Made by a program: the position numbers and the translations under genes
Shown here: positions 1 to 45,520 of the stretch, one piece after another
Layout of the letters: each line of letters begins with the position of its first letter
How positions within the stretch are numbered: the first letter of the stretch is position 1
The notes under the pieces: model-generated
Database searches by the model: none
What the model was told of the DNA's origin: nothing
Seen by the model: the letters and a program-made list of their open reading frames with translations, nothing else
Virus record (IMG/VR): IMGVR_UViG_2579778748_000005
From: a virus
Taxonomy: Duplodnaviria > Heunggongvirae > Uroviricota > Caudoviricetes
Strand: one strand, 5' to 3'
DNA: 45,520 bases

Positions 1-8449: not shown

Positions 8450-8745
8450 TTCTTACCCCTGAATACGTTAAGCATCTTTTTTATTTCCTGAATATTGGCG
8501 CGTGCTTTCTCCCTGCTGGTGGGCACGTTACGCGGTACGGCCTGCACCAGAGAAAAATCACGATCGAACTGATAAACAGGCATCACGCAATCATATTCGT
8601 AGCCTTCACGACGGTAGGTTACGCGCCGTTCCTCCACGCCCTTAATCATTACCGTGCCGCCGTACTGGTCGCGGTAAATATCACCGCGCATGAATTTAGT
8701 GCGAGTTTTGCCACTGGCAGTTAAGCCAGAATATTTAAGTTTCAT
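8446..8745 (-). CDS. Hypothetical protein, 99 aa, coupled to primase
   Basis: GGAGA SD; stop overlaps the primase start (ATGA). Confidence 0.6.
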   Translation of the reverse strand: MKLKYSGLTASGKTRTKFMRGDIYRDQYGGTVMIKGVEERRVTYRREGYEYDCVMPVYQFDRDFSLVQAVPRNVPTSREKARANIQEIKKMLNVFRGKK

Positions 8746-8750
8746 TATTT

Positions 8751-8978
8751 TTATTCTCCGGTGTGGGGCGCTTTATTATTCTCGTGAATTGCCATAGCCT
8801 TATTGAGTTCATCAATAACAGGTGTCAATAATGTCTGAACAGCGGCAAACATTAATGATGAATGATCTTCGCCACCTTCCGGCACTTCAATTAATTTAAT
8901 TAACAACGCATTCATTTCGCGTGCTTTAATTAATGCGTTTTCAGAGTGGATTAATACTTCAAAAGGGATTTTATGCAT
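8751..8978 (-). CDS. Hypothetical protein, 75 aa
   Basis: ATG at 8978 with GGGAGA SD; AT-rich coding DNA. Confidence 0.5.
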   Translation of the reverse strand: MHKIPFEVLIHSENALIKAREMNALLIKLIEVPEGGEDHSSLMFAAVQTLLTPVIDELNKAMAIHENNKAPHTGE

Positions 8979-9201
8979 CACAAATTTTCTCCCTTATTCT
9001 TTTAATGTCCTCATTAAGGATGTCTGTAACTTTTATCAGCGAGTTTTTGGCAATTATTTTTATTGTTTTAAGTTTTCTTTTGTCGTGCTCCGACTGTGAT
9101 TTTCTCTCCATAATCTCCACCATGTGGGTAACATCAACGAGCGCACGTATCAGTATTTGCATTGCTTCTTCTGCTGCGTCCGGTGTGGTTTTATTGTGCA
9201 T
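8971..9201 (-). CDS. Hypothetical protein, 76 aa
   Basis: ATG at 9201 with AGGGAGA SD; overlaps the next gene by 8 nt. Confidence 0.5.
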   Translation of the reverse strand: MHNKTTPDAAEEAMQILIRALVDVTHMVEIMERKSQSEHDKRKLKTIKIIAKNSLIKVTDILNEDIKRIREKICDA

Positions 9202-9243
9202 AGGTTTCTCCCTGGCGGATTTTTGCAGCGAATACAGCAACAC

Positions 9244-9584
9244 AACCGGACGGGCAACGGCTACGCGCTTCGCGTTCCGTCCAGGCGGTTACGTGGATGA
9301 TTTGAGATTCTCCGGCACTCAGGGCCAGAAAACGCCACACAAAGGCCGTTTGTGTGTGTACAAGGTGTGGTATATGATTTACAGCAACCATAAATTTTTC
9401 CTCTCTATAGTGTTTGTGGTTAGACGCCCCGTATGTGTTTCCGGCACTGCGGGGCGTTGCTCTTTGTATTTCAACAATCCTTTCGGTGTGTTTCATGTTA
9501 TGAGCGCATGAAACACACGTCAAGGCTTTTTGTATTTCTTTTTTTGTGTATACTGAAACACACCGATGATTAGGAGTTTCAGAA
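9244..9584. promoter_or_regulatory. Divergent control region with a 12-bp perfect inverted repeat GTGTGTTTCATG-N9-CATGAAACACAC (9486..9518) and extra GAAACACAC half-sites
   Basis: Palindrome and half-sites (9553..9562, about 9345..9360) seen directly between the minus-strand operon and the plus-strand RHH gene. Confidence 0.5.
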
Positions 9585-9890
9585 ATGGCAACGTCTAACA
9601 AAAACGCAAAATCACAACTGACAACTGTCAGAGTCCCACTAGATGTTATGCAAGGGATGGAATCCGTTAAGCTGGACGGCGAAAGCAATGCCGGATTTAT
9701 CGTAACCGCCATGCGCGGAGAAATAGCCCGCCGCCAAGCAGAAGGCAGCGGAGAAAATCCCCTTGTGTCGTCACTGGATGCCCTGGCTAAGGTCGAACAA
9801 ATCGGCATCAAAGCAGCGGAAGAAATCGGGCAGCTTGTCACCGTTGCACGCGAAGAACTCCAGCGTCGCAAGACCAAAGAACCAGAGTAA
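9585..9890 (+). CDS. Ribbon-helix-helix-like DNA-binding protein, 101 aa (candidate island repressor)
   Basis: TAGGAG SD 8 nt upstream; TVRVPLDVMQGME...GESNAGFIVTAMRGEI fits a strand-helix-helix pattern. Confidence 0.6.
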   Translation: MATSNKNAKSQLTTVRVPLDVMQGMESVKLDGESNAGFIVTAMRGEIARRQAEGSGENPLVSSLDALAKVEQIGIKAAEEIGQLVTVAREELQRRKTKEPE

Positions 9891-9932
9891 TCACCATCAG
9901 CGCCGTGGTGTAAGGTATTACGGCGCATTGCT

Positions 9933-10121
9933 ATGCAGGACAACACAATGACCGATAAAGAATTGACCAAAACATTATCACCGGCACGGAAAAGACGGCG
10001 CAGAAAGATAGAACATGAATCAGAAAGATTCGCGCCATGTGCTTTTGCCCTTGAGCAATTCCTTAAAGAGTACAGGGAAAAGCGCTCATTGCAGGTATGG
10101 CAACGAACTGAACCAGACTGA
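9933..10121 (+). CDS. Hypothetical small basic protein, about 57-62 aa
   Basis: ORF downstream of the RHH gene in the same operon; start uncertain. Confidence 0.35.
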   Translation: MQDNTMTDKELTKTLSPARKRRRRKIEHESERFAPCAFALEQFLKEYREKRSLQVWQRTEPD

Positions 10122-10213
10122 TTGCATTGCCCACCAGCCTGATAGCGGCTATCATCCCCGTGCTTATGTTTGGGATCACACACACAAACGGCGCAGCGGG
10201 TTATCTGTTCAGA

Positions 10214-10245
10214 AAGGCGGCTCCATTTCGGGGCCGCTTTTTTTA
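10214..10245 (+). terminator. Putative intrinsic terminator of the RHH operon
   Basis: Short GC stem followed by a T7 run. Confidence 0.45.
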
Positions 10246-10390
10246 TGCCTGAAAAACCCCAATTTTGTGGTTTTCCAGTCTCACCAGGGCGAACGAATCC
10301 CCGCCCACGTTCTGGCGTATATTCAATCTTCATGGTTATAGCTCTGTGTTCAGATGATTGATGTGTGGCGGCTGTGTGCCGCCAGCGTGA

Positions 10391-10579
10391 TTAATGAACT
10401 GCCTTGCAGCTATCCTTCCAGGCCAGAACCTCGGATAAAGACCAGCCAACGGAACGACCGCCAAGTTTACGACGTGATGGGAATTGTCCGGCCTTTTCCA
10501 GGCGGTAGCGACACGTACGGCTAAGGCCGGTTAGTTTTTCGCATTCTTTTTCACGTATAAACCGATCAGTGCTTAACAC
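10391..10579 (-). CDS. alpA: AlpA-family excisionase/regulator, 62 aa
   Basis: LTGLSRTCRYRLEKAGQFPSRRKLGGRSVGWSLSEVLAW matches the AlpA HTH signature as recalled. Confidence 0.8.
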   Translation of the reverse strand: MLSTDRFIREKECEKLTGLSRTCRYRLEKAGQFPSRRKLGGRSVGWSLSEVLAWKDSCKAVH

Positions 10580-10943
10580 TATTGCCCCCTTTCGTTTCTT
10601 AAAGAGTCATCAGGTGTCTTATTGTGTCGTATTGTTCCCGCTAGAGTGATGAATGGCAAATACTGAGGATGTATGATTTACAGAAAATGAAACAGTAAGA
10701 ATAAAATCTTTTAAATTCATGTTAATACAAAGGAATAAAATATTGTTCCATGCCTTTTTTCTCGCTCTTTAAAGAGTGATTCGCTAGTGTATAAAAAACC
10801 AGTAACACATTAAAAATCAGCCACTTATAAATCCGTACGCTTTTTCGCCTCTTGTTCGTAGTTGTTCCACATTGTTGCTCATTGTTGCACGTTGTATCTG
10901 TTCGCATATCCAGTATGTGCATACTGAAAAAACACGAAAAAAA

Positions 10944-12194
10944 TTATTTTCTTCTGGCTACTGGTAGCGTGGTTACGTTTTCATGTGTTCCCGCCAGTAT
11001 CCCTAACCGCTCCGTCCACATATCCAGCGCATTGCGTTTAGCATCCAGATAACGGGAATGATTATAAACTCGCTGCATTCCTGGCATCTGGTGGCCTGTA
11101 AGCTGCTCCACGACGTGAGGATCCACGCCTAAATCGTTCAGCATCGTTGTAAAGGTGCGCCGGATGTCATGTAGTGACCAGTGAGGGTGATTTAGCCTCC
11201 TGTGCGCTAATCTGCCGTACTGCGACACGCTTGTTTCCTGTTTCACTTCCCCCAGCAATAAGCCCGTGTGCCTGTTCTGCTCCACCAGCTGCGTGACGAA
11301 CGGCAGTATTGCTTCCGGTATGGGCCGGAATATTGCCACCTTCGTTTTGCTGTGTTCTTTCGGCACGGTCCAGAGCATTTCGGTAAAATCCCACTCGCTG
11401 ATCTCCGATAACCTCAGTTCTACCGTCCGGCATCCGAACACAATCAGGAGGCGGATTAACGCGATGTAGTAGGGGGAGAATATTTTTTTGTCCAGTGCCT
11501 GCAATAATTCGCCCAGTTCTTTGGTGTTTAAGACACGCTCGCTTATATCCGGTTTTTTCCCAACGTCCGCCACACTCATATCATCAAGAACGTTGCTGAT
11601 TGCATAGCGCCGCCTCCGGCAGAACTTAAGCGCCTGTTTGCACGTCTGTAGCAAGAATCCGGCAGTAACAGGCGTTCGCTTTGCCACCTGGTCAAAACAG
11701 GCCAGCCAGTGCCGTAGCTCGCATTTATCCAGCGGCATAGCACCAATGTGCTGTATTACGTGATTATTAAGGCGCTTTTTCAGGGCGGCATAATCCACGC
11801 GGTTTTCCTTTGCGTACGACTCAAGCCAGTAGGTGAGCGCATCGCCAACCGTTACCGGCTTTAACGCTTCCTGTACGGTGTAATTAAGCTCATGACGTGG
11901 ATTTTTCCCCTCTGCCAGCCATGCGCGACACTGGGCGGCTTTTTCCCTGGCTGATTTCAGGCTCAGATCAGGATAATTTCCCAGCTTAATGCGTTCCGGT
12001 GGTGCCCCCCTTCCCGTTCCGGCCCTGTAAGTGAAATACCAGGTTAAAAGGCCACTGGTTGAATGCCTGACGCTCAGGTTTCCACCGTCATTAAGAAAGG
12101 CTGTTTTTTGGGCGGGTGTGCCGTTGATTTTCCTCAGCTGTGTATCGCTCAGTTTGTTAAGTGCTCTGCTCATAATTTTGATTCCGGTCATCAC
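10944..12194 (-). CDS. int: Tyrosine integrase (P4-type), about 409-416 aa; start probably ATG at 12173
   Basis: C-terminal catalytic region with R...HxxR...Y (HDIRRTF, YNHSRY); next to attR. Confidence 0.92.
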   Translation of the reverse strand: MMTGIKIMSRALNKLSDTQLRKINGTPAQKTAFLNDGGNLSVRHSTSGLLTWYFTYRAGTGRGAPPERIKLGNYPDLSLKSAREKAAQCRAWLAEGKNPRHELNYTVQEALKPVTVGDALTYWLESYAKENRVDYAALKKRLNNHVIQHIGAMPLDKCELRHWLACFDQVAKRTPVTAGFLLQTCKQALKFCRRRRYAISNVLDDMSVADVGKKPDISERVLNTKELGELLQALDKKIFSPYYIALIRLLIVFGCRTVELRLSEISEWDFTEMLWTVPKEHSKTKVAIFRPIPEAILPFVTQLVEQNRHTGLLLGEVKQETSVSQYGRLAHRRLNHPHWSLHDIRRTFTTMLNDLGVDPHVVEQLTGHQMPGMQRVYNHSRYLDAKRNALDMWTERLGILAGTHENVTTLPVARRK

Positions 12195-12199
12195 AATTA

Positions 12200-12230
12200 A
12201 CTACACCATTAACTACACCGATCGTTGCAC
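12200..12230. repeat. attR core, identical to 1548..1578
   Basis: Exact 31-bp direct repeat. Confidence 0.7.
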
Positions 12231-12421
12231 AAAGGGCTACAACGTGAAACAAGCTGGAACAAGGAAAATCACAAATCTGTTTATAATCAAAAACATAATG
12301 AACAATCTGAAACATTATGAAACGGCAAAAAACACTAATTGATAAAATATGTCCATACTTCACGCATTACGTTAAGCATCCGTTATAATCGGTTGCAGAT
12401 ACCAGCCTGTGGATGCTTAAC

Positions 12422-13543
12422 ATGGAATACCAACTCACTCTTAACTGGCCCGATTTTCTTGAACGTCACTGGCAGAAACGTCCGGTGGTGTTAAAACGCG
12501 GCTTTAATAATTTTATTGACCCGATCTCTCCAGACGAGTTGGCGGGTTTGGCGATGGAAAGCGAAGTCGACAGTCGACTGGTCAGTCACCAGGATGGCAA
12601 ATGGCAGGTCAGCCACGGCCCGTTCGAAAGCTACGATCATCTCGGTGAAACTAACTGGTCATTGTTAGTGCAGGCAGTGAACCACTGGCATGAGCCGACC
12701 GCCGCGCTGATGCGACCGTTCCGTGAACTACCGGACTGGCGTATTGATGATCTGATGATCTCTTTTTCTGTACCTGGCGGCGGCGTCGGCCCGCATCTCG
12801 ATCAGTACGACGTGTTTATCATTCAGGGTACCGGACGTCGTCGCTGGCGAGTGGGCGAAAAGCTGCAAATGAAACAGCACTGCCCACATCCGGATCTGTT
12901 ACAGGTCGATCCGTTCGAAGCCATCATCGATGAAGAGCTGGAGCCTGGCGATATCCTTTATATTCCGCCAGGATTCCCGCATGAAGGCTACGCGCTGGAA
13001 AATGCGATGAACTATTCCGTGGGTTTTCGCGCGCCAAATACGCGGGAATTAATTAGCGGATTTGCCGATTATGTGCTGCAACGTGAACTGGGCGGCAACT
13101 ACTACAGCGATCCGGATGTTCCACCTCGCGCTCATCCTGCGGACGTTCTGCCGCAAGAGATGGATAAACTGCGTGAGATGATGCTCGAATTGATCAACCA
13201 GCCGGAACACTTTAAGCAATGGTTTGGCGAGTTTATATCCCAGTCACGTCATGAACTGGATATCGCGCCGCCAGAGCCGCCTTATCAGCCGGATGAAATC
13301 TACGATGCGCTAAAACAAGGTGATGTGCTGGTGCGCCTGGGTGGTCTGCGCGTATTGCGCATTGGCGACGACGTGTATGCCAATGGTGAGAAGATCGATT
13401 CCCCGCACCGTCCGGCACTGGATGCGCTCGCCAGCAACATTGCGCTGACCGCGGAGAATTTTGGTGATGCACTGGAAGATCCGTCATTCCTCGCGATGCT
13501 CGCAGCGCTGGTCAATAGCGGGTATTGGTTCTTCGAAGGGTAA
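12422..13543 (+). CDS. roxA: Ribosomal protein-arginine oxygenase RoxA (YcfD), 373 aa
   Basis: Translation from MEYQLTLNWPDFLERHWQKRP matches E. coli YcfD as recalled. Confidence 0.95.
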   Translation: MEYQLTLNWPDFLERHWQKRPVVLKRGFNNFIDPISPDELAGLAMESEVDSRLVSHQDGKWQVSHGPFESYDHLGETNWSLLVQAVNHWHEPTAALMRPFRELPDWRIDDLMISFSVPGGGVGPHLDQYDVFIIQGTGRRRWRVGEKLQMKQHCPHPDLLQVDPFEAIIDEELEPGDILYIPPGFPHEGYALENAMNYSVGFRAPNTRELISGFADYVLQRELGGNYYSDPDVPPRAHPADVLPQEMDKLREMMLELINQPEHFKQWFGEFISQSRHELDIAPPEPPYQPDEIYDALKQGDVLVRLGGLRVLRIGDDVYANGEKIDSPHRPALDALASNIALTAENFGDALEDPSFLAMLAALVNSGYWFFEG

Positions 13544-13558
13544 GTTTGAAGTTAAGCT

Positions 13559-13590
13559 GGATGCGGCATCACATGCCGCATCCCTTTTCG
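13559..13590. terminator. Bidirectional terminator between convergent roxA and pepT
   Basis: 10-bp perfect stem GGATGCGGCA/TGCCGCATCC flanked by T/A runs. Confidence 0.5.
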
Positions 13591-13591
13591 C

Positions 13592-14818
13592 TTACTTCCG
13601 TTGCGCCGTCAACTCGGCAATACGGACGATCACCTGCACCGCTTTTTCCATACCTTCCAGAGTCACAAACTCATGCTTACCATGATAGTTGTAACCGCCA
13701 GTGAACAGGTTCGGGCACGGTAATCCCATAAACGACAACTGCGCGCCGTCGGTACCGCCGCGGATCGGTTTCAGTTCCGGTTCAATATCGCAGTCACGCA
13801 TCGCCTGCTGGGCGATATCGAGAATATGCGGATGCTCAACCACTTTCTCGCGCATATTGTAGTAACTGTCTTCAATCACCAATTCAATGTAGCAATCAGG
13901 ATGTAACCCTTTGCCCACTTTTTTGGCGATCTCCATCATTTTACGTTTACGCGCTTCAAACTGTTTACGGTCGAAATCACGGATGATGTAGTGCATATCG
14001 GCCCGTTCAACGGTGCCTTTCATGCTCGCCAGGTGATAGAAACCTTCATAGCCTTCTGTCATTTCCGGGCTTTCATCCGCCGGAACTTCCGCATGAATAC
14101 GTGCCGCCAGCGACAGCGCATTCACCATTACACCTTTCGCTGTGCCTGGGTGAACGTTATTGCCTACAATTTTGATATTGACCGACGCGGCGTTGAAGTT
14201 TTCAAACTCCAGTTCGCCTACGCCACCACCATCAACGGTGTAAGCCCAGCGGGCATCGAAGGCGTCAACATCAAAATGTTTCGCCCCTTTGCCCACTTCT
14301 TCATCCGGGGTAAAGGCGACGCGAATATCACCATGCGGAATGTTTTTCTGTTGCAATACCGCCAGCGCGGTCATGATTTCTGCAATACCTGCTTTGTCAT
14401 CGGCACCTAACAAGGTTTTACCATCGGTGGTAATCAGCGTCTGACCCAGTAGCTGATGCAGCACCGGGAACATAACCGGTGATAAAACTTCATCGCCGAT
14501 ACCCAGCGCAATATCGCCACCGCGATAGTTTTCAACAATTTGCGGATTCACATTTTTGCCGCTGCAATCCGGTGAGGTATCCACATGAGAAATAAAGCCA
14601 ATCGCCGGGATATCGCCAGGGACGTTAGCCGGTAACGTCGCCATCAAAGTGCCCTTCTCACTTAAGGTCACATTGATAAGCCCCATCTCTTCGAGCTGCT
14701 CTTTCAGCAGATGCAATAACTTCCATTGGCCTTCCGTGCTGGGAACCTGTCTCACCCCTGCTTTTGATTGGGTATCCAGAGACACGTAGTTCAAAAATCG
14801 CTCAAGTAGTTTATCCAT
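13592..14818 (-). CDS. pepT: Peptidase T (tripeptide aminopeptidase), 408 aa
   Basis: Translation from [21 protein letters not shown] matches E. coli PepT as recalled; the track ORF has a 14-codon upstream extension. Confidence 0.95.
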
Positions 14819-15067
14819 GTAGTCACCCTCACTTTTTGTGACAACATTATTAAGAAGCAAGAAAAGACAAATATTGCGTCAGGTCACTTTTACCCCTGCA
14901 AGCGGGAATATTTATCAGCATTACCTTAATGAATATAAAGCTAAGCCAGTAATTCACAACAAAGATTGGCGATTCAAGCGGTTTGCCGTAGAATTACCGC
15001 CCTCATTAAGAGTCACCAAGGTGGTTAACCACAAACCCCGCATCGGTAAGCCATCCGTTGCGTTTAC

Positions 15068-16204
15068 ATGGGACAGAGTAAAAAATTGAATAAACAACCG
15101 AGTTCGCTTTCACCGCTGGTGCAATTGGCGGGAATTCGCAAATGCTTTGATGGTAAAGAGGTCATTCCCCAGCTGGATCTGACTATCAACAATGGCGAGT
15201 TCCTCACGCTGCTTGGCCCTTCTGGCTGCGGTAAAACAACCGTTCTTCGCCTGATTGCAGGTCTGGAAACTGTTGATTCCGGACGCATCATGCTGGATAA
15301 CGAGGACATCACCCACGTTCCGGCGGAAAACCGCTATGTGAATACTGTTTTCCAAAGCTACGCACTTTTCCCCCACATGACCGTGTTCGAAAATGTGGCC
15401 TTTGGGTTGCGCATGCAAAAAACCCCCGCTGCTGAAATTACGCCCCGCGTGATGGAAGCCCTGCGGATGGTGCAGCTGGAAACCTTCGCTCAACGCAAAC
15501 CGCATCAGCTCTCTGGTGGTCAACAGCAACGCGTCGCCATTGCCCGCGCGGTGGTTAACAAGCCTCGTCTGTTGTTGCTGGATGAGTCGCTCTCAGCACT
15601 GGATTACAAACTGCGCAAGCAAATGCAGAACGAGCTGAAAGCGTTACAGCGTAAGCTTGGCATTACATTCGTCTTCGTGACTCACGACCAGGAAGAAGCA
15701 CTCACCATGTCGGACAGGATTGTGGTGATGCGCGATGGTCGCATTGAGCAAGACGGCACGCCGCGTGAAATCTATGAAGAGCCGAAAAACCTGTTTGTTG
15801 CTGGGTTTATTGGCGAAATCAATATGTTTAACGCCACTGTCATCGAACGTCTCGACGAGCAGCGCGTACGCGCCAACGTTGAAGGCCGCGAATGTAATAT
15901 CTACGTTAACTTCGCCGTTGAACCGGGGCAAAAACTGCATGTTCTGCTGCGCCCGGAAGACTTACGTGTTGAAGAGATTAACGACGACAACCACGCTGAA
16001 GGGCTGATTGGTTACGTTCGCGAGCGTAACTACAAAGGCATGACGCTGGAGTCGGTTGTTGAACTGGAAAATGGCAAGATGGTGATGGTCAGCGAATTCT
16101 TCAATGAAGACGATCCTGACTTTGACCACTCTCTCGACCAAAAAATGGCCATTAATTGGGTAGAAAGCTGGGAGGTCGTACTGGCTGATGAAGAACACAA
16201 GTAA
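15068..16204 (+). CDS. potA: Spermidine/putrescine ABC transporter ATPase PotA, 378 aa
   Basis: Walker [10 protein letters not shown], signature LSGGQQQR, Walker B LLLDE; matches PotA as recalled. Confidence 0.95.
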
Positions 16205-17051
16205 GTTCCAGAATGTAGTGATTGTCACTATTGTCGGTTGGCTTGTGTTGTTTGTCTTTCTGCCCAACCTGATGATCATTGGCACCAGCTTTTTGACCCG
16301 CGACGACGCCAGTTTCGTCAAAATGGTCTTTACGCTGGATAACTACACGCGTCTGCTCGATCCGCTCTATTTTGAAGTGCTATTGCACTCGCTGAATATG
16401 GCGCTGATCGCCACCCTCGCCTGCCTGGTGCTGGGCTATCCTTTTGCCTGGTTTCTGGCGAAGCTGCCACACAAGGTGCGTCCGCTGCTGCTGTTTCTGC
16501 TGATTGTTCCGTTCTGGACCAACTCATTGATTCGTATCTACGGGCTGAAAATTTTCCTCAGCACCAAAGGCTATCTCAACGAGTTTTTGCTCTGGCTGGG
16601 CGTTATTGATACACCAATTCGCATCATGTTCACGCCCAGTGCGGTGATTATCGGTCTGGTTTACATTCTGCTACCGTTTATGGTGATGCCGCTGTACTCC
16701 AGTATCGAAAAACTGGATAAGCCGTTGCTTGAGGCGGCGCGCGATCTCGGTGCCAGCAAGTTGCAGACCTTTATCCGCATCATTATCCCACTGACGATGC
16801 CGGGAATTATTGCCGGATGTCTGCTGGTGATGCTGCCAGCGATGGGCCTGTTCTATGTGTCCGACCTGATGGGCGGTGCGAAAAACCTGCTGATCGGTAA
16901 CGTCATCAAGGTTCAGTTCCTCAATATTCGTGACTGGCCGTTTGGTGCAGCCACCAGCATTACGCTGACTATCGTAATGGGCCTGATGTTGCTGGTTTAC
17001 TGGCGCGCTTCTCGTCTGCTGAATAAGAAGGTGAGCGAATTAGATGATTAA
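16188..17051 (+). CDS. potB: Spermidine/putrescine ABC transporter permease PotB (287-codon ORF; annotated start may be internal)
   Basis: Multi-TM permease matching PotB; overlaps the potA stop; C-terminus lies at the prophage junction. Confidence 0.9.
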
Positions 17052-17202
17052 TCCTTTATATTCAATGCATTAAGTTTGTTTTTGAGTGGTTTTGCCGTTT
17101 AAGGTAACGACGTTATAGATCCTATCAAAATCAATCAATTCCATTCTGGTTTTGGAGAAAGATTTTTCGAGAGCTTCGGTCTTTAACTAAAACTGATTGC
17201 GT

Positions 17203-17393
17203 ATAATCCCAATACCCCTCCCCGACTATCTGAATGGTCGGGGAGGCACTTCAAGCACAAAATATCATCCCTGCGCCGTTGATTACTCTGCAGGTGAAGT
17301 CGGCCACTCAATATCAGGTGCAGTTGATGTATCAACACGATTCAACAATACCCGATATTTATTCCATGCCTCCAGCAACGATCTTTCTTCCTC
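17203..17393. repeat. Direct repeat copy 1 (tfa 3' end plus downstream sequence)
   Basis: Recurs at 18316..18450 with an internal deletion; the two copies flank the methyltransferase gene. Confidence 0.6.
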
Positions 17394-17549
17394 CGTTGCG
17401 ATTTCCAGATCTACAGCATCCTGCAGTGGCGCAATATACTCACTGAATTCCTGGATGTAGAACTGTGTGGTGACGGTCTTCCAGCCATTCGGCTCCTGCT
17501 GTATCGAAGCATACCAGGCTATTTCAATATCGCTATGCTGCGGCAGCAT
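17283..17549 (-). pseudogene. Tail fiber assembly protein (Tfa) C-terminal fragment, 88 codons
   Basis: Ends ...[44 protein letters not shown], the conserved Tfa C-terminus; N-terminal about 100 codons absent. Confidence 0.7.
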
Positions 17550-17617
17550 TTAACCCCTTGTAATTCATCGCCATAATTGATTTAATTCACAAATAAAACT
17601 ATAATACGGTGAAACTA

Positions 17618-18274
17618 ATGAAAAAAAACACAGATGATGGGGCTAAAATTTACACACCACTTACCCTAAAGCTTTATGACTGGTGGGTTTTGGGAGTATC
17701 AAATTGGCTTGCATGGGGATGTCCTACAAAGGAACACCTTCTTCCACACTTTCTGGAACATTTAGGTAACAACCATCTGGATATTGGCGTTGGAACTGGG
17801 TTTTACCTTACTCACGTACCTGAGAGCAGTCTGATATCTTTAATGGATTTGAACGAAGCTAGCCTGAACGCGGCATCGACAAGGGCTGGGGAATCAAAAA
17901 TTAAACATAAAATTAGCCATGATGTTTTTGATCCTTATCCCGCGGCGTTACATGGTCAATTTGATTCCATTTCCATGTTTTACCTTCTTCACTGCCTGCC
18001 TGGAAATATATCTACAAAAAGCTGTGTAATACGCAATGCGGCGCAGGCCTTAACTGACGATGGAACTCTATACGGAGCCACAATTCTTGGCGATGGAGTT
18101 GTGCACAATAGCTTCGGTCAAAAACTGATGCGCATTTACAATCAGAAAGGCATCTTTTCAAACACAAAAGATTCCGAAGAAGGCTTAACACATATACTCT
18201 CAGAGCATTTCGAGAATGTTAAAACCAAGGTTCAAGGTACTGTAGTAATGTTTTCCGCTTCAGGGAAAAAATAG
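17618..18274 (+). CDS. Class I SAM-dependent methyltransferase, about 218 aa, cargo gene
   Basis: Motif I LDIGVGTG, acidic post-I residue (LMDLN), motif II DSISMFYLLHCLP, motif III LTDDGTLY; AT-rich relative to neighbours. Confidence 0.75.
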   Translation: MKKNTDDGAKIYTPLTLKLYDWWVLGVSNWLAWGCPTKEHLLPHFLEHLGNNHLDIGVGTGFYLTHVPESSLISLMDLNEASLNAASTRAGESKIKHKISHDVFDPYPAALHGQFDSISMFYLLHCLPGNISTKSCVIRNAAQALTDDGTLYGATILGDGVVHNSFGQKLMRIYNQKGIFSNTKDSEEGLTHILSEHFENVKTKVQGTVVMFSASGKK

Positions 18275-18315
18275 CATCCAACCGCAGCACGTTCTTGCTT
18301 AAGACGTGCTGCGGC

Positions 18316-18450
18316 ATAATCCCAATGATTACTCCCTGACAGGGTTCGTAGGCCACTCAATATCAGGTGCAGTTGATGTATCAACACGGTTCAGCAACAC
18401 CCTGCATGCCTTCCATGCCGCCAGCAATGATGTTTCCTCCTTCGTTGCAT
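18316..18450. repeat. Direct repeat copy 2
   Basis: See copy 1 at 17203..17393. Confidence 0.6.
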
Positions 18451-18454
18451 ATAC
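18329..18454 (-). pseudogene. Second Tfa C-terminal remnant, about 41 codons
   Basis: Reads ...[37 protein letters not shown] after an in-frame stop. Confidence 0.55.
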
Positions 18455-18466
18455 TGCTCACCTTTT

Positions 18467-18760
18467 TCACCCACGATTAACCAACAGCCAGACCAGCAGA
18501 CACGCCACCACCGGCACAGCAAAATCCATCAGGCTTGCCACATCCCATGCACGTGGATCAAAACCGCCCCACCACGGCATGTTAATCCGCTTGCCATGCC
18601 CGAACATTTCAATCCAGCGATATTCTGCCTGGGTGTGTTCACGCGCAATGAAGAACGTACAACCGGCTATCGCCCCGTAAGCCCAGTTTCCGGTAAAAAG
18701 ACCAGCCAGTACCTGCACCGCCACGGCACAAAGCGCATGAAGTATCGACGTGATATCCAT
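18467..18760 (-). CDS. Hypothetical membrane protein, 97 aa
   Basis: ORF with two hydrophobic segments; downstream of the tail fiber operon. Confidence 0.55.
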   Translation of the reverse strand: MDITSILHALCAVAVQVLAGLFTGNWAYGAIAGCTFFIAREHTQAEYRWIEMFGHGKRINMPWWGGFDPRAWDVASLMDFAVPVVACLLVWLLVNRG

Positions 18761-18769
18761 CTGCTATCC

Positions 18770-19048
18770 TTAAAACCACTCCCTGAGCGGGCGCTCTGGT
18801 GTAACCACCCACTCACGGAACACGGAATCCTCAAATCCATCGTCAAGAAGACGGATATTAACAAAGTACCCTTCGTTTCGCGTGTATTCTGGTTCTCCGT
18901 CATCAGAAACATCTGTCTCCCTGAACGTAAAACCAATCTCATCAACCAGAACGGCATTCTGCAGCTCTTCGTCCTCTTCCCAGTTAAGTTTCCTGAGAAA
19001 TGCCCTGAAATCTGCTTTATCACTGAAACGCAACGTGAAATCTCTCAC
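18770..19048 (-). CDS. Hypothetical acidic protein, 92 aa, coupled to the tail fiber gene (possible fiber chaperone)
   Basis: Start overlaps the stf stop (ATGA). Confidence 0.55.
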   Translation of the reverse strand: MRDFTLRFSDKADFRAFLRKLNWEEDEELQNAVLVDEIGFTFRETDVSDDGEPEYTRNEGYFVNIRLLDDGFEDSVFREWVVTPERPLREWF

Positions 19049-21108
19049 TCCACAACCTCCCCAAGCTGCGCATCTGTTAGCTCTTTATGCCAGAGACGAA
19101 AATTCCTCACATGCCCAAATAAATGGCGTAATCCTGCTGTAGTTTGTCCACCAATGCGAATGGTTGCTGTACTCCGGATATATTCCCATTTGGTTTTAGT
19201 TTCGCTGCTTAACTTACCGTTACTGACTACACATGTGGACCGTTCGGACTTTACCCGCATACCAATAAGCATTTTTTCCAGCCCGGCATTTTCATTTATT
19301 CGTCGGTCTGAACCACCTATATCGCAATACGGAAAACCGTCGTACCCACCTGATGAACCAAACCCCATTACGATCCCCGCTCCGGTTTGATGACCGCCGG
19401 TATCAAAAACACGCGGCGCTACATTTGGCGTTTTATACCAGTTCTTATGTACCTCACAAAGAACCGTAAAAGGAAGATTATAAAGGTTATTCTTGATTGG
19501 GACTGTCACCATATCGCTTGCCCGCGTTGCCGGTGCCGTCCCCGTAACAATAAAAGATGATGCGCCTGTACCAGCCTCAATCTGTGGAGTGGTTACATCG
19601 AGATAATCCCCTGATGTAACCATCTGCCCTGTATCCGGAGAATACTGGACAAAACCACCAACCGTATTTTCTGTTGTATCTGCTTTTAATGTAGCCTCAA
19701 AAAATATCCAGCCAGTTGCATCATCCTTAACAGACCTTGCTGTAACACGGCTTGTCTGACCTGTCTTGCTAATTATGCGGGTGGTAAGGTTCAGGTTTGC
19801 TGCTCCTATTGATGTCCTTACCTCCCCATCATAATGTTCAAATAAAATACGAACGGCGATATTATCAACTTCACTTTTTACCCGACAGGATATAGTTACA
19901 TGCTTTTCGTCCCCTGAAGTATCAACCCCTCCGGTACTCGAATACAGTCCGATAATGGTATGCGCTTTACTTGTACCAACAATCGAATCCTGTACGACAA
20001 ACCGACCATAATTAAACCCGAAACTATCTGTGCCTGTTTCTGTAACGTCCAGTGAAGTTGACTTATTCCACTTCGAAGGGTCTGTACTGTTCTGGAAGAA
20101 GTTCGTTCTTTGTCCCTCAATAAGCAGGCCATCACACTCAAATCGCGGCTCATTAATTTCCGCCGTTTTCAGTTCGCCAGATTTGTTGATATATGTTGCC
20201 GTTGATGCGCGACTGAAATTAACCTGTTTATCACTGGCAACCTGAACCACATTATCACCAATCTTCACTTTTTTATAACCCGGAGAATAGCCCGTAATCA
20301 TATCCAGCGAATCATTAAAGGGTATCCACACATCCGGCAGCGGCTGTAAAACATATCTGTACGGCTCTGCTGTCTGGTTTGCGTATTCTCTGGCAGCATC
20401 TTCACTTGCTTTTGCTGCCGTCTGGCTTGCTGCCGATGCTTTCGCCGAGTTCGCCGCCGCTGTTTCGCTCACCTTTGCGTTGGCTTCACTGTCTTTGGCA
20501 TTCGTCTCACTGGTTTTCGCTGCCGTCTGGCTGGATTTTGCGTTTTTTTCGCTGGCCTTTGTGGCTGTCTCGCTATTTTTCGCGCTGGTTTCTGATTTTT
20601 TGGCTGCTGTCGCGGAGTTTGCCGATGCAGTCTGCGAGGCCGCTGCCGCCTGTGCGCTGTTAGCTGCATTCGTTTCTGAGGTTTTCGCCGCATTCTTCGA
20701 TGAGGCTGCTGCCGTTTCGGATTTCTTTGCCGCCGCTGCACTCTGTGATGACGCTCCGGCATGACGTGCCACTTCATTCACCATCAGCTCAAAACGGCGC
20801 AGTGCCTCCGGACGAACATCATCCTCCGTCATGGCGCCGAGAAAATCATTCAGCGTACCTGGTCTGGAACCTTCATAGACGGTAATGGTCCCGGCATGTG
20901 AAGGCGGAAAATCTTCAACCAGCAGGGTGACGCTGTACTGGCCATACTCAACATCCATGCTGTAACGCCCGGCTTCATCCGGATTTTCAGAGGCCACCGT
21001 GTTCACCACCACCGTGCTGCTGGTCCGTCTGGCCTTCAGCACAATGGTGCAGTTCTGTACTGGTTTTCCTGTGCCATCTTTAAGCACGCCAGAAATTTTT
21101 ACTGTCAT
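19045..21108 (-). CDS. stf: Side tail fiber protein, 687 aa
   Basis: N-terminus MTVKISGVLKDGTGKPVQNCTIVLKARR matches recalled lambda Stf; Ala/Ser/Thr-rich repeat region; variant C-terminus. Confidence 0.85.
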   Translation of the reverse strand: MTVKISGVLKDGTGKPVQNCTIVLKARRTSSTVVVNTVASENPDEAGRYSMDVEYGQYSVTLLVEDFPPSHAGTITVYEGSRPGTLNDFLGAMTEDDVRPEALRRFELMVNEVARHAGASSQSAAAAKKSETAAASSKNAAKTSETNAANSAQAAAASQTASANSATAAKKSETSAKNSETATKASEKNAKSSQTAAKTSETNAKDSEANAKVSETAAANSAKASAASQTAAKASEDAAREYANQTAEPYRYVLQPLPDVWIPFNDSLDMITGYSPGYKKVKIGDNVVQVASDKQVNFSRASTATYINKSGELKTAEINEPRFECDGLLIEGQRTNFFQNSTDPSKWNKSTSLDVTETGTDSFGFNYGRFVVQDSIVGTSKAHTIIGLYSSTGGVDTSGDEKHVTISCRVKSEVDNIAVRILFEHYDGEVRTSIGAANLNLTTRIISKTGQTSRVTARSVKDDATGWIFFEATLKADTTENTVGGFVQYSPDTGQMVTSGDYLDVTTPQIEAGTGASSFIVTGTAPATRASDMVTVPIKNNLYNLPFTVLCEVHKNWYKTPNVAPRVFDTGGHQTGAGIVMGFGSSGGYDGFPYCDIGGSDRRINENAGLEKMLIGMRVKSERSTCVVSNGKLSSETKTKWEYIRSTATIRIGGQTTAGLRHLFGHVRNFRLWHKELTDAQLGEVVE

Positions 21109-21120
21109 ACTTTTCCACCA

Positions 21121-21154
21121 ATAAAAAAAGCCCGCAGCAGTGACGCCACGGGCT
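21121..21154 (-). terminator. Intrinsic terminator after lom
   Basis: AGCCCG...CGGGCT hairpin followed by a T7 run on the minus strand. Confidence 0.5.
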
Positions 21155-21259
21155 TCAGGACAGTGTAACTTTACGTTTCCTCAAACGCAGTTCACCCCAT
21201 AAGGCGGATGAACCTGCGTATCATAACAATATTTACAGAAGATAAATCGGCGTCTGTTG

Positions 21260-21859
21260 TCAGAAACGGTATCCGATACCAACAATAAATGCATCCGTTC
21301 GCCAGTCGCCACTACCGGAACCTTCATAAGCAATATCAATGGTCACGGATTCGGTCGGGTTAAACTGCACGCCAGCTCCCCACGCCAGAGACGTGTTGCT
21401 GTGGCGATCGTCATCACTTCCGGTCAGCACATCGTGCGTTTTCCCCTTGTTGTCAGTTACGCGGAGATAATCCCCGGAGAACGTCGACACACGGCTGTAA
21501 GCCACACCTGCCATCGCATAAGCACTGAACCATTCATTCACGCGTACAGATGGCCCCGCCATCACGCTGAACCAGCGGTTACGCACGGAATCTTCATGCC
21601 AGCGGGTATCGCTGTAGTGCGTTTTTTGCTCATCCTCAGCATTGGCATAACTGAAGGACGTAATCAGCCCCAGCGCGTCCGTAAACTCATAACGGTATTT
21701 CACGTTAATCCCGTTCAGATTATCGCTGCCTGGCATATCAGTGTGGGTCTGAAGATACCCGGCGCTTAGTGTGGACTGATGCTCTGCTGCGCTCGCTGGC
21801 GTACCAGCGGCAACCAGCCAGACTACTGCGGACAGAATAACAGCACATAATTTACGCAT
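21260..21859 (-). CDS. lom: Outer membrane protein Lom (Ail/Lom family), 199 aa
   Basis: Signal peptide plus beta-barrel pattern ending GIGYRF; located after J as in lambda. Confidence 0.9.
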   Translation of the reverse strand: MRKLCAVILSAVVWLVAAGTPASAAEHQSTLSAGYLQTHTDMPGSDNLNGINVKYRYEFTDALGLITSFSYANAEDEQKTHYSDTRWHEDSVRNRWFSVMAGPSVRVNEWFSAYAMAGVAYSRVSTFSGDYLRVTDNKGKTHDVLTGSDDDRHSNTSLAWGAGVQFNPTESVTIDIAYEGSGSGDWRTDAFIVGIGYRF

Positions 21860-21926
21860 AATTACCTCTCGCTTTTCTGCAATAAAAAAGGCGCCATTTC
21901 TGGCGCCCGTATTGGGGTTATAAAAT

Positions 21927-24900
21927 TCAGCTAATCGTGATGCCTGCAGTGGTTTTCTTCATCACAACAACCAGCAAATCGCTGATACTTGCTGTGGGAT
22001 ACCAGCCATTTACCCACCATGCTGATACAGAAAACTCCAGCGTCATGTGGCCGCGACCAGCAGGCATATCAATAACACCACTGTAAACCAGCGTATTATC
22101 CAGCGCGGTACGGTTATAAATTTCAGCACCGTTTTTCCGTACTATCAGGCGGCATGACGAATAAATATCGTTATTCTCCCGCTCATGTCTGGCACCGCTG
22201 AATGCCACCGCCGGAATAACAATTTGCCGGTCAAACGGCTGATCGTCATAAACCCTGACGGTAATGGTCCCTGATGGCCACCTCTCCGGTGCACGGGAGT
22301 CACGGGGGAAAGCCTTACCCACTGTTTTAACGAGATCGCCTTCAATCTGGTTTGCAGACAGTTTCCCTCTGATGACACAGTTCTCGTTAATGGTGACATT
22401 ATTGAGCGTGCCGGTATTCGCCGTGATGGCTCCACTGATATCCGCATTGCGGGCTGCCAGCCTGCCATCCGGCGTCAGGGAAAACGTAGGAGGATTGCCG
22501 GATGACGTGATGCTCACCGCAAACAGTCGCTTCAGGAACACGTCGTTCATGAACAGCTGATTCCCCTGCGCCACAAACAGCGGCGTGGTGTTGCCATTCT
22601 CCGGGGTAATCATCGCGATACGGTCAGCCTGCAGCAGAATACTGCTCAGCGTCTGACCATCAACATCCTCAATCCCCGCACCAATCCCGGCCACATAGGG
22701 AATACCGTTTTTTGTTTTCTGCACCTTCAGCATATACATGGCATTCAGCTCATTGCGCGTGTCTGACTGAACCCGCTGGATTTGCTGTATGGTCACGGCC
22801 TGGTCACCCAGTTTTTTATCCGTGGTCGAGGTAATTTCACTCCCTTTTTTATCCACGTACTGGCGGACCTGTGCTATCTGTCGGGCATTTTCTGACTGCC
22901 CCTGGCTGACAGTCTGTGAGATTTCACTGCTCACCCGGTCCACTTTCTGGCTCACCTGCGCGATGGCCAGTGTCTGGTCCTCATTCTTTTTCGCAACCAG
23001 CTGCGTGAGGCTGTTTTCCGCCTCCCCGATTTTCCGGGTCACTTCTGCGATATCCGTGTCCATCCGCTGACGGATGTCTTCTTCCAGTTGCGTGACCTCC
23101 GTACGCAGCGCTGAAGCATCAATGCGCTCTTTCAGTGCCTGGCCCAGAAGCGTCTCATCTATCAGCCCCCGGAAAATTTCCAGATACCCTTCACCATCAT
23201 TGCTGGGCTGCCCGCTGGCTTCCACAAAAGCAGATTTTCCCACCAGGTTGACGCTTCGCACGTAAAACCAGAAATCCGTCCCCGGCTTAATCCGGCTCCC
23301 CTGGACAGTCCACTGACTGCCGGTCCCCAGATAACGGGCAGATTTTTCCACCTGTGCCGTGTTCGTGATGCGTTTTTCTGAGAACCAGAATTCAAACTGT
23401 ACCGTCGGGTCATACACCGCAAGACGCGGGACCGCCGTTATCTGAAAATACCCCGGCGTCAGCTCAATGGTGGCGGGTTTTGCAGGCGCGTTAATCCGGA
23501 AGGTGGTGGTCGCAGGTTCGCCCTGCTGGCCGTAGCTGTTAATGGCCCGCACCGTCAGGGTGTATTCCCCCAGCGGCAGACCACTGAAACGGTGCTCCGT
23601 GTCTGCGGTGATGGCGGTGCTCACCAGACGGCTGTCTTCTCCGCTTCCGCTGGTCAGACGCAGACTGAAGCGCACACCCTTCACCACCCGCGGCGTGTCC
23701 CATTTCGCCTGTGCCAGATACTGACCGTCAGCTGCACTCACCTCCACCGTCAGGTGCTGCACTGCCGGTGGGATAACGCTGTTCAGGCTGCCTGACTGCG
23801 GCTCAAAGCTGGCCCCGTTATCCACAATGGCTTCTTTTTCCGGTACGTGCTGCACCGCCGTGATGGCGAACGTGCCGTCCGTGTTTTCCCGAATGGAGAC
23901 ACAGCGGAACAGGCGACGACGCAGTGACGGCAGGGAGAGTCCCCACACACCGTATGTCTCCACACCATCCGGCAGGGTGCTGACCTGTATCCGGTCAGGC
24001 GCGGGGTGTGCGGTGATGGCCACGCTCGCCGGCTTACCGCTGCCGTTAATCAGATTAACAGTGGCCGTGCCGGTCTCCGGCAGTGTCACCTCCCGGTCCA
24101 GCGTCAGGGTACGGCTGGCGGCATCGATGGACAGGACACGTCCGCCGGTCAGGGTCCCGGCATAGTCGTTATCACAGATTTCAATGATGTCACCGGGTGT
24201 GTGACGCAGCCCCTGTGACCCGAGCGTGAAATCCACCGTCTGCGTTTCCAGCAGTTCGGTCTTTATCACCCACAGCCCGGCACGGTGGGCCTGACCGCGG
24301 CTGGTACAGCCGAACGCGTCCATCTTCAGCAGGTTGCGTCCGTAGCGCAGTATGGCTTCCGGGTCTTCCACCAGTTCCGTGGAGGTCTGCCAGCCGTTCT
24401 GCGGGTCGGTGTAATTCACCTCCACTGCCGTGTGCCGGTCCTTCAGGGCACTGAAGCTGTAGCGGAAACCCACGCCGTTATCATCCACCACCACATCGCT
24501 GTTGGTGTACGGCCACACCACATCCGACGGACGGTCCTGAACGAACGTCAGCGTCTGGCCGTTCCATACCGGCATACAGCGCATCGCAGAGCAGAAATCA
24601 CTGAGAACGTCCCACGCCTTACGCTGTTGTGCCAGGTACGCATTAAAGGTCATCCGCGGCTCGGTCCCCCCGAAACCATCCGGGACCGTCTGGTCGCAGT
24701 ACTGCCCGATGGCATACAGCGCCCACTTGTCCACATCCGCCGCCCCCAGACGTTTTCCCATGCCGTAGCGCGGGTGAGTCAGCATGTCCCACAGACACCA
24801 GGCCGGGTTGTTGCTGTATGCCGGTTTCAGGCTGCCGTCCCAGATACCACTGTACGTGCGTTTTTCCGGGTCATAGTTTGACGGCACCTGGATGATGCGA

Positions 24901-25619
24901 CCGCGGATATGGTAGTTCACCGTCATCTGCTGGCCGCCGAACTGCTCCGCATCCACCTGCAGCCCCACAATGGCCGTGTTCGGGTAGCACTGTTTCACAT
25001 CGATGATTTCGGTGTATGACGACCACAGCGTCTTATTCTGCAGCTGGTCCGTGGTGCTGTCCGCCGTCTCCCTGACCATCCGGATGTTAAAGGGCCGGGG
25101 AGGCAGATTATCCAGAATCACCGAGGCCAGGAACTGCGAGGTGGTCTTGCCGTTAATGGTGACATCCTTTTCCGTCACCCAGCGGCCATTACGCTGTAAC
25201 TGAATCAGAATCCGGACAGAGGAAGGATTACGGTCGCCCTTTGACGTGGTCTGCACCAGTGACTGCACCCCGAAGGTAACCCGCAGGCGGTCAATGTTCG
25301 CGGACGTAATGGTGCGCGTCACCGGTTTTGCCTTCGTCACTTCCACGCCCAGTCCGGTTTCAGCTCCGGAGGACTCAAAGCCTTCCGGTGGTGTCTGCTC
25401 CTGCTCCCCGGCACGCCAGACCGCAGTCACACCGTGTATCACGGGATTACCGTCCGTGTCCGTCAGCGGGGTTTTGTTCACCAGAATACTCTGCAGTCCC
25501 TTCACCGGACCTTCTATCGGTCCCTCACCAATCGCATCAATCACACTCATCATCTGCGTGGATTTGAGATTATCCTTCGCCTCACGAGGCGTGTGTGCCT
25601 TACCGCCACCTTTTCCCAT
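21927..25619 (-). CDS. J: Tail tip host-specificity protein J, 1230 aa
   Basis: Size, position and similarity to lambda J as recalled. Confidence 0.95.
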
Positions 25620-25725
25620 ACAGCCTTCCCCTGAATAAATTAACCGCCACTTGCCATTCCGTACAGAAGTCGGATATCCTTCGCCCGAAAAGCATGAAAC
25701 ACATTTCTGCCATGCTAAAGAGAAA

Positions 25726-25758
25726 CCCCGGTATCAGCAGATACCGGGGTTTTCTTTC
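25726..25758 (+). terminator. Intrinsic terminator on the antisense strand within the I-J spacer
   Basis: CCCCGGTAT-N6-ATACCGGGG followed by TTTTCTTTC. Confidence 0.45.
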
Positions 25759-25858
25759 ATGCCCACCGATAATCCTGTTGGTTAAAACCGGTAATGGCAT
25801 AAAAATTCTGAATATCTTCACATTTTCACAAACTGACTGTGGCGCGTATAATTTCTCT

Positions 25859-25955
25859 GCGTTAATTTTTTTGTCGTGATATAAGAATAATTCCTTACAC
25901 TTAATCTTCGTAACTCTCCCGCAGTTCCTGTCCGCGATCACTGCGGGATTTTTTT
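25859..25955 (+). ncRNA. Candidate small RNA, about 97 nt, antisense to the tail operon in the I-J spacer
   Basis: TTCACA-16-TATAAT promoter (25825..25852) and CCCGCAGT...ACTGCGGG plus T8 terminator (25918..25955); no credible ORF. Confidence 0.35.
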
Positions 25956-25962
25956 ATTCTTT

Positions 25963-26643
25963 TTACCCCTGCCGCCCGATAACCACGACCTTTCCGCCCC
26001 CGCCTTCATCACGGGTGCTGATGTCCTGGGATATACGGCGGGAGCCAACCAGCATTTCCCCGTAAGGCACCGGCATCGGGTTCCCCTGGGCAATCATGTT
26101 ATCCAGCGAGGAAAAGTACGTGTTCTGTCTGCCGTTATCCGTTGCGCGGTAATCCGGTGTTTTTGCCTTCGGGGCCAGCATCTGGGCCACACCGCCCAGT
26201 ATCATGCTGGCCCCCAGTGAAAACAGCATCGTGGTGGCAGAAAAACCGCCGGCACTCAGGGCTGTACCCCATAACACCATCGAGGCACCGGCCGTGAAGA
26301 AAGAGCCCACGATGGCTGCCGCCCCCAGCACAATCTGCAGTCCGCCCTTTCCGGCTCCGGCCAGTCGCGGCACAATGTGGATGACCGTTCCCTCACCCAG
26401 CTGTTCGTGAAGACGGGCGTACACCGCCTCCGGTGCCGTGTCATCACCGGCAATACGTATCTGGTACCAGCCTTCGTTCATCTGACGGCGAAAGCCCGGC
26501 ACCTGTAACGACAGGGCACGGATGGCTTCCGCTGCCGTGTTCACATACAGGCTGAGGCGGCGGCCAAATCGTTGCAAATCCCCGTGAAGGCAGATGCGTG
26601 CCAGTGGCGGTGACGCCAGACAGAATGCGTTCGTCGTTGCCAT
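25963..26643 (-). CDS. I: Tail assembly protein I, 226 aa
   Basis: Lambda I-like N-terminus (MA..ARICLHGDLQRFGRR) and Gly/Ala-rich hydrophobic segment. Confidence 0.9.
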   Translation of the reverse strand: MATTNAFCLASPPLARICLHGDLQRFGRRLSLYVNTAAEAIRALSLQVPGFRRQMNEGWYQIRIAGDDTAPEAVYARLHEQLGEGTVIHIVPRLAGAGKGGLQIVLGAAAIVGSFFTAGASMVLWGTALSAGGFSATTMLFSLGASMILGGVAQMLAPKAKTPDYRATDNGRQNTYFSSLDNMIAQGNPMPVPYGEMLVGSRRISQDISTRDEGGGGKVVVIGRQG

Positions 26644-27284
26644 TTTTCGGAATACCTCTCCCGTTTACTCAGTTGTTCAGGAATATGGTGCAGCAGCTCG
26701 CCGTCACCACAGTAAATGGCGGCATGATTCGGCACCGATGAACCAAAACAGCACAGCAGCACATCGCCCGGCTGCGCCGCTGACAACGGCACCTGATACA
26801 GCCCTGTGGCCTCCAGATTATCCAGATAGAGATTCTGACCGTGACGCCACCAGTCATCCTCGCGATGAAAATCCGGCATCTCAGTCCCCGCCAGATGATA
26901 AGCATCCCGGAACAGCGTGTAACAGTCCGTCACCCCGTGCTCAAAGCGCCGTCCCGTCAGATGTGGCACACAGCGGAATTTGTGAATGTCACCCCGGCAG
27001 ACCAGCCACCAGGGCAGTGCGCTTTTTATCTGCAGCCGCCGGTCAGCCTCGCTCAGCCAGGGCAGCCCACCGGGATGACTGTGGACCAGTGCCACAATCT
27101 CCCCCTGCATCTCTGCCCGCAGCCAGTCTTCCGGTGCAATACGAAAATACGCCTCCGGCTCTGCAGAGATATTCACACAAGGGATATACCGCTCCCCCTC
27201 CGGCGTTCTCACCACTAAGCCGCACGACTCCGCAGGCACACACCGCCGGGCATGCGCCAGAATCGCTGATTCTGTCTGTGTCAT
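26541..27284 (-). CDS. K: Tail assembly protein K (NlpC/P60 plus JAB-like), 247 aa
   Basis: HSHPGG motif and lambda K-like sequence as recalled; 3' end overlaps the I start by about 100 nt. Confidence 0.88.
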   Translation of the reverse strand: MTQTESAILAHARRCVPAESCGLVVRTPEGERYIPCVNISAEPEAYFRIAPEDWLRAEMQGEIVALVHSHPGGLPWLSEADRRLQIKSALPWWLVCRGDIHKFRCVPHLTGRRFEHGVTDCYTLFRDAYHLAGTEMPDFHREDDWWRHGQNLYLDNLEATGLYQVPLSAAQPGDVLLCCFGSSVPNHAAIYCGDGELLHHIPEQLSKRERYSEKWQRRTHSVWRHRHWHASAFTGICNDLAAASACM

Positions 27285-27289
27285 TGGAT

Positions 27290-27988
27290 TTACTGCGAAA
27301 GTTTGTTAATGGAAAGGAAACCGCCAAAATTAGCCACCATGCCGCGCATCTCACACCCGCGCATGCACTTGCTGCATCTGTCCTTACGGATATCCGTGGT
27401 GGGGTTGTCGAACTCATCCGCCACCGCAGGACCGTTATACCCGCATTCATCTCCCCGGTAATCCCACATACAGGTGTTCGCCAGCATGATGCGACCGGGA
27501 AACAGCGCCCCGTCCGTCTCGGTCGGTGTAGCCAGCACAAACGAGGCCGTCATGGCTGTCAGCTGCGACATCTGCTCCACCACCCAGCGGTCACTCAGCT
27601 CCTGCTCCGGGTCCGCCTCCGGATTGCCCGCAACGAAATTCACCGCATCCAGAAAACGGGCATACACCCGGCGGCGGACCACCGTGGCCCCCACCAGACT
27701 CTGCAGGTCTTCCGCCATCCCGGTGACCAGACCGAACAGATTGGACACCGTCAGCGACGGTCTGGCACTGCTGCCCCGGCCGTTCATCTCAAAGCCGCTG
27801 CCGTCAATCGGGTATGCCTCATACTTACGCCCCTGCCAGGTGACCGGCTCCCCTTTTTCATTCAGCTCATTACAGAAAAAATACCGCTCACCACCCTGTA
27901 CCGTCAGGTCGATTTCCCAGAGTACCACCCGCGGTGACTGCTCTGACTTAACCGACTCGTTCAGACTTTCTTCGCGAATATCCTGCAT
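27290..27988 (-). CDS. L: Minor tail protein L, 232 aa
   Basis: Lambda order, size and cysteine cluster. Confidence 0.9.
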   Translation of the reverse strand: MQDIREESLNESVKSEQSPRVVLWEIDLTVQGGERYFFCNELNEKGEPVTWQGRKYEAYPIDGSGFEMNGRGSSARPSLTVSNLFGLVTGMAEDLQSLVGATVVRRRVYARFLDAVNFVAGNPEADPEQELSDRWVVEQMSQLTAMTASFVLATPTETDGALFPGRIMLANTCMWDYRGDECGYNGPAVADEFDNPTTDIRKDRCSKCMRGCEMRGMVANFGGFLSINKLSQ

Positions 27989-28317
27989 CAGTTCACCACC
28001 TGCTTAAACTCCGCGCTGAACTCAACGCGCAACATCCCGACCCGCGCAGACCACCCGGCACAGGTCACCTTTATCTGCCGGTATGCATAGGGTGGCTTCC
28101 ACAAAAATGCCTTCCAGCCACCGTGCTCTGCCAGGAACGCTTCCAGATGCCGGGCCTCCTCCCGGGTCACGGAAAGCGTCACCCTGTATGTTTTCAGGTC
28201 AGCATTCAGCCCTGCCGCCATACGCTGTGAGTACCCGTCACCAAAACGCACTTCACGCACCGATGGCTGCGAGTTCACCTCCATATCCGGCTTCACTTTC
28301 CAGCGAAAGGTTTTCAT
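27988..28317 (-). CDS. M: Minor tail protein M, 109 aa
   Basis: Lambda order and size. Confidence 0.9.
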   Translation of the reverse strand: MKTFRWKVKPDMEVNSQPSVREVRFGDGYSQRMAAGLNADLKTYRVTLSVTREEARHLEAFLAEHGGWKAFLWKPPYAYRQIKVTCAGWSARVGMLRVEFSAEFKQVVN

Positions 28318-30875
28318 CCACCGCTCCCTGATAACATACCGCCATCACGCAACTGCAGCCGGAGTTCATCCTGTGCCCCCTTGCGGGCCATCTCATACAC
28401 CGCTTTCATCAGCTGCGGCCCTGCCCGCCCGTTGGGGCCGTCGTTCTGAATCACCACGTGATTGTTCTGATTAAAATTAATGCCTTCCGCCCGCCGCATC
28501 TGCGCCGGACTTCCGGCACCGCCGACATAACCACCTTCCGCATAGCCCCGCATCAGGCGGTACAGATTGCCGACACCAATCCGGCTGGTCGCCTCCTTCG
28601 TGAAGACAAACTCCCCGCGATGAACAATCCCCGCAGGTTCATATTTACCCCCCGTCCCCGTAAATCCCCCGGTCGCGAAATGGAAGTTCGCCGCCGCAGC
28701 CTGAATGGCCGTCCCCGTGGAGGCAGACGCACCACCACCGAAAGCACCGCCAATGGCGCTGCCGATACTCCCGACTATCCCCACCATCGCCTGCTTCAGA
28801 AAAATCTCTGTCAGCATGGACAGCACAGAACGGGTGAAACCACGCCAGTTCTGTTCGCTGCCGGTCAGCATCGCTGCCATATTCTGTGCAATACCGTCAA
28901 AGGTCTGCGTGGCAGCACTTTTTACCTGCGACATACTGTCCGTGGCACTCTCTTCCCACTCACTCCAGCCGGACCTGAGGCCTGCCATCCAGTTCCCGCG
29001 AAGCAGGTCTTCAGCCGCCCAGGTCTTTTTCTGCTCTGACATGACGTTATTCAGCGCCAGCGGATTATCGCCATACTGTTCCTTCAGGCGCTGTTCCGTG
29101 GCTTCCCGTTCTGCCTGCCGGTCAGTCAGCCCCCGGCTTTTCGCATCAATGGCGGCCCGTTTTGCCCGTTGCTGCTGTGCGAATTTATCCGCCTGCTGCG
29201 CCAGCGCGTTCAGGCGCTCCTGATACGTAACCTTGTCGCCAAGTGCAGCCAGCTGGCGTTTGTACTCCAGCGTCTCATCTTTATGCGCCAGCAGGGATTT
29301 CTCCTGTGCAGACAGCTGGCGACGTTGCGCCGCCTCCTCCAGTACCGCGAACTGACTCTCCGCCTTCCACAAATCCCGGCGCTGCTGGCTGATTTTCTCA
29401 TTCGCTCCGGCATGCTTCTCCAGCGTCCGGAGTTCTGCCTGAAGCGTCAGCAGGGCAGCATGAGCACTGTCTTCCTGACGATCGCCCGCAGACACCTTCA
29501 CGCCGGACTGTTTCGGCTTTTTCAGCGTCGCTTCATAATCCTTTTTCGCCGCCGCCATCAGCGTGTTGTAATCCGCCTGCAGGATTTTCCCGTCTTTCAG
29601 TGCCTTGTTCAGTTCTTCCTGACGGGCGGTATATTTCTCCAGCGGCGTCTGCAGCCGTTCGTAAGCCCTCTGCGCCTCTTCGGTATATTTCAGCCGTGAC
29701 GCTTCGGTATCGCTCTGCTGCTGCGCATTTTTGTCCTGTTGAGTCTGCTGCTCAGCCTTCTTTCGGGCGGCTTCAAGCGCAAGACGGGCCTTTTCACGAT
29801 CATCCCAGTAACGCGCCCGCGCTTCATCGTTAACAAAATAATCATCCTTGCGCAGATTCCAGATGTCGTCTGCTTTCTTAAACGCAGCCTCTGCCTTAAT
29901 CAGCATCTCCTGCGCGGTATCAGGACGACCAATATCCAGCACCGCATCCCACATGGATTTGAATGCCCGCGCTGTCCTGTCTGCCCAGGTCTCCAGCGTG
30001 CCCATGTTCTCTTTCAGGCGGCGGGTCTGGTCATCAAACCCTTTCGTTGCGGCCTCGTTCGCAGCCTGCAATGCCCCGGTTTCATCGCCGGAACGCTGCA
30101 ACTGAGCAACATACGCAATCTGCTCCGCCGTCACGTTATGGAACTGCTTCGCCATCGCAATCAGCCCCGACGTCGGGTCAGTGGTCAGTTTTCCGAAAGC
30201 CTCTGCAACCTTGTCCACCTCCACACCGGATGCAGAAGCAAAACGCGCGACACTCTGGTTGATGGCATCAAACTGTTCACCACCACGCACACCGGCATTC
30301 ACCATGGCTGCCAGTGACTCACTCGCCTGGTTAAACGTCAGCCCTGCGGCCTGTCCGGCTCTGGAGAGCGTCAGCATGCGATCGGCAGTCAGTCCGGACT
30401 GATTACCGGAAAGAACCAGGGTTTTATTAAACGCTGAAAGCGTGGAATCTCCCTGGTACCAGGCGTACACCAGCGCACCTGTCGCCACCGCCAGCGAGGT
30501 GACCCCGACCATCGGCAGGGTGATCGCACCGGCAAGCCCCCTGAACATGGGGATCATCCCGCCGAAGGAGTCCTTCACCTGACCGCCCTGTTGCAGCAGG
30601 ATCAGCCAGGGATTCTGACCACCGGCAAGCTGCGTGGCGATATCCGTAAACTGTGCGGGCAGGGTTCGCATGGCCGCTTTATACTGCCCGACGGAAATCC
30701 CTGCTTTTTGTGCAGCCAGCGCCTGGCGGCTCAGGCCCTGTTCAACAGCACTGGCGGTTTTTCTGGCGTCGGTATCCAGACCTGAAAAATGACGCCTTAC
30801 CCGGCTCATCTGCTCATCGAAACGGACAGCATCCAGACTAAGGTCAATAACAAGATCACCAACCGGCTGGGACAT
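28314..30875 (-). CDS. H: Tail tape measure protein H, 853 aa
   Basis: Coiled-coil-rich, same length as lambda H, correct position. Confidence 0.95.
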   Translation of the reverse strand: MSQPVGDLVIDLSLDAVRFDEQMSRVRRHFSGLDTDARKTASAVEQGLSRQALAAQKAGISVGQYKAAMRTLPAQFTDIATQLAGGQNPWLILLQQGGQVKDSFGGMIPMFRGLAGAITLPMVGVTSLAVATGALVYAWYQGDSTLSAFNKTLVLSGNQSGLTADRMLTLSRAGQAAGLTFNQASESLAAMVNAGVRGGEQFDAINQSVARFASASGVEVDKVAEAFGKLTTDPTSGLIAMAKQFHNVTAEQIAYVAQLQRSGDETGALQAANEAATKGFDDQTRRLKENMGTLETWADRTARAFKSMWDAVLDIGRPDTAQEMLIKAEAAFKKADDIWNLRKDDYFVNDEARARYWDDREKARLALEAARKKAEQQTQQDKNAQQQSDTEASRLKYTEEAQRAYERLQTPLEKYTARQEELNKALKDGKILQADYNTLMAAAKKDYEATLKKPKQSGVKVSAGDRQEDSAHAALLTLQAELRTLEKHAGANEKISQQRRDLWKAESQFAVLEEAAQRRQLSAQEKSLLAHKDETLEYKRQLAALGDKVTYQERLNALAQQADKFAQQQRAKRAAIDAKSRGLTDRQAEREATEQRLKEQYGDNPLALNNVMSEQKKTWAAEDLLRGNWMAGLRSGWSEWEESATDSMSQVKSAATQTFDGIAQNMAAMLTGSEQNWRGFTRSVLSMLTEIFLKQAMVGIVGSIGSAIGGAFGGGASASTGTAIQAAAANFHFATGGFTGTGGKYEPAGIVHRGEFVFTKEATSRIGVGNLYRLMRGYAEGGYVGGAGSPAQMRRAEGINFNQNNHVVIQNDGPNGRAGPQLMKAVYEMARKGAQDELRLQLRDGGMLSGSGG

Positions 30876-31320
30876 ATCTCACACCTCCCGGAATCCCCGC
30901 TGAAGCCATCATTAATGCGGCATCATCCACCATGACATCCGCCACATCCGCAGACGATAAAATATCGCGCCCTCCGTCCCCACCGAACCGGACGCCTCCG
31001 GCAAGTCCTGCCGCTTTCTGCATCAGCATTTTGTCCTCATCCGGCCTCTCCACCTGTTCTTCCTCATGCCGGGGGACAAGCAGACTGAAATCAGAGGGAT
31101 GCATATCCGGATCGCAAAAAAACAGGCTGAGTACAGCGTACGTCAGCCCGGAAAAATGCATATCCAGCTGGGTATCCTGAAAATAATGCGTGCGGTAAAA
31201 ACGGTGCCAGTCGGCATATTCGGTGGATGTCATCCCGGCAAGCATGGCGCGCCAGTCGGGTCTCCCCATCTCACGCGCCAGTCTGAGGGCAAAGTTCAGC
31301 TCGCCGTCGAAGACTTTCCC
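30856..31320 (-). CDS. T: Tail assembly chaperone T frame, expressed as a G-T fusion by -1 frameshift at GGGAAAG (31314..31320)
   Basis: Slippery heptamer GGGAAAG seen just before the G stop, as in lambda G/T. Confidence 0.8.
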   Translation of the reverse strand, partial: GKVFDGELNFALRLAREMGRPDWRAMLAGMTSTEYADWHRFYRTHYFQDTQLDMHFSGLTYAVLSLFFCDPDMHPSDFSLLVPRHEEEQVERPDEDKMLMQKAAGLAGGVRFGGDGGRDILSSADVADVMVDDAALMMASAGIPGGVRYVPAGW

Positions 31321-31727
31321 GCAGAAAAATCATCATCAGTCAGCGTGTTATTTTTCGCCACTTCAGTAATATCAGTATCCGGACGAACAGCTTCGATCAT
31401 CCCGGACAGGCACAACACCACGTCTTCCGCCCGGGCAATGGCATCGGCAGGCCAGGTGGTGAGCACTTCCTGCTCTATCTTCATCACGGCCTCATTCATT
31501 GACGGTGACTGCGTTTTCTGTGGATGGTTATGCCACAGGGACATCGCCACCAGAAACGCGCCGGTTCTGACAAGATCTTCCACACTCACCTGCAGGTTGC
31601 CGCTGGCTTCAGCCTCTTCTGCCCGCCGTTTCAGGAGGGCAAGATGCTCAATACGCTGCAGCGCAGACAGCTCAGAAAGCGTGACGGATACACCGTTATA
31701 TTCAAATTGTTCTGTTTTCAGGAACAT
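31296..31727 (-). CDS. G: Tail assembly chaperone G, 143 aa
   Basis: Lambda order; ends at the slippery site. Confidence 0.88.
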   Translation of the reverse strand: MFLKTEQFEYNGVSVTLSELSALQRIEHLALLKRRAEEAEASGNLQVSVEDLVRTGAFLVAMSLWHNHPQKTQSPSMNEAVMKIEQEVLTTWPADAIARAEDVVLCLSGMIEAVRPDTDITEVAKNNTLTDDDFSAGKSSTAS

Positions 31728-31745
31728 CGCTTATCTCTCAGCTCT

Positions 31746-32492
31746 TTAGCCACCCGGCACATTATTAACGGTAATTTCAGCCACCGCAGCAAACTGACCA
31801 TTACCGGAAATCACAGGGATGCTGACTTTTCCATCCTTAACCCCCGTCACAGTAATCGTCATATCTTTCACGCTAATGGTGGCTTTTGATGGATCGGCGG
31901 AAATCGCCCTGAATGTCTTATCCGTTGCATTTTCCGGTTCCACAGTAACGGTCAGGGTGGTTGTTTTCCCTTTTTCAACCGTACCTGTCGGCGTTACCTT
32001 AATCGCAGTGACCGGCGTAATTTTGCTGCGTTCTTCCGCTACAGAAGGTTTACCCACGTTAGTGACTTTCACCGTGCGGGTGATCACTTCTTTCGCCGTC
32101 ACGGCCTTACCGATACTGCTGACCCAGCCACGAAACACATCCACCGTGCCATTCGGAAAACGGATTTTATAGGCCCGGACATCGCCGCTTTCAAACCAGC
32201 CTATAAGCCCTTTCTGACCTTCCTCTCCCGGTTTCCAGGCCAGCGTAAAACTGGTATCACCTGCAGATTTCTGCCCCTGCCCGGTCGCGGTCCAGTCCGC
32301 GTCTTCATCATCCAGGTAGTTATCATCGTAGGGTTCAGCCGTCATCTCGCCCGGCGTCAGATCCTTCACCTTAGCCAGTCGCTGCCAGCCATCGTCTGAC
32401 AACGGGTTTGCATAAGCATCAGCCTTGCCGTTGTAAACCCACAGAGTGGTACCGGCACCTTTTACCGGCTCAAGGGGATTTGGTGTTGCCAT
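31746..32492 (-). CDS. V: Major tail protein V, 248 aa
   Basis: Lambda order and size; C-terminal Ig-like region. Confidence 0.92.
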
Positions 32493-32499
32493 ATCGTCC

Positions 32500-32895
32500 T
32501 CACATCTCGTATGTAATGGAATAAGTCAGATCTGCAGAACTCCATAACGCCATATCGTCATCACGACGATACTCATAGCCCTGCGTAACCATCGTGGTAA
32601 TCAGTCCTGCCAGTGCCGGGATCGCGGTCATCGCCGGGTAAATCCGGCTTTCCATCCACTGATCAAGCTCTGAATCCGGTACCTGTGCCGGTAAAAACAC
32701 CTCAATATGCAGCGTGGCCCGCCAGGTATCTGCATCCAGCTCTTCACCGGTATACTCTGCATCCGTCAGATAAACCGCGATCGCAGGAAAATCCTCTTCG
32801 TCAAAAACAACGGGGCGACCATCAAACAGCGTCGCCCCGTGTTCATGCTGCTCGAGTGCATCCAGCACTGCGGCACGAATGTCAGTGTGTTTCAT
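32500..32895 (-). CDS. U: Tail terminator protein U, 131 aa
   Basis: Lambda order and size. Confidence 0.9.
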
Positions 32896-33425
32896 CGTTT
32901 TATCGCAATCCTCAGTTGTTGTTTCAGCGCGGATGCCAGTTCTCCGGGCAGGCGTTCACACCGGATACGGTCAACATTCTCATCAAACGCCTGTTTCAGT
33001 GGGGCCGCCATCGGGATTTTCACCACATCAATAGGGTAACGGTTTTTCCCGGCCACACGCTGCATGACATGCCAGCGACCGTTTTTTAATCGCTGAATGA
33101 ATGCCCGCTGATACCGATGCTGACCGGCTTTAAGTATGCTGTTCGGACGACGGCCCAGCATCCTGATCCCCAGCTTAATCACTGGAAGATCACCGCGGTT
33201 AACGATAATTTTTGCGTTCGGATTTCTGACCGTCGCCCGTTTCAGTCTGGACCGTTCCTTTACCAGTTTCCGGCGTACCTTTGTCTCCCGGGCAACCTGT
33301 GATGAAGACTGATTAATCGCCGTTGTGGCCACGCGGTTAATCGTCATTGCTGAAGCCGCCGGAATGGCGTTTTTACGAACCCGGCTCAGATTATCAATCG
33401 CCTGATCAAGCCCTTTTATCGCCAT
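32892..33425 (-). CDS. Z: Tail completion protein Z, 177 aa
   Basis: Lambda order and size. Confidence 0.88.
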   Translation of the reverse strand: MAIKGLDQAIDNLSRVRKNAIPAASAMTINRVATTAINQSSSQVARETKVRRKLVKERSRLKRATVRNPNAKIIVNRGDLPVIKLGIRMLGRRPNSILKAGQHRYQRAFIQRLKNGRWHVMQRVAGKNRYPIDVVKIPMAAPLKQAFDENVDRIRCERLPGELASALKQQLRIAIKR

Positions 33426-33440
33426 AATTTCACCCTGCGT

Positions 33441-33794
33441 TTATCGTCGCCGGTTAACAGCGGGTGGTTGCCCACGGTTGAGCCAGAGATAACAGCTGCC
33501 CCCGTCATCCGGAGAAACACGATCCACCCAGAACATCTCGCCGTTAATGGTCAGCGTGTCACCACGCCGCACGGCACGCACCGTATCCGTCCGCACAAAT
33601 AATGACGGGCTGCTTCCTTCAATACGGACCCCGCCACCGGCAAAACCCAGCGACTCCGGATCGTCAAAAACCCCCTGAACTTCGCTTCCACGCTGTGCTC
33701 CCGAGGTGAACTGCGCACAGAGCCCCATCACTTCAACAATCGTGCTGTCCACCCCGGCAAGGGCAGCATCAAAGGCATTCTGAAAATCACGCAT
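33441..33794 (-). CDS. FII: Head-tail joining protein FII, 117 aa
   Basis: Lambda order and size. Confidence 0.88.
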   Translation of the reverse strand: MRDFQNAFDAALAGVDSTIVEVMGLCAQFTSGAQRGSEVQGVFDDPESLGFAGGGVRIEGSSPSLFVRTDTVRAVRRGDTLTINGEMFWVDRVSPDDGGSCYLWLNRGQPPAVNRRR

Positions 33795-34170
33795 GCTCAG
33801 CCGTTCCGTGCTGTATCATGGCTGTCGCCAGTGGTGATGGCACCATAACACGCATGCCCCGGTACGTCAGTTCAACGGGACGGCCTGTCTCCGGGCAATA
33901 CCCCATCACATGCAGGCATTTCCGCACACGGACCGCTTTAACATCATCCGTAGCATCAGTGTTGTGCAACTGCTCACCATCGTCTGTGTGATTTTGATCA
34001 GCCCCGCTCTCATCAGAGTGCATAATGCCCTCCGGGGAAACAGCAAGCTCCTCTTCCCACTCAGACACACGTTGAGCAATATCCGCAGCACTCCCCGACA
34101 TATCCGCCTCGCGCCCCAGCAGGCCAGCCAGTTGACGAAGACGATTCAGATTTTCTTCTTTTGTTGCCAT
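33787..34170 (-). CDS. FI: DNA packaging protein FI, about 127 aa (start ATG 34170 with AGGAGG SD)
   Basis: Lambda order; the track ORF has a 16-codon upstream extension without SD. Confidence 0.8.
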   Translation of the reverse strand: MATKEENLNRLRQLAGLLGREADMSGSAADIAQRVSEWEEELAVSPEGIMHSDESGADQNHTDDGEQLHNTDATDDVKAVRVRKCLHVMGYCPETGRPVELTYRGMRVMVPSPLATAMIQHGTAEHA

Positions 34171-34221
34171 CTCAGCCTCCTGTGAAAAAAGACACGGGGG
34201 CATTTCGCCCCCGCTCACGGA

Positions 34222-35250
34222 TTATTTCACCTGTACCACCACAAACTCATCCGGATCCGGCAGCACCATCAGCGGTGCGGACTGCGTCATGGTGAATTCA
34301 CGGGCCGGATCGCCCACAGTCAGCCAGTGTTTCGGATAACGGGAAGAGGCCACCACACCTTCGGACAACGCCTGCGCATCCTGAATGGCACCATAGCAAC
34401 GAATGCCCTCTGCTGCCGTATTCCCCAGGACCAGTGTGCCCTCCGGCAGATAACGTTTTTCGGTACCGTCCTCTGCCACATAAGACGTTTTCGCCACCAC
34501 AATGGCCAGATCGCCGTAATACCCCTTGAAGGACACCACCGCCCCCAGGTCTTTCACTGCCGTTTCGAGTTGTGAATTTGAGCCGCGACGGGTATCCAGT
34601 TTTTCGCGGAACAGCTTAAAGCCATTCAGCAGACGCCAGACCGTACCGTCCATAATGGCGATATTCACAAGGCCGCTGGCCTGATCGCAGTAGAGGTCAA
34701 TATCATGCGTCGGATCAAACGTATCACGGTCCTGCTCAGACCATTTTTTACCGTCAGCCTGCTCAATGTTATTTCCTTCAGAGCGCCCGAAATCCACCTC
34801 GACAGTATCAAACTGATCCCCTTCCATGGTGTATTTGCCATACAGCACGGCATTCACCGCCTGCATTTCTTCCACCTGGACAATGGCGTGCTCTTCCTGT
34901 TTGAGGTTATCGGTAATGATACGCAGACGACGGTAGGCCGGGTCGTTCAGCTGAGCCGGATCTTCACCAGGAAGGAGCTCAACCGCCTGCTGGTAATTAA
35001 ATTCGTGTTTGGGCTTGACGTAGCCCGGACGTAACACGCGGGTTTCACCACCGCGATGGCGAAGCACTTTTCCTTCAACGATCGGGGAGACATAGGCCGC
35101 CACCGGCGTTTTTCCGGTAATTTTGTCCAGCATCACCTCTTCGGTGTGGAAATTCACCGTGCGGCGGAAAAACAGCTCCAGAAACAGCGCACGGAATTTA
35201 ACTTTTTGTTCGGTATAACCGAGTAACTGGCGGGTCGTAAACAATCCCAT
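34222..35250 (-). CDS. E: Major capsid protein E, 342 aa
   Basis: Near-colinear with recalled lambda gpE (PGYVKPKHE, DPAQLNDPAYRR, LDTRRGSNS..ETAVKDLG). Confidence 0.95.
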   Translation of the reverse strand: MGLFTTRQLLGYTEQKVKFRALFLELFFRRTVNFHTEEVMLDKITGKTPVAAYVSPIVEGKVLRHRGGETRVLRPGYVKPKHEFNYQQAVELLPGEDPAQLNDPAYRRLRIITDNLKQEEHAIVQVEEMQAVNAVLYGKYTMEGDQFDTVEVDFGRSEGNNIEQADGKKWSEQDRDTFDPTHDIDLYCDQASGLVNIAIMDGTVWRLLNGFKLFREKLDTRRGSNSQLETAVKDLGAVVSFKGYYGDLAIVVAKTSYVAEDGTEKRYLPEGTLVLGNTAAEGIRCYGAIQDAQALSEGVVASSRYPKHWLTVGDPAREFTMTQSAPLMVLPDPDEFVVVQVK

Positions 35251-35307
35251 AAATCAGTTCCTTTCATTAAGAAATCAGTCAGGCCAACGCGGTGGCCTGA
35301 TAACGTG

Positions 35308-35655
35308 TTACGGCAGCGCCGCGTGACTCAGGGCACTGCCGGTAAAGGCGTTGGCCTTTTTGTGTTCATCCACACTTTCAGGCCAGCGGATTGCCTCCGT
35401 CGCAAAGGTCCCCGACTTGTAATACGTCAGCACCGCCTCTGTGCCTTCAAGCGGCAGTACCAGTATGCCAACCGCACTACCGGCTTTCTGTCCGTCCCAG
35501 ACCACCAGTTTCCCGGTGGCCCCATCCAGCATCAGGGGTGTCAGTGCCGGTGTTGCCGAGGAAATCCCGCTGCTGCCTGTGGCGGTGTGAGCCGGATCAT
35601 TACCGGCAAAAATACGTACTTCCGCACGCTGTTCAGTGATGGTTTTCGTCACCAT
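35308..35655 (-). CDS. D: Head decoration protein D, 115 aa
   Basis: AGNDPAHTATG...PALTPLMLD...KSGTF matches recalled lambda gpD. Confidence 0.92.
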   Translation of the reverse strand: MVTKTITEQRAEVRIFAGNDPAHTATGSSGISSATPALTPLMLDGATGKLVVWDGQKAGSAVGILVLPLEGTEAVLTYYKSGTFATEAIRWPESVDEHKKANAFTGSALSHAALP

Positions 35656-35691
35656 ATTGTTAAAACCTCGTATTGATGTTCAGCACTGACT

Positions 35692-37197
35692 TCATGGCAT
35701 GGCCATGAGCATTTTCACGTCCGCATCACCGTCTTCTGACGCCTGTGACACGCCCCCCTGGACCGCAGCCGGTGAATGGTTCGCCATGAAATGTTCAAAC
35801 AGGGCGGTTGTGGATGCAGAGACCGGTTCTGCCTTACCTGATCCCGCAGCCAGCACAGCCCGGGCGCTCTCCACAGTCATTCCCGGGCAGGCAGCCAGCT
35901 GTTCAGCCTGCGCCTCAGCCCCTTTTGCCTCATCCAGTGCCATGATCTGATCACGAAGTGAGGGCCCGGCATTCGCCTGCGGTGAAGCAGCCAGGATCGG
36001 GCGGGCTTTTTCCACCGTCATCTCCGGCATCGCCGCCAGCGTTGCTGCCAGTTGTTCACGACCGTTCGCTTCTTCACACGCCATAATGCGATCGGCTTCA
36101 CTCTGTGCGGATGCCACCGGCTGCTGCGGTGCCGCCGCGGCCAGAATCGCCCGGGCCTGTTCAACGCTCATGCCCTGTTGCCCTGCCAGCATCGTGGCAA
36201 GCTGTTCACGTCCTTTCGCTTCCTGGCATGTCAGGATCCCCATCACTCGCTGGTTCTCCTGCACGGCGGCTTCCGTTGCAGTTAATTGCGGCATAGTGCC
36301 TCCTCTGACATTACTGTTCAGCGCCGTGGCCATCACACTGATGGCATCCGACGCATTGATTAATTCATCCGCCAGCCCGGCCTCAATGCCGGACTGACCT
36401 TCAAAAACGGCAGCCTCTGTTCCCGTGACGGCATCAACAGACAGACCGGTATACATCGCCACTTTTTCGGCAAACATCCGGCGCGCCGCATCAATCCGCT
36501 GCTGCATGTCCTGGCGAACCTCTGCCGGCAACGCTTCAAACTGATTGCCATCCACCTTGTGCGCCCCGGCATAAATCAGCGTGATATCCACACCGGCCTG
36601 CGCCAGATGACCGGCATAGCTGACATGGCTCATCATCACGCCAATGGAGCCGATACGGGATGTCTGGGTAACCAGCCGTCGGGAGCAGGCCGACGCCAGC
36701 AGCATGGCTGCAGAACAGGCCGTGTCATTACACAGTGCCCAGACCGGCTTCTGCTGCCGGAGGCGGTAAATCATGTCAGCGCAGTCAAACGCGCCGGCGG
36801 CCTGCCCGCCCGGACTGTCAATGTCCAGCAGTATGCCCCGCACCTGGCTATCTGCCATTGCCTGCTGAAGACAGGCGACAATGCCGTCATAGCCAGTCAT
36901 TCCGGAAAATGGCCGCATCCCCCCCAGCCGGTGCACCAGCGTGCCGGTCACCGGCAGTACCGCAATACCGTTCACCACCCGGTAAACACGGGCCGGTCGT
37001 TTACCTCCGGCCATGTACTCGTCCGTTTCAGCCAGCATTCCGGGTGCATCAAGCTGTACCTGCTGTTGTGGTACCGAAAGACTTGCTGCCCCCATCTCGC
37101 GCCCGAGCGCGCAAAAGAAAACCCGCGCATAGGCGGGCTCCAGAAGCAGCGGTTCATTGAATGCTGCTGCAATAATGTGTGAAAGATTACGTCTCAC
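35692..37197 (-). CDS. C: Head protease/minor capsid protein C with in-frame Nu3 scaffold region, 501 aa
   Basis: S49/ClpP-like N-terminal two-thirds; Ala-rich scaffold-like C-terminus. Confidence 0.9.
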   Translation of the reverse strand: MRRNLSHIIAAAFNEPLLLEPAYARVFFCALGREMGAASLSVPQQQVQLDAPGMLAETDEYMAGGKRPARVYRVVNGIAVLPVTGTLVHRLGGMRPFSGMTGYDGIVACLQQAMADSQVRGILLDIDSPGGQAAGAFDCADMIYRLRQQKPVWALCNDTACSAAMLLASACSRRLVTQTSRIGSIGVMMSHVSYAGHLAQAGVDITLIYAGAHKVDGNQFEALPAEVRQDMQQRIDAARRMFAEKVAMYTGLSVDAVTGTEAAVFEGQSGIEAGLADELINASDAISVMATALNSNVRGGTMPQLTATEAAVQENQRVMGILTCQEAKGREQLATMLAGQQGMSVEQARAILAAAAPQQPVASAQSEADRIMACEEANGREQLAATLAAMPEMTVEKARPILAASPQANAGPSLRDQIMALDEAKGAEAQAEQLAACPGMTVESARAVLAAGSGKAEPVSASTTALFEHFMANHSPAAVQGGVSQASEDGDADVKMLMAMP

Positions 37198-38779
37198 GTG
37201 GTGTTGTCTCCTCTTCCGGCCTGCGACTCTCCGCTATCTGCTGCTGATACGCCTGCGCTATCCACACCGGACGTGAGAGTCCGGCTTTTTCCCGCTCTGC
37301 AGATTCCCTGACCTGCTGGCGGAAAATGTCCTGATAATCCTCGCCCATCAGCGCCAGCTCTTTCTCATACGTGCTCAGTCCGGCCTCAATGCGCATCACT
37401 GATTCCTGAACCTCCTTGAGCCCGTCAATGGCCATTCTTCCGGCTCCAATCCACTCAGCCCGTGACCAGGCTGATCGCGCCTGATAAAAATCAAAACGTG
37501 CCCGTGGCGGACGAATAATCCCCCGAAGAAGTGCCTCTTCCAGCCAGCAGGAAAACATCTGCGTGGCCAGCCGGGACGCAATAAATTTTCGCCGCCCCAT
37601 AAAATAGCGCCACGACTCATTGGCGGAGGCGCGGGCACTTGAGTAACTGACCTTCGAGTAATCACGGGACAACTGTTCGTAGGAAACGCCAAGACCGGCG
37701 GCGATATACCGCAGCAGCGCCTGTTCAAGCGCAGAAAATCCATTGTCTGAATCCTGCGCTGTCTGTAGTTTCAGATCATCACCAGGGAAAAGGTGCGGAA
37801 TTTTGACACCGCCCAGTGTCACGTTATTCGTGTCATACCAGCTGGAGAACTTCTCCAGAATATTAATAAGCGGATTATCCTTCTGCTCCTGTGGCGCGCC
37901 GGCGATATATTCAAAGGCCTTTTCGGTATCAAGTTCACTTTCAATCGTCGCTGCATACATCGCCTTCACTATGGCCGACTGAAGCTGTGTTGCCTGCAGG
38001 GAATCGAGCATCTTCAGCCGTTCCATGACGCTGTAAAACTGATTAGCCCCACGGGTCTGCCCGTCCTCCACCGGCTCGAAAATATGCAGCATGGCCGGAC
38101 GCCCGGTGGGAAGTTCACGCGGGATCCGTTCCCATCGTCCACTACCAGAGAACGGAAAATCATCCTCACAGATATGGTACGCAACGGCACGACCATATCG
38201 ATCGACCTCCACACCGGCCCGCAGAAAACGGTTCCCCATACCGTGTCCTGGCGTGTCCACCCGTTTCGGACTCACGGCTTTAAAACGCGTACGGAATAAC
38301 TGCGTGGTTTCCGTATCCCAGACCGGCTGCACAAAGATTTCGCCGTTAAACGCATGAACGCCCACACCTTCACGGATAAATTCCGTAAACGTGCGTTTCC
38401 CTTCCACGTCGATCTCGCCAAACATCCCTTCGGCGTATTCCGACCAGGCCGCCTCCACCTCATCGACAAAACTTTTTGCCGCAGTCTCCCGCATCCCCAG
38501 CCAGCGCCAGTTCGGACGGTAGCTGATCAGAAACATATGCCCGACAATATGATCCTTATGCAGGGCCACCGCATTAGCCGCTATCCCGTTATTGCGCACC
38601 AGATCATCTGCCCGGGCATTCCCCAGACGCAACGCAGGCAGCAGGGCTGCATCGGCACTCTGCGCTGGTGGCAACCACTCCGCCATTTGCCCGCCAAATC
38701 CTGCGCCGCCCCCGTTGTAGCTGAGACTCTCACGAAGCGGAACGCCGTTCACATCAATCAGGACAGGCGTTCGTTTCAT
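37187..38779 (-). CDS. B: Portal protein B, 530 aa
   Basis: Lambda order and size. Confidence 0.95.
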   Translation of the reverse strand: MKRTPVLIDVNGVPLRESLSYNGGGAGFGGQMAEWLPPAQSADAALLPALRLGNARADDLVRNNGIAANAVALHKDHIVGHMFLISYRPNWRWLGMRETAAKSFVDEVEAAWSEYAEGMFGEIDVEGKRTFTEFIREGVGVHAFNGEIFVQPVWDTETTQLFRTRFKAVSPKRVDTPGHGMGNRFLRAGVEVDRYGRAVAYHICEDDFPFSGSGRWERIPRELPTGRPAMLHIFEPVEDGQTRGANQFYSVMERLKMLDSLQATQLQSAIVKAMYAATIESELDTEKAFEYIAGAPQEQKDNPLINILEKFSSWYDTNNVTLGGVKIPHLFPGDDLKLQTAQDSDNGFSALEQALLRYIAAGLGVSYEQLSRDYSKVSYSSARASANESWRYFMGRRKFIASRLATQMFSCWLEEALLRGIIRPPRARFDFYQARSAWSRAEWIGAGRMAIDGLKEVQESVMRIEAGLSTYEKELALMGEDYQDIFRQQVRESAEREKAGLSRPVWIAQAYQQQIAESRRPEEETTPRET

Positions 38780-38982
38780 AACCTCACTCCCAGCGGACGA
38801 CGGCGACGGCGGGTTGTCCCCAGTACCAACTCCGCATCATTGATCGCCCGGTTAAGCTCATCCAGAGAGGCCGCCGTATATTCAATTCTTCGTCCATCTT
38901 TCTGGACAGACACCACCCGTTTACCGGTTAATAAATCAAGGCGCGCCTGACGCAGCGCCTGCAGTTCAGCGACTGTAACCAT
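38776..38982 (-). CDS. W: Head-tail joining protein W, 68 aa
   Basis: Lambda order and size. Confidence 0.85.
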   Translation of the reverse strand: MVTVAELQALRQARLDLLTGKRVVSVQKDGRRIEYTAASLDELNRAINDAELVLGTTRRRRRPLGVRL

Positions 38983-40894
38983 TCACTCCTCCGGACAGCT
39001 TCGCTGCCAGTTCTTTAAGGGTTGGCCGGGTCGTCTCTTCTTCCCGGGATTTTGCCAGTACAGCCAGATCAAGCTGCCAGCGTTGCACGGACACACGTAA
39101 TGCCGCGTAGGCATACACCAGGCAGTCCAGCGCTTCGTTACGCCGCTTTTTGTTATCCCACAGCAGACGCATCTTTCCTTTTTCCCACTTCTCCACAAGC
39201 TCTTCCGCGACCAGTTGCTGCGCCTCTGTCTGCGAAAAAATCTCCGGATCATCAGGAAAACGGATGGCATACGACGTGGCTTCATCCGCAGGCGTGGGCT
39301 CGGCTTTCATACGGGCATAGAGAATTTCTTTTGCGGTGTCCGTCCCCACTTCACACAGATAAACGCCCCGCTGATTGCGGGTTTTCGGCATGGTGATCAC
39401 CGGCTTGCCATAGACAGACGCGCCTTTTACCGGCAGCACACGGAAAACACCGTGTTTTTTTGACCTCTGGTAGACGATTTCACCATCGATCCCCCCGGTG
39501 TCCCAGCAGACACGGGAAATGGTCATTTCGGTGCCATCCGCATGGCGGTATTTTTTGTTGATCGCCGCATCCACACGTAACAGCGTCTCTTCCTCATCAG
39601 GACGCCCCATAATGATGATTTTATCCACCAGAAAAGCTTCCTCTCCCGGTGCCCATCCCCAGACATACATCTCAAAACGGTTTCGCTGCGAGTCAATGCC
39701 CGCCGTCAGATAAACCACCCGGGCAGGCACCGCCGCCGTGTAATGCACGACCTTATCCATCAGTACCTGGTGATCGAGTTTTTCGCCCACGGCCTCTTCC
39801 CAGGTCTCGCCCAGCGTGGTGTTCACAAAGGTTTTCAGGCCGTTGGGATCTTTCAGTGCATCCAGCCAGTCATAGACTATCTGTACCCAGGTGGTGAATG
39901 GACTGTACGCTGTCCAGATATGGAACGTGATGGAGCGCGGCGGCGGAATTTCATTATCCGCGGCGCTGAAAAACGTCAGACCGTCACGGGTCCACATCCC
40001 CGTGTTTTCACAGATCCACCGCCCGTTGCTCTGGTCAAGCTCAGACTGATGGATCACGCAGCCATGATGTTCACAGAGGTAGAAAACGCTTTCGGGGCTG
40101 TCCTTCTCCCATTTAAGGCCAAAAGGCGTGGATTCATCGCCAAATTTCAGATACTGCTCCTCCCCACAGTGTGGGCAGGGCACATAAAAACGCATGAAAT
40201 GCGCCGACTCGTTGGCCGCTTTTTCGATCTGGCAGGTGCCTTTGATTTTAGGCGTCGAGCCGCGAATGGATTTGGGCCATACAGAGCCCTCAATACGTTT
40301 ATCCCCAAGCAGGGTTGGCGAACCCTCTTTTTCGACATCCGGTTCGAACGAGGAAAGTTCGTCATAGCAGACCACGTCCACGGATTTTTCACGGTAGTTT
40401 TTGGCGGCAGCGCCGCCCAGGCACCAGAAGCCCACACCCGATGAAAAGCGTTTCAGCGTGAGAGTATTGTCACGATGTTTACGCCCCAGCCATGGAGAAA
40501 GTTTTTTCAGGCAGGGAACATCCCGAATCGTCGCCTCCACGTGAGACTTCATAAAATCTTCAGCGGCAGAATCCGTGGGCTGAAAAAGCAGACTGTTTCG
40601 GGATTTATGCTCAATAAAATACCCGACCACCCCCAGCAACATCTTTGTATAGCCAACACGGGCAGATTTAATCAGATTAACAGTCCGGATCTGATCATTC
40701 CCCATGCTGTTCATGATGGCGATCTGGAACGGCAGCGTTTTCCATTCTCCCTCACCATATGAAGATTCTTTAGGCAGATAATAATTTTGATCAGCCCATT
40801 CAACTGGCGTCACCGGCAATGCCCTTATCAGGGGCTGTAATGCTGTTGTGACAGCACTCATCATATTATTCAGTTGTTGCTCTGATATATTCAT
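38966..40894 (-). CDS. A: Terminase large subunit A, about 642 aa (start at MNISEQQ)
   Basis: Strong similarity to recalled lambda gpA (EWADxNYYLPKES, KSARVGYxKMLLGV, HFMRFxVxCPHCGEEQYLKFGD). Confidence 0.95.
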   Translation of the reverse strand: MNISEQQLNNMMSAVTTALQPLIRALPVTPVEWADQNYYLPKESSYGEGEWKTLPFQIAIMNSMGNDQIRTVNLIKSARVGYTKMLLGVVGYFIEHKSRNSLLFQPTDSAAEDFMKSHVEATIRDVPCLKKLSPWLGRKHRDNTLTLKRFSSGVGFWCLGGAAAKNYREKSVDVVCYDELSSFEPDVEKEGSPTLLGDKRIEGSVWPKSIRGSTPKIKGTCQIEKAANESAHFMRFYVPCPHCGEEQYLKFGDESTPFGLKWEKDSPESVFYLCEHHGCVIHQSELDQSNGRWICENTGMWTRDGLTFFSAADNEIPPPRSITFHIWTAYSPFTTWVQIVYDWLDALKDPNGLKTFVNTTLGETWEEAVGEKLDHQVLMDKVVHYTAAVPARVVYLTAGIDSQRNRFEMYVWGWAPGEEAFLVDKIIIMGRPDEEETLLRVDAAINKKYRHADGTEMTISRVCWDTGGIDGEIVYQRSKKHGVFRVLPVKGASVYGKPVITMPKTRNQRGVYLCEVGTDTAKEILYARMKAEPTPADEATSYAIRFPDDPEIFSQTEAQQLVAEELVEKWEKGKMRLLWDNKKRRNEALDCLVYAYAALRVSVQRWQLDLAVLAKSREEETTRPTLKELAAKLSGGVNGYSR

Positions 40895-41375
40895 CGAGTA
40901 AATCCGGTAATTTATCCCCCGCCCGCGCACACTGATTTGCCCCCTTCGCAATAAGGGTTTTCAGATGGTCAAGATGGCGCGGTGTTAAATCAGGAAACTG
41001 TCGCTGCATGGATAAAGGGATGGAATCAAGCGTACTGGATAACGCCATTGCCAGCTTGCTGAGAGCAAAAATACAGAACCCGGTATCAATAAGTTTTCCT
41101 TTTGACACCTCATTTTTTAACTGCTGTGTAACAGCCTGTTCTGCTGTCAGTTCCCATCTGGCAATAAGCAATTTCTCCTCATAGTCGTCTTCGCTATCGC
41201 CATCAGGCACATCGTTTTTACTTCTTCTCAGATACGATATGTAAAAATCGCGCCAGGCATCCAGATCCAGTTGCCCTCGCTTATTCGATATCGGGGCACC
41301 CGGCAATTTCTGCAATCTGCGAAGCTGGCGATCGGTCAGACTTAAATGCCTGGCAACTTCAGTCTGCGTAGCCAC
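40866..41375 (-). CDS. nu1: Terminase small subunit Nu1, 169 aa (GTG start)
   Basis: C-terminal half matches lambda Nu1 (LSxQRxFP, LLxEYI); N-terminal wHTH diverged; GAGGTGAGGAG SD. Confidence 0.9.
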   Translation of the reverse strand: MATQTEVARHLSLTDRQLRRLQKLPGAPISNKRGQLDLDAWRDFYISYLRRSKNDVPDGDSEDDYEEKLLIARWELTAEQAVTQQLKNEVSKGKLIDTGFCIFALSKLAMALSSTLDSIPLSMQRQFPDLTPRHLDHLKTLIAKGANQCARAGDKLPDLLDEYIRATTE

Positions 41376-41414
41376 TCCTCACCTCGCAAAAACTCTCACT
41401 TCACAATCACAACA

Positions 41415-41558
41415 AAACCGGTCATGTCCGGCTTACATGTCTATTTTTTGTGCATGCCCGGTTCACAGAAGACCTCTTTTTTTATTTTTCATATAGTTAA
41501 CTTGAAGAGAAACCGGACATGGTTCCCGGAAAATTTTCATAAATAGCGAAAACCCGCG
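41415..41558 (-). promoter_or_regulatory. Prophage cosB (CCGGACATG-type R sites and AT-rich bend)
   Basis: Motifs seen between cosN and the nu1 start. Confidence 0.65.
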
Positions 41559-41570
41559 AGGTCGCCGCCC
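41559..41570 (-). other. Prophage cosN, GGGCGGCGACCT
   Basis: Identical to the recalled lambda 12-nt cohesive end; flanking sequence matches the lambda cos region. Confidence 0.85.
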
Positions 41571-41718
41571 CGTAACCTGTTGGATCGACGGAAAGGACCC
41601 GAAAACGAGAATAATTATCACTTACAGCAAGAATCGAATCTGATCTATTATGGTGCTTGCTATTATGTGCCGGCACAAGTGCGTCGTTTACCGTCATTTC
41701 ACACAGAGGCATCATCAA

Positions 41719-41970
41719 ATGAAAATCAGAAATATTCTCGCTATCTCCCTTGCAACATCATCCTTCAGTTGCCTGGCATTTAAATCCTCGCCCAATGTGC
41801 TACCAGGACCAACGAATCAACTAACTGCGGTAGAAAGTAAAATTATCGGACATTTTTATGCCCCACACAGTGCATTACCCGGAACAACCATCACAGGGAC
41901 ATGTGACGCCTCCCCCGTCCCGGGATGCACCTGTCCGTTTTGTACTATGCTGCGTAGCCAAAACCGATAA
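41719..41970 (+). CDS. Predicted secreted cysteine-containing small protein, 83 aa (moron)
   Basis: Sec-type signal peptide MKIRNILAISLATSSFSCLA; mature part has 4 Cys (TGTCDASPVPGCTCPFC); antisense to the late operon. Confidence 0.5.
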   Translation: MKIRNILAISLATSSFSCLAFKSSPNVLPGPTNQLTAVESKIIGHFYAPHSALPGTTITGTCDASPVPGCTCPFCTMLRSQNR

Positions 41971-42031
41971 CATCCGCATTTACCTGGTATTACATGATGA
42001 GTTCACGCAGCGACTGATAGAGGAAGGAAAG

Positions 42032-42211
42032 ATGGTTAGTAAAAGCAAGGCGCATTGCCGCCGCATGCTGCAGGCATTGCAACAGACGAGAGCAGGTATT
42101 TTTGACCAGTTGGAAAACTGCCAGCATACTTTGCCCGAGTATATCGCCATCTCATCGGAAACCAGTGCAACTCTTATTCATCGGGTTCCACCAGAGAAAA
42201 AGAAGAAATGA
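42032..42211 (+). CDS. Hypothetical protein, 59 aa (moron)
   Basis: Strong SD GAGGAAGGAAAG; followed by a GGCGTTGT...ACAACGCC hairpin. Confidence 0.4.
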   Translation: MVSKSKAHCRRMLQALQQTRAGIFDQLENCQHTLPEYIAISSETSATLIHRVPPEKKKK

Positions 42212-42333
42212 ACAGTGAGGCGTTGTGTGGCATACAACGCCTTCTTCCATCATTCCTCGTCAGCCATGACAAAAATATAACCGCTGGCTCTTTCATTTTT
42301 CTCCTGCGTCCAGCCCCTCTCTACCTGGAAGCA

Positions 42334-42660
42334 TCAAGGACGTGACGGCGTAAAGATAAATTGTCTCTTCACTCCCTGACAGGGGCGATTCTTTTCAAAT
42401 CGCCATTTCGCCATGGCCTTCACCACTTCATCACGAAACAAATTATGAGGCTCTGAGCGGAGAAAAACGATCCGTGTCACAGTCCCATCAGCACCAATAT
42501 CGAACTTAACCTCAACCAGCCCCTTGATATAATTTGCTGCAGCATATTCCGGATATCGTGGATACACCGTCACTAATTGCCGGGGCTCATCAGCTTTTTG
42601 CTGCGAGCATCCCACTGCCAGGACAGATAACAGAAAAAGTAGTAAAAGGCGTCTTTTCAT
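42334..42660 (-). CDS. Lipoprotein with TonB C-terminal-like domain, 108 aa (moron)
   Basis: Lipobox LAVGC; PRYPEYAAANYIKGLVEVKFDIGADGTVTRIVFLRSEPHNLFRDEVVKAMAKWRFE parallels the recalled TonB C-terminal domain ([57 protein letters not shown]). Confidence 0.75.
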   Translation of the reverse strand: MKRRLLLLFLLSVLAVGCSQQKADEPRQLVTVYPRYPEYAAANYIKGLVEVKFDIGADGTVTRIVFLRSEPHNLFRDEVVKAMAKWRFEKNRPCQGVKRQFIFTPSRP

Positions 42661-42971
42661 TTTTATTCCTACGGGTCTTATTCTGACAATATATCCTGTG
42701 TTCCAGACTGCCACATCACCACATCCTGTGCCATTATCTGACTCACATTACATACATCGCATCGGGATACAGTAGTAGCACTTTCTGTAATACAGCTTCC
42801 TGTTTCTTCCACCATCGCACCGGGATAAACCCGCGAATCATTAACGCGGTAAAAAACCCGGTGTGCATCGTTTTTAATTATCCCCGCACACTCGCGCAGA
42901 GGAGTCTCCCTGTCGGGCTGCGGTCTCTGTTAATGAGGGAATATAGCGACGATACGGCGCATCAACAAAAC

Positions 42972-43445
42972 TTATTTCAGGCACTGAGTGCGGATATAGT
43001 CCTGTGCCCCTTCCAGTTGCTTGTGCATCGTCATCAGCCGCTCTCTGAGGGTGAAATAATCCCGTGTAACGGTGTCTGCCAGTTGGGGGCCGGTTGCATT
43101 ATCCACGCCGGAGGTGGTGGGGGCTTCACGCACGGAGCCTGGACAGGTGGCGTTGATCCGCAGGCGCTTACGACCAGCGGCAACGTCAGCGCGAAGAGTT
43201 TCATTTTCAGCTCTCGCATCGGCTAATTCCCTCGAGTATTTTGCATCGAGCGCAGCAACATCGCGCTGGCGCACCTGCATATCAGTAATGGTTGCGTTCG
43301 CCAGCTTCAGTTCACTGGCTTTGTTATCGCGCTGCGCTTTGTAGGTAATCGCGTTATCACGGTAATGGTCTGTTGCCATCCACAGCGCACCACAGGCCAC
43401 CAGCAGAATAACGATAAACGCGGAAAGCATTCGGTTTATGTTCAC
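42972..43445 (-). CDS. Rz: Spanin Rz (i-spanin), 157 aa
   Basis: [14 protein letters not shown]...DVAAGRKRL matches recalled lambda Rz. Confidence 0.9.
43034..43219 (-). CDS. Rz1: Spanin Rz1 (o-spanin lipoprotein), embedded in Rz in the +1 frame
   Basis: Lipobox VVSAC and [14 protein letters not shown] motif as in lambda Rz1. Confidence 0.8.
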
Positions 43446-43573
43446 CCCAGCAACCCCGACGAAGACAACATCATCCAGGCCATGGAAAGAAAAAGAGCAA
43501 CCAGCATTAGTGAAAATGAAATGCCGACAATTACACAGAGGATCTTCGCCAGCGTTATGAGTTTGTCTGACAT
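43442..43573 (-). CDS. Small single-TM membrane protein, 43 aa, coupled to Rz
   Basis: GGGAGG SD; stop overlaps the Rz start codon. Confidence 0.5.
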
Positions 43574-43587
43574 GCTTAATCCTCCCT

Positions 43588-43770
43588 TCACGATTTCAAC
43601 GCAATGACCAGTTTTGCCAGCCCATACAGCATCGGGGACACAGCAACACCGACCGCCACCCACTTAATGGCAAAAGCCAGTGCTCTGCTGATGTCATCAG
43701 TTACAGGCGCTTTCAGTTCAAGGCCATTTTTCATAGTCAACCTCAACAGAATTCGTTTACACTTCGCCAT
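43588..43770 (-). CDS. Small membrane protein, 60 aa
   Basis: AAGGGAGAAC SD before ATG 43770; C-terminal hydrophobic segment. Confidence 0.5.
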
Positions 43771-43926
43771 GTTCTCCCTTGCCTTACTCAAGGTCAGAAA
43801 CACAAAACCTCGCTTGGTGCCAACAAACGGGGTTTTTACTTTTATTCACTTACGTTTCGCCAGTTCGCAGGATTTCGTGTTATCCGCCCGCGTGGCCATT
43901 CCTCATTTTTCAGCAAAATATTCTGC

Positions 43927-44460
43927 TTATCTGTCGATACCCCAGCACGCCAGCGCGCTCTCCTGGTCACGACGGGATACCTGACCGTAACAGTTGTTTG
44001 AACGAATACGGCAGTCTCTGCCACCGTCCTTAATCCACCAGCGAATCGCTTCGCAGGCACCTTTTCGATCACCAGCATTAATTCGTCTGTAAAACGTCGA
44101 CGGGAAACACTTACCGGGACCAATGTTGTACGGACAGAATGACGCGATCCCCGCTTTCTGGGGTTCGGTCAGCGGCACTCTGATGTTTTTCTCCACCCAC
44201 GCCAGCGCTTTATCACGCTCAATGGCGTTAACCTGGTCGCATTTTTCCTTCGACAACTTCATGCCCGGAACGACAGGTTTGCCATCCACCATGATGGCAC
44301 CACGGCAGATGGTCCAGATACCTGCACCATCACGGTATGCTGTGGTGTGCTTGCCTTCCTTTTCATCCAGAAACTGGTCGAGAATGTCAGGCGCAGGCGC
44401 ACCAGCGGCAATCAGCGCCAGAACGGCAGCCGACAGGCCGTATTTGATTTTGGTGTTCAT
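43927..44460 (-). CDS. R: SAR-endolysin (phage lysozyme R), 177 aa
   Basis: N-terminal signal-anchor KYGLSAAVLALIAAGA and a lysozyme body matching Stx-phage-type R as recalled. Confidence 0.92.
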   Translation of the reverse strand: MNTKIKYGLSAAVLALIAAGAPAPDILDQFLDEKEGKHTTAYRDGAGIWTICRGAIMVDGKPVVPGMKLSKEKCDQVNAIERDKALAWVEKNIRVPLTEPQKAGIASFCPYNIGPGKCFPSTFYRRINAGDRKGACEAIRWWIKDGGRDCRIRSNNCYGQVSRRDQESALACWGIDR

Positions 44461-44496
44461 GGATATATTAAATATTCAGCCGCTGTCCCTGGCCCA

Positions 44497-45387
44497 CTAA
44501 ATACGCACTTTAAGATAAGTCAGCCCCGGATGAAGCCAGTAAGCCGGCACTTTTTTAAAGGGTGGAGTATTAAAATCACGAAGAAGAGCCTCCCGCACAA
44601 TTGCATCCTTATCAGCACCACTGGCCAGCGCTTCAATCTCAGCAGCTACCTGCAGATATCCCATGCAACGGCCAACGCGCTTCATCAGCCCCTGCTTTTT
44701 ATTGTTCTTCAGGTAATCAATGGCAAATTCAATGAGCTCCTCACTGTGCTGGTGCGATGGAGGTGTTACTTTCCCATTTTCTGAGATGGTTATTTTCCCA
44801 GCATCACCGGATACAACAAAGGATGGCCGGTTACACTCCCATTCCGGGTCACTGAAATTATCATTATGAATACTGAAACACTCTGCGAGATTTCTGCTCA
44901 TCACTTTCCGACAATAATCGTCAAACGCAGCAAACTGCTTTTCATCGCCAGAAGGCACCAATATCGACCATTTCTTATTCAGCTCAACGACGTAGCTCTC
45001 CAGTTTTTCAATACGTGATTCAACATCATCTTTTTCTGACCGCAGTGTTGACGGCGGCATCTTCAGAGAACAAGTAATTCTTCCCGGTAGCTTTCCTTTG
45101 TAGGTTATCAACACATCCTGCGCCTCTAAAATTACGGGGCGCTTTTCCGGCAACGGACCATCCCCTTCACATAACCCGGCAGCAACATCCATGAAAAACT
45201 GCTTCGCCTGCTTTTTCGCCTCAGCTTCGTAAAACTCCAGCGTGGCACCTTCAGTACGGTCAAGACTAATCGCCACATCTGGCAACAACAGCGACGCTTG
45301 CCCGTCACCTTCCGGCTTCACAGTAACAGTAACCTTATCCCCGTAATTATTTATCCCCTTAACAACCAGTTCATATTTTTTATTCAT
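44497..45387 (-). CDS. Hypothetical soluble protein, 296 aa, inserted between holin and endolysin
   Basis: GGGGAGAG SD; start lies 4 nt after the holin stop; no recognisable motifs by eye. Confidence 0.8.
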   Translation of the reverse strand: MNKKYELVVKGINNYGDKVTVTVKPEGDGQASLLLPDVAISLDRTEGATLEFYEAEAKKQAKQFFMDVAAGLCEGDGPLPEKRPVILEAQDVLITYKGKLPGRITCSLKMPPSTLRSEKDDVESRIEKLESYVVELNKKWSILVPSGDEKQFAAFDDYCRKVMSRNLAECFSIHNDNFSDPEWECNRPSFVVSGDAGKITISENGKVTPPSHQHSEELIEFAIDYLKNNKKQGLMKRVGRCMGYLQVAAEIEALASGADKDAIVREALLRDFNTPPFKKVPAYWLHPGLTYLKVRI

Positions 45388-45391
45388 CACT

Positions 45392-45520
45392 TTACTCTCC
45401 CCGCGCCGCCTTACGCCGGTCCTCTTTGATTTTGAAATACAGGTTAGTCAGATATGTCAGCAGCCCAAACAGCAGACTCCCCAGCACGCCTATTGCCGCC
45501 CACTGAGACGGGGAAACCCT
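45392..45520 (-). CDS. S: Holin S, C-terminal part (gene runs off the window)
   Basis: Reverse translation ends ...[32 protein letters not shown], a hydrophobic segment plus charged tail. Confidence 0.75.

What the first reader, a model, noticed from the sequence alone, without database searches (positions are those of the whole stretch)
9244..9890. Structured divergent control region with a 12-bp perfect inverted repeat and an RHH-type regulator gene
Seen: GTGTGTTTCATG-N9-CATGAAACACAC at 9486..9518, further GAAACACAC half-sites near the start of the plus-strand gene, and a GC-rich hairpin at 9424..9458. The adjacent 101-aa protein fits a ribbon-helix-helix pattern. Inference: this is the island immunity switch, with the RHH protein as repressor; a P4 CI-RNA-like element is not excluded.
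Basis: partly seen in the sequence, partly recalled or inferred. Interest (0 to 1): 0.45.

Follow-up and report, generated by a model that had tools for sequence, protein, structure and literature searches.

The report
Satellite island repressor-antisense RNA switch
This is the on/off switch of a small phage-parasitic island in E. coli: a ribbon-helix-helix repressor with its own operator array, a previously uncatalogued antisense small RNA that covers the start of a toxic cell-division-inhibitor gene, and a long read-through reading frame like the one in satellite phage P4.

Summary
The 12-bp perfect palindrome is non-random (0 of 1000 shuffles). The 101-aa protein is a ribbon-helix-helix (RHH) protein of the YlcI/YnfO family. 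But 9244-9584 is not simply intergenic. An Icd-like gene homologous to P4 kil occupies 9191-9391 on the minus strand, so only 9392-9584 separates the two annotated genes. Across about 20 related islands the repeated operator motif changes together with the RHH beta-strand, while the sites keep fixed positions over two divergent promoters. This supports the repressor reading. The GC hairpin is not a P4 CI-like element. It is the terminator-like 3' hairpin of a roughly 85-nt plus-strand RNA antisense to the icd-like ribosome site and start codon. Evidence: compensatory changes, G.U pairs valid only on the plus strand, a conserved -10 box, and an independent covariance-model hit. Rfam has no match. 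The whole module lies inside a minus-strand frame that stays stop-free for 321-473 codons from alpA to icd in 18 of 23 loci, like P4 eta/kil. Verdict: a new variant of known phage immunity switches, in a Gram-negative PICI-type satellite. No part has been tested experimentally.

The parts
9585..9890 (+). Gene for a 101-aa RHH regulator of the YlcI/YnfO family. It has an N-terminal RHH domain (about residues 10-55) and a long C-terminal helix (59-98).
9486..9518 (.). Operator O_L: perfect 12-bp arms GTGTGTTTCATG / CATGAAACACAC. The right arm lies in the spacer next to the -35 of the minus-strand promoter. The left arm lies just downstream of the -10.
   Evidence: The position is conserved and the motif co-varies with the RHH beta-strand.
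9530..9563 (.). Operator O_R: a degenerate arm TTGTATTTC (9530-9538) and an exact arm GAAACACAC (9555-9563). The arms flank the -10 (TATACT, 9549-9554) of the regulator's own promoter.
   Evidence: In L008, L014 and L018 both arms of this second operator carry the family-specific motif.
9465..9473 (.). Fifth, degenerate half-site TGTATTTCA, in register (22 bp) with the array. It overlaps the U-rich tail of the antisense RNA.
   Evidence: also present in L019 and, with its own motif, in L014. Weak evidence on its own.
9495..9523 (-). Predicted sigma-70 promoter P_L of the icd-replication operon: TTGACG (9523-9518), 17 nt, TAACAT (9500-9495). The transcription start is inferred near 9488.
   Evidence: A TTGAC -35 and a -10 at 17 bp are conserved at the same place in nearly all the families inspected by eye. 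This is a consensus match only. No transcript data.
9350..9378 (+). Predicted promoter of the antisense RNA: TTGTGT (9350-9355), 17 nt, TATGAT (9373-9378). It lies inside the icd-like coding sequence.
   Evidence: Read. A TAnnnT -10 sits 5-7 nt upstream of SL1 in every family, often preceded by TGn (TGGTATGAT; TGGTATAAT in L024). It falls below the scan tool's threshold.
9383..9470 (+). Predicted cis-antisense small RNA of about 85 nt. SL1 (about 9386-9421) is complementary to the icd-like start codon (9389-9391) and Shine-Dalgarno sequence (9400-9405). A UAGA linker follows. A U-rich tail ends the RNA.
   Evidence: Plus-strand MFE is more stable in 21 of 21 homologues (mean -34.4 against -23.0 kcal/mol). 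RNAalifold gives -25.4 with 21 pairs, 9 compensatory, against -5.9 on the minus strand. Pair counts beat the shuffled and slid controls. Covariance-model hits: window 73 bits and, independently, L003 75 bits. There is no Rfam family.
9191..9391 (-). Icd-like gene (66 aa), first gene of the leftward operon and homologue of P4 kil.
   Evidence: PGAP annotation of the identical sequence. NF033153 E=1.2e-17. The same model hits the Kil part of P4 eta (E=1.4e-20).
9191..10333 (-). Eta-like long ORF (380 aa; the frame is stop-free up to 10390, the base next to the alpA stop codon). It runs antisense through orf62, the RHH gene, both operators and the leader into icd-like.
   Evidence: 0 stops in this frame against 19 and 25 in the other two minus frames, and 0 of 2000 shuffles stop-free. 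The same holds in 18 of 23 loci.
9933..10121 (+). 62-aa ORF downstream of the RHH gene, probably co-transcribed with it. Function unknown.
   Evidence: ORF. PHROG 21027 E=1.6e-15. Conserved in O157:H7. Not annotated in the RefSeq record.
10213..10245 (+). Intrinsic-terminator-like hairpin with a T-run, closing the rightward RHH-orf62 unit. Read on the minus strand it lacks a good U-run.
   Evidence: Sequence. Weak Rfam terminator-type matches here. The block is conserved.
10391..10579 (-). alpA (AlpA/Vis-family regulator). The long ORF starts immediately downstream of it.
   Evidence: Pfam Phage_AlpA E=5e-17. Annotation.

Best explanation
The region is the early control switch of a Gram-negative PICI-type phage satellite. 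The island is about 10.7 kb and lies between phoQ and roxA. It carries int, alpA, a primase, and captured capsid and decoration genes. The switch has three layers.

(1) Repressor. The 101-aa RHH protein resembles Mnt in layout, with an RHH domain plus a C-terminal helix. It binds an array of 9-12 bp sites spaced 22-23 bp apart. O_L (9486-9518) covers the spacer and the start region of the leftward promoter P_L. That promoter drives icd-like and the replication genes. O_R (9530-9563) covers the regulator's own promoter. The protein therefore keeps the island silent and autoregulates.

(2) Antisense RNA. A roughly 85-nt plus-strand RNA (about 9383-9470) starts at the icd-like start codon. It is fully complementary to the P_L leader, the Shine-Dalgarno sequence and the AUG. 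It should block translation of the toxic Icd-like protein from leaky P_L transcripts. By uncoupling translation it should also favour premature termination or decay of those transcripts.

(3) Induction bypass. Helper-induced transcription from the alpA promoter would run through the module while ribosomes translate the 380-codon stop-free frame. As with P4 eta, this would make the transcript insensitive to the block at the icd start. It would also interfere with the convergent repressor gene.

Shown here: sequence features, fold, motif and beta-strand co-variation, RNA covariation, and conservation of the open frame. Inferred: DNA binding, transcription starts, the effect of the RNA, and the read-through mechanism.
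For: Repressor and operators.
- The palindrome is non-random.
- Half-site starts at 9465, 9487, 9509, 9531 and 9554 have alternating orientation.
- In 20 other loci the sites keep the same offsets from the RHH start codon (about -98, -76, -54, -31), while the motif changes with the beta-strand. TTVRV pairs with GTGTGTTTC, SLTARI with GTGTAAG/CTTACA, ISIRI with GTGATT/AATCAC, and KNIRI with GTGTGTATTTA. INARF pairs with GGGATTCA, LNARF with GGTATTCAC, VAARV with GTGTTGAACAC, LEARV with GTGTCAGCCAC, and KKNIRF with TGTGCGCACA.
- Xenorhabdus and Photorhabdus proteins with the same beta-strand keep the same half-site, although the spacer has diverged.
- O157:H7 islands carry a different small RHH gene. 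It matches YlcI_YnfO_N and Pfam Arc only weakly. Its operators (GGTAATTACC, two copies) sit at the equivalent place.
- RHH fold.

Antisense RNA: with the conserved -10.

Icd-like equals P4 Kil.

Long ORF.

P4 precedent for eta/kil and translation-dependent read-through, and AlpA as a helper-induced activator of Gram-negative PICIs: PMC10111431 and PMC6092414.
Against: - There is no experimental or transcript evidence for any promoter, for the RNA or for DNA binding.
- The plus-strand terminator has an interrupted U-tract, and the scan tool called it only marginally.
- The antisense promoter falls below the scan threshold in the window.
- Part of the motif and beta-strand co-variation could reflect whole-module swapping rather than direct recognition. 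Swapping alone would not identify which protein binds.
- The long ORF is broken in 5 of 23 loci (L004, L005, L009, L013, L017), so read-through translation is not obligatory.
- The first ATG of the long ORF (10333) has a weak Shine-Dalgarno sequence.
Confidence: 0.6

Rival explanations
1. The RHH protein is the antitoxin of a type II toxin-antitoxin pair. The toxin would be the downstream 62-aa ORF or some other partner. The palindromes would only be its autoregulatory operator, not a switch for the island.
Against: - The strongest operator, O_L, sits on the promoter of the opposite-strand icd operon, not on the RHH promoter.
- orf62 has no toxin-family hit.
- orf62 is not annotated next to the 59-65-aa short YlcI versions.
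- O157:H7 keeps orf62 with a quite different RHH gene.
Confidence: 0.07
2. The conserved hairpins act on the minus strand, as a structured leader of the icd mRNA (an attenuator, or a processed P4 CI / P1 C4-type immunity RNA). There would be no separate antisense RNA.
For: P4 and P1 place their immunity RNA in the leader upstream of kil or icd, on the same strand (own knowledge; PMC10111431). Both strands can form the central part of SL2.
Against: - The minus-strand consensus fold has only 7 pairs at -5.9 kcal/mol. The plus strand has 21 pairs at -25.4.
- Many positions are G.U on the plus strand, which means A.C mismatches on the minus strand.
- All 21 sequences fold more stably on the plus strand.
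- The Rfam search listed no match to any immunity-RNA family (C4, isrK) at E<=10.
- A -10 box is conserved at a fixed distance on the plus strand.
Confidence: 0.1
3. The palindromes are bound by another factor (AlpA, a helper-phage repressor or a host protein). The YlcI-like protein would have an unrelated role, as may be the case for its namesakes in lambdoid prophages.
For: - K-12 ylcI lies between ybcW and nohD in DLP12, a quite different context.
- No binding data exist.
- AlpA activates PICI genes (PMC6092414).
Against: The same AlpA protein accession (WP_000953272.1) is annotated in islands with different operator motifs: the window, L016, L020 and L021. The adjacent RHH gene differs in each case. 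The motif therefore follows the RHH gene and not alpA.
Confidence: 0.08
4. The long minus-strand ORF encodes a genuine large protein (an Icd-like protein with an N-terminal extension). The plus-strand RHH gene and the RNA would then be over-predictions.
For: - PHROG 29966 is a 188-aa family ending in the Icd domain.
Against: - The RHH ORF has 221 homologues, an NCBIfam model and a confident fold.
- In this window the translated extension is Ser/Arg/Cys-rich and has no family hit outside the Icd domain.
- The extension changes completely wherever the RHH module is swapped. That fits selection for an open frame rather than for a protein sequence.
Confidence: 0.1

Closest known systems
Phage P22 immI region (Mnt and Arc RHH repressors, divergent Pant/Pmnt promoters, sar antisense RNA). 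Comparison from own knowledge.
   Same: - Small RHH repressors act on operators that overlap divergent promoters.
- Mnt-like layout: an N-terminal RHH domain plus a C-terminal oligomerisation helix.
- A short cis-antisense RNA, made from a promoter inside the regulated operon, covers the ribosome site of a downstream gene.
   Different: - There is no detectable sequence homology to Mnt or Arc for the window protein (Pfam Arc gave no hit).
- No Rfam match at all reached threshold, sar included.
- The regulated gene is icd-like with replication genes, not an antirepressor.
- The half-sites form an array with 22-bp spacing.
Satellite phage P4 immunity and early region (PLL, vis, eta/kil, PLE, CI RNA)
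   Same: - Gene order: alpA/vis homologue, then a long ORF whose last ~65 codons form an independently initiated Icd-like gene. P4 Kil matches the same NCBIfam model.
- An internal promoter lies inside the long ORF.
- An RNA-based block acts at the kil/icd start.
- A primase lies downstream.
   Different: - P4 has no protein repressor. Its immunity factor is the same-strand, processed CI RNA, which pairs with seqA and seqC.
- Here there is an RHH repressor gene with operators on the opposite strand, inside the long ORF.
- The conserved RNA structure here is antisense.
- The covariance model R1 finds nothing in P4.
- The N-terminal part of P4 eta is an Ash-family domain. No family was detected in the extension here.
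Phage P1/P7 immI (C4 RNA, icd, ant). Comparison from own knowledge.
   Same: icd is the first translated gene of the operon, and an RNA that covers its ribosome site controls its translation.
   Different: - C4 is a same-strand processed RNA and an Rfam family. No Rfam match reached threshold here.
- No ant gene follows icd here.
SymR/SymE-type type I toxin-antitoxin loci
   Same: - A cis-encoded RNA of about 80 nt starts inside the toxin ORF.
- It has two hairpins and overlaps the Shine-Dalgarno sequence and start codon.
- The symR covariance model is the best sub-threshold Rfam hit, on the same strand and at the same coordinates (9386-9461).
   Different: - The score is far below the gathering threshold (24.7 against 61 bits).
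- There is no SymE homology.
- The module is embedded in a satellite regulatory region together with a protein repressor.
Gram-negative PICIs (EcCICFT073 type) and the 'Bro zone' of PICIs and helper-embedded PICIs
   Same: The gene order is int, alpA, a variable regulatory zone, then primase and replication genes, then captured late genes (PMC6092414; PMC10111431).
   Different: - Published descriptions state that a master repressor in these elements is unclear (PMC6092414).
- They mention CI/C4-type immunity RNAs in some Bro zones (PMC10111431).
- They do not mention an RHH repressor, its operators or a cis-antisense RNA. The searches found none.

Membership tests
Ribbon-helix-helix (Arc/MetJ/CopG) DNA-binding superfamily | Strand, helix, helix fold of about 45 residues | tested here: met
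Ribbon-helix-helix (Arc/MetJ/CopG) DNA-binding superfamily | Dimer whose paired beta-strands read bases in repeated operator sites | tested here: inconclusive
   Only a monomer could be modelled. Indirect support: the operator motif changes with the beta-strand sequence across 9-11 classes. Binding itself was not tested.
YlcI/YnfO family (NCBIfam NF041551) | Score above the curated cut-off for the N-terminal 42-residue model | tested here: met
   63.2 bits against a cut-off of 30, E=1.7e-17.
P22 Mnt-type repressor | RHH domain followed by a C-terminal coiled-coil tetramerisation domain, with sequence relatedness to Mnt/Arc | tested here: inconclusive
   A long C-terminal helix (59-98) is predicted with high confidence. 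The oligomeric state cannot be tested. Pfam Arc gave no hit for the window protein, so this is resemblance only.
P4 CI / P1 C4 immunity RNAs (Rfam C4, isrK) | Match to the covariance model, and location on the same strand as kil/icd in its leader | tested here: not met
   No match at gathering threshold in the whole window. None listed at E<=10 in 8900-10450. The conserved structure is on the opposite strand.
P4 eta/kil nested-gene arrangement | Icd-like (Kil) gene forming the 3' end of a longer ORF that starts just after the alpA/vis homologue | tested here: met
   Window ORF 9191-10333, with the frame open to 10390, next to the alpA stop codon. P4 eta carries the same Icd-like domain at residues 161-208. 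The open frame is conserved in 18 of 23 loci, with 0 stops against 11-25 in the other frames.
P4 eta/kil nested-gene arrangement | Translation of the long ORF protects upstream-promoter transcripts from premature termination | not testable with these tools
   Inferred by analogy with P4 (PMC10111431). The junk-like extension sequence is consistent with selection for an open frame only.
Cis-antisense regulatory RNA (sar / SymR type) | Independent promoter, conserved secondary structure on the antisense strand, terminator, and overlap with the target ribosome site | tested here: met
   Structure and strand. Conserved -10. Overlap with the Shine-Dalgarno sequence and AUG. Independent covariance-model hit in L003. 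The promoter and 3' end are predictions. It is not a member of the Rfam symR family (24.7 against 61 bits).
Gram-negative PICI-type satellite | Island of about 10-15 kb with int, alpA and a primase/replication module, lacking a full set of virion genes | tested here: met
   Annotation of the identical RefSeq region: int, alpA, D5_N-type primase, SSB, PerC, major capsid and decoration genes, between phoQ and roxA. Helper-dependent induction and transfer were not tested.

The most novel reading that the evidence does not exclude
Gram-negative PICI and cf-PICI satellites would carry a master switch that has not been described. A swappable RHH repressor cassette and a cis-antisense RNA are embedded, on the opposite strand, inside a long reading frame. 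That frame is kept open only so that it can be translated. Helper-induced alpA transcription, coupled to translation of this frame, would flip the switch in three ways: it would plough through the repressor gene and the operators, escape the RNA block at the icd start, and deliver the Icd-like domain together with the replication genes. On this reading, selection acts on the absence of stop codons across an antisense-overlapping gene, in many independent cassette variants.
Probability: 0.35. Interest if true: 0.75.

Novelty: new variant of a known kind. Interest (0 to 1): 0.6.

Why it matters
[quoted passage not shown] This locus offers a concrete, testable candidate for that repressor. It comes with mapped operators and a specificity code: beta-strand residues against half-site sequence in about ten natural variants. 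It also offers a second, RNA-based layer that is absent from Rfam.

Sequence related to some part of the module (9191-10400) is present in 1350 of 5426 complete E. coli genomes. Related modules also occur in Enterobacter, Serratia, Erwinia, Phytobacter, Xenorhabdus and Photorhabdus, and in an induced, packaged element (vB_KppS-Ant). How it works therefore bears on satellite induction, on cross-immunity between islands, and on control of the toxic Icd-like effector.

The conserved stop-free frame running antisense through a repressor gene is an unusually clean natural case for studying translation-coupled read-through and overlapping-gene constraints.

Tried and rejected
1. P4 CI / P1 C4 / isrK-type immunity RNA. 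There were no Rfam matches at gathering threshold or at E<=10. Rejected as a family member.

2. The 15-nt perfect inverted repeat 9345-9359 / 10178-10192 as a long-range RNA pairing, like P4 seqA/B/C. The two copies occur independently in different islands. L020 and L021 have only the alpA-proximal copy. L016 and L019 have only the icd copy. O157:H7 has 4 mismatches in the partner. There is no paired conservation. It is treated as a by-product of mosaic assembly.

3. Direct similarity of the region or of Icd-like to catalogued phages. blastn found nothing. tblastn found one hit, vB_KppS-Ant. BLASTP of Icd-like against the P4 cI/eta product found nothing. The link appeared only with the NCBIfam profile.

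5. Sequence searches against the PDB found no RHH protein. They found a weak helix-hairpin-helix-like match of the C-terminal half to Hef/XPF (E=0.44 single sequence; 0.0029 with the profile). AF2 predicts one continuous helix there, and this was not pursued.

6. A toxin-antitoxin reading with orf62. There is no family support.

7. Literature searches for a described RHH repressor or antisense RNA in these islands found none.

8. The first genome-contig scan failed. The repeat returned only 12 loci.
Full report
**Context.** The window is E. coli chromosome. It is 100% identical to strain WP4-S17-ESBL-08. Between phoQ and roxA lies an island of about 10.7 kb. On the minus strand it carries int (10944-12173), alpA (10391-10579), an Icd-like gene (9191-9391) and two small ORFs. 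These are followed by a DUF4222 gene, a D5_N-type primase (6695-8449) and SSB. The strand ends with a PerC-family gene and captured major-capsid and head-decoration genes. This is the layout described for Gram-negative phage-inducible chromosomal islands: an integration zone, a variable regulatory zone, a replication zone and a late zone (PMC6092414; PMC10111431). The only plus-strand genes in the island core are the 101-aa ORF of the finding (9585-9890) and an unannotated 62-aa ORF (9933-10121). A terminator-like hairpin at 10213-10245 closes this unit.

**Observation check.**
- The palindrome GTGTGTTTCATG-N9-CATGAAACACAC is at 9486-9518. None of 1000 dinucleotide shuffles of 9244-9890 produced a perfect inverted repeat of 12 bp or more.
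- GAAACACAC occurs exactly four times in 45.5 kb. Three of those copies lie within 9486-9563.
- With one mismatch allowed, the sites form an array. Their starts are at 9465, 9487, 9509, 9531 and 9554, spaced 22-23 bp apart with alternating orientation.
- The GC hairpin is at 9423-9458.
- The boundary of the finding is wrong in one respect. 9244-9391 is coding: it is the Icd-like gene (NF033153, E=1.2e-17).

**Is it the protein that reads the palindrome?** I collected 12 loci from other species. I added 10 E. coli islands that match only parts of the region, and vB_KppS-Ant.
- The proteins are well conserved except at residues 11-17, the predicted DNA-reading strand.
- In each locus the 125 bp upstream of the gene contains 3-5 copies of a 9-mer, at the same offsets from the start codon (about -98, -76, -54, -31). 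The 9-mer differs with the beta-strand:

| Beta-strand | Repeated motif |
|---|---|
| TTVRV | GTGTGTTTC |
| SLTARI | GTGTAAG/CTTACA |
| ISIRI | GTGATT/AATCAC |
| KNIRI | GTGTGTATTTA |
| INARF | GGGATTCA |
| LNARF | GGTATTCAC |
| VAARV | GTGTTGAACAC |
| LEARV | GTGTCAGCCAC |
| KKNIRF | TGTGCGCACA |

- Xenorhabdus and Photorhabdus proteins share the TTVRV strand and only 68-77% identity with the window protein. They keep GTGTGTTTC/GAAACACAC although the spacer between the arms has diverged.
- Islands with the same AlpA protein accession (WP_000953272.1: the window, L016, L020, L021) have different motifs. The motif therefore follows the RHH gene and not alpA.
- In O157:H7 the gene is replaced by an unannotated 57-aa ORF. 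It matches YlcI_YnfO_N and Pfam Arc only weakly. It has two GGTAATTACC palindromes at the equivalent position.

This is strong comparative evidence for a cognate repressor-operator pair. It is not a binding experiment.

**Promoters.** A minus-strand sigma-70-like site has TTGACG (9523-9518), a 17-nt spacer and TAACAT (9500-9495). The right operator arm lies in its spacer and the left arm around the inferred start. A TTGAC box next to the right-hand site, with a -10 at 17 bp, recurs in nearly all the families I inspected by eye. The regulator's own -10 (TATACT, 9549-9554; TATAAT in Xenorhabdus) lies between the two arms of the second operator. The geometry therefore predicts repression of the icd-replication operon and autoregulation.

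**The GC hairpin belongs to a plus-strand RNA.**
- In 21 homologous 88-nt segments the plus strand always folds better. The mean is -34.4 against -23.0 kcal/mol, and the fold is always two hairpins.
- RNAalifold gives 21 pairs and -25.4 kcal/mol on the plus strand, with 9 pairs showing compensatory changes. The minus strand gives 7 pairs and -5.9 kcal/mol.
- Many columns are G.U on the plus strand. One example is the column pair 47/79, with GU 10, CG 6 and AU 5. These would be A.C mismatches on the other strand.
- Pair counts: 95% of cells paired against 84% in shuffles, and covariation score 0.381 against 0.193 (0 of 500 shuffles reach either value). Slid controls score 0.10 or less.
- A TAnnnT box, often preceded by TGn, sits 5-7 nt upstream of the first hairpin in every family. 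L024 has TGGTATAAT. The window has TATGAT at 9373-9378, with TTGTGT 17 nt upstream.
- The second hairpin is followed by a U-rich stretch.
- A covariance model built from these sequences found one hit in the window (9380-9470, 73 bits). It also found an independent hit in vB_KppS-Ant (75 bits, E=9e-18), again on the strand opposite to its Icd-like ORF. It found none in P4.
- Rfam has no family for it. The best sub-threshold hit is symR at exactly these coordinates and on this strand (24.7 against 61 bits). SymR is a cis-antisense RNA with the same two-hairpin plan.

The predicted RNA (about 9383-9470) is perfectly complementary to the icd-like start codon (9389-9391), its Shine-Dalgarno sequence (9400-9405) and most of the roughly 97-nt leader from the inferred P_L start.

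**The long frame.** The icd-like reading frame has no stop codon from 9194 up to 10390, the base next to the alpA stop codon. The other two minus-strand frames have 19 and 25 stops over the same 1197 nt, and no shuffle out of 2000 was stop-free.
- The same is true in 12 further loci, including those with short YlcI versions and the O157:H7 cassette. It is also true in L006, L007, L010, L011 and L003. That makes 18 of 23 loci.
- The frame runs antisense through orf62, the RHH gene, both operators and the leader.
- Its translation is Ser/Arg/Cys-rich. It has no family hit outside the Icd domain, and it changes wherever the cassette is swapped.

I therefore infer selection for an open frame rather than for a protein sequence. 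This is the arrangement known in P4. There Kil, the last 65 codons, is the end of eta, which starts next to vis. I confirmed that P4 eta carries the same Icd-like domain (E=1.4e-20) behind an Ash-family N-terminus. As summarised in PMC10111431, eta is translated only from the upstream late promoter, is coupled to the alpA homologue, and its translation prevents termination.

**Most likely mechanism (inferred).**
- In the quiescent island the RHH protein occupies the site array. It shuts P_L and limits its own synthesis.
- The constitutive antisense RNA pairs with any leaky P_L leader. This blocks initiation at the icd-like AUG, prevents toxicity, and leaves the untranslated transcript open to Rho or to RNases.
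- When a helper phage activates the alpA promoter (shown for EcCICFT073 in PMC6092414), transcripts enter from upstream with ribosomes already translating the long frame. These transcripts do not depend on the icd ribosome site. They collide with rightward transcription of the repressor gene and may displace bound repressor. They carry expression on into icd-like and the replication genes.

Confidence is about 0.85 for the repressor-operator pair and about 0.8 for the existence of the antisense RNA. It is about 0.65 for the RNA's role at the icd start and about 0.5 for the read-through layer.

**Comparison with known systems.**
- The module combines features of three classical immunity regions. 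P22 immI has RHH repressors on divergent promoters plus the sar antisense RNA. P1 immI has an RNA control at the icd ribosome site. P4 has the alpA/vis, eta/kil and primase arrangement with an internal promoter.
- It fails the membership tests for the CI/C4 RNA families and is not a symR family member.
- It is a member of the YlcI/YnfO and RHH protein families.
- The K-12 namesake ylcI lies in a different context, between ybcW and nohD in DLP12. The family name therefore says little about function.
- I found no paper describing an RHH repressor, its operators or a cis-antisense RNA in these islands. The library searched is incomplete.

**Things that led nowhere.**
- The 15-nt perfect complementarity between 9345-9359 and 10178-10192 is not conserved as a pair.
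- Foldseek and sequence searches of the PDB did not help.
- A toxin-antitoxin reading with orf62 has no support.

**Verdict.** This is a real and well-organised regulatory module. Its 'intergenic' framing and its hint of a CI-like RNA are not. The antisense RNA and the conserved antisense-overlapping open frame are the more interesting findings. I rate it a new variant of known phage and satellite immunity switches, with interest about 0.6.

Noticed in passing
window 9345-9359 and 10178-10192: A 15-nt perfect inverted repeat (GCCGTTTGTGTGTGT / ACACACACAAACGGC) lies 818 nt apart. One copy is inside icd-like. The other is just upstream of the plus-strand terminator. The two copies occur separately in other islands, and O157:H7 has 4 mismatches in the partner, so there is no evidence that they function as a pair.
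   Followed up: yes
L016:1798-1971 (E. coli O157:H7 E32511, NZ_CP038380): An unannotated 57-aa ORF (MSTPLEKRSPPYQMRLPEDF...) replaces the YlcI gene in O157:H7 islands. It matches YlcI_YnfO_N and Pfam Arc only weakly. Two GGTAATTACC palindromes sit at the position equivalent to O_L. PGAP instead annotates the antisense strand there as a partial Icd-like pseudogene.
   Followed up: partly
L003:8604-8807 (-) and 8910-8997 (-), Escherichia phage vB_KppS-Ant LR881103: This induced, packaged 16.5-kb element has its own capsid, portal and terminase genes. It carries an unannotated YlcI-like ORF and a strong hit to the antisense-RNA model. Both lie inside, and antisense to, its 324-aa ORF that ends in an Icd-like domain.
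   Followed up: partly
window 9933-10121 (+): A 62-aa, very basic ORF lies downstream of the RHH gene. It matches PHROG 21027 and is conserved in O157:H7, but it is not annotated in the identical RefSeq record. Its function is unknown.
   Followed up: partly
window 9585-9890, residues 45-86 of the product: The C-terminal half shows a weak helix-hairpin-helix-like similarity to the Hef/XPF HhH domain (profile E=0.0029). AlphaFold instead predicts one continuous helix there.
   Followed up: no
window 9336-9356 (-): A terminator-like hairpin (CACACAAACGGCCTTTGTGTG followed by GCGTTTTCTG) lies inside the icd-like coding sequence on the minus strand. It overlaps the -35 of the predicted antisense promoter. 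It is present only in the icd type found in the window, L016, L018 and L019 (one mismatch in L017).
   Followed up: partly
window 9433-9441: A one-mismatch copy of the operator half-site (ATGTGTTTC) lies in the loop region of the antisense-RNA terminator hairpin. It is not seen in other families.
   Followed up: no
window 10391-10393 / 10390: alpA and the long ORF are in the same reading frame, separated only by the alpA TAA stop codon. The first ATG of the long ORF (10333) has a weak Shine-Dalgarno sequence. This suggests translational coupling, as reported for P4 vis-eta.
   Followed up: no
window about 2000-6400: The late part of the island carries a major capsid protein gene and a head-decoration gene, but no portal or terminase genes. 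It also carries a PerC-family regulator and an SSB-like gene. No tRNA gene flanks the island, which sits between phoQ and roxA.
   Followed up: no
window about 17280-22400 (L001 20384-25501): Beyond potB there are remnants of another prophage. They include tail-fiber assembly pseudogenes, a SAM-dependent methyltransferase gene and an IS3-family transposase gene.
   Followed up: no

Follow-up and report, generated by a model that had tools for sequence, protein, structure and literature searches.

The stretch of DNA analyzed here (45,520 nucleotides; hereafter, the window) is a piece of Escherichia coli chromosome and is 100% identical in strain EC21Z-151. It carries, in order, phoQ, a small integrative island, roxA, pepT, potA, and potB, followed by a lambda-like prophage; potC is absent. 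In a BLASTN comparison, homology to the potB-potC region of K-12 stops at window position 17033, 11 nt short of the K-12 potB stop codon, which places the integration site of the lambdoid prophage in the 3′ end of potB. The junction at 17033/17034 swaps the last four codons of potB and gives the protein a new C terminus (...KKVSELDD). The late genes of the prophage are all on the minus strand, including J (21927-25619), lom (21260-21859), and the gene for a 687-aa fiber protein (19045-21108). Two small genes follow the fiber gene on the same strand (18467-19048) and occupy the place of a full-length tail fiber assembly gene (tfa). Their products, of 92 aa (phrog_1361) and 97 aa (phrog_1443), have no match in Pfam, NCBIfam, or PADLOC. 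The module of interest, a methyltransferase gene between two tfa remnants, lies inside the final 1.4 kb of the prophage. Its features and those adjoining it are listed below, with the basis of each call in parentheses.

16188-17051, plus strand: potB, chromosomal, with the prophage in its 3′ end (RefSeq)
17034-17282, no strand: prophage end (attachment-site arm) with a hairpin, downstream of the tfaX remnant (inverted repeat, folding)
17283-17549, minus strand: left Tfa C-terminal remnant, an 88-aa ORF equivalent to K-12 tfaX (Pfam, K-12 alignment; PGAP pseudogene at 17283-17456)
17299-17399, no strand: left copy of a 101-nt direct repeat, from the tfa 3′ end (repeat search)
17577-17605, plus strand: predicted sigma-70 promoter, TTGATT-17-TATAAT (10/12 consensus positions; 13 nt 5′ of the ATG)
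17618-18274, plus strand: ybcY ortholog, an intact gene for a 218-aa class I SAM-dependent methyltransferase (ORF, Pfam, RefSeq, PHROG)
18282-18314, no strand: GC-rich hairpin between the convergent stop codons of the methyltransferase gene and the Tfa remnant (folding)
18329-18457, minus strand: right Tfa C-terminal remnant, equivalent to the 3′ end of K-12 tfaD (translation, K-12 alignment; PGAP pseudogene at 18329-18448)
18348-18448, no strand: right copy of the 101-nt direct repeat (repeat search); Tfa homology stops at 18448, adjoining the 97-aa gene
18467-18760, minus strand: gene for a 97-aa membrane-like protein of the tail-fiber module, phrog_1443, at the right boundary of the module (PHROG, RefSeq)

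The initial annotation had described the central gene as an AT-rich, 218-aa ORF with class I methyltransferase motifs on the strand opposite the late genes, and each part of that description was borne out. The window protein passes the cutoffs of three Pfam models (Methyltransf_12, 37.6 bits against a cutoff of 30; Methyltransf_23, 28.6 against 27; and Methyltransf_11, 24.4 against 21.2), carries motif I as LDIGVGTG at residues 54 to 61, and has the seven-stranded alpha/beta fold of class I methyltransferases. The acidic residue at the end of strand 2, D77, is invariant in 92/92 family representatives. RefSeq agrees with this assignment: entry WP_001550976.1, named class I SAM-dependent methyltransferase, corresponds to exactly the coding sequence at 17618-18274. 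An alternative GTG start at 17609 would yield a protein of 221 aa. The PHROG family phrog_2132, labeled “unknown function,” covers the protein from end to end (1-218/218; E = 1.7e-155). The GC content over the gene is 0.38 to 0.44, compared to 0.50 to 0.56 in potB and the tail genes, and the gene runs on the plus strand, against J, lom, and the 687-aa fiber gene.

The flanking direct repeats had been read initially as C-terminal fragments of two tail fiber assembly genes, and this reading was confirmed. The left 88-aa ORF matches the last 57 positions of the Pfam model Caudo_TAP (75 to 131 of 131; E = 3.9e-25). The right remnant, at 18332-18457 on the minus strand, consists of 42 codons of the same Tfa C terminus followed by a stop codon, with no start codon. 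In the PGAP annotation, the two flanks are partial pseudogenes of tail fiber assembly. The two copies of the 101-nt repeat are 85% identical and share a 38-nt identical core (17303-17340 and 18352-18389); the repeat is not a chance similarity, because both copies encode the same Tfa C terminus. Both remnants also resemble the Rfam family RF02111 (“IS009,” a predicted E. coli small RNA), the left one at 17323-17526 on the minus strand with 112.5 bits (gathering cutoff, 117; E = 1.3e-26) and the right one at 18372-18469 on the minus strand with 47 bits. RF02111 may in fact represent the conserved coding sequence at the 3′ end of tfa; otherwise, the tfaX remnant would give rise to an RNA transcript.

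The methyltransferase gene has expression signals of its own. If the predicted promoter, a strong one, is used, the leader would be only ∼6 nt long. The equivalent spacer between ybcY and tfaX in K-12, with TTGATT-17-TATAAC, is listed in a genomic SELEX table for the RpoD holoenzyme, where it also bears a flag for H-NS (PMC3946193); the window promoter is nearer to the consensus than the K-12 version (TATAAT versus TATAAC). At the other end of the gene, the GC-rich hairpin at 18282-18314 has a folding energy of −23.9 kcal/mol (z = −5.9) on the plus strand and −28.5 kcal/mol (z = −4.8) on the minus strand. A terminator scan found no canonical T-tract at this hairpin, which is likely a two-way terminator. 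RefSeq calls a 45-aa “hypothetical protein” at 18219-18356 (minus strand) and, in K-12-type genomes, a “nucleocapsid protein” that overlaps the hairpin and the 3′ end of the methyltransferase gene in antisense; both calls are probably spurious.

The arrangement suggests a monocistronic cassette whose transcription runs counter to the late operon. It shows the hallmarks of an accessory (“moron”) cassette, namely, a promoter and a terminator (signals that are predicted or known in vitro only), opposite orientation, atypical composition, and variable presence among related phages. The likeness extends to the lambda-type morons of the b region (lom, bor, and the prophage ompT), which are also stand-alone cassettes with their own promoter, a terminator-like hairpin, and deviant base composition, situated in a nonessential region by the tail fiber genes and exchanged between phages. 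These morons encode outer membrane proteins, whereas the predicted YbcY product is a cytoplasmic enzyme. By analogy with other lysogen-expressed accessory genes, ybcY would be transcribed independently from the prophage, and its expression would probably be damped by H-NS.

A matching phage record, PhiR26_1, labels the gene YbcY. In the K-12 prophage DLP12, tfaD is followed by the ybcY pseudogene (b0562) on the opposite strand and then by tfaX (b0563), and window positions 17325-18447 are ∼98% identical in DNA to this module. The two modules share the gene, its opposite orientation, the flanking Tfa 3′ ends, the promoter spacer, and the hairpin. They differ in the state of ybcY, which is broken in K-12 by a 2-bp deletion at the start codon and intact in the window; the possibility, allowed for in the initial annotation, that the window gene is itself a pseudogene is thus discounted. 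They also differ in their surroundings: the upstream tfa of the window, unlike that of DLP12, is reduced to 42 codons and is joined to another fiber module (the 687-aa, 92-aa, and 97-aa genes), and the region downstream of tfaX is the potB attachment site in the window and appY-ompT in DLP12. The best explanation, which we consider likely, is that the feature is tfaD-ybcY-tfaX, the lambdoid-prophage accessory module of K-12 DLP12, in its intact state.

The module, its flanks, and its annotation are already present in K-12 and RefSeq and are thus already known as a sequence feature. What is new here is the natural empty site (see below), the ∼70% prevalence of the gene, the breadth of its family and its presence on plasmids, and the conserved Tyr/His(-Cys) positions of its product. 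The methyltransferase segment occurs at ≥95% identity in 3798/5426 complete E. coli genomes (∼70%), in one to four copies each, and the gene is found in 15 E. coli lambdoid phage records, including ev243, 2G7b, and the PhiR phages. A literature search covering ybcY, tfaX, lambdoid morons, and defense hotspots found no functional study, with ybcY appearing in gene lists only. Kinship with YmfD of e14 was considered and ruled out (BLASTP E = 14); the literature on YmfD is therefore inapplicable.

The gene had also been proposed to be cargo captured by recombination within the conserved 3′ sequences of tfa. To search for empty sites, a query was built as the product expected from recombination between the two repeats. 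One genome, that of E. coli T309.Ta3, was found to carry the same potB prophage with the attachment-site arm and its hairpin, a single 117-nt Tfa remnant, and the 97-aa gene, with no methyltransferase gene. The arm sequence is 97% identical to that of the window, where the hairpin (17217-17246) has a 13-bp stem and a folding energy of −24.2 kcal/mol (z = −5.6) on the plus strand and −22.4 kcal/mol on the minus strand. In T309.Ta3, the stop-codon end of the remnant is identical to the left copy of the window, and its junction with the 97-aa gene is that of the right copy. The middle of the remnant represents a third allele; therefore, the site is not a simple deletion derivative of the window. 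It could equally be a deletion product or the ancestral state.

Comparison with other phages points to the same sequences. Homology to them breaks within the repeats, at 17302/17325 and at 18448. PhiR26_1 has a full-length tfa and a side tail fiber of 1025 aa next to this module, and in both ev243 and PhiR26_1, the module is followed downstream by an alpha/beta-hydrolase gene, ompT, and int. The partners of the module, both fiber modules and downstream genes, thus differ among the window, ev243, PhiR26_1, and DLP12. Together, the empty site, the breaks of homology in the repeats, and the varied joins support the conserved tfa 3′ sequences as crossover points. The module would be gained, lost, and moved among lambdoid phages by homologous recombination in these repeats. 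The recombining unit would be the whole tfa3′-ybcY-tfaX module. The initial proposal therefore holds for the cargo itself, a self-contained cassette in the nonessential region that separates the tail fiber genes from the attachment site, and for the role of the tfa 3′ sequences. The capture did not take place recently in the window: the tfaD-ybcY-tfaX module is old, nearly invariant, and the same in K-12 DLP12. The paired tfa 3′ ends and the natural empty site make the locus a clean example of tail fiber assembly sequences serving as recombination handles for cargo.

To narrow down the type of enzyme, the window protein and its family were compared to methyltransferases of known function. An AlphaFold model of the window protein (pLDDT, 91) consists of the bare 218-aa fold plus an N-terminal helix. 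Its neighbors in fold searches are overwhelmingly small-molecule and lipid methyltransferases, with PmtA at rank 2 in Foldseek, and a viral fold library returned generic methyltransferases only. A profile search of the PDB yielded CysG/BelI, NodS, XrdM, PmtA, JHAMT, and UbiG. The named NCBIfam families that the largest numbers of YbcY family members match are BioC (65/92 members), UbiE/MenG (37), and NodS (28), and CpaM is also matched; the BioC, UbiE, and NodS matches are weak at the family level, with best E values of 1e-10 to 2e-5. For the window protein, nothing was found against the BioC and UbiE models at E ≤ 0.01, and its NCBIfam matches, to PmtA (the best), CpaM, and RquA, are weak. 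All matches to families of known function span the SAM-binding core only and fall far under the family cutoffs, as with the PmtA model NF045882, where the window protein scores 17.6 bits against a cutoff of 390 and does not reach the family level. The initial annotation had left room for a housekeeping family of known function, and profile searches gave no such family.

Individual residues were examined in alignments with two of these relatives. The phosphoethanolamine and phosphatidylethanolamine N-methyltransferases PfPMT (3uj6) and PmtA (8ys9) have the same fold as YbcY, although the scores are far below the family level, as noted for PmtA. In an hhalign comparison, performed after the PfPMT sequence was verified against 3uj6, Y12, Y20, and H125 of YbcY pair with Y19, Y27, and H132 of PfPMT, with a probability of 73% and with the C-terminal phosphate/substrate-binding half unaligned; two of these PfPMT residues, Y19 and H132, carry mutations in the PDB structures 3ujd and 3ujc. 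CysG and BelI (9fcd and 9fce), the metal-dependent carboxyl O-methyltransferases of cystargolide and belactosin biosynthesis, align with YbcY over core residues 52 to 154 only. In this alignment, H125-C126 of YbcY correspond to the metal-binding His122-His123; the metal motif of CysG/BelI is His-His-Asp, with Asp191 as its third member, and a homolog search started from the CysG fragment yielded partial proteins only, so that the comparison covers the two His positions. Unlike CysG/BelI, YbcY sits outside any biosynthetic gene cluster. These two alignments are suggestive of an active catalytic center and do not choose among O-, N-, and C-methylation.

On this basis, YbcY would methylate a small molecule or a lipid head group rather than DNA, although this assignment is less certain than the independent transcription of the gene and the exchange of the module. 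Catalysis would use the conserved aromatic helix at the N terminus (Y12 and Y20-D21-W-W), together with two residues that terminate strand 4, the invariant His125 and the near-invariant Cys126. Alternatively, YbcY might methylate RNA (tRNA or rRNA) or protein, such as a component of the host translation machinery or a protein of the phage. Such a substrate is unlikely given that the 218 aa are accounted for by the fold and the N-terminal helix, with no RNA-binding or additional domain, that the top sequence-profile matches are all small-molecule enzymes, and that the NPPY motif of the PrmC type is absent.

The YbcY family extends well beyond prophages. At the 50% identity clustering level, 417 representatives score below E = 1e-30, and they come from Enterobacterales, Pasteurellaceae, Pseudomonas, Xanthomonadales, some Betaproteobacteria, and plasmids of Actinomycetota. 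Across Gammaproteobacteria, the gene usually stands alone on the chromosome, as do the homologs with 50 to 67% identity from Salmonella, Enterobacter, Erwinia, and Pseudomonas; those of the first three genera are outside prophages. This distribution supports an origin of ybcY as a captured host gene. Of the relatives with 83 to 89% identity, one adjoins IS elements on a Salmonella plasmid, and others are found in Citrobacter and in a tannase/esterase island of E. coli. No neighbor is conserved across orders in 80 loci from GTDB species-representative genomes, where synteny is lineage specific and involves only generic SDR and LysR families; biotin, quinone, and nod genes were not found near the homologs in the same loci. 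Among the fusion proteins of the family, one RCC1-repeat fusion is the only case with an informative additional Pfam domain, and the names of cluster members are generic only.

Close relatives are highly mobile, with one beside IS elements on the Salmonella plasmid and others on Rhodococcus plasmids and ∼600 Klebsiella plasmids, as would suit a selectable trait that stands alone. YbcY could be a lysogenic-conversion enzyme that N- or O-methylates a phospho-amine or lipid head group of the envelope (phosphatidylethanolamine or the phosphoethanolamine of LPS) or a toxic metabolite of the host or a competitor, a proposal that we regard as speculative and rather improbable. If true, it would imply altered phage adsorption, resistance to antimicrobial peptides, or metabolite tolerance, and it would account for an orphan family present in ∼70% of E. 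coli genomes, in the ∼600 Klebsiella plasmids, and on other plasmids.

The same mobility and the position of the gene in an accessory region of temperate phages would suit an effector of phage defense or antidefense. Its target could be, for example, an envelope component, a toxin, or an immune signaling nucleotide, and the outcome a block to superinfection or the disarming of a host system. However, none of the defense models in PADLOC-DB 2.0 match the methyltransferase or the two small proteins beside it, the distant homologs examined (50 to 67% identity, from Salmonella, Enterobacter, Erwinia, and the loci of species-representative genomes) are ordinary chromosomal genes outside islands, the 80 loci contain no partner gene, and no phenotype was found in the literature; a defense role is accordingly doubtful.

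Whether the gene is functional at all can be addressed by its pattern of conservation. The dN/dS ratio is 0.10 to 0.20 relative to homologs with 65 to 99% identity, and 53 alignment columns are invariant among 42 homologs. The dominant cluster is full length (222 aa; 6589 member sequences), and truncated variants also occur, such as a 161-aa cluster with 445 member sequences. The window and the two phage records checked, ev243 and PhiR26_1, all have an intact coding sequence. The gene ybcY is under purifying selection. A decaying, functionless passenger that hitchhikes with prophage remnants would explain the K-12 pseudogene, the truncated variants, and the H-NS flag at the K-12 promoter spacer (PMC3946193). 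This reading is very improbable in light of the low dN/dS ratio, the intact copies, the predominance of full-length sequences, and a window promoter that is closer to the consensus than that of K-12. Least credible of all is an orphan DNA methyltransferase that shields phage DNA from restriction: the gene is phage borne and its product appears to have a SAM-binding motif, but the bare fold includes no target-recognition domain, a regular-expression scan found no (D/N/S)PP(Y/F/W) or PCQ catalytic motif (in agreement with the absence of DPPY- and PC-type motifs reported initially), no DNA methyltransferase is among the listed best fold or profile matches, and the gene is oriented against the late operon.

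The gene in the window is thus a captured, mobile, and apparently functional orphan methyltransferase. YbcY, conserved, mobile, and probably active, is among the most widespread E. coli prophage genes without known function, and its family spans Gammaproteobacteria and plasmids, including at least one Klebsiella virulence plasmid with rmpA/rmpD.

Several associations were noted among the mobile homologs. The ∼600 Klebsiella plasmids carry a homolog with 64 to 66% amino acid identity, often in two places per plasmid. In the one virulence plasmid examined, K. pneumoniae pvirulence_VBA34918 (IncFIB), the homolog is located at 2525-3178, with only IS1 between it and rmpA/rmpD. The homolog on the plasmid of Rhodococcus (Prescottella) equi was considered as a possible member of the vap pathogenicity island and was found to lie in the pVAPN backbone. 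The E. coli homolog with 83% identity is present in two contigs, and in one of them, IS fragments lie on either side of it. Its island also encodes a tannase, an esterase, a TetR regulator, and a caffeoyl-CoA-type O-methyltransferase, a gene set that suggests phenolic-ester metabolism. Alpha/beta-hydrolases occur near several homologs, namely, a 494-aa phage protein, an Erwinia carboxylesterase, an Enterobacter hydrolase, and those of the E. coli tannase island. As a shared partner, this fold is a weak lead at most, since the one comparison made, between the phage protein and that of Erwinia, showed no homology.

Elsewhere in the window, the integrative island between phoQ (1-1461) and roxA measures ∼10 kb (1462-12194). 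Three of its genes, on the minus strand, encode a major capsid protein E (3946-5001), a D5-like primase-helicase (6695-8449), and an integrase of the P4 type (10944-12194), and several of its ORFs have no Pfam match. The island looks like a capsid-encoding phage satellite.

Follow-up and report, generated by a model that had tools for sequence, protein, structure and literature searches.

Our analysis of a 45,520-nucleotide viral DNA sequence (IMG/VR record IMGVR_UViG_2579778748_000005, the whole of which is referred to here as the window) revealed, in the spacer between tail genes I and J, the gene of a predicted RNA that by homology is an unannotated and uncharacterised allele of the PasB/EcOnc22–24 family of small RNAs (sRNAs). 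The element belongs to an already known family with experimental support and is no new kind of element. With high confidence, we propose that it is an Hfq-dependent, trans-acting sRNA of the PasB/EcOnc22–24 type, with its own transcription unit antisense to the tail operon.

The late operon of the window is lambda-like and runs on the minus strand. The original prediction had noted that I and J, adjacent in lambda, are split here by an insertion poor in open reading frames (ORFs), and both statements hold. The gap between the two genes is 60 nt in lambda (I ends at 15444 and J starts at 15505), whereas the spacer in the window spans 343 bp (25620..25962) and is thus about 283 bp longer. Its ORFs are mechanical only (113 and 66 amino acids on the minus strand, 94 and 44 amino acids on the plus strand), and none of them matches a Pfam or PHROG family. 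The spacer is present in 1,662 of 5,426 complete E. coli genomes, a recurrence beyond chance, and it also occurs in Stx-converting and other lambdoid phages. It is unannotated in every one of the E. coli genomes; at the identical locus of ATCC 25922, RefSeq gives a tail assembly protein and gpJ with nothing annotated between them. The right half of the spacer, we propose, constitutes a moron-like unit in its own right, placed opposite to the late tail operon. The features of the locus are collected in Table 1.

Table 1. Positions of the features in and around the I–J spacer of the window.
Feature	Coordinates	Strand	Basis or remark
Sigma-70 promoter of the sRNA, TTCACA-16-TATAAT	25825..25852	+	11/12 consensus matches
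sRNA of the PasB/EcOnc22 family, window allele	25859..25955	+	Covariance model R1; predicted 97-nt primary transcript
A-R-N run, three consecutive triplets AAGAAUAAU, possible Hfq distal-face site	25883..25891	+	Sequence
Predicted single-stranded target-pairing region UUCCUUACACUUAAUCUUCG	25892..25911	+	Unpaired in minimum-free-energy and centroid folds
Rho-independent terminator, stem CCCGCAG/CUGCGGG, variable loop, U7	25917..25955	+	Folding
Left module of the spacer, 188-nt class	25620..25800	.	Absent from EPEC and Sakai spacers; tail-strand fold z −4.65
GC-rich hairpin of 10 bp, T-runs on both strands	25726..25757	.	Fold z; between the sRNA promoter and J
Tail assembly gene I	25963..26643	-	Pfam PF06805 Lambda_tail_I, E 6.5e-16; upstream flank in tail-operon direction
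Tail tip/host specificity gene J	21927..25619	-	Seven J-specific Pfam domains; downstream flank

A promoter scan recovered the plus-strand TTCACA-16-TATAAT promoter that had been predicted, with the −35 element at 25825–25830 and, after 16 nt, the −10 element at 25847–25852. It is the best of four promoter-like sites in 2.5 kb; at a threshold of 9/12 consensus matches, shuffled sequences gave 1.1 ± 1.0 sites in that length. Conservation across EPEC, Sakai and 39 IMG/VR variants covers the promoter with its spacer and about 20 nt of upstream sequence, and the −10 element takes only the forms TATAAT, AATAAT or GATAAT. A CRP-like TGTGA-N6-TCAGA motif adjoins the −35 element; its centre lies near −45, which is no canonical activating position.

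Transcription is predicted to start at G25859, seven nucleotides 3' of the −10 element, and to end at a hairpin in which CCCGCAG (25918–25924) pairs with CUGCGGG (25941–25947), followed by U7 (25949–25955) and, 7 nt from the end of the terminator, by the stop codon of I. The resulting RNA of 97 nt agrees well with the transcript of about 95 nt, ending at a terminator at 25918..25955, of the original prediction. The length of 97 nt is derived from promoter geometry, as against 83–85 nt published for the sister alleles; judged by the 83-nt EPEC annotation, the abundant form of the window RNA may start near 25873. The whole predicted sRNA has a fold z of −2.3 to −2.8. Given that it contains no ORF and that alleles differ by indels of 1, 2, 4, 5, 6 and 10 nt, it carries no coding signal. 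An A-R-N run of three to seven triplets lies just 5' of UCCUU in all 32 distinct alleles, with differing sequences, and the predicted single-stranded region that follows in the window RNA contains the family-conserved cores UCCUUA and AAUCUUC. Covariation was not detected within the sRNA, because the terminator stem never varies; a 5' stem predicted by RNAalifold shows no compensatory changes and is absent from the window allele.

The assignment to the family rests on a covariance model (R1), built from 11 distinct aligned alleles with the window type excluded. R1 matches 25859..25955 on the plus strand over its full length (model positions 1–94) with 59.6 bits and an E value of 5.9e-12, the sole match below E 1 in the window, and it finds no match in lambda. 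In an independent sample of 80 IMG/VR loci, picked solely through an I protein at least 97% identical, an R1 match follows right after I on the opposite strand in 80 of 80. Beyond homology in sequence and structure, the window RNA has the family's location between I and J, on the strand opposite to both (as given by the Pfam flanks and the annotations), its own sigma-70 promoter directly upstream, which aligns with those of EPEC and Sakai, and the 3' terminator with its U7 a few nucleotides from the I stop codon. Its predicted pairing sequence is not that of EPEC PasB, a difference that bears on the regulon and not on membership of the family.

Models in Rfam gave no match at gathering score anywhere in the window, and the family has no Rfam model; at E ≤ 10, the region 25400..26200 returned only sub-threshold chance matches of at most 19.6 bits, against cut-offs of 39–315. 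Accordingly, none of the prophage sRNAs modeled there (AgvB, AsxR, Esr41, STnc100, IsrG, DicF and others) matched at gathering score. Candidates from the literature were also set aside: svsR (co293-like, prophage NC-SV), weighed since the strains are similar, sits at the 3' end of cI and not in the tail operon; HnrS (EcOnc10–12) occupies a different locus; and EcOnc36 in Sp5, considered as an extra copy, lies inside a large gene of the short-tailed Stx2 phage and thus outside any I–J spacer.

PasB, pathogenicity-associated sRNA B of prophage PP6, is one of five prophage sRNAs found in EPEC E2348/69 by Hfq RIL-seq (Pearl Mizrahi et al. 2021, PMC8550237). Table S6 of that study places it at NC_011601 1466343->1466261, on the minus strand, with a length of 83 nt, between E2348C_1436 and E2348C_1437, and reports that it was detected by northern blot with the probe AATCCCGCAGTGATCGCGGAGCT and lost in an hfq mutant. 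In RefSeq NC_011601 the tail assembly protein ends at 1466255 and gpJ starts at 1466496, both on the plus strand, so that PasB lies in the I–J spacer, antisense to the tail genes. Aligned with the spacer of the window, the EPEC spacer has the same promoter, leader and terminator and a diverged RNA middle. The reverse complement of the PasB northern probe matches 25928..25950 with three mismatches, where zero matches are expected by chance.

EcOnc22, EcOnc23 and EcOnc24 were described as Hfq-CRAC peaks in prophages Sp15, Sp14 and Sp11, respectively, of EHEC O157:H7 Sakai, on the plus strand, with a length of about 85 nt by northern blot and 'destabilised' in an hfq mutant (Tree et al. 2014, PMC4104026 Table S2). 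The published coordinates refer to an older version of the Sakai genome, shifted by about 140 nt at stx2B. We mapped the three peaks to the I–J spacers of Sp15 (Stx1), Sp14 and Sp11, where the tail genes are on the minus strand, and the mapping is settled by the northern probe: once reverse-complemented, it has a 22-nt core that each of these spacers contains a single time, on the plus strand and inside the PasB-like RNA. Judged by sequence, PasB and EcOnc22–24 belong to one family. This link was made neither by Pearl Mizrahi et al. 2021 (PMC8550237), whose Table S6 lists EHEC homologues for PasA and PasD only, nor by Zhu et al. 2026 (bioRxiv 10.64898/2026.05.13.724894), where EcOnc is not mentioned anywhere; a literal search of a collection of papers for the sRNA terminator sequence gave no match. 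Homology to the experimentally verified PasB and EcOnc22–24 at exactly the same locus argues for the sRNA that had been postulated from the DNA letters. All details seen in the original prediction were recovered, and its main reading is in essence correct.

How variable is this family? A scan of IMG/VR with the promoter word yielded 120–123 loci and, with loci fetched earlier included, 39–40 distinct variants. Conserved across the alleles are the promoter, the leader from GCGUUA to the U-run, the UCCUUA and AAUCUUC cores, and the terminator stem with its U-tail; variable are the segment between the leader and the cores, the 3' side of the second core, and the terminator loop, which differs by indels of 5, 6 and 14 nt around a stem that is unchanged in 39 variants. 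The differences between the window allele and those of EPEC and Sakai fall in the single-stranded body. In the IMG/VR sample the window allele is met most often, and a query with its 104-nt RNA region found it in 800 of the 5,426 complete E. coli genomes (637 records at 99% identity or more); the EPEC PasB allele was found in 956. Carriers of the window allele include ATCC 25922, other extraintestinal isolates, and E. albertii, in which one nucleotide is changed. The sRNA alleles recombine freely with different upstream modules, and the seed region therefore looks, from the sequences, like a swappable cassette.

The distribution of PasB in Escherichia has been surveyed by Zhu, Shabalina and Storz 2026 (bioRxiv 10.64898/2026.05.13.724894), using blastn at a word size of 28 with the 83-nt EPEC sequence as the query; the survey returned 1,158 hits, and the variants reported differ by few nucleotides. 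The EPEC-type sequences in our sample reproduce their PasB-2 (C27A), which confirms the register. The longest exact word common to the 83-nt query and the window allele is 25 nt, shorter than the word size of 28, so the window allele was probably missed by the survey and very probably lies outside the 1,158 hits.

In conjunction with the published data on the sister alleles, we propose the following model for the function of the window RNA. A constitutive-looking sigma-70 promoter would drive synthesis of an RNA of about 97 nt with a Rho-independent terminator of its own, and the lysogen would produce this RNA at a time when the tail genes are not expressed. By analogy with its sister alleles, it would be bound and stabilised by Hfq, with contacts at the 3' U-tail and probably at the A-R-N run; a U7 tail, an upstream U-run and three A-R-N triplets are Hfq-compatible features of its sequence. 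It would then act in trans by short, imperfect pairing with mRNAs of the host and of the accessory genome, using the unpaired stretch that immediately precedes the terminator (25892..25911). This is exactly where the window allele departs from EPEC PasB, and its target set is probably shifted as a consequence.

The sister-allele data support a classical Hfq-dependent, trans-acting prophage sRNA made in lysogeny, a description that we extend to the window RNA by analogy. Northern and Hfq evidence exists for both the EPEC (PMC8550237) and the Sakai (PMC4104026) alleles, so that the northern blot and Hfq co-immunoprecipitation suggested as checks on the original prediction have in effect been carried out for relatives of the window allele. 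In EPEC, the RNA-seq base mean of pasB is 482 and 1,082, compared with 4.8 for I and 15 for J, and pasB falls in the hfq mutant with log2 changes of −6.8 and −2.4 (PMC8550237). PasB takes part in 37 RIL-seq interactions, with partners that include yhhX, ler, fabR, the tolC 5'UTR, ftsZ, rplX, the ydbJ 5'UTR, bfpB, bfpI, perB and espC (PMC8550237). Duplex folding of the sRNA against such partners produced unrealistic full-length duplexes and was replaced by counts of contiguous complementarity with shuffled controls. In seven of the eight RIL-seq partner regions tested, there is a complementary run of at least 9 nt with the body of EPEC PasB; shuffled sRNAs reached 2.5 ± 1.3 of eight, and only one shuffle in 200 reached seven, so that the complementarity is significant. 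The longest runs, such as one of 11 nt across the tolC start codon, cluster on the EPEC segments UCCUUCACAUU and UGAUCUUCAUUUGU, although clustering to this degree is not significant, as 22 of 200 shuffles attained the same peak coverage. The positions of the runs agree with those of Zhu et al. 2026, who place the PasB seed just upstream of the terminator. For the window allele, the runs of 9–11 nt with the EPEC partners tolC, ler, fabR and ydbJ shrink to at most 7–8 nt. With a body about 67% identical to that of EPEC PasB, neither targets nor Hfq dependence can simply be transferred to the window allele. None of the family members has a published phenotype.

It is conceivable that the RNA, or its transcription, acts mainly on the tail operon in cis, a role that might also add to one in trans. 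RNase III cleavage at the perfectly complementary I–J intercistronic region of the late mRNA, or polymerase collision, would then prevent expression of J, lom and the tail-fibre genes in the lysogen or adjust the ratio of I to J. Position and orientation are indeed kept in every copy, at the 120–123 promoter-word loci and the 80 of 80 loci chosen by their I protein, and just downstream the tail strand can form a terminator-like hairpin. Simple linkage could also explain the conserved position, however, and the known PasB partners are trans-encoded host and virulence mRNAs. The EPEC RIL-seq tables contain no chimera of PasB with I, J or the flanking spacer, but this absence counts for little, as the tail genes were hardly expressed in those experiments. 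Overall, we regard a main role in cis as unlikely. Far less probable still is that the spacer encodes a small protein on the tail strand, either in the 66-amino-acid ORF at 25800..25600 or in the 113-amino-acid ORF starting at GTG 25941. These frames are open and run in the direction of the operon, and the shorter one has been called as a CDS (hypothetical protein) in phage ASU11, but neither has a Pfam or PHROG match, ATG 25800 is not preceded by a Shine-Dalgarno sequence, and a perfect 10-bp terminator hairpin stands in the middle of the ORF. Moreover, the region is swapped for unrelated sequences of 85–102 nt in other spacer classes, and copies with a 47-nt deletion or with 1-nt indels exist. 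The trans-acting, Hfq-dependent sRNA remains the reading we prefer.

The left module of the spacer is found in 1,446 genomes, with 1,442 records at least 99% identical, a near-invariance that deprives its conservation of information; it occurs with both window-type and EPEC-type sRNA alleles. A scan of genome contigs for its hairpin used a palindromic pattern that also hit 58 unrelated bacterial hairpins, and only the E. albertii match is relevant. The hairpin consists of CCCCGGTATC (25726–25735), the loop AGCA and GATACCGGGG (25740–25749), followed by TTTTCTTT, with a fold z of −6.6 (plus strand) and −5.3 (minus strand). This hairpin is missing from the consensus scan, in our opinion because the A-run before it and the T-run pair with each other. 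Three classes of spacer can be told apart by the length of the segment from J to the sRNA promoter, which is 188, 85/86 or about 95 nt (the sequences that replace the region measuring 85–102 nt). These classes combine freely with the sRNA alleles, and a GC-rich hairpin stands at the same relative place in every class. In the short classes the U-run UUGUUUUUGUG is on the tail-operon strand only. One position of the short-class stem shows a compensatory change from C–G to U–A, and three variants keep this stem through G–U pairs that are possible on the tail strand only; one variant, at the loop-closing pair, is the opposite. Lambda itself has a hairpin between I and J, AAACCGCC-UGCG-GGCGGUUU followed by UUGUCAUUU, at about 15462–15492 of J02459, upstream of the J ribosome-binding site. 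The presence of a hairpin at the same place in lambda and in all classes identifies the second hairpin of the window as the positional counterpart of the lambda hairpin and as an old tail-strand feature of the I–J junction. The sRNA cassette is bordered by the end of I on one side and by this junction hairpin on the other.

The original prediction had read this hairpin as a second terminator (25726..25758) that might end a second sRNA. The stable hairpin is there, but the second sRNA is not supported: in lambda and in all other spacer classes, the hairpin at this place has its U-run on the tail-operon strand. Such an RNA would be a plus-strand transcript of about 70 nt (roughly 25687..25757) that starts from a weak TTGCCA-18-TATCCT promoter (25651..25680) and ends at the hairpin. 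The 9/12 promoter-like site is at the right distance, with about 45 nt separating it from the hairpin that follows on the plus strand, but sites of this quality arise by chance about once per 2.5 kb. The 188-nt class does have a good plus-strand T-run, and a 79-nt stretch folds into two hairpins with z −6.6; the equivalent U-run in the 85/86-nt class, the Sakai class and lambda is nevertheless on the tail strand only, as are the G–U pairs noted above. Near-invariance of the module in 1,446 genomes might be counted in its favor were such conservation informative. No Hfq-CRAC peak is listed for such an RNA in Sakai, which may lack the left module, and the EPEC supplementary tables (PMC8550237) contain no feature or chimera in the spacer outside PasB, nor any antisense to PasB, the EPEC spacer being without the left module. 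We therefore consider a second sRNA ending at the hairpin quite improbable.

A broader speculation, to which we likewise give a low probability, is that the I–J spacer amounts to more than the gene of a single known sRNA. The window allele is as common as canonical PasB and dominates in E. albertii and in lineages of extraintestinal E. coli; it may represent a paralogue that has been re-targeted and controls a regulon of its own. The almost invariant left module of 181 nt, with its bidirectional terminator, may make a second small transcript, which could be either the plus-strand 70-mer or an RNA of the tail strand that starts at the PasB promoter, if this is bidirectional, and stops at the hairpin. 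Partial symmetry of the TATAAT element gives AATTAT on the minus strand (25853..25848), with a predicted start near 25841, 18 bp from the plus-strand start. Either transcript, if real, would make a two-RNA cassette in front of the host-range gene J.

What is the relevance of this locus? Its importance is modest: it is unannotated in RefSeq and without an Rfam model, yet some allele is present in about 30% of complete E. coli genomes. The useful points are the link between EcOnc22–24 and PasB, a common, divergent allele that was probably missed by the published survey, and the anatomy of the spacer. The window allele diverges from the studied alleles precisely in the likely pairing region. If the alleles differ in their regulons, similar lambdoid prophages would rewire post-transcriptional control of the host differently across pathotypes.

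Comparison with known systems places the window RNA closest to PasB and EcOnc22–24. It shares with PasB the I–J spacer, the antisense strand, a near-identical promoter, the leader from GCGUUA to the U-run, the terminator stem with U7, and an A-R-N run followed by a single-stranded stretch from UCCUU to AUCUUC. The two are about 74% identical overall and about 67% in the RNA body; the PasB segments that best match the RIL-seq partners read UCCUUACACUU and UAAUCUUCGUAACU, respectively, in the window allele, the terminator loop is 5 nt longer in the window than in EPEC, and the module upstream measures 188 nt in the window and 86 nt in EPEC. EcOnc22–24 have the locus, strand and architecture of the window RNA and represent a third allele of one family, each pair among the window, EPEC and Sakai alleles being about 74% identical; they differ from the window RNA in their −10 element AATAAT, a shorter 5' part and a predicted length of 91 nt.

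AgvB and AsxR (RF02702, RF02703) resemble the window RNA as Hfq-bound prophage sRNAs that are convergent to late transcription at an insertion-tolerant site. They are 51–60 nt long, unrelated in sequence, and located downstream of PR'/Q next to moron genes such as stx2, whereas the window RNA measures about 97 nt and belongs to the tail module, with I and J on either side. The allusion of the original prediction to anti-sRNAs of this type thus fails on locus, length and sequence, with no Rfam match, and the class is ruled out. We know of no sponge activity, observed or predicted, for PasB.

The lambda I–J hairpin corresponds in place to the hairpin at 25726..25757 and to the CAGGCAYCC..GGRUGCCUG hairpins of the short classes, all of which have a U-run on the tail strand and are flanked by the J ribosome-binding site on one side and by the end of I, or the sRNA cassette, on the other. 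Its sequence is unrelated, and the version in the window has a T-run on the opposite strand too. A moron, in the sense attributed to Juhala et al. 2000, is reportedly an autonomous promoter–gene–terminator unit inserted between two late genes. The window unit is similar in being extra DNA, with its own promoter and terminator, between genes that are 60 nt apart in lambda, and probably, by analogy, in being expressed in the lysogen. Unlike a phage moron, it would carry a non-coding RNA as its cargo, and the unit points against the direction of the late operon.

In the 343-bp spacer between tail genes I and J, the J-side left module (window 25620-25800) is at least 99% identical in 1,442 of 1,451 records, while the alleles of the neighbouring sRNA gene of the PasB/EcOnc22 family (25853-25956) are just ~74% identical to one another, and either upstream class is found joined with either main sRNA allele. 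Given this free combination of a near-invariant module with divergent alleles, recombination break-points must lie within the spacer.

In lambda, the 60-nt I-J gap carries a hairpin and U-run on the late-operon strand (J02459 ~15461-15491; positions 1262-1292 of the lambda segment L129), immediately 5' of the J ribosome-binding site, and in every spacer class examined the same position is filled by an equivalent hairpin of unrelated sequence. This recurrence suggests that a terminator-like element before J has a conserved role.

Several features surround the sRNA promoter. Abutting its -35 element on the upstream side, TGTGA-N6-TCAGA within AAATGTGAAGATATTCAGAATT (25803-25824, minus strand) resembles in sequence a CRP site, though one centred near -45; the Sakai allele (EcOnc22-24 of EHEC) retains both half-sites with a different N6. 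The level of PasB, the EPEC allele, is reportedly greater in the non-activating growth condition. The -10 region is partially symmetrical (25841-25859), and the minus strand reads AATTAT (25853..25848) with ACGACA 18 nt upstream, an 8/12 promoter match. Judged from these motifs, a divergent minus-strand transcript would begin ~18 bp from the plus-strand sRNA start and run as far as the hairpin at 25749..25726. In one IMG/VR locus among those of the promoter-word scan (L003-L122), an IS3-family end (TGAACCGCCCCGGGAATCCTGGAGACTAAACT...), which we take to be IS629-like, splits the promoter just behind its -35 element, and the sRNA gene is presumably inactivated there.

The hairpin downstream of the lom-like gene is an ordinary terminator; its weak match to the covariance model built from 11 other alleles (11.1 bits, E 1.6) is owed to terminator shape only.

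Coordinates of the lom-side hairpin and of island genes in the window
Feature	Position	Strand	Location
Hairpin GCCCGUGGC..GCGGGC then U7	21123-21176	-	downstream of lom-like gene
Integrase	10947-12194	-	phoQ-roxA island
D5-like primase/helicase	6698-8449	-	phoQ-roxA island
SSB	5724-6131	-	phoQ-roxA island
Phage major capsid protein E, lone	3949-5001	-	phoQ-roxA island

About 6 kb from the lambdoid prophage, a ~10.9-kb island (1470-12344) sits between phoQ (1..1461) and roxA; ATCC 25922 is without it. It encodes the four proteins tabulated and has the appearance of a phage satellite, either a PICI or a capsid-forming PICI.

What the first reader, a model, noticed from the sequence alone, without database searches (positions are those of the whole stretch)
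42334..42660. Prophage lipoprotein made essentially of a TonB C-terminal domain
Seen: lipobox LAVGC followed by about 85 aa that parallel the TonB C-terminal domain block for block. Established: TonB-dependent receptors such as FhuA are used by phages (T1, phi80) and group B colicins. Inference: a periplasmic TonB C-terminal decoy could bind receptor TonB boxes and block TonB-dependent phage or colicin entry, a superinfection-exclusion mechanism.
Basis: partly seen in the sequence, partly recalled or inferred. Interest (0 to 1): 0.6.

Follow-up and report, generated by a model that had tools for sequence, protein, structure and literature searches.

The report
Prophage outer-membrane lipoprotein mimicking TonB's tip
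A very common E. coli prophage gene encodes a small outer-membrane lipoprotein consisting of just the receptor-docking end of TonB; it probably sits under the cell's iron-uptake receptors and jams them, which would protect the cell against phages and colicins that need TonB, but nobody has tested this.

Summary
Window 42660..42334 (minus strand) encodes a 108-aa protein with a signal peptide and lipobox (LAVG-C18, Ser at +2), a 7-residue tether, then a TonB C-terminal domain. Residues 24-103 align without gaps to E. coli TonB 151-230 (Pfam 7e-13, PDB 1e-14). The AlphaFold model fits TonB as bound to BtuB and FhuA at about 1 Å.

The gene is already known. It is identical in phage 21 ('TonB C-terminal domain protein'), Perceval ('TonB fragment') and RefSeq WP_000830178.1. 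It occurs in 23% of complete E. coli genomes, and a 72%-identical allele in a further 8%.

It is not a broken tonB. dN/dS between the alleles is 0.13, and 80 of 80 viral copies are intact. It groups with short TonB_C lipoproteins of Klebsiella, Raoultella and Serratia. It is transcribed in the LF82 lysogen above its silent late-gene neighbours. It sits after Rz/Rz1 and before terminase in four phage lineages. The PHROG label 'spanin' is wrong.

The decoy idea is plausible, because engineered periplasmic TonB fragments inhibit TonB-dependent uptake. It is untested, and TonB residues Q160, R158 and R166 are replaced. I found no functional study.

The parts
42334..42660 (-). Complete CDS (108 aa plus stop) of the TonB_C lipoprotein. 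Identical to phage 21 CPT_21_73, Perceval LF82_160 and RefSeq WP_000830178.1.
42607..42660 (-). Signal peptide and lipobox (M1-C18; LAVG|C). Cys18 is the predicted lipidated first residue of the mature protein. Residue +2 is Ser, so outer-membrane sorting is predicted.
   Evidence: Sequence. Cys is invariant in alignment A3. Residue +2 is S, T, A or V in all relatives.
42586..42606 (-). Short flexible tether (S19-E25) between the lipid anchor and the folded domain.
   Evidence: pLDDT 54-86 over the first 30 residues. The spacing from the lipobox Cys to the conserved Pro is 6-15 residues in relatives.
42352..42585 (-). TonB C-terminal domain (P26-F103, equivalent to E. coli TonB P153-F230). It includes the YP motif (Y36 P37) and the last strand, residues 94-103, equivalent to TonB beta3. 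No equivalent of TonB 231-239 follows; the protein ends TPSRP.
42667..42670 (-). AGGA ribosome-binding site, 6 nt upstream of the ATG.
   Evidence: The same site is annotated as RBS in phage 21.
42816..42961 (-). Non-coding upstream stretch. It is shared with phage 21 and the 72% allele and is better conserved than the coding sequence. It may be a promoter or regulatory region, but no convincing sigma-70 site was found.
   Evidence: negative results
42678..42815 (-). 45-codon ORF directly upstream (annotated hypothetical CPT_21_72 in phage 21). Only about the first 10 codons are kept in the 72% allele, so it is probably not a conserved protein.
41571..42961 (-). The whole mobile module (upstream region, TonB_C gene, small ORFs, down to cos). 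It is 98.6% identical to the right end of the phage 21 genome. The bor cassette that precedes it in phage 21 is absent here.
42972..43445 (-). Context: the genuine i-spanin Rz, with the o-spanin Rz1 embedded at 43034-43219. This shows that the TonB_C lipoprotein is not the spanin.

Best explanation
This is a prophage accessory gene (moron) encoding a small lipoprotein. [quoted passage not shown] There a 7-residue tether holds a stand-alone TonB C-terminal domain against the periplasmic face of the membrane. I propose that the domain captures the TonB-box strand of TonB-dependent transporters (FhuA, FepA, CirA, BtuB and others), and possibly the TonB boxes of incoming group B colicins. It would do so by the same strand-to-strand pairing that TonB uses. 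It has no membrane anchor, no proline-rich rod and no ExbB/ExbD contact, so it cannot deliver energy. It would therefore act as a competitive, dominant-negative cap that dampens TonB-dependent import. The lysogen would become less sensitive to TonB-dependent phages (T1, phi80 and similar), colicins and microcins. Entry of the carrier phage through LamB would be unaffected. Shown: the fold, the domain boundaries, lipobox conservation, purifying selection, transcription in a lysogen, and the recurrent position in phage genomes. Inferred: outer-membrane location, TonB-box binding, the inhibitory effect, and the benefit to the lysogen.
For: (1) Fold and boundaries. TonB_C by Pfam, NCBIfam and PDB. 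The model superposes on TonB from the BtuB and FhuA complexes at about 1 Å. The folded part corresponds to TonB 153-230, nearly the same span as the 81-residue TonB chain of the BtuB complex (query 26-103 aligns to chain residues 1-78). The last strand and all core aromatic residues are kept (F53, F75, W86, F88, F103).
(2) Location. The lipobox Cys is invariant and the +2 residue is never Asp. The tether is only 6-15 residues in all relatives. This places the domain where TonB boxes emerge.
(3) Precedent. Overexpression of the periplasmic TonB domain inhibits iron import by TonB-dependent transporters. A TonB-box pentapeptide inhibits colicin killing and phi80 infection (PMC9841981, citing Howard 2001 and Tuckman 1992).
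(4) The gene is functional. dN/dS is 0.13 (0.11 in the domain) at dS 1.37 between the two E. coli alleles. All 80 IMG/VR copies are intact. It is present in 1225 and 415 of 5426 complete genomes for the two alleles.
(5) It is expressed in lysogens. LF82_160, the identical protein, was listed as a moron at 8-fold above prophage background. Its values are log2 5.0-6.6 in all ten sample columns, against 2.3-4.4 for endolysin, Rz and terminase.
(6) Same slot, right after the spanins and before terminase, in E. coli lambdoid phages of both alleles, a Klebsiella phage and a Serratia prophage. In phage 21 this slot also holds the bor moron.
(7) Phage 21 uses LamB, so the carrier loses nothing.
(8) Outer-membrane lipoproteins that exclude phages by acting on a TonB-dependent transporter from the periplasmic side already exist (T5 Llp, Cor).
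Against: There is no experiment. The paper searches that bore on this gene found no functional study, and PADLOC has no model for it. TonB residues linked to TonB-box or cork contacts, by my recollection of the genetics and the 2006 complex structures, are replaced: Q160->Y33 (L or H in relatives), R158->T31, R166->Y39. Transcript levels are modest, whereas TonB-dependent transporters can be very abundant, so titration may be incomplete. A general block of siderophore and B12 uptake should be costly, yet up to about 30% of complete E. coli genomes carry the gene. Relatives sit in ordinary chromosomal contexts in Raoultella, Klebsiella and Serratia, which suggests a physiological role not tied to phages. 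TonB_C domains can evolve other ligands; FusB binds ferredoxin (PDB 9hi3 among the hits). I could not check whether a 7-residue tether allows the docking orientation seen in the crystal complexes.
Confidence: 0.45

Rival explanations
1. The outcome is the same but the target differs. The lipoprotein binds the C-terminal domain of host TonB itself, as a heterodimer, and traps it at the outer membrane. It would poison the scarce transducer rather than cap the abundant receptors.
For: TonB is far less abundant than its transporters (Higgs 2002, as cited in PMC9841981), so a weakly expressed protein could titrate it. Short TonB fragments crystallise as intertwined dimers (1ihr and 1qxx among the hits; the dimer state is from my own knowledge). 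The core aromatic residues are conserved.
Against: The physiological relevance of TonB C-terminal dimers is disputed (my own knowledge). The protein lacks the C-terminal strand that mediates strand exchange in those dimers. Nothing here speaks directly to this mechanism.
Confidence: 0.1
2. It is an envelope lipoprotein with a different ligand. The TonB_C fold would serve as a generic binding module for a specific transporter, another protein with a TonB-box-like strand, peptidoglycan, or a host factor. Its role would be in envelope physiology, iron homeostasis or virulence, not in exclusion.
For: Chromosomal, non-prophage homologues lie next to lacZ/lacI and a DUF1440 gene in Raoultella and Klebsiella, and near nhaB in Serratia. 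In a simple neighbour-joining tree the phage proteins group with these and not with true TonB domains. Residues at TonB positions 158, 160 and 166 are replaced, and Tyr at the R166 position is the usual residue in the closest relatives. FusB shows a TonB_C domain binding ferredoxin. The neighbouring morons Bor and Lom act on host interaction (Bor annotation; Lom). Perceval also carries sitABCD.
Against: No alternative ligand is indicated by any result. The domain keeps the exact boundaries and the edge strand used for TonB-box pairing. Expression in LF82 does not respond to macrophage or DMEM conditions, unlike bor.
Confidence: 0.3
3. It acts in lysis or late in infection, as the PHROG label 'Rz-like spanin' implies. 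It could be a second o-spanin, or a factor that loosens TonB-mediated links between the membranes before envelope disruption.
For: The best PHROG match is phrog_1267, 'Rz-like spanin' (5e-43). The gene lies directly after Rz/Rz1, co-oriented with the late operon, in four phage lineages. In the Serratia prophage it overlaps the terminase small-subunit start by 4 nt.
Against: A genuine Rz (phrog_13, 1.6e-73) with embedded Rz1 (phrog_3198, 1.3e-29) is present next door, as it is in phage 21 and the Serratia prophage. The protein has no proline-rich Rz1-like sequence and is a globular TonB_C domain. It is transcribed in lysogens while the lysis genes are silent. The PHROG name most likely reflects position and the lipobox only.
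Confidence: 0.04
4. It is a non-functional remnant of a captured host tonB gene, as the old annotations 'partial tonB-like' and 'TonB fragment' suggest.
For: Annotations in ev017, CP-933N and Perceval. The protein covers only the last third of TonB.
Against: dN/dS is 0.13 at saturating dS. All 80 copies are intact. The gene has acquired a conserved lipoprotein signal peptide. It is only 38-42% identical to enterobacterial TonB domains and groups with a separate clade of short lipoproteins. It is transcribed.
Confidence: 0.02

Closest known systems
E. coli TonB C-terminal domain (residues about 150-239; PDB 1u07, 1xx3, 2gsk, 2grx)
   Same: The same fold at about 1 Å rmsd, 38-40% identity and a gap-free alignment over 80 residues. 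The YP motif, the core aromatic residues and the last strand are conserved.
   Different: It has no N-terminal transmembrane anchor, no proline-rich spacer and no ExbB/ExbD coupling. It is anchored to the outer membrane by lipid instead of to the inner membrane. It lacks TonB 231-239. Q160, R158 and R166 are replaced. NCBIfam TonB equivalog scores are 45-69 bits against cutoffs of 265-448.
Engineered periplasmic TonB fragments (Howard, Herrmann, Stratilo and Braun 2001, J Bacteriol 183:5885)
   Same: A TonB C-terminal domain delivered to the periplasm without its energy-coupling part. It is reported to inhibit import through TonB-dependent transporters (cited in PMC9841981). This is the direct functional precedent for a decoy.
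   Different: Those fragments are artificial, soluble, overexpressed and made from E. coli TonB itself. The protein here is natural, lipid-anchored, diverged and weakly expressed. I could not read the original paper. Details beyond the citing sentence come from my memory.
T5 Llp and the Cor proteins of phi80, HK022, N15 and mEp167
   Same: Small phage-encoded outer-membrane lipoproteins that act from the periplasmic side on a TonB-dependent transporter (FhuA) to exclude other phages.
   Different: The fold is unrelated; Pfam and PHROGs give no Llp or Cor match. Llp and Cor are specific for FhuA and act allosterically on the receptor used by the carrier phage. A TonB mimic would be independent of receptor identity and would work only against TonB-dependent entry. 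It would not affect T5.
Short TonB_C-only lipoproteins of Enterobacterales (unnamed; 'TonB family protein')
   Same: The same architecture (lipobox, tether of about 6-15 residues, one TonB_C domain, 107-133 aa) at 41-50% identity. They share SEPxHLFD and KWRFE motifs and usually a Tyr at the TonB R166 position.
   Different: Many are chromosomal with no phage genes nearby. Their function is equally unknown, so they do not explain the phage protein.

Membership tests
TonB_C domain (Pfam PF03544 / TIGR01352) | Profile score above the curated cutoff | tested here: met
   PF03544 scores 49.2 bits against a cutoff of 24.6. TIGR01352 scores 47.4 against 27.1.
TonB_C domain (Pfam PF03544 / TIGR01352) | Three-stranded sheet packed on two helices, superposable on solved TonB C-terminal domains | tested here: met
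   The model has pLDDT about 97 over residues 30-100. Foldseek gives target TM 0.91-0.92 and rmsd 0.9-1.5 Å to 1u07, 2gsk_B and 2grx_C.
TonB energy transducer (full-length TonB, NCBIfam PRK10819 equivalogs) | N-terminal inner-membrane anchor that couples to ExbB/ExbD, plus a proline-rich periplasmic spacer | tested here: not met
   The N-terminus is a cleavable lipoprotein signal. Only 7 residues separate Cys18 from the domain. Equivalog scores are 45-69 bits against cutoffs of 265-448.
Bacterial lipoprotein (SPase II substrate) | Basic n-region, hydrophobic core and a lipobox [LVI][ASTVI][GAS]C-like motif within the first 35 residues or so | tested here: met
   MKRR-LLLLFLLSVLAVG-C18. The Cys is invariant in 13 relatives. 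Lipidation itself cannot be tested here.
Bacterial lipoprotein (SPase II substrate) | Outer-membrane sorting (no Lol-avoidance Asp at +2) | tested here: met
   Residue +2 is Ser here and S, T, A or V in relatives. Actual localisation cannot be tested with these tools.
TonB-box-binding inhibitor of TonB-dependent transport (functional class; precedent is engineered TonB fragments) | Binds TonB boxes and reduces TonB-dependent uptake, phage infection or colicin killing | not testable with these tools
   This needs binding and phenotype assays. Only the edge strand and the fold are shown to be conserved.
Cor / Llp superinfection-exclusion lipoproteins | Sequence or fold similarity to Llp or Cor | tested here: not met
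   Pfam at E<=1 returns only TonB_C. The PHROG hits are phrog_1267 and a TonB-like family. The top fold hits are all TonB.
o-spanin (Rz1-like), as labelled for phrog_1267 | Short proline-rich lipoprotein, embedded in or next to Rz, that serves as the sole outer-membrane spanin subunit | tested here: not met
   A separate Rz1 (43034-43219, phrog_3198) is embedded in Rz (phrog_13). This protein is a globular TonB_C domain.
Known anti-phage defence systems (PADLOC-DB v2) | Match to any defence-protein model | tested here: not met
   No PADLOC family matched at E<=1.

The most novel reading that the evidence does not exclude
A natural, lipid-anchored mimic of TonB's docking domain acts as a receptor-independent shield. 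By capping TonB boxes from inside the outer membrane it would lower sensitivity to all TonB-dependent phages, group B colicins and microcins at once. It would do this in up to about 30% of E. coli strains. The chromosomal relatives in Klebsiella, Raoultella and Serratia would then be built-in brakes on TonB-dependent transport.
Probability: 0.35. Interest if true: 0.75.

Novelty: new variant of a known kind. Interest (0 to 1): 0.5.

Why it matters
If the decoy mechanism holds, it would be a new mode of prophage-conferred protection. It would target the shared energy-coupling step rather than a single receptor. It is carried by a large share of E. coli, including Stx-phage lysogens and the AIEC strain LF82. 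It would affect how susceptibility to T1-like therapeutic phages, colicins, microcins and siderophore-antibiotic conjugates is predicted. All of these enter through TonB-dependent transporters. It would also provide a natural tool for probing TonB-box exposure in vivo. If it does not hold, this remains a widespread, conserved, expressed outer-membrane lipoprotein of unknown function. It carries misleading labels in databases ('partial TonB', 'TonB fragment', 'Rz-like spanin').

Tried and rejected
- Single-sequence AlphaFold2 gave a useless model (pLDDT 51). It was replaced by a run on an alignment.
- PADLOC returned nothing.
- Rfam scan of 41300-43500 at E<=1 found nothing. The conserved upstream 156 nt does not fold better than shuffles (z=-1.4).
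- The promoter scan found no minus-strand sigma-70 site upstream. A TTGTTG-17-TATATT match that I spotted by eye at 42968-42940 scores only 8 of 12, and its -10 is not conserved in phage 21 or the 72% allele. I dropped it.
- Fur-box scan: the best match in the window (15 of 19, at 41601-41619) lies about 700 bp downstream of the gene, near cos, not upstream. There is no evidence for iron regulation.
- I checked whether the carrier phage depends on TonB. The J C-terminus is of the lambda/Stx-phage type and phage 21 uses LamB. Self-exclusion is rejected.
- The 45-codon upstream ORF as a partner protein: it is not conserved in the 72% allele and has no PHROG match.
- Ten literature searches were run. 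Those aimed at this gene found no functional work on it.
- The Howard 2001 paper is not held.
- The first genome-wide locus search with a broad alignment failed for lack of a conserved stretch. A narrower alignment worked.
- The IMG/VR scan returned only the two E. coli alleles, so it added no diversity.

Full report
**What is there**

The finding's coordinates hold a minus-strand gene. Its ATG is at 42660, its stop at 42336-42334, and an AGGA ribosome-binding site lies 6 nt upstream. The 108-aa product begins MKRRLLLLFLLSVLAVGC.

After a 7-residue stretch (SQQKADE) the rest is a TonB C-terminal domain. Pfam TonB_C gives E=7.3e-13 (49 bits, cutoff 24.6) and TIGR01352 gives E=1.8e-12. The best PDB sequence matches are E. 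coli TonB C-terminal domains at E about 1e-14. Residues 24-103 align to TonB 151-230 without a gap.

A single-sequence AlphaFold run was poor. With a 26-sequence alignment the model reached pLDDT about 97 over residues 30-100. It superposes on TonB taken from the BtuB and FhuA complexes with target TM 0.91-0.92 and rmsd about 1 Å.

**Anatomy relative to TonB**

Phage residue n corresponds to TonB residue n+127.

- Kept: the YP motif (Y36 P37), the core aromatic residues (F53, F75, W86, F88, F103) and the last strand, residues 94-103. By my recollection of the 2006 complex structures, the equivalent TonB strand pairs with the TonB box.
- Boundaries: the folded part spans TonB 153-230. This is nearly the same span as the 81-residue TonB chain in the BtuB complex.
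- C-terminus: the protein ends TPSRP straight after the last strand, so it has no counterpart of TonB 231-239.
- Missing: the inner-membrane anchor and the proline-rich spacer. NCBIfam TonB equivalogs score 45-69 bits against cutoffs of 265-448. It is therefore a TonB_C-domain protein and not a TonB.
- Replaced: Q160->Y33, R158->T31 and R166->Y39. I recall these TonB positions as important for TonB-box or cork contacts. Tyr at the R166 position is the usual residue in the closest relatives.

**It is a known, very common gene**

The protein is 100% identical in phage 21 (CPT_21_73, 'TonB C-terminal domain protein'), ev017 ('partial tonB-like membrane protein encoded within prophage CP-933N'), Perceval ('TonB fragment') and several ECOR prophages. 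RefSeq calls it WP_000830178.1, 'TonB family protein'.

It is present in 1225 of 5426 complete E. coli genomes. A 72%-identical allele, found in Stx1a phages, is present in another 415. I did not check how far these two genome sets overlap.

The 1.39-kb module from 42961 to cos (41571) is 98.6% identical to the right end of phage 21. The bor cassette that precedes it in phage 21 is absent here.

**It is a working gene, not a tonB remnant**

- Between the two E. coli alleles dN/dS is 0.13 (0.11 in the domain) at dS 1.37.
- All 80 IMG/VR copies are intact.
- The lipobox Cys is invariant across 13 relatives, and residue +2 is never Asp.
- An exhaustive HMMER search found a set of short proteins (about 107-133 aa) with the same architecture at 41-50% identity in the domain. 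In a simple neighbour-joining tree the phage proteins group with these and not with true enterobacterial TonB domains.
- Some relatives are chromosomal. In Raoultella and Klebsiella they lie near lacZ/lacI and a DUF1440 gene, and in Serratia near nhaB. Others are in prophages.
- In a Klebsiella phage and a Serratia prophage the gene occupies the same slot as here, directly after the spanins and before terminase.

**Expression**

In the AIEC strain LF82 the identical gene (LF82_160) was listed as a moron, transcribed 8-fold above the Perceval background (PMC9928086). The supplementary table shows log2 values of 5.0-6.6 in all ten sample columns, against 2.3-4.4 for the adjacent endolysin, Rz and terminase genes. 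There is no significant change in the paper's differential-expression comparison (log2 change 0.26), whereas bor next to it changes strongly (log2 change 7.1).

I could not identify the promoter. The scan found none on the right strand. A weak match seen by eye is not conserved. The upstream non-coding 145 bp is better conserved between alleles than the coding sequence, yet it has no Rfam match and no unusual fold.

**Mechanism**

An outer-membrane-tethered TonB docking domain cannot transmit energy. It would occupy TonB boxes and dampen TonB-dependent import.

- Precedent comes from engineered constructs. Overexpressed periplasmic TonB domain inhibits import by TonB-dependent transporters. 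A TonB-box peptide inhibits colicin killing and phi80 infection (PMC9841981, citing Howard 2001 and Tuckman 1992). The Howard paper is not held.
- The short tether (6-15 residues in all relatives) would hold the domain at the periplasmic face of the outer membrane.
- Phage 21 uses LamB, and this prophage's J C-terminus is of the lambda/Stx-phage type. Any exclusion would therefore act on other phages or on colicins and microcins, not on the carrier.
- T5 Llp and Cor show that phage outer-membrane lipoproteins acting on a TonB-dependent transporter from the periplasm already exist, though with an unrelated fold.

**Reasons for caution**

- There is no experimental evidence, and PADLOC has no model.
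- The contact residues listed above are replaced.
- Transcript levels are modest compared with what would be needed to saturate abundant transporters.
- Blocking siderophore uptake should be costly.
- The chromosomal relatives argue for a role not tied to phages.
- TonB_C domains can acquire other ligands, as with FusB and ferredoxin.

I put the decoy mechanism at 0.45 and a different-ligand envelope role at 0.30. TonB poisoning by heterodimerisation gets 0.10, a lysis role 0.04, and a dead remnant 0.02.

**The lysis label is wrong**

phrog_1267, the best PHROG match, is named 'Rz-like spanin'. However, a genuine Rz (phrog_13) with embedded Rz1 (phrog_3198) sits next door, and this protein is a globular TonB_C domain.

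**Verdict**

The gene has been annotated for years, so the sequence is not new. What would be new is the function: a natural TonB mimic acting as a receptor-independent shield. I rate it a new variant of a known kind, with interest 0.5.

Noticed in passing
window 2000-12200: Between phoQ (1-1461) and the roxA/ycfD-like JmjC gene (12413-13543) lies a small integrated element. It has an integrase (10944-12194), a D5-type primase (6695-8449), an SSB-like ORF (5721-6131), a repressor-like ORF (9191-10333) and a major capsid protein E gene (3946-5001). It looks like a phage satellite or PICI-type island.
   Followed up: partly
window 15068-18274: potA-like and potB-like ABC transporter genes (15068-17051) are followed at once by prophage DNA: a methyltransferase ORF at 17609-18274, then the side tail fibre, Lom and J. 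The left prophage junction therefore seems to lie just after potB. The attachment site was not mapped.
   Followed up: no
window 42816-42961 (minus strand): The non-coding stretch upstream of the TonB_C gene is nearly identical between the two alleles, although their coding sequences are only 73% identical at the DNA level. This could be a shared regulatory region or a recombination boundary. It has no Rfam hit and no significant fold.
   Followed up: partly
window 41601-41619 and 41719-41970 (+): The best Fur-box-like match in the whole window (15 of 19) lies near cos. About 100 bp downstream, on the plus strand, an unannotated 83-codon ORF starts with a signal-peptide-like MKIRNILAISLATSSFSCLA. 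It has no PHROG match. This may be chance in AT-rich DNA.
   Followed up: partly
window 42962-43008 versus L001 (phage 21) 3162-3700: Phage 21 and Perceval carry bor (minus strand) between Rz and the TonB_C module. This prophage has only 47 bp there, so bor and the TonB_C gene are separate, independently assorting morons.
   Followed up: yes
PHROGs phrog_1267: The family that best matches this protein is labelled 'Rz-like spanin' (lysis). The label appears to be wrong, probably through its position and lipobox. It will propagate into phage annotations.
   Followed up: yes
L085-L090 (Raoultella/Klebsiella chromosomes) and L003 (Klebsiella phage ST13-OXA48phi12.4): In several Raoultella and Klebsiella chromosomes (L086-L088) the short TonB_C lipoprotein gene is followed by a 187-aa ORF, confirmed as DUF1440 only in L087. 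The Klebsiella phage that carries a TonB_C lipoprotein also has a DUF1440 gene 3 kb away. This may be a linked pair or a coincidence.
   Followed up: no
protein cluster P0003: The representative of a 130-member cluster carries a frameshift that replaces the last strand (…GVRDNLSLRRHVLDASR). Some lineages may therefore have lost the strand needed for TonB-box pairing. I did not check how many members share it.
   Followed up: no
window 42032-42211 (+): A 59-aa ORF is annotated by RefSeq on the strand opposite to the late genes, just downstream of the TonB_C gene. It matches phrog_4843 (unknown function) at 4e-47. The 72% allele has a different small ORF there.
   Followed up: no

Follow-up and report, generated by a model that had tools for sequence, protein, structure and literature searches.

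Comparative analysis of this 45,520-nt stretch of viral DNA (hereafter the window) indicates that two short genes lying between the endolysin gene R and the spanin gene Rz, here termed orf60 and orf43, are real, widespread and separate mobile modules. The host element is a lambdoid prophage of E. coli, and the two genes belong to its late-operon lysis cassette, where they are annotated solely as hypothetical proteins; the families they match, phrog_1115 and phrog_4906, are placed in function-unknown categories. The anatomy, conservation, distribution and synteny of these genes, as well as the coding signature of orf60, are matters of direct observation. As to their role, we tentatively favor the view that both encode late-expressed accessory lysis membrane proteins, a plausible reading that falls somewhat short of probable. 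The features of the region are as follows:

42972-43445, minus strand: i-spanin Rz (Pfam PF03245 Phage_lysis, E = 2e-47)
43034-43219, minus strand: o-spanin lipoprotein Rz1, nested in Rz (Pfam PF06085, E = 4.4e-20)
43442-43573, minus strand: orf43, 43 aa (phrog_4906, E = 2.1e-23)
43588-43770, minus strand: orf60, 60 aa (phrog_1115, E = 3.7e-42)
43734-43763, plus strand: predicted antisense promoter in orf60 codons 3-13
43770-43837, plus strand: putative cis-antisense RNA of ~68 nt, from the predicted start to the terminator T-run
43771-43926, minus strand: R-orf60 spacer, 156 nt
43798-43841, both strands: bidirectional intrinsic-terminator-like hairpin (terminator scan and folding)
43927-44460, minus strand: endolysin R, 177 aa (Pfam PF00959 Phage_lysozyme, E = 2.8e-24; PGAP name 'lysozyme')

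The cassette runs on the minus strand in the order class II holin, DUF1327 gene, lysozyme R, the spacer, orf60, orf43 and Rz/Rz1. An initial annotation of the same sequence had reported two small ORFs between R and Rz, which the coordinates and strand bear out, with the length of the spacer corrected from 155 bp to 156 nt. Its structural reading, which starts from the adjacency of R and Rz in lambda, also holds: rrrQ and rzpQ of the K-12 Qin prophage overlap by 4 nt, and the two ORFs sit, in the manner of a moron insertion, between genes that overlap in Qin. The Qin cassette lacks both orf60 and orf43, as does that of lambda, and the existence of such cassettes implies that neither gene is required. 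The endolysin is a T4-type lysozyme whose Ala/Gly-rich and weakly hydrophobic N-terminal segment (hydropathy mean 1.74) is probably a SAR signal-anchor. The S-R junction of the window carries an insert in the form of the DUF1327 gene, and a TonB_C lipoprotein gene is inserted at the Rz-terminase junction.

The composition of the DNA gives chance probabilities of P = 0.13 and 0.06 for ORFs of these lengths. As length alone is not improbable by chance, the reality of both ORFs rests on their recurrence. In the case of orf60, residues 1-60 align with positions 8-67 of the 67-position phrog_1115 profile (hmmscan). Comparison with a Salmonella copy (L167) yields a dN/dS of 0.22, which falls to 0.145 after codon 12, and a dS of 0.60 in frame as against 0.11-0.17 off frame; by these measures orf60 is under purifying selection and clearly coding. 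Two overlapping plus-strand ORFs (43365-43607 and 43604-43984) were considered and rejected, being broken in phage 933W and confronted by the synonymous-site excess in the orf60 sense frame. The gene begins with an ATG at 43770 preceded by AAGGGAG, and a second in-frame ATG at 43734, preceded by GAGG, would yield a 48-aa form. Both are kept in nearly all contexts, the former as an ATG or GTG at -36 relative to the internal ATG with its GAGG. The protein combines a basic N-terminal helix, a conserved internal Met13 within the motif MKNGLE-APVT, and a weakly hydrophobic C-terminal helix; an AlphaFold2 model places helices at residues 2-14 and 23-59 with a mean pLDDT of 75. The best 19-residue Kyte-Doolittle mean of the C-terminal segment is merely 1.88, close to that of the signal-anchor of R, and the segment includes two Lys. 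Hence, the earlier description of both ORFs as single-TM proteins fits orf43, with a corresponding mean of 2.89, but is less apt for orf60.

The second gene, orf43, starts with an ATG 14 nt past the orf60 stop and is preceded by AGGGAGGA; strong Shine-Dalgarno sequences had initially been noted for both ORFs. Its residues 1-43 align with positions 7-49 of the 49-position phrog_4906 profile (hmmscan), and it is predicted to be a single-pass membrane protein with N-in topology, in which D3, K4 and K10 precede a TM segment of ~26 residues. All 16 distinct nucleotide alleles among the fetched phage loci are intact, with the same length and stop; frameshifted variants are also present in databases. 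Homologs are confined to E. coli and Shigella, with a single one in Citrobacter, and include an ORF between ant and Rz of 933W that is unannotated in the reference record. In ~220 of the ~226 fetched loci that were scored, orf43 lies just upstream of Rz, the exceptions having a truncated orf60 copy in between, and the gene before it varies between orf60, ant and a 47-aa ORF. A sub-threshold match to DUF3930 (E = 0.08) was dismissed as chance.

The evidence for translation is weaker for orf43 than for orf60. Its dN/dS is 0.41, differences are spread over codon positions as 10/6/10 and polymorphic sites as 15/10/18 with no third-position excess, and an ORF-retention test is not significant (P ~0.18). 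The first 75 nt are near-invariant as nucleotides, without a codon-wise pattern, and the flanks differ by 20-30%, as would be expected of a mosaic junction. Taken together with the narrow host range, the frameshifted variants and the close apposition to Rz, these observations could point to orf43 having no protein function and being instead an upstream ORF or recombination linker that delivers ribosomes to the Rz start, in which case orf60 could still be functional. We regard this as improbable, given the uniform integrity of the 16 alleles, the strong Shine-Dalgarno sequence, and a very hydrophobic TM segment in which substitutions are conservative and D3, K4, V14, G17, S19 and F20 are invariant. 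Moreover, the Rz of 933W, which follows orf43 after a 7-nt gap, has its own ATG and a GGGGTG ribosome-binding site; coupling would be needless there, yet orf43 is kept.

The relationship between orf43 and Rz in the window depends on the choice of the Rz start. PGAP places it at the ATG at 43430, 11 nt past the orf43 stop, and with this start the overlap between the two genes claimed by the initial annotation disappears. The position of the 933W-type ATG is occupied by ATA in the window, and the remaining GTG at 43445 overlaps the orf43 stop as GTGA, a 4-nt overlap with which the claim stands. The latter is the likely start, since it keeps an N-terminal Arg ahead of the TM segment of Rz, as in 933W and in lambda.

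Among 5426 complete E. coli genomes, 989 (roughly a fifth) cover at least 80% of a 531-nt block from this region. Two plaque-forming phages that grow on K-12, PhiR12_1 and PhiR5_2, also have the cassette, with a nucleotide identity of 92-95% over R-Rz and, for PhiR5_2, 98% over orf60-orf43. No relative emerged when the orf60 profile was run against one genome per species; the family is hence missing from the reference genomes of species and resides in variable prophages. Within contexts drawn from 80-locus samples, orf60-type genes immediately follow an endolysin gene, immediately precede an i-spanin gene, or do both in ~11 of 17 cases. The endolysins in question belong to five or six families, namely PF00959 (two subtypes), GH108, GH19 (two forms), the M15 peptidases and one of unknown type, and the spanins to three types, namely Rz (PF03245), DUF2514 and one other nested pair. 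Wherever the orf60-type gene adjoins the spanin gene, -4 to +10 nt separate it from the spanin start. This recurrence at the endolysin/spanin junction of otherwise unrelated cassettes suggests that orf60 is probably an overlooked accessory lysis gene. Together with the nearly constant placement of orf43 at the Rz start, it lends indirect support to one half of the earlier proposal, that the ORFs are lysis-timing modulators. The presence of non-SAR endolysins and unrelated spanin families among the partners argues against a specific protein partner, and a releasin-like, SAR-specific role for orf60 was set aside, as genes of its family are also placed after GH108 and GH19 endolysins, which are not of the SAR type.

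The same survey finds orf60-type genes among tail genes, well away from those for lysis, in five or six contexts, including the tail tube/chaperone and chaperone/tape measure junctions and positions after tail fibers, which is the pattern expected of a generic moron. It is therefore conceivable that both ORFs are lysogen-benefit morons unrelated to lysis, encoding small inner-membrane exclusion or host-modifying proteins in the manner of HK97 gp15 or P22 SieA and merely tolerated at a junction permissive to insertion. Known exclusion proteins are small and membrane-directed, as are the products of orf60 and orf43. Other cargo occupies the R-Rz slot of related phages, with ant in 933W and a DNA methylase in L257, and the neighboring S-R and Rz-terminase junctions also hold inserts. 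Several features nevertheless make this reading rather unlikely. A consensus scan for sigma-70-like sense promoters, covering the spacers of the window and three related loci, found none from which a repressed prophage would express these genes; a candidate with TATAAA inside orf60 was discarded as it has no acceptable -35 at 16-18 nt. The upstream terminator and predicted antisense RNA considered below would further suppress lysogenic expression. PADLOC returned no matches, most contexts show a tight junction with the spanin start, and the majority noted above are lysis cassettes assembled from differing parts. With no sense promoter detectable, orf60 and orf43 are most likely transcribed with the lysis genes.

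The spacer hairpin has a G+C stem flanked by an A-tract and a T-tract, with folding energies of -12 kcal/mol (minus strand) and -12.7 kcal/mol (plus strand), as compared to -18 to -22 kcal/mol for the stronger related copies. All orf60-type genes that were examined, the copies in tail clusters among them, are preceded by a bidirectional terminator of this kind, which the R-ant spacer of 933W lacks. The spacer terminator is a component of the orf60 module. Within the first codons of orf60, the opposite strand carries a predicted promoter with a -35 of TAGTCA (43734-43739), an 18-nt spacer and a -10 of TACACT (43758-43763). This element, scoring 8-10 of 12, recurs at an unchanged offset in 15 of the 17 orf60 contexts; its hexamers are conserved and their spacing is fixed at 18 nt (or 16 nt), with a spacer whose sequence varies. 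The putative RNA would extend from near the first start of orf60, across its first Shine-Dalgarno sequence, to the T-run of the terminator. In all 16 contexts tested, the predicted transcript is 61-99 nt long and stops at an intrinsic terminator, and the consensus of these RNAs comprises a stem-loop, an A-rich linker and the terminator. The terminator and the antisense element together suggest a cis-antisense RNA of this length covering the first ribosome-binding site of orf60.

Such an arrangement raises the alternative that orf60 and the antisense RNA form a type I toxin-antitoxin-like or sar/ant-like selfish module lodged at permissive late-operon junctions, with a toxic peptide held in check by a constitutive RNA. 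The products, of 43 aa and 48/60 aa with hydrophobic helices, lie in the size range of type I toxins; the fixed position of the promoter-like element, the terminator downstream of it on the antisense strand, the predicted coverage of both the first Shine-Dalgarno sequence and the start codon, and the movement of the module as a unit into unrelated genomic contexts all fit this scheme. On the other side, the scan of the four loci detected no promoter between terminator and gene of the kind that a type I toxin would possess. The antisense hexamers overlap the KYK and L-T/S-M codons, so that coding and promoter constraint are inseparable and conservation of the protein could by itself preserve them. 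The -10 of the window is weakened, most alleles having TATACT; no Rfam match was found at E <= 1 for the region 41000-45520; and G-U versus C-A mismatches in the leader structure occur about equally both ways, favoring neither strand. We accordingly consider a toxin module quite unlikely. The earlier suggestion of a small membrane toxin module is partly supported by the conserved terminator and predicted antisense promoter, with no toxin promoter detected. Studies of EHEC sRNAs (Tree 2014; Pas sRNAs) locate their RNAs either ahead of the holin gene or within structural operons, and not in the R-Rz interval.

Neither ORF belongs to a family recovered by Pfam, NCBIfam, PADLOC or PDB sequence searches, and neither matches a holin, antiholin or releasin family in Pfam, NCBIfam or the PHROG lysis category. 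Their C-termini (...LVIALKS in orf60 and ...SSSGLLG in orf43) lack the charged tail of holins and antiholins. Neither has the periplasmic domain or lipobox of a spanin, and Rz and Rz1 are separately present. Literature searches with peptide strings and with 'between R and Rz' gave nothing relevant and no experiment or expression dataset for either ORF. The sole trace is EDL933_1392, a 933W-type orf43 which appears as an annotated control protein in Neuhaus 2016 (PMC4765031 supplement).

Under the preferred reading of orf60 and orf43 as accessory lysis proteins, the two modules would have become lodged between the endolysin and i-spanin genes of the late operon, where late antiterminated RNA polymerase would read through the terminator ahead of orf60. 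The latter would then give rise to a tail-anchored, weakly hydrophobic inner-membrane protein, possibly in 60-aa and 48-aa forms, and orf43 to a strongly hydrophobic N-in single-pass protein, with termination at GTGA passing ribosomes on to the Rz start. Until the onset of late transcription, the predicted antisense RNA and the terminator might keep the long form of orf60 off. Both proteins would be non-essential and reach the inner membrane at the end of infection, where they may tune when, or how efficiently, the steps from holin to spanin proceed. A bolder version, which we consider unlikely as a whole, is that the orf60 family represents a fifth, hitherto unrecognized element in the lysis cassettes of enterobacterial phages. 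This element would comprise a bidirectional terminator, a dual-start gene whose product is a tail-anchored membrane protein and, inside that gene, a promoter driving a cis-antisense RNA that masks the first ribosome-binding site; it would act between an endolysin and an i-spanin of any family to set the timing or strength of envelope disruption, with orf43 as an Escherichia-specific partner gating Rz translation.

The textbook scheme of lysis by phages of Gram-negative bacteria consists of holin, endolysin and spanin. The cases of Mu releasin and LambdaSo Lcc6 indicate that extra small membrane proteins can be required, and the orf60 family is a junction element across five or six endolysin families without an assigned function. 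If either ORF tunes lysis, the timing of Shiga-toxin release, the outcomes of prophage induction and the engineering of lysis cassettes would be affected, and if the predicted antisense RNA is real there would be a layer of RNA control inside the lysis cassette. Even if both are inert cargo, annotations are corrected with respect to the Rz start, the missing 933W ORF and truncated Rz calls.

Among known systems, the predicted RNA resembles those of hok/sok and P22 sar/ant in starting within the 5' end of the gene, covering the ribosome-binding site and stopping at an upstream terminator, with a small hydrophobic protein as the product of the target. It differs from both in that the RNA is a prediction, that a toxin promoter and an Rfam family are lacking, and that homology to known toxins is absent. 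A moron in the classical (Hendrix/Juhala) sense brings a promoter of its own, is followed by a terminator and is expressed from the prophage; in the window the terminator instead precedes orf60, a sense promoter was not detected, and the next gene follows closely or with an overlap. The two conserved in-frame candidate starts of orf60, each with a Shine-Dalgarno sequence, the positively charged N-terminal extension that a longer form would carry and the location in a lysis cassette recall dual-start holins such as lambda S107/S105 and phage 21 S71/S68. In those holins the starts are 2-3 codons apart; the candidate starts of orf60 are 12 codons apart, and it has one weak hydrophobic segment and no charged tail.

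An analogy in terms of role may lie with small phage inner-membrane proteins that are active in lysis without being holins, endolysins or spanins. Mu gp25 releasin (DUF2730, PF10805) is an accessory inner-membrane lysis protein encoded within a few genes of the endolysin, with an N-out/C-in N-terminal TM and an anionic cytoplasmic domain of ~70 aa (PMC9239132). The 65-aa Lcc6 of Shewanella LambdaSo, whose gene is remote from those for lysis, acts alongside a pinholin and a SAR endolysin and is needed for pinholin-dependent depolarization; it has an N-terminal TM (aa 5-22) and a 43-aa cytoplasmic tail (bioRxiv 10.1101/2024.01.23.576932). The likeness is one of analogy, as neither ORF has a Pfam DUF2730 hit at E <= 1. 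In contrast to the N-terminal TM and 43-73-aa cytoplasmic tail of gp25 and Lcc6, orf60 has the reverse layout of a soluble N-terminus and a C-terminal hydrophobic helix, opposite to that of Lcc6 as judged from its published description, and orf43 is almost entirely a TM segment. In their placement, the two modules are reminiscent of ant in 933W and other Stx phages, likewise an extra, mosaic and exchangeable cargo that comparison of related phages brings to light between otherwise adjacent R and Rz.

The lysis cassette of the window contains two small genes between the endolysin R and the i-spanin Rz, which are termed here orf60 (60 aa, phrog_1115) and orf43 (43 aa, phrog_4906).

Layout of the lysis cassette in the window
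45392 to beyond 45520, minus strand: class II holin gene, 3' end (Pfam)
44497-45390, minus strand: DUF1327/YdfR-like gene, 297 aa, phrog_1085 (Pfam)
43927-44460, minus strand: lysozyme R (Pfam)
Between R and orf60, minus strand: spacer of 156 nt
43588-43770, minus strand: orf60, with its ATG behind AAGGGAG
43442-43573, minus strand: orf43, starting 14 nt past the orf60 stop, behind AGGGAGGA
42972-43445, minus strand: Rz (Pfam)
43034-43219, minus strand: o-spanin lipoprotein gene Rz1, nested inside Rz (Pfam)
42334-42714, minus strand: TonB_C-domain lipoprotein gene (Pfam PF03544; PGAP 'TonB family protein')

This layout agrees with the initial annotation, which had placed a spacer and two Shine-Dalgarno-preceded ORFs of these sizes between R and Rz. 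Its view of both products as single-transmembrane proteins holds for orf43 (Kyte-Doolittle mean 2.89) and is less clear for orf60, whose C-terminal helix contains two lysines and is only marginally hydrophobic (1.88), a value near that of the putative signal-anchor of R (1.74). In the Qin prophage of K-12, rrrQ (the homologue of the lysozyme gene) and rzpQ share a 4-nt overlap and no gene separates them, implying that orf60 and orf43 are an insertion relative to this simple arrangement. The 297-aa DUF1327/YdfR gene is inserted between holin and R, a slot occupied in Qin by the 103-aa ydfR, and cargo is present at all three junctions of the window's cassette. The TonB_C lipoprotein gene lies directly downstream of Rz/Rz1, and the label of its best PHROG match, phrog_1267 ('Rz-like spanin'), looks like a mislabel caused by this neighbourhood.

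Comparison of orf60 with a Salmonella copy (L167) yielded a dN/dS of 0.22, falling to 0.145 past codon 12, with a dS of 0.60 in-frame versus 0.11-0.17 in the other frames, a pattern of substitution which argues that it is a genuine gene. Only 21 relatives were recovered when 1.8 billion representative proteins were searched with a profile, and the family is therefore small and enterobacterial. Its N-terminal consensus is (M-x-K/N-Y-K/R-R-I-L-L/M-R-L-T/S)-M-K-N-G-L-E-x-D-A-P-V-T-x-E-I-S, and the C-terminal part is a hydrophobic stretch with Y-G-x-A-x-L and a final KS, K or RWW; AlphaFold2 predicts helices at 2-14 and 23-59 (mean pLDDT 75). In the window a second in-frame ATG, with GAGG in front, lies 12 codons downstream of the first. 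Across the family the first start (ATG/GTG) is placed exactly 12 codons ahead of an invariant internal methionine in most contexts, with stop codons just 5' of that start in several, suggesting that the 60-aa form is probably real; a second, 48-aa form may arise from the internal methionine with its own GAGG. Genes of this type frequently have a second ORF as partner, likewise small and hydrophobic (L085 2355-2498, L251 639-827, L255 597-737, L165 2805-2999), for example one of 47 aa ('NWKFLLVW...LIVAIKG' type), one of 46 aa that ends in AAIRWW, or a 64-aa paralogue. An A-I/L-K/R-(S/G/WW) ending is common to orf60 and several partners, and together they may form a wider superfamily of tandem tail-anchored peptides.

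Distant members of the family (40-60% identity) were traced into their own contigs, and in about 11 distinct contexts they lie immediately 3' of an endolysin gene, immediately 5' of an i-spanin gene, or both, with a gap to the spanin start of -4 to +10 nt where adjacent.

Lysis-cassette contexts of the orf60 family (L-numbers denote the fetched loci)
R - orf60 - orf43 - Rz: window type
R21-like lysozyme - orf60 - Rz: L167, L259
R21-like lysozyme - orf60 - DNA methylase - Rz: L257
GH108 with PG_binding_3 - orf60 - Rz: L264-266, also Salmonella remnant L252
179-aa R - orf60 - Rz: L268, L269
140-aa protein of no assigned family - orf60 - different nested spanin-like pair: L270
GH19 - orf60 - DUF2514 i-spanin: L271
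GH19 with PG_binding_1 - orf60 - small lipoproteins - tail sheath: L260, L261, L263
M15 peptidase - 93-aa ORF - orf60: phiSTEC1575-Stx2k
Muramidase - orf60 - Rz: phage GER2
orf60 - Rz: L267

The orf60 module is strikingly frequent at the endolysin/spanin junction, whatever enzymes and spanins compose the cassette. A SAR-specific, releasin-like role is unlikely, given that non-SAR endolysins also precede it. Five or six further contexts are in tail-gene clusters, namely after tail fibres (L163, L164, L165, L256), between tail tube and chaperone (L258), and between chaperone and tape measure (L251), indicating that the module is mobile and has no strict tie to lysis genes. These copies, together with the promiscuity of the R-Rz slot, favour the alternative of a moron serving lysogen benefit or exclusion, to which we give roughly one chance in five. 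A degraded prophage (L252-L254), located beside an Abhydrolase_2 gene and sopD in Salmonella chromosomes, has been reduced to a 49-aa orf60-like gene, Rz/Rz1, an IS110 element and a DUF4222 gene; the 49-aa sequence has entries in 1647 blocks of the contig collection, and the remnant thus seems fixed in a Salmonella lineage.

Every orf60 copy examined, including those in tail clusters, has a hairpin of intrinsic-terminator type 64-130 nt 5' to the internal methionine, which its flanking A- and T-tracts make bidirectional. The R-ant spacer of the Stx phage 933W (ant being the cargo gene there) lacks such a terminator, which is thus part of the orf60 module rather than of R. Within the first 12 codons, 15 of 17 contexts share a fixed-position, sigma-70-like element in antisense orientation, with a -35 of T[A/G]G[T/A]CA, an 18-nt spacer of variable sequence and a -10 of TATACT or TATAAT (score 8-10 of 12). 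The L163/L165 subfamily has a displaced -35, TTGGCC or TTTGCC, and a spacer of 16 nt. In the window the Cys4 allele of orf60 weakens the -10 to TACACT, the common Tyr4 allele giving TATACT. The predicted antisense transcript, of 61-99 nt, would run from near the first start across the first Shine-Dalgarno to the terminator, and its consensus fold in a 7-context subset is a stem-loop with invariant stem and variable loop, followed by an A-rich linker and the terminator. Because these hexamers fall on conserved codons (KYK and L-T/S-M), protein constraint may suffice to explain their conservation. Mismatch types in the leader structure identified no strand, Rfam holds no family for the predicted RNA, and no sense promoter was found between terminator and orf60-type gene at four loci. 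A type I toxin-like or sar/ant-like antisense-controlled module is considered a minor possibility.

Among about 226 fetched loci having both R and Rz, many duplicated, the arrangements are R-orf60-orf43-Rz, R-ant-orf43-Rz (933W and most Stx phages), R-orf60-Rz (Salmonella and some E. coli), R-orf60-orf43-orf60'-Rz, R-orf60'-orf43-Rz and R-orf47-orf43-orf60'-Rz, where orf60' is a partial copy; orf60 and orf43 are separate modules. Two IMG/VR contigs (L143, L131) have a partial second orf60 3' half after orf43, or that half alone before it. Such copies, which are signs of recombination within the module, appear in databases as 'proteins' of 71-90 aa whose N-termini are unrelated (phrog_3246; P0079-P0100).

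orf43 is probably also a gene, if less secure than orf60. All 16 distinct nucleotide alleles retrieved are intact and of identical length, with conservative substitutions and invariant D3, K4, V14, G17, S19 and F20; comparison with 933W gives a dN/dS of 0.41 without third-position excess, and the ORF-retention test was not significant (P about 0.18). Its first 75 nt (43499-43573) are almost invariant in nucleotides while the flanks, upstream (ant/orf60) and downstream, differ by 20-30%; the stretch could be an RNA element or a recombination linker, or could reflect a recent sweep. That orf43 is a non-functional coupling or linker ORF is regarded as a minor possibility, at about one in seven. 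It is limited to E. coli and Shigella, plus one Citrobacter match. The 933W record NC_000924 has no feature for its 44-aa homologue (MISDKLITLVKSLCVLVGISFLVMLVAIFFSTAWRVLTLSGLVG), between ant and Rz at 27438-27570 (2498-2632 of our locus L084, which corresponds to about 27435-27569 of NC_000924.1); the EDL933 re-annotation lists it as EDL933_1392 (PMC4765031 supplement).

The Rz start region reads GGGGTGAAAGAT ATG AAC CGG GTG in 933W and GGGGTGAAC ATA AAC CGA ATG in the window, the change of ATG to ATA having removed the 933W-type start codon. Of the two candidates left, GTG 43445 overlaps the orf43 stop (GTGA) and keeps an N-terminal arginine before the transmembrane segment as in 933W Rz and lambda Rz; ATG 43430, preferred by PGAP, lacks a usable Shine-Dalgarno and the N-terminal charge. 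The GTG appears more plausible, and we infer termination-reinitiation coupling from orf43 to Rz. The orf43/Rz overlap reported initially accordingly stands with the GTG and disappears with the ATG. In PhiR12_1 (PV340549.1, 3591-3998; L001) and PhiR5_2 (PV340546.1, 3555-3962; L002) Rz is annotated at 408 nt only, starting about 63 nt past the orf43 stop; this is probably a mis-called start, since Rz would thereby lose its transmembrane segment.

The window is an E. coli lambdoid prophage, and its 531-nt R-to-Rz block is covered to at least 80% in 989 of 5426 complete E. coli genomes, with 420 records matching at ≥99% identity; plaque-forming phages PhiR12_1 to PhiR12_5 and PhiR5_2 carry it, with 89–95% identity across the R–Rz segment. 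The existence of the two ORFs is not new: GenBank/RefSeq lists both as 'hypothetical protein' (WP_001446668, WP_001280932), and their PHROG families are labelled function unknown. Searches of Pfam, NCBIfam, PADLOC and PDB gave no match to either. Three features appear to be undescribed in the libraries and papers searched: that orf60-type genes recur between endolysin and i-spanin genes whatever the enzyme family, that they share a conserved architecture of terminator and antisense promoter, and that an unannotated orf43 precedes Rz in 933W-type Stx phages.

The most economical interpretation, held tentatively and at somewhat under even odds, is that both genes would be transcribed solely with the late operon, reading through the terminator, and that their products would be non-essential accessory factors working in the inner membrane at the time of lysis. 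In addition, orf43 would be the coupling ORF for Rz, and the terminator and predicted antisense RNA would silence orf60 in the lysogen. Precedents for accessory lysis membrane proteins are the 65-aa Lcc6 of LambdaSo, required for pinholin/SAR-endolysin lysis, and the Mu releasin gp25, although neither is homologous, and both have a domain layout opposite to that of orf60.

Follow-up and report, generated by a model that had tools for sequence, protein, structure and literature searches.

A long-form YdfR-family gene between pinholin and SAR endolysin in a prophage lysis cassette

At one end of the window, the whole 45,520-nt stretch of tailed-phage DNA analysed here, an ORF of 296 codons separates a holin gene from the endolysin gene R, raising the question of what kind of gene occupies this position and what it may do there. 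The initial annotation, made from the sequence alone, placed the ORF between these two genes without stating its strand, and had it start 4 nt past the holin stop behind a good Shine–Dalgarno sequence and end 36 nt before R. These descriptions agree with our analysis (Table 1). The ORF runs on the minus strand from an ATG at 45387 to a TAG at 44497–44499, the spacer after the holin stop is AGTG (45388–45391), the Shine–Dalgarno sequence is GGAGAG, and a gap of 36 nt lies between the TAG and the ATG of R. Initiation at a GTG 3 nt further upstream would yield 297 aa; RefSeq and the homologues have the 296-aa form. The holin gene is truncated by the window end, and its partial ORF finishes with RKAARGE and a TAA at 45392–45394. 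In identical genomes this gene is annotated as 'class II holin family protein', and the full-length homologue in the sister prophage L012 matches PF04971 (Phage_holin_2_1), which is the holin family in sister loci also. R begins with a Gly/Ala-rich hydrophobic, SAR-like segment. No Rfam family or tRNA was detected when the window was scanned.

Table 1. Lysis-cassette features and parts of the 296-codon ORF, in window coordinates
Feature	Position	Strand	Basis or remark
Target gene, long-form YdfR-family protein, 296 aa	44497..45387	-	ORF and family matches
Pinholin of S21 type (class II holin), 3' part with the final 42 codons and TAA	45392..45520	-	Translation, identical genomes
GGAGAG Shine–Dalgarno of target ORF	45395..45400	-	Within last holin codons, 9 nt 5' of ATG
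SAR-type endolysin R, 177 aa, PF00959 lysozyme	43927..44460	-	ATG 44460
Rz i-spanin, PF03245	42972..43445	-	End of lysis cassette
Rz1 lipoprotein ORF, embedded in Rz	43034..43219	-	
Module A, aa 1-75, acidic DUF1327 domain	45163..45387	-	Pfam PF07041, BLASTP, AF2
Linker, aa 76-112, predicted disordered, basic	45052..45162	-	AF2 pLDDT 23-35
Module B, aa 113-176, two long coiled-coil-like helices	44860..45051	-	AF2, alignment
Module C, aa 177-296, conserved C-terminal domain	44500..44859	-	Invariant residues, AF2, Salmonella identity
Recombination breakpoint zone inside ORF, about codons 66-93	45110..45192	-	Pairwise DNA alignment with L012

The ORF is a catalogued gene rather than a new system. 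The initial annotation had recognised no motif in the protein, a view overturned by the profile searches that it had itself proposed, together with structure prediction, as a check: the family was found (DUF1327, PHROG 1085), and fold comparison returned no match. PF07041 (DUF1327) matches with 136.4 bits against a gathering cut-off of 25 (E 4e-40), aligning aa 1–100 to profile positions 1–88 of 93, and YdfR of E. coli K-12 is 47% identical to aa 1–74 (BLASTP, E 6e-21). Moreover, phrog_1085 is matched end to end (aa 1–296 on profile 1–296 of 296, E 2.2e-188), and identical copies are named 'YdfR family protein' in RefSeq. Pfam searches with the protein itself and with each of the 126 family members in the alignment found DUF1327 alone, and the NCBIfam search gave nothing. 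The usual YdfR is a single domain of about 100–115 aa; the present protein, longer by about 190 residues that comprise a coiled coil and a conserved domain at the C-terminus, thus ranks as a long-form variant. We put the probability at about 0.95 that the ORF encodes the long YdfR/DUF1327 form, a soluble cytoplasmic protein expressed from the Q-dependent late transcript through a holin-embedded ribosome binding site, and that it is a regular, optional and highly mosaic occupant of the holin–endolysin junction in phage-21-type (pinholin/SAR-endolysin) cassettes.

The closest characterized comparison is K-12 YdfR (b1555, P76160) of the cryptic prophage Qin, where the gene occupies the identical slot, essQ (class II holin)–ydfR–rrrQ (lysozyme), followed by Rz/Rz1. 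K-12 YdfR has 103 aa, consisting of DUF1327 and a short basic tail, whereas the long form adds a linker, the coiled coil and a C-terminal domain outside Pfam; the ydfR stop overlaps the rrrQ start, in contrast to the 36-nt spacer found here. A long YdfR-like protein of phage Stx2_95 (BCI50300.1) lies in the same slot and is 78% identical over its full length. Whereas PHROG 1085 covers the whole protein, the related PHROGs 2091, 406, 36381 and 26186 cover one module each, which points to a mosaic build of the family. All five are annotated 'unknown function', as are all 11 PHROG matches at E<=1, with no holin, antiholin or lysis regulator among them. Further homologues with the same three-part architecture are 'hypothetical proteins' of Salmonella enterica prophages (e.g. 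P0163 and P0126). The C-terminal domain of P0163 is 40% identical to ours and carries the same invariant motif, and the Salmonella N-terminal domain, undetected by Pfam, is related to DUF1327 of the present protein by hhalign (probability 90.5%, E 1e-6). The Salmonella genes also lie in a late operon beside a class II holin/SAR-lysozyme/Rz cassette; however, they precede the holin, lying behind Q and a HicAB pair, and are followed by an antisense ORF of about 100 aa, whereas the present gene is between holin and endolysin. An 80-aa ORF adjoining the holin in one Salmonella locus (L009) was considered as an extra DUF1327-like protein and dropped (E 0.012, probability 3.6%).

The solubility claimed by the initial annotation was upheld. 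The protein (33.1 kDa, pI 5.9) has a maximal Kyte–Doolittle 19-residue mean of 0.75, and the hydropathy scan revealed no hydrophobic N-terminal segment, transmembrane segment, signal peptide or periplasmic domain. Mean pLDDT of the AF2 model was 54 in a first run and 62 with the deeper 126-sequence alignment, which is moderate confidence only. Module A is predicted to fold into three beta-strands and a long helix (pLDDT 67–88), and its acidic character (pI 4.9) is more in keeping with docking to a protein than with binding RNA directly. Short YdfR forms of Stx phages stop at about residue 112 (1–112 in most tblastn matches to phage records). The predicted helices of module B (123–143 and 149–171, pLDDT about 60) form the most indel-prone part of the family alignment. 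Module C is modelled as a small beta-sheet, three helices and a conserved tail, with pLDDT 69–87 over residues 191–273. Its motif reads LGRCMGYLQVAAEIEA ... PPFK..P..W..PG..YLK.RI, and eleven residues are invariant between E. coli and Salmonella: L226, G239, R240, L245, Q246, A248, P276, K278, W284, P287 and Y291. Module C has no Pfam family, PDB match or fold match; Foldseek of the whole model against viral BFVD and PDB gave nothing credible, and when profiles of the E. coli and Salmonella alignments were searched against PDB sequences, no match fell below E 0.1. Pfam and NCBIfam searches also showed no enzymatic or nucleotide-binding motifs. A metal site or enzyme built on C159, H212, H214 and C241 was considered and rejected: these residues are invariant in E. 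coli yet variable in Salmonella, where the replacements are GRSMG and GRAMG, and HQH becomes xxH or RR. Hence, the C-terminal domain lacks conserved residues of catalytic type.

Whether such a variable gene has any function was addressed by its conservation. In 331 complete E. coli genomes the intact 296-aa form is conserved at 99% identity or more, and dN/dS was 0.15–0.6 for the DUF1327, coiled-coil and C-terminal modules, the range for the first and the last of these coming from four comparisons that include divergent pairs with dS up to about 2. Together these two observations mark a genuine gene rather than a chance ORF, and, judged from the substitution ratios, the DUF1327 and C-terminal modules are under purifying selection. 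Of complete E. coli genomes, 57% contain pieces of the family, a single genome having as many as 8 copies, and members are carried by many Shiga-toxin phages, including inducible ones. The range of the family as a whole is narrow. An exhaustive HMM search of 1.84 billion representatives at 50% identity, with a profile of the coiled-coil and C-terminal modules as query, returned only 40 matches, from E. coli/Shigella and Salmonella, and a scan of genome contigs confirmed three loci. The small range, and the abundance of truncated, fused, duplicated and split variants, would be expected of mosaic filler without a function, a scar of recombination or a remnant in decay within largely cryptic prophages. 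However, neither the substitution ratios of divergent pairs, nor the eleven residues kept across the E. coli–Salmonella divergence, nor the uniform intact form, nor the presence of family members in inducible Stx phages suits such a remnant, and we regard this explanation as very improbable.

Recombination has nevertheless shaped the ORF. Compared with L012, the holin side of the breakpoint is diverged and the R side virtually identical, with dS of 1.27 in module A against 0–0.025 in the coiled-coil and C-terminal modules. In some functional Stx phages, the same slot is occupied by forms with the coiled-coil and C-terminal modules but without DUF1327.

Data on expression bear on the proposal of the initial annotation that the gene is a moron in the lysis cassette, co-transcribed with the lysis genes, in a slot commonly occupied by defence or host-interaction genes. 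Co-transcription is supported. A simple consensus scan, which weak promoters could escape, detected no promoter of sigma-70 type on the coding strand of the window or L012, and no convincing terminator lies between holin, ORF and R, the 36-nt spacer included; a weak terminator-like site at 44538–44521 is within the coding sequence and has 3 GC pairs and a poor T-tract. In L012 a strong terminator-like hairpin precedes the holin, and antitermination by Q should accordingly be needed for expression. In K-12, ydfR is essentially silent in uninduced growing cells, with almost no RNA-seq reads (PMC13232886), which argues against a defence role expressed in the lysogen.

The moron proposal thus stands in part. 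The gene is an optional accessory, but an own promoter, an own terminator and expression in the lysogen do not fit the evidence, and it belongs to a named family that occupies this slot regularly. Cargo for defence, superinfection exclusion or host interaction, benefiting the lysogen, would accord with the presence and absence of the family among otherwise similar cassettes, with its strong mosaicism and module shuffling, and perhaps with its GC content, which at about 0.44–0.48 in 300-nt windows is slightly below that of R (0.52–0.54) but overlaps that of other neighbours (0.44–0.50). In one screen, moreover, multicopy K-12 ydfR raised the streptomycin MIC threefold (PMC12924614). Against these points stand the tight 4-nt and 36-nt junctions, the dependence on Q suggested by L012, the silence of K-12 ydfR during growth and the lack of enzymatic or nucleotide-binding motifs. 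A defence gene in particular was not borne out: the best match in PADLOC-DB v2 was PbeC at E 0.018 and 11.3 bits, which is noise. Since the scans revealed neither an own promoter nor a convincing own terminator, and no defence family was matched, the reading as a defence moron is weak, and lysogen-benefiting cargo in general seems improbable.

The main rival to the model that we prefer is a modulator of lysis timing specific to pinholin/SAR-endolysin cassettes. A holin precedes the family gene in 77 of the 77 related E. coli IMG/VR loci where the holin is visible, with a gap of exactly 4 nt after the holin stop in 71. The junction of holin stop, about 4 nt and ATG serves whichever gene comes next, which is ydfR in K-12; in phage TL-2011c, R follows the holin directly at the identical 4-nt junction. 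The endolysins associated with the family fall into four lineages, each with a SAR-like N-terminus and accompanied by a class II holin, and the homologues in Salmonella and in one enterobacterial contig still adjoin the lysis cassette, placed shortly before the holin. In a trans version, the protein would be a cytoplasmic regulator of the charged cytoplasmic tail of the holin or of the SAR endolysin before export. T4 RIII, P1 LydB and the Mu releasin gp25 are likewise encoded in or next to the holin–endolysin cassette and co-expressed with it, and RIII and LydB, the models for the trans version, are antiholins that are soluble and cytoplasmic. They share cassette location with the present protein but no homology, and the latter is much larger and multi-domain. 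In a cis version, the gene would take the holin-embedded ribosome binding site and leave R behind the 36-nt spacer, which is AT-rich and contains no recognisable canonical Shine–Dalgarno sequence, thereby retuning the endolysin:holin ratio. In minimal cassettes this embedded site is used by R.

Several findings weigh against such a modulator. Among phage records with an R-type endolysin (counted at >=80% identity), 106 of about 375 carry a family piece (about 28%); the family is thus absent from about 72%, that is, from most cassettes of its type, and lysis does not need it. These counts, together with the gene order of TL-2011c, support the view that the gene is an optional accessory and lies outside the core set of lysis genes. 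The protein has no transmembrane segment or periplasmic domain, and none of its PHROG matches is annotated as holin, antiholin or lysis regulator. In Salmonella, the antisense ORF parts the gene from a holin of a different family (PF16080), so that a specific interaction with the holin tail is not conserved. Since accessory genes generally accumulate in the region just past the late promoter, position by itself is weak evidence for a lysis role. On this balance, we regard a lysis-timing function as possible and only a little less likely than the preferred model.

Our working model, which we hold tentatively as a possible rather than a probable reading, is that long YdfR is a modular adaptor of the late operon acting on host RNase E. 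It starts from K-12 YdfR, whose residues 1–72 were recovered three times in a BACTH screen and suffice for contact with the N-terminal half of RNase E, the full-length protein also giving a signal with Rne 1–597 (PMC13232886). Rne 1–598 and RNA co-purified with Strep-YdfR, and the study flags possible contaminants behind the RNA signal (PMC13232886). According to the model, the acidic DUF1327 domain would dock on the catalytic N-terminal half of RNase E, the coiled-coil segment would oligomerise or space the domains, and the conserved C-terminal domain would bind a second partner, protein or RNA. RNA turnover may then be altered while the long late transcript is made, with a logic as in T4 Srd or the RapZ adaptor. 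Short YdfR proteins (103–112 aa) may be truncated derivatives that retain the docking domain only. Overexpression of K-12 YdfR had few effects on the transcriptome (PMC13232886), a weak outcome that would follow if short YdfR is the docking domain alone.

The identical slot in K-12, the solubility of the protein and the DUF1327/coiled-coil/C-terminal architecture common to the Salmonella homologues are consistent with an adaptor. T4 Srd is a precedent for a phage protein bound to the N-terminal half of RNase E, and the half bound by DUF1327 of K-12 YdfR is the one bound by Srd and RapZ (PMC13232886). The likeness to Srd, which stimulates RNase E through this half, to the other phage modulators phiKZ Dip and T7 gp0.7 and to the host adaptor RapZ is one of functional analogy only. 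RapZ resembles the present protein in combining an interaction domain with a second domain. In searches of annotated PHROG, PDB and BFVD, the protein showed no homology to Srd, Dip or gp0.7, either in sequence or in fold, and Srd and gp0.7 are early genes, whereas the long ydfR gene is in the late operon. The RNase E contact is known for K-12 YdfR only, a paralogous domain at 47% identity, from over-expressed constructs in one study. Against the adaptor, a role in RNA decay leaves the strict positional tie to lysis cassettes unexplained, and no fold match of the AF2 model, with its mean pLDDT of 62 only, backs any function. Moreover, the forms without DUF1327 in the same slot indicate that the docking domain is not obligatory for the role of the C-terminal domain.

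A more far-reaching version would see the long YdfR proteins as a class of cytoplasmic accessories, so far unrecognised, to the lysis clock of pinholin/SAR-endolysin phages, combining a domain that docks on the membrane-bound RNase E/degradosome, a coiled coil and a new conserved C-terminal domain. In such a clock, the state of host RNA decay or the stability of lysis-gene mRNA would feed into the timing of the pinholin trigger. We consider this speculative and improbable; if true, it would connect RNA turnover with lysis, a link absent from described lysis systems.

The slot of the family lies in the middle of a type of lysis cassette that is among the best studied, and in the literature searched YdfR biochemistry was found in one paper only. 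If the long form proves to be the version that functions, it becomes testable why lambdoid phages keep a variable gene inside the S21–R21 unit, and also what purpose the reported YdfR–RNase E contact serves. The finding also has a bearing on when toxin is released in Stx phages.

By profile, direct homology and slot, the 296-aa target protein is placed in the YdfR/DUF1327 family. Pfam DUF1327 aligns with its residues 1-100 (E 4e-40; 136 bits, cut-off 25) and PHROG 1085 matches it end to end (E 2e-188), which overturns the statement of the initial annotation that it shows no recognisable motif. The short YdfR of K-12 has 47% identity to residues 1-74 and occupies the same slot in the Qin prophage (essQ-ydfR-rrrQ-rzpQ). 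The described YdfR form is a single domain of ~100 aa, whereas the target protein adds a conserved extension of ~190 residues, which profile and structure searches could match to neither a Pfam family nor a relative of solved structure nor a known fold. Searches of NCBIfam and PADLOC with the protein returned nothing, and by sequence or fold it falls in none of the annotated families of lysis regulators, defence proteins or RNase E modulators. It is the product of a real gene, already catalogued (RefSeq name, PHROG 1085) and functionally uncharacterised; what is new here is only the recognition that the long form has three modules, is conserved into Salmonella and is tightly coupled to holin translation signals.

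Positions of features in the window, in the target protein (aa) and in related loci
Feature	Position	Strand	Remarks
Class II holin, last 42 codons	stop 45392-45394	-	'class II holin' in identical genomes; full-length homologue PF04971
Target ORF, 296 codons	ATG 45387, TAG 44497-44499	-	
Module A	aa 1-75		DUF1327 domain
Linker	aa 76-112		
Module B	aa 113-176		
Module C	aa 177-296		
Recombination breakpoint	~45110-45192		inside target ORF
Spacer before endolysin ATG	44461..44496	-	36 nt
Lysozyme, 177 aa	43927..44460	-	PF00959; N-terminal Gly/Ala-rich hydrophobic segment
60-aa ORF	43588..43770	-	phrog_1115
43-aa ORF	43442..43573	-	phrog_4906
Rz	42972..43445	-	
Rz1, embedded in Rz	43034..43219	-	
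Lipoprotein, 108 aa	42334..42660	-	TonB C-terminal domain (PF03544, E 1e-12)
phrog_1853 ORF, E. coli viral locus L001	3145-3459	-	antisense
phrog_1853 ORF, Salmonella Dublin prophage L009	4807-5124	-	antisense
DUF6650 protein, E. coli L012	1797-2543	-	antisense cargo
HicAB pair, Salmonella L007	2458-3112	-	antisense cargo
80-aa ORF, Salmonella L009	5294-5536	+	just upstream of holin

A lambdoid late region begins at the right end of the window. The initial annotation left the strand of the ORF unstated, and its reading of the junctions holds: the holin TAA is followed by AGTG and then the ATG, a GGAGAG Shine-Dalgarno lies 9 nt before this ATG within the last holin codons, and 36 nt separate the stop from the lysozyme ATG. 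The protein (33 kDa, pI 5.9) is soluble, as had been claimed, since its highest mean hydropathy over 19 residues is 0.75. The lysozyme appears SAR-like because its N-terminus is a Gly/Ala-rich hydrophobic segment, and the spacer before it is AT-rich with no recognisable Shine-Dalgarno. In TL-2011c, a phage without the family gene, R (the endolysin gene) itself stands at the identical junction of holin stop, 4 nt and ATG, and uses the GGAGAG embedded in the holin 3' end. In cassettes with the family gene, that gene takes this Shine-Dalgarno and R is pushed behind the 36-nt spacer. Because R otherwise uses the holin-embedded signal, the presence of the family gene may alter endolysin translation. 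Such capture of a ribosome-binding site would be the cis version of the main rival explanation, in which the gene modulates the timing of pinholin/SAR lysis; in the trans version, the protein would act on cytoplasmic parts of lysis proteins, and its lack of membrane topology speaks against this explanation.

Between endolysin and Rz lie two small hydrophobic ORFs, the longer with a TM-like C-terminal half; sister loci have gene calls for both, and they may be further membrane components of the lysis cassette. The lipoprotein gene downstream of Rz/Rz1 (lipobox MKRRLLLLFLLSVLAVGC) has the position of bor in lambda and recurs in the sister loci L012, L013 and L016; its PHROG 1267 label, 'Rz-like spanin', looks like a mis-annotation.

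Many E. coli chromosomes share a 1.6-kb stretch around the target ORF at 100% identity, and their RefSeq annotation reads class II holin, YdfR family protein and lysozyme in this order. The ORF is found at >=99% identity in 331 complete genomes, over at least 80% of its length in 496 of 5426 genomes and in pieces in 3084 of the 5426; single genomes contain up to 8 copies. Any family piece occurs in only 106 phage records, against ~375 with this endolysin type (counted at >=80% identity). The family gene is optional in these cassettes, and this dispensability also weighs against a role in lysis timing.

No sigma-70-like site was detected on the coding strand near the family gene in the window or in L012, and the single terminator-like site near the target 3' end is weak and lies within the coding sequence. 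In L012, a strong terminator-like hairpin precedes the holin by ~120 nt, which would fit Q-dependent read-through. With neither its own promoter-like site nor a strong terminator, the target gene is part of the late transcript; hence its proposed co-transcription with the lysis genes stands, and its description as an autonomous moron unit does not. The further suggestion that this moron serves defence gains little support and is unlikely.

Among 80 related IMG/VR contigs, the family gene directly follows the holin at all 77 loci where a holin is visible, starting exactly 4 nt past its stop in 71, and this positional fidelity favours a role in lysis timing. R, visible in 74, follows after 36-42 nt in 52 and after ~450-500 nt in 22, where an antisense ORF of ~100 aa (phrog_1853) is inserted. 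Sister loci have the order Q, (cargo), holin, family gene, R, Rz and TonB_C lipoprotein. In Salmonella, the homologue stands shortly before the lysis cassette, after Q and HicAB, and is followed by an antisense ORF, holin PF16080, SAR-like lysozyme and Rz. An unassigned enterobacterial contig has the homologue first, then an unknown 189-aa protein, holin PF04971, SAR-like lysozyme and Rz. The family is thus always at the late-operon head beside a class II holin/SAR-endolysin cassette, but not always in the holin-endolysin gap. The differing Salmonella placement and holin family argue against modulation of lysis timing, which we regard as possible and only slightly less probable than the RNase E adaptor proposed below.

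The phrog_1853 ORF, absent from the window, is convergent and immediately downstream of the family gene in its E. coli carriers and in L009, with 46% identity between E. coli and Salmonella copies; a different antisense ORF of ~100 aa takes its spot in L007. It could work together with the family gene or regulate it. Antisense cargo between Q and holin, a region past the window end, also differs among sister prophages (Table), which illustrates that the late-operon head is a cargo hot spot.

Alignment of 120 homologues onto the target protein shows that modules A, B and C are independent. A-only proteins (103-112 aa) occur in most Stx1a and Stx2c phages; other combinations are A+B (183 aa), B+C without DUF1327 (185-213 aa) and full A-B-C (268-333 aa). 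In the B+C example Stx2_12E129_PPompW, the gene likewise starts directly after the holin. An AF2 model from a 126-sequence alignment (mean pLDDT 62) predicts a long helix and three strands for module A (67-88), disorder for residues 72-120, two long helices for module B (~60), and for module C a small three-stranded sheet, three helices (69-87) and a terminal helix. With a pI of 4.9 (4.6 for K-12 YdfR 1-74), domain A is acidic; the linker and C-terminal tail are basic.

An exhaustive search of 1.84 billion representative proteins with a B+C profile HMM returned only 40 representatives, the distant ones being 'hypothetical proteins' of Salmonella enterica prophages with the layout of the target protein. 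Their C-domains share ~40% identity with it, eleven invariant residues (L226, G239, R240, L245, Q246, A248, P276, K278, W284, P287, Y291) and the motif LGRCMG(L/Y)LQVAAEIEA ... PPFK..P..W..PG..YLK.R(I). Pfam does not detect their N-domains, but a profile comparison with hhalign relates them to DUF1327 (probability 90.5%, E 1.3e-6). Since layout and N-domains agree, the A/coiled-coil/C build is probably ancestral; the long form would not be a local fusion, and we infer that short YdfRs are truncations of it. Separately, part of the 80-aa ORF of L009 faintly resembles DUF1327 (EKGKSLDAYEQAA aligned to TEGATLEFYEAEA), but hhalign scores the match too low to establish a relationship (E 0.012, probability 3.6%).

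Pairwise dN/dS values were 0.17-0.60 for A, 0.33-0.46 for B and 0.15-0.27 for C (pairs with dS <= ~2). The modular architecture is conserved and under selection, and that the gene is functionless filler is very improbable. Compared with L012, the holin and module A (dS 1.27) are strongly diverged, whereas near-identity extends from ~codon 93 to the end of the endolysin (dS 0-0.025), which places a recombination breakpoint inside the target ORF.

With RNase G as bait, a BACTH screen recovered codons 1-72 of K-12 YdfR three times, and this fragment gave a stronger signal with RNase E than with RNase G; full-length YdfR gave a signal with Rne 1-597, and Strep-YdfR pulled down Rne 1-598 and DNase-resistant nucleic acid (PMC13232886, RNA Biol 2026). 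The same study found ydfR essentially unexpressed in growing K-12, and YdfR overproduction altered few transcripts and left growth unimpaired; its authors likened binders of the N-terminal half of RNase E to T4 Srd and RapZ (PMC13232886). In another study, a multicopy screen, ydfR raised the streptomycin MIC threefold (PMC12924614). We suggest, at a probability of about 0.3, that the target protein is a late-expressed cytoplasmic adaptor modulating RNA decay via RNase E. In this model, which extrapolates from the homologous K-12 domain, the acidic DUF1327 domain is the part that would bind the catalytic half of RNase E, a second partner would be recruited by the coiled-coil and C-domain, and RNA decay would be modulated while the long late transcript is made. 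Likeness to Srd and RapZ lies in adaptor logic, and that to RIII and LydB in their being soluble lysis accessories; both are functional analogies only. The rest of the probability belongs to some role that we have not thought of. The target gene would become considerably more interesting with proof that RNase E is linked to lysis timing.
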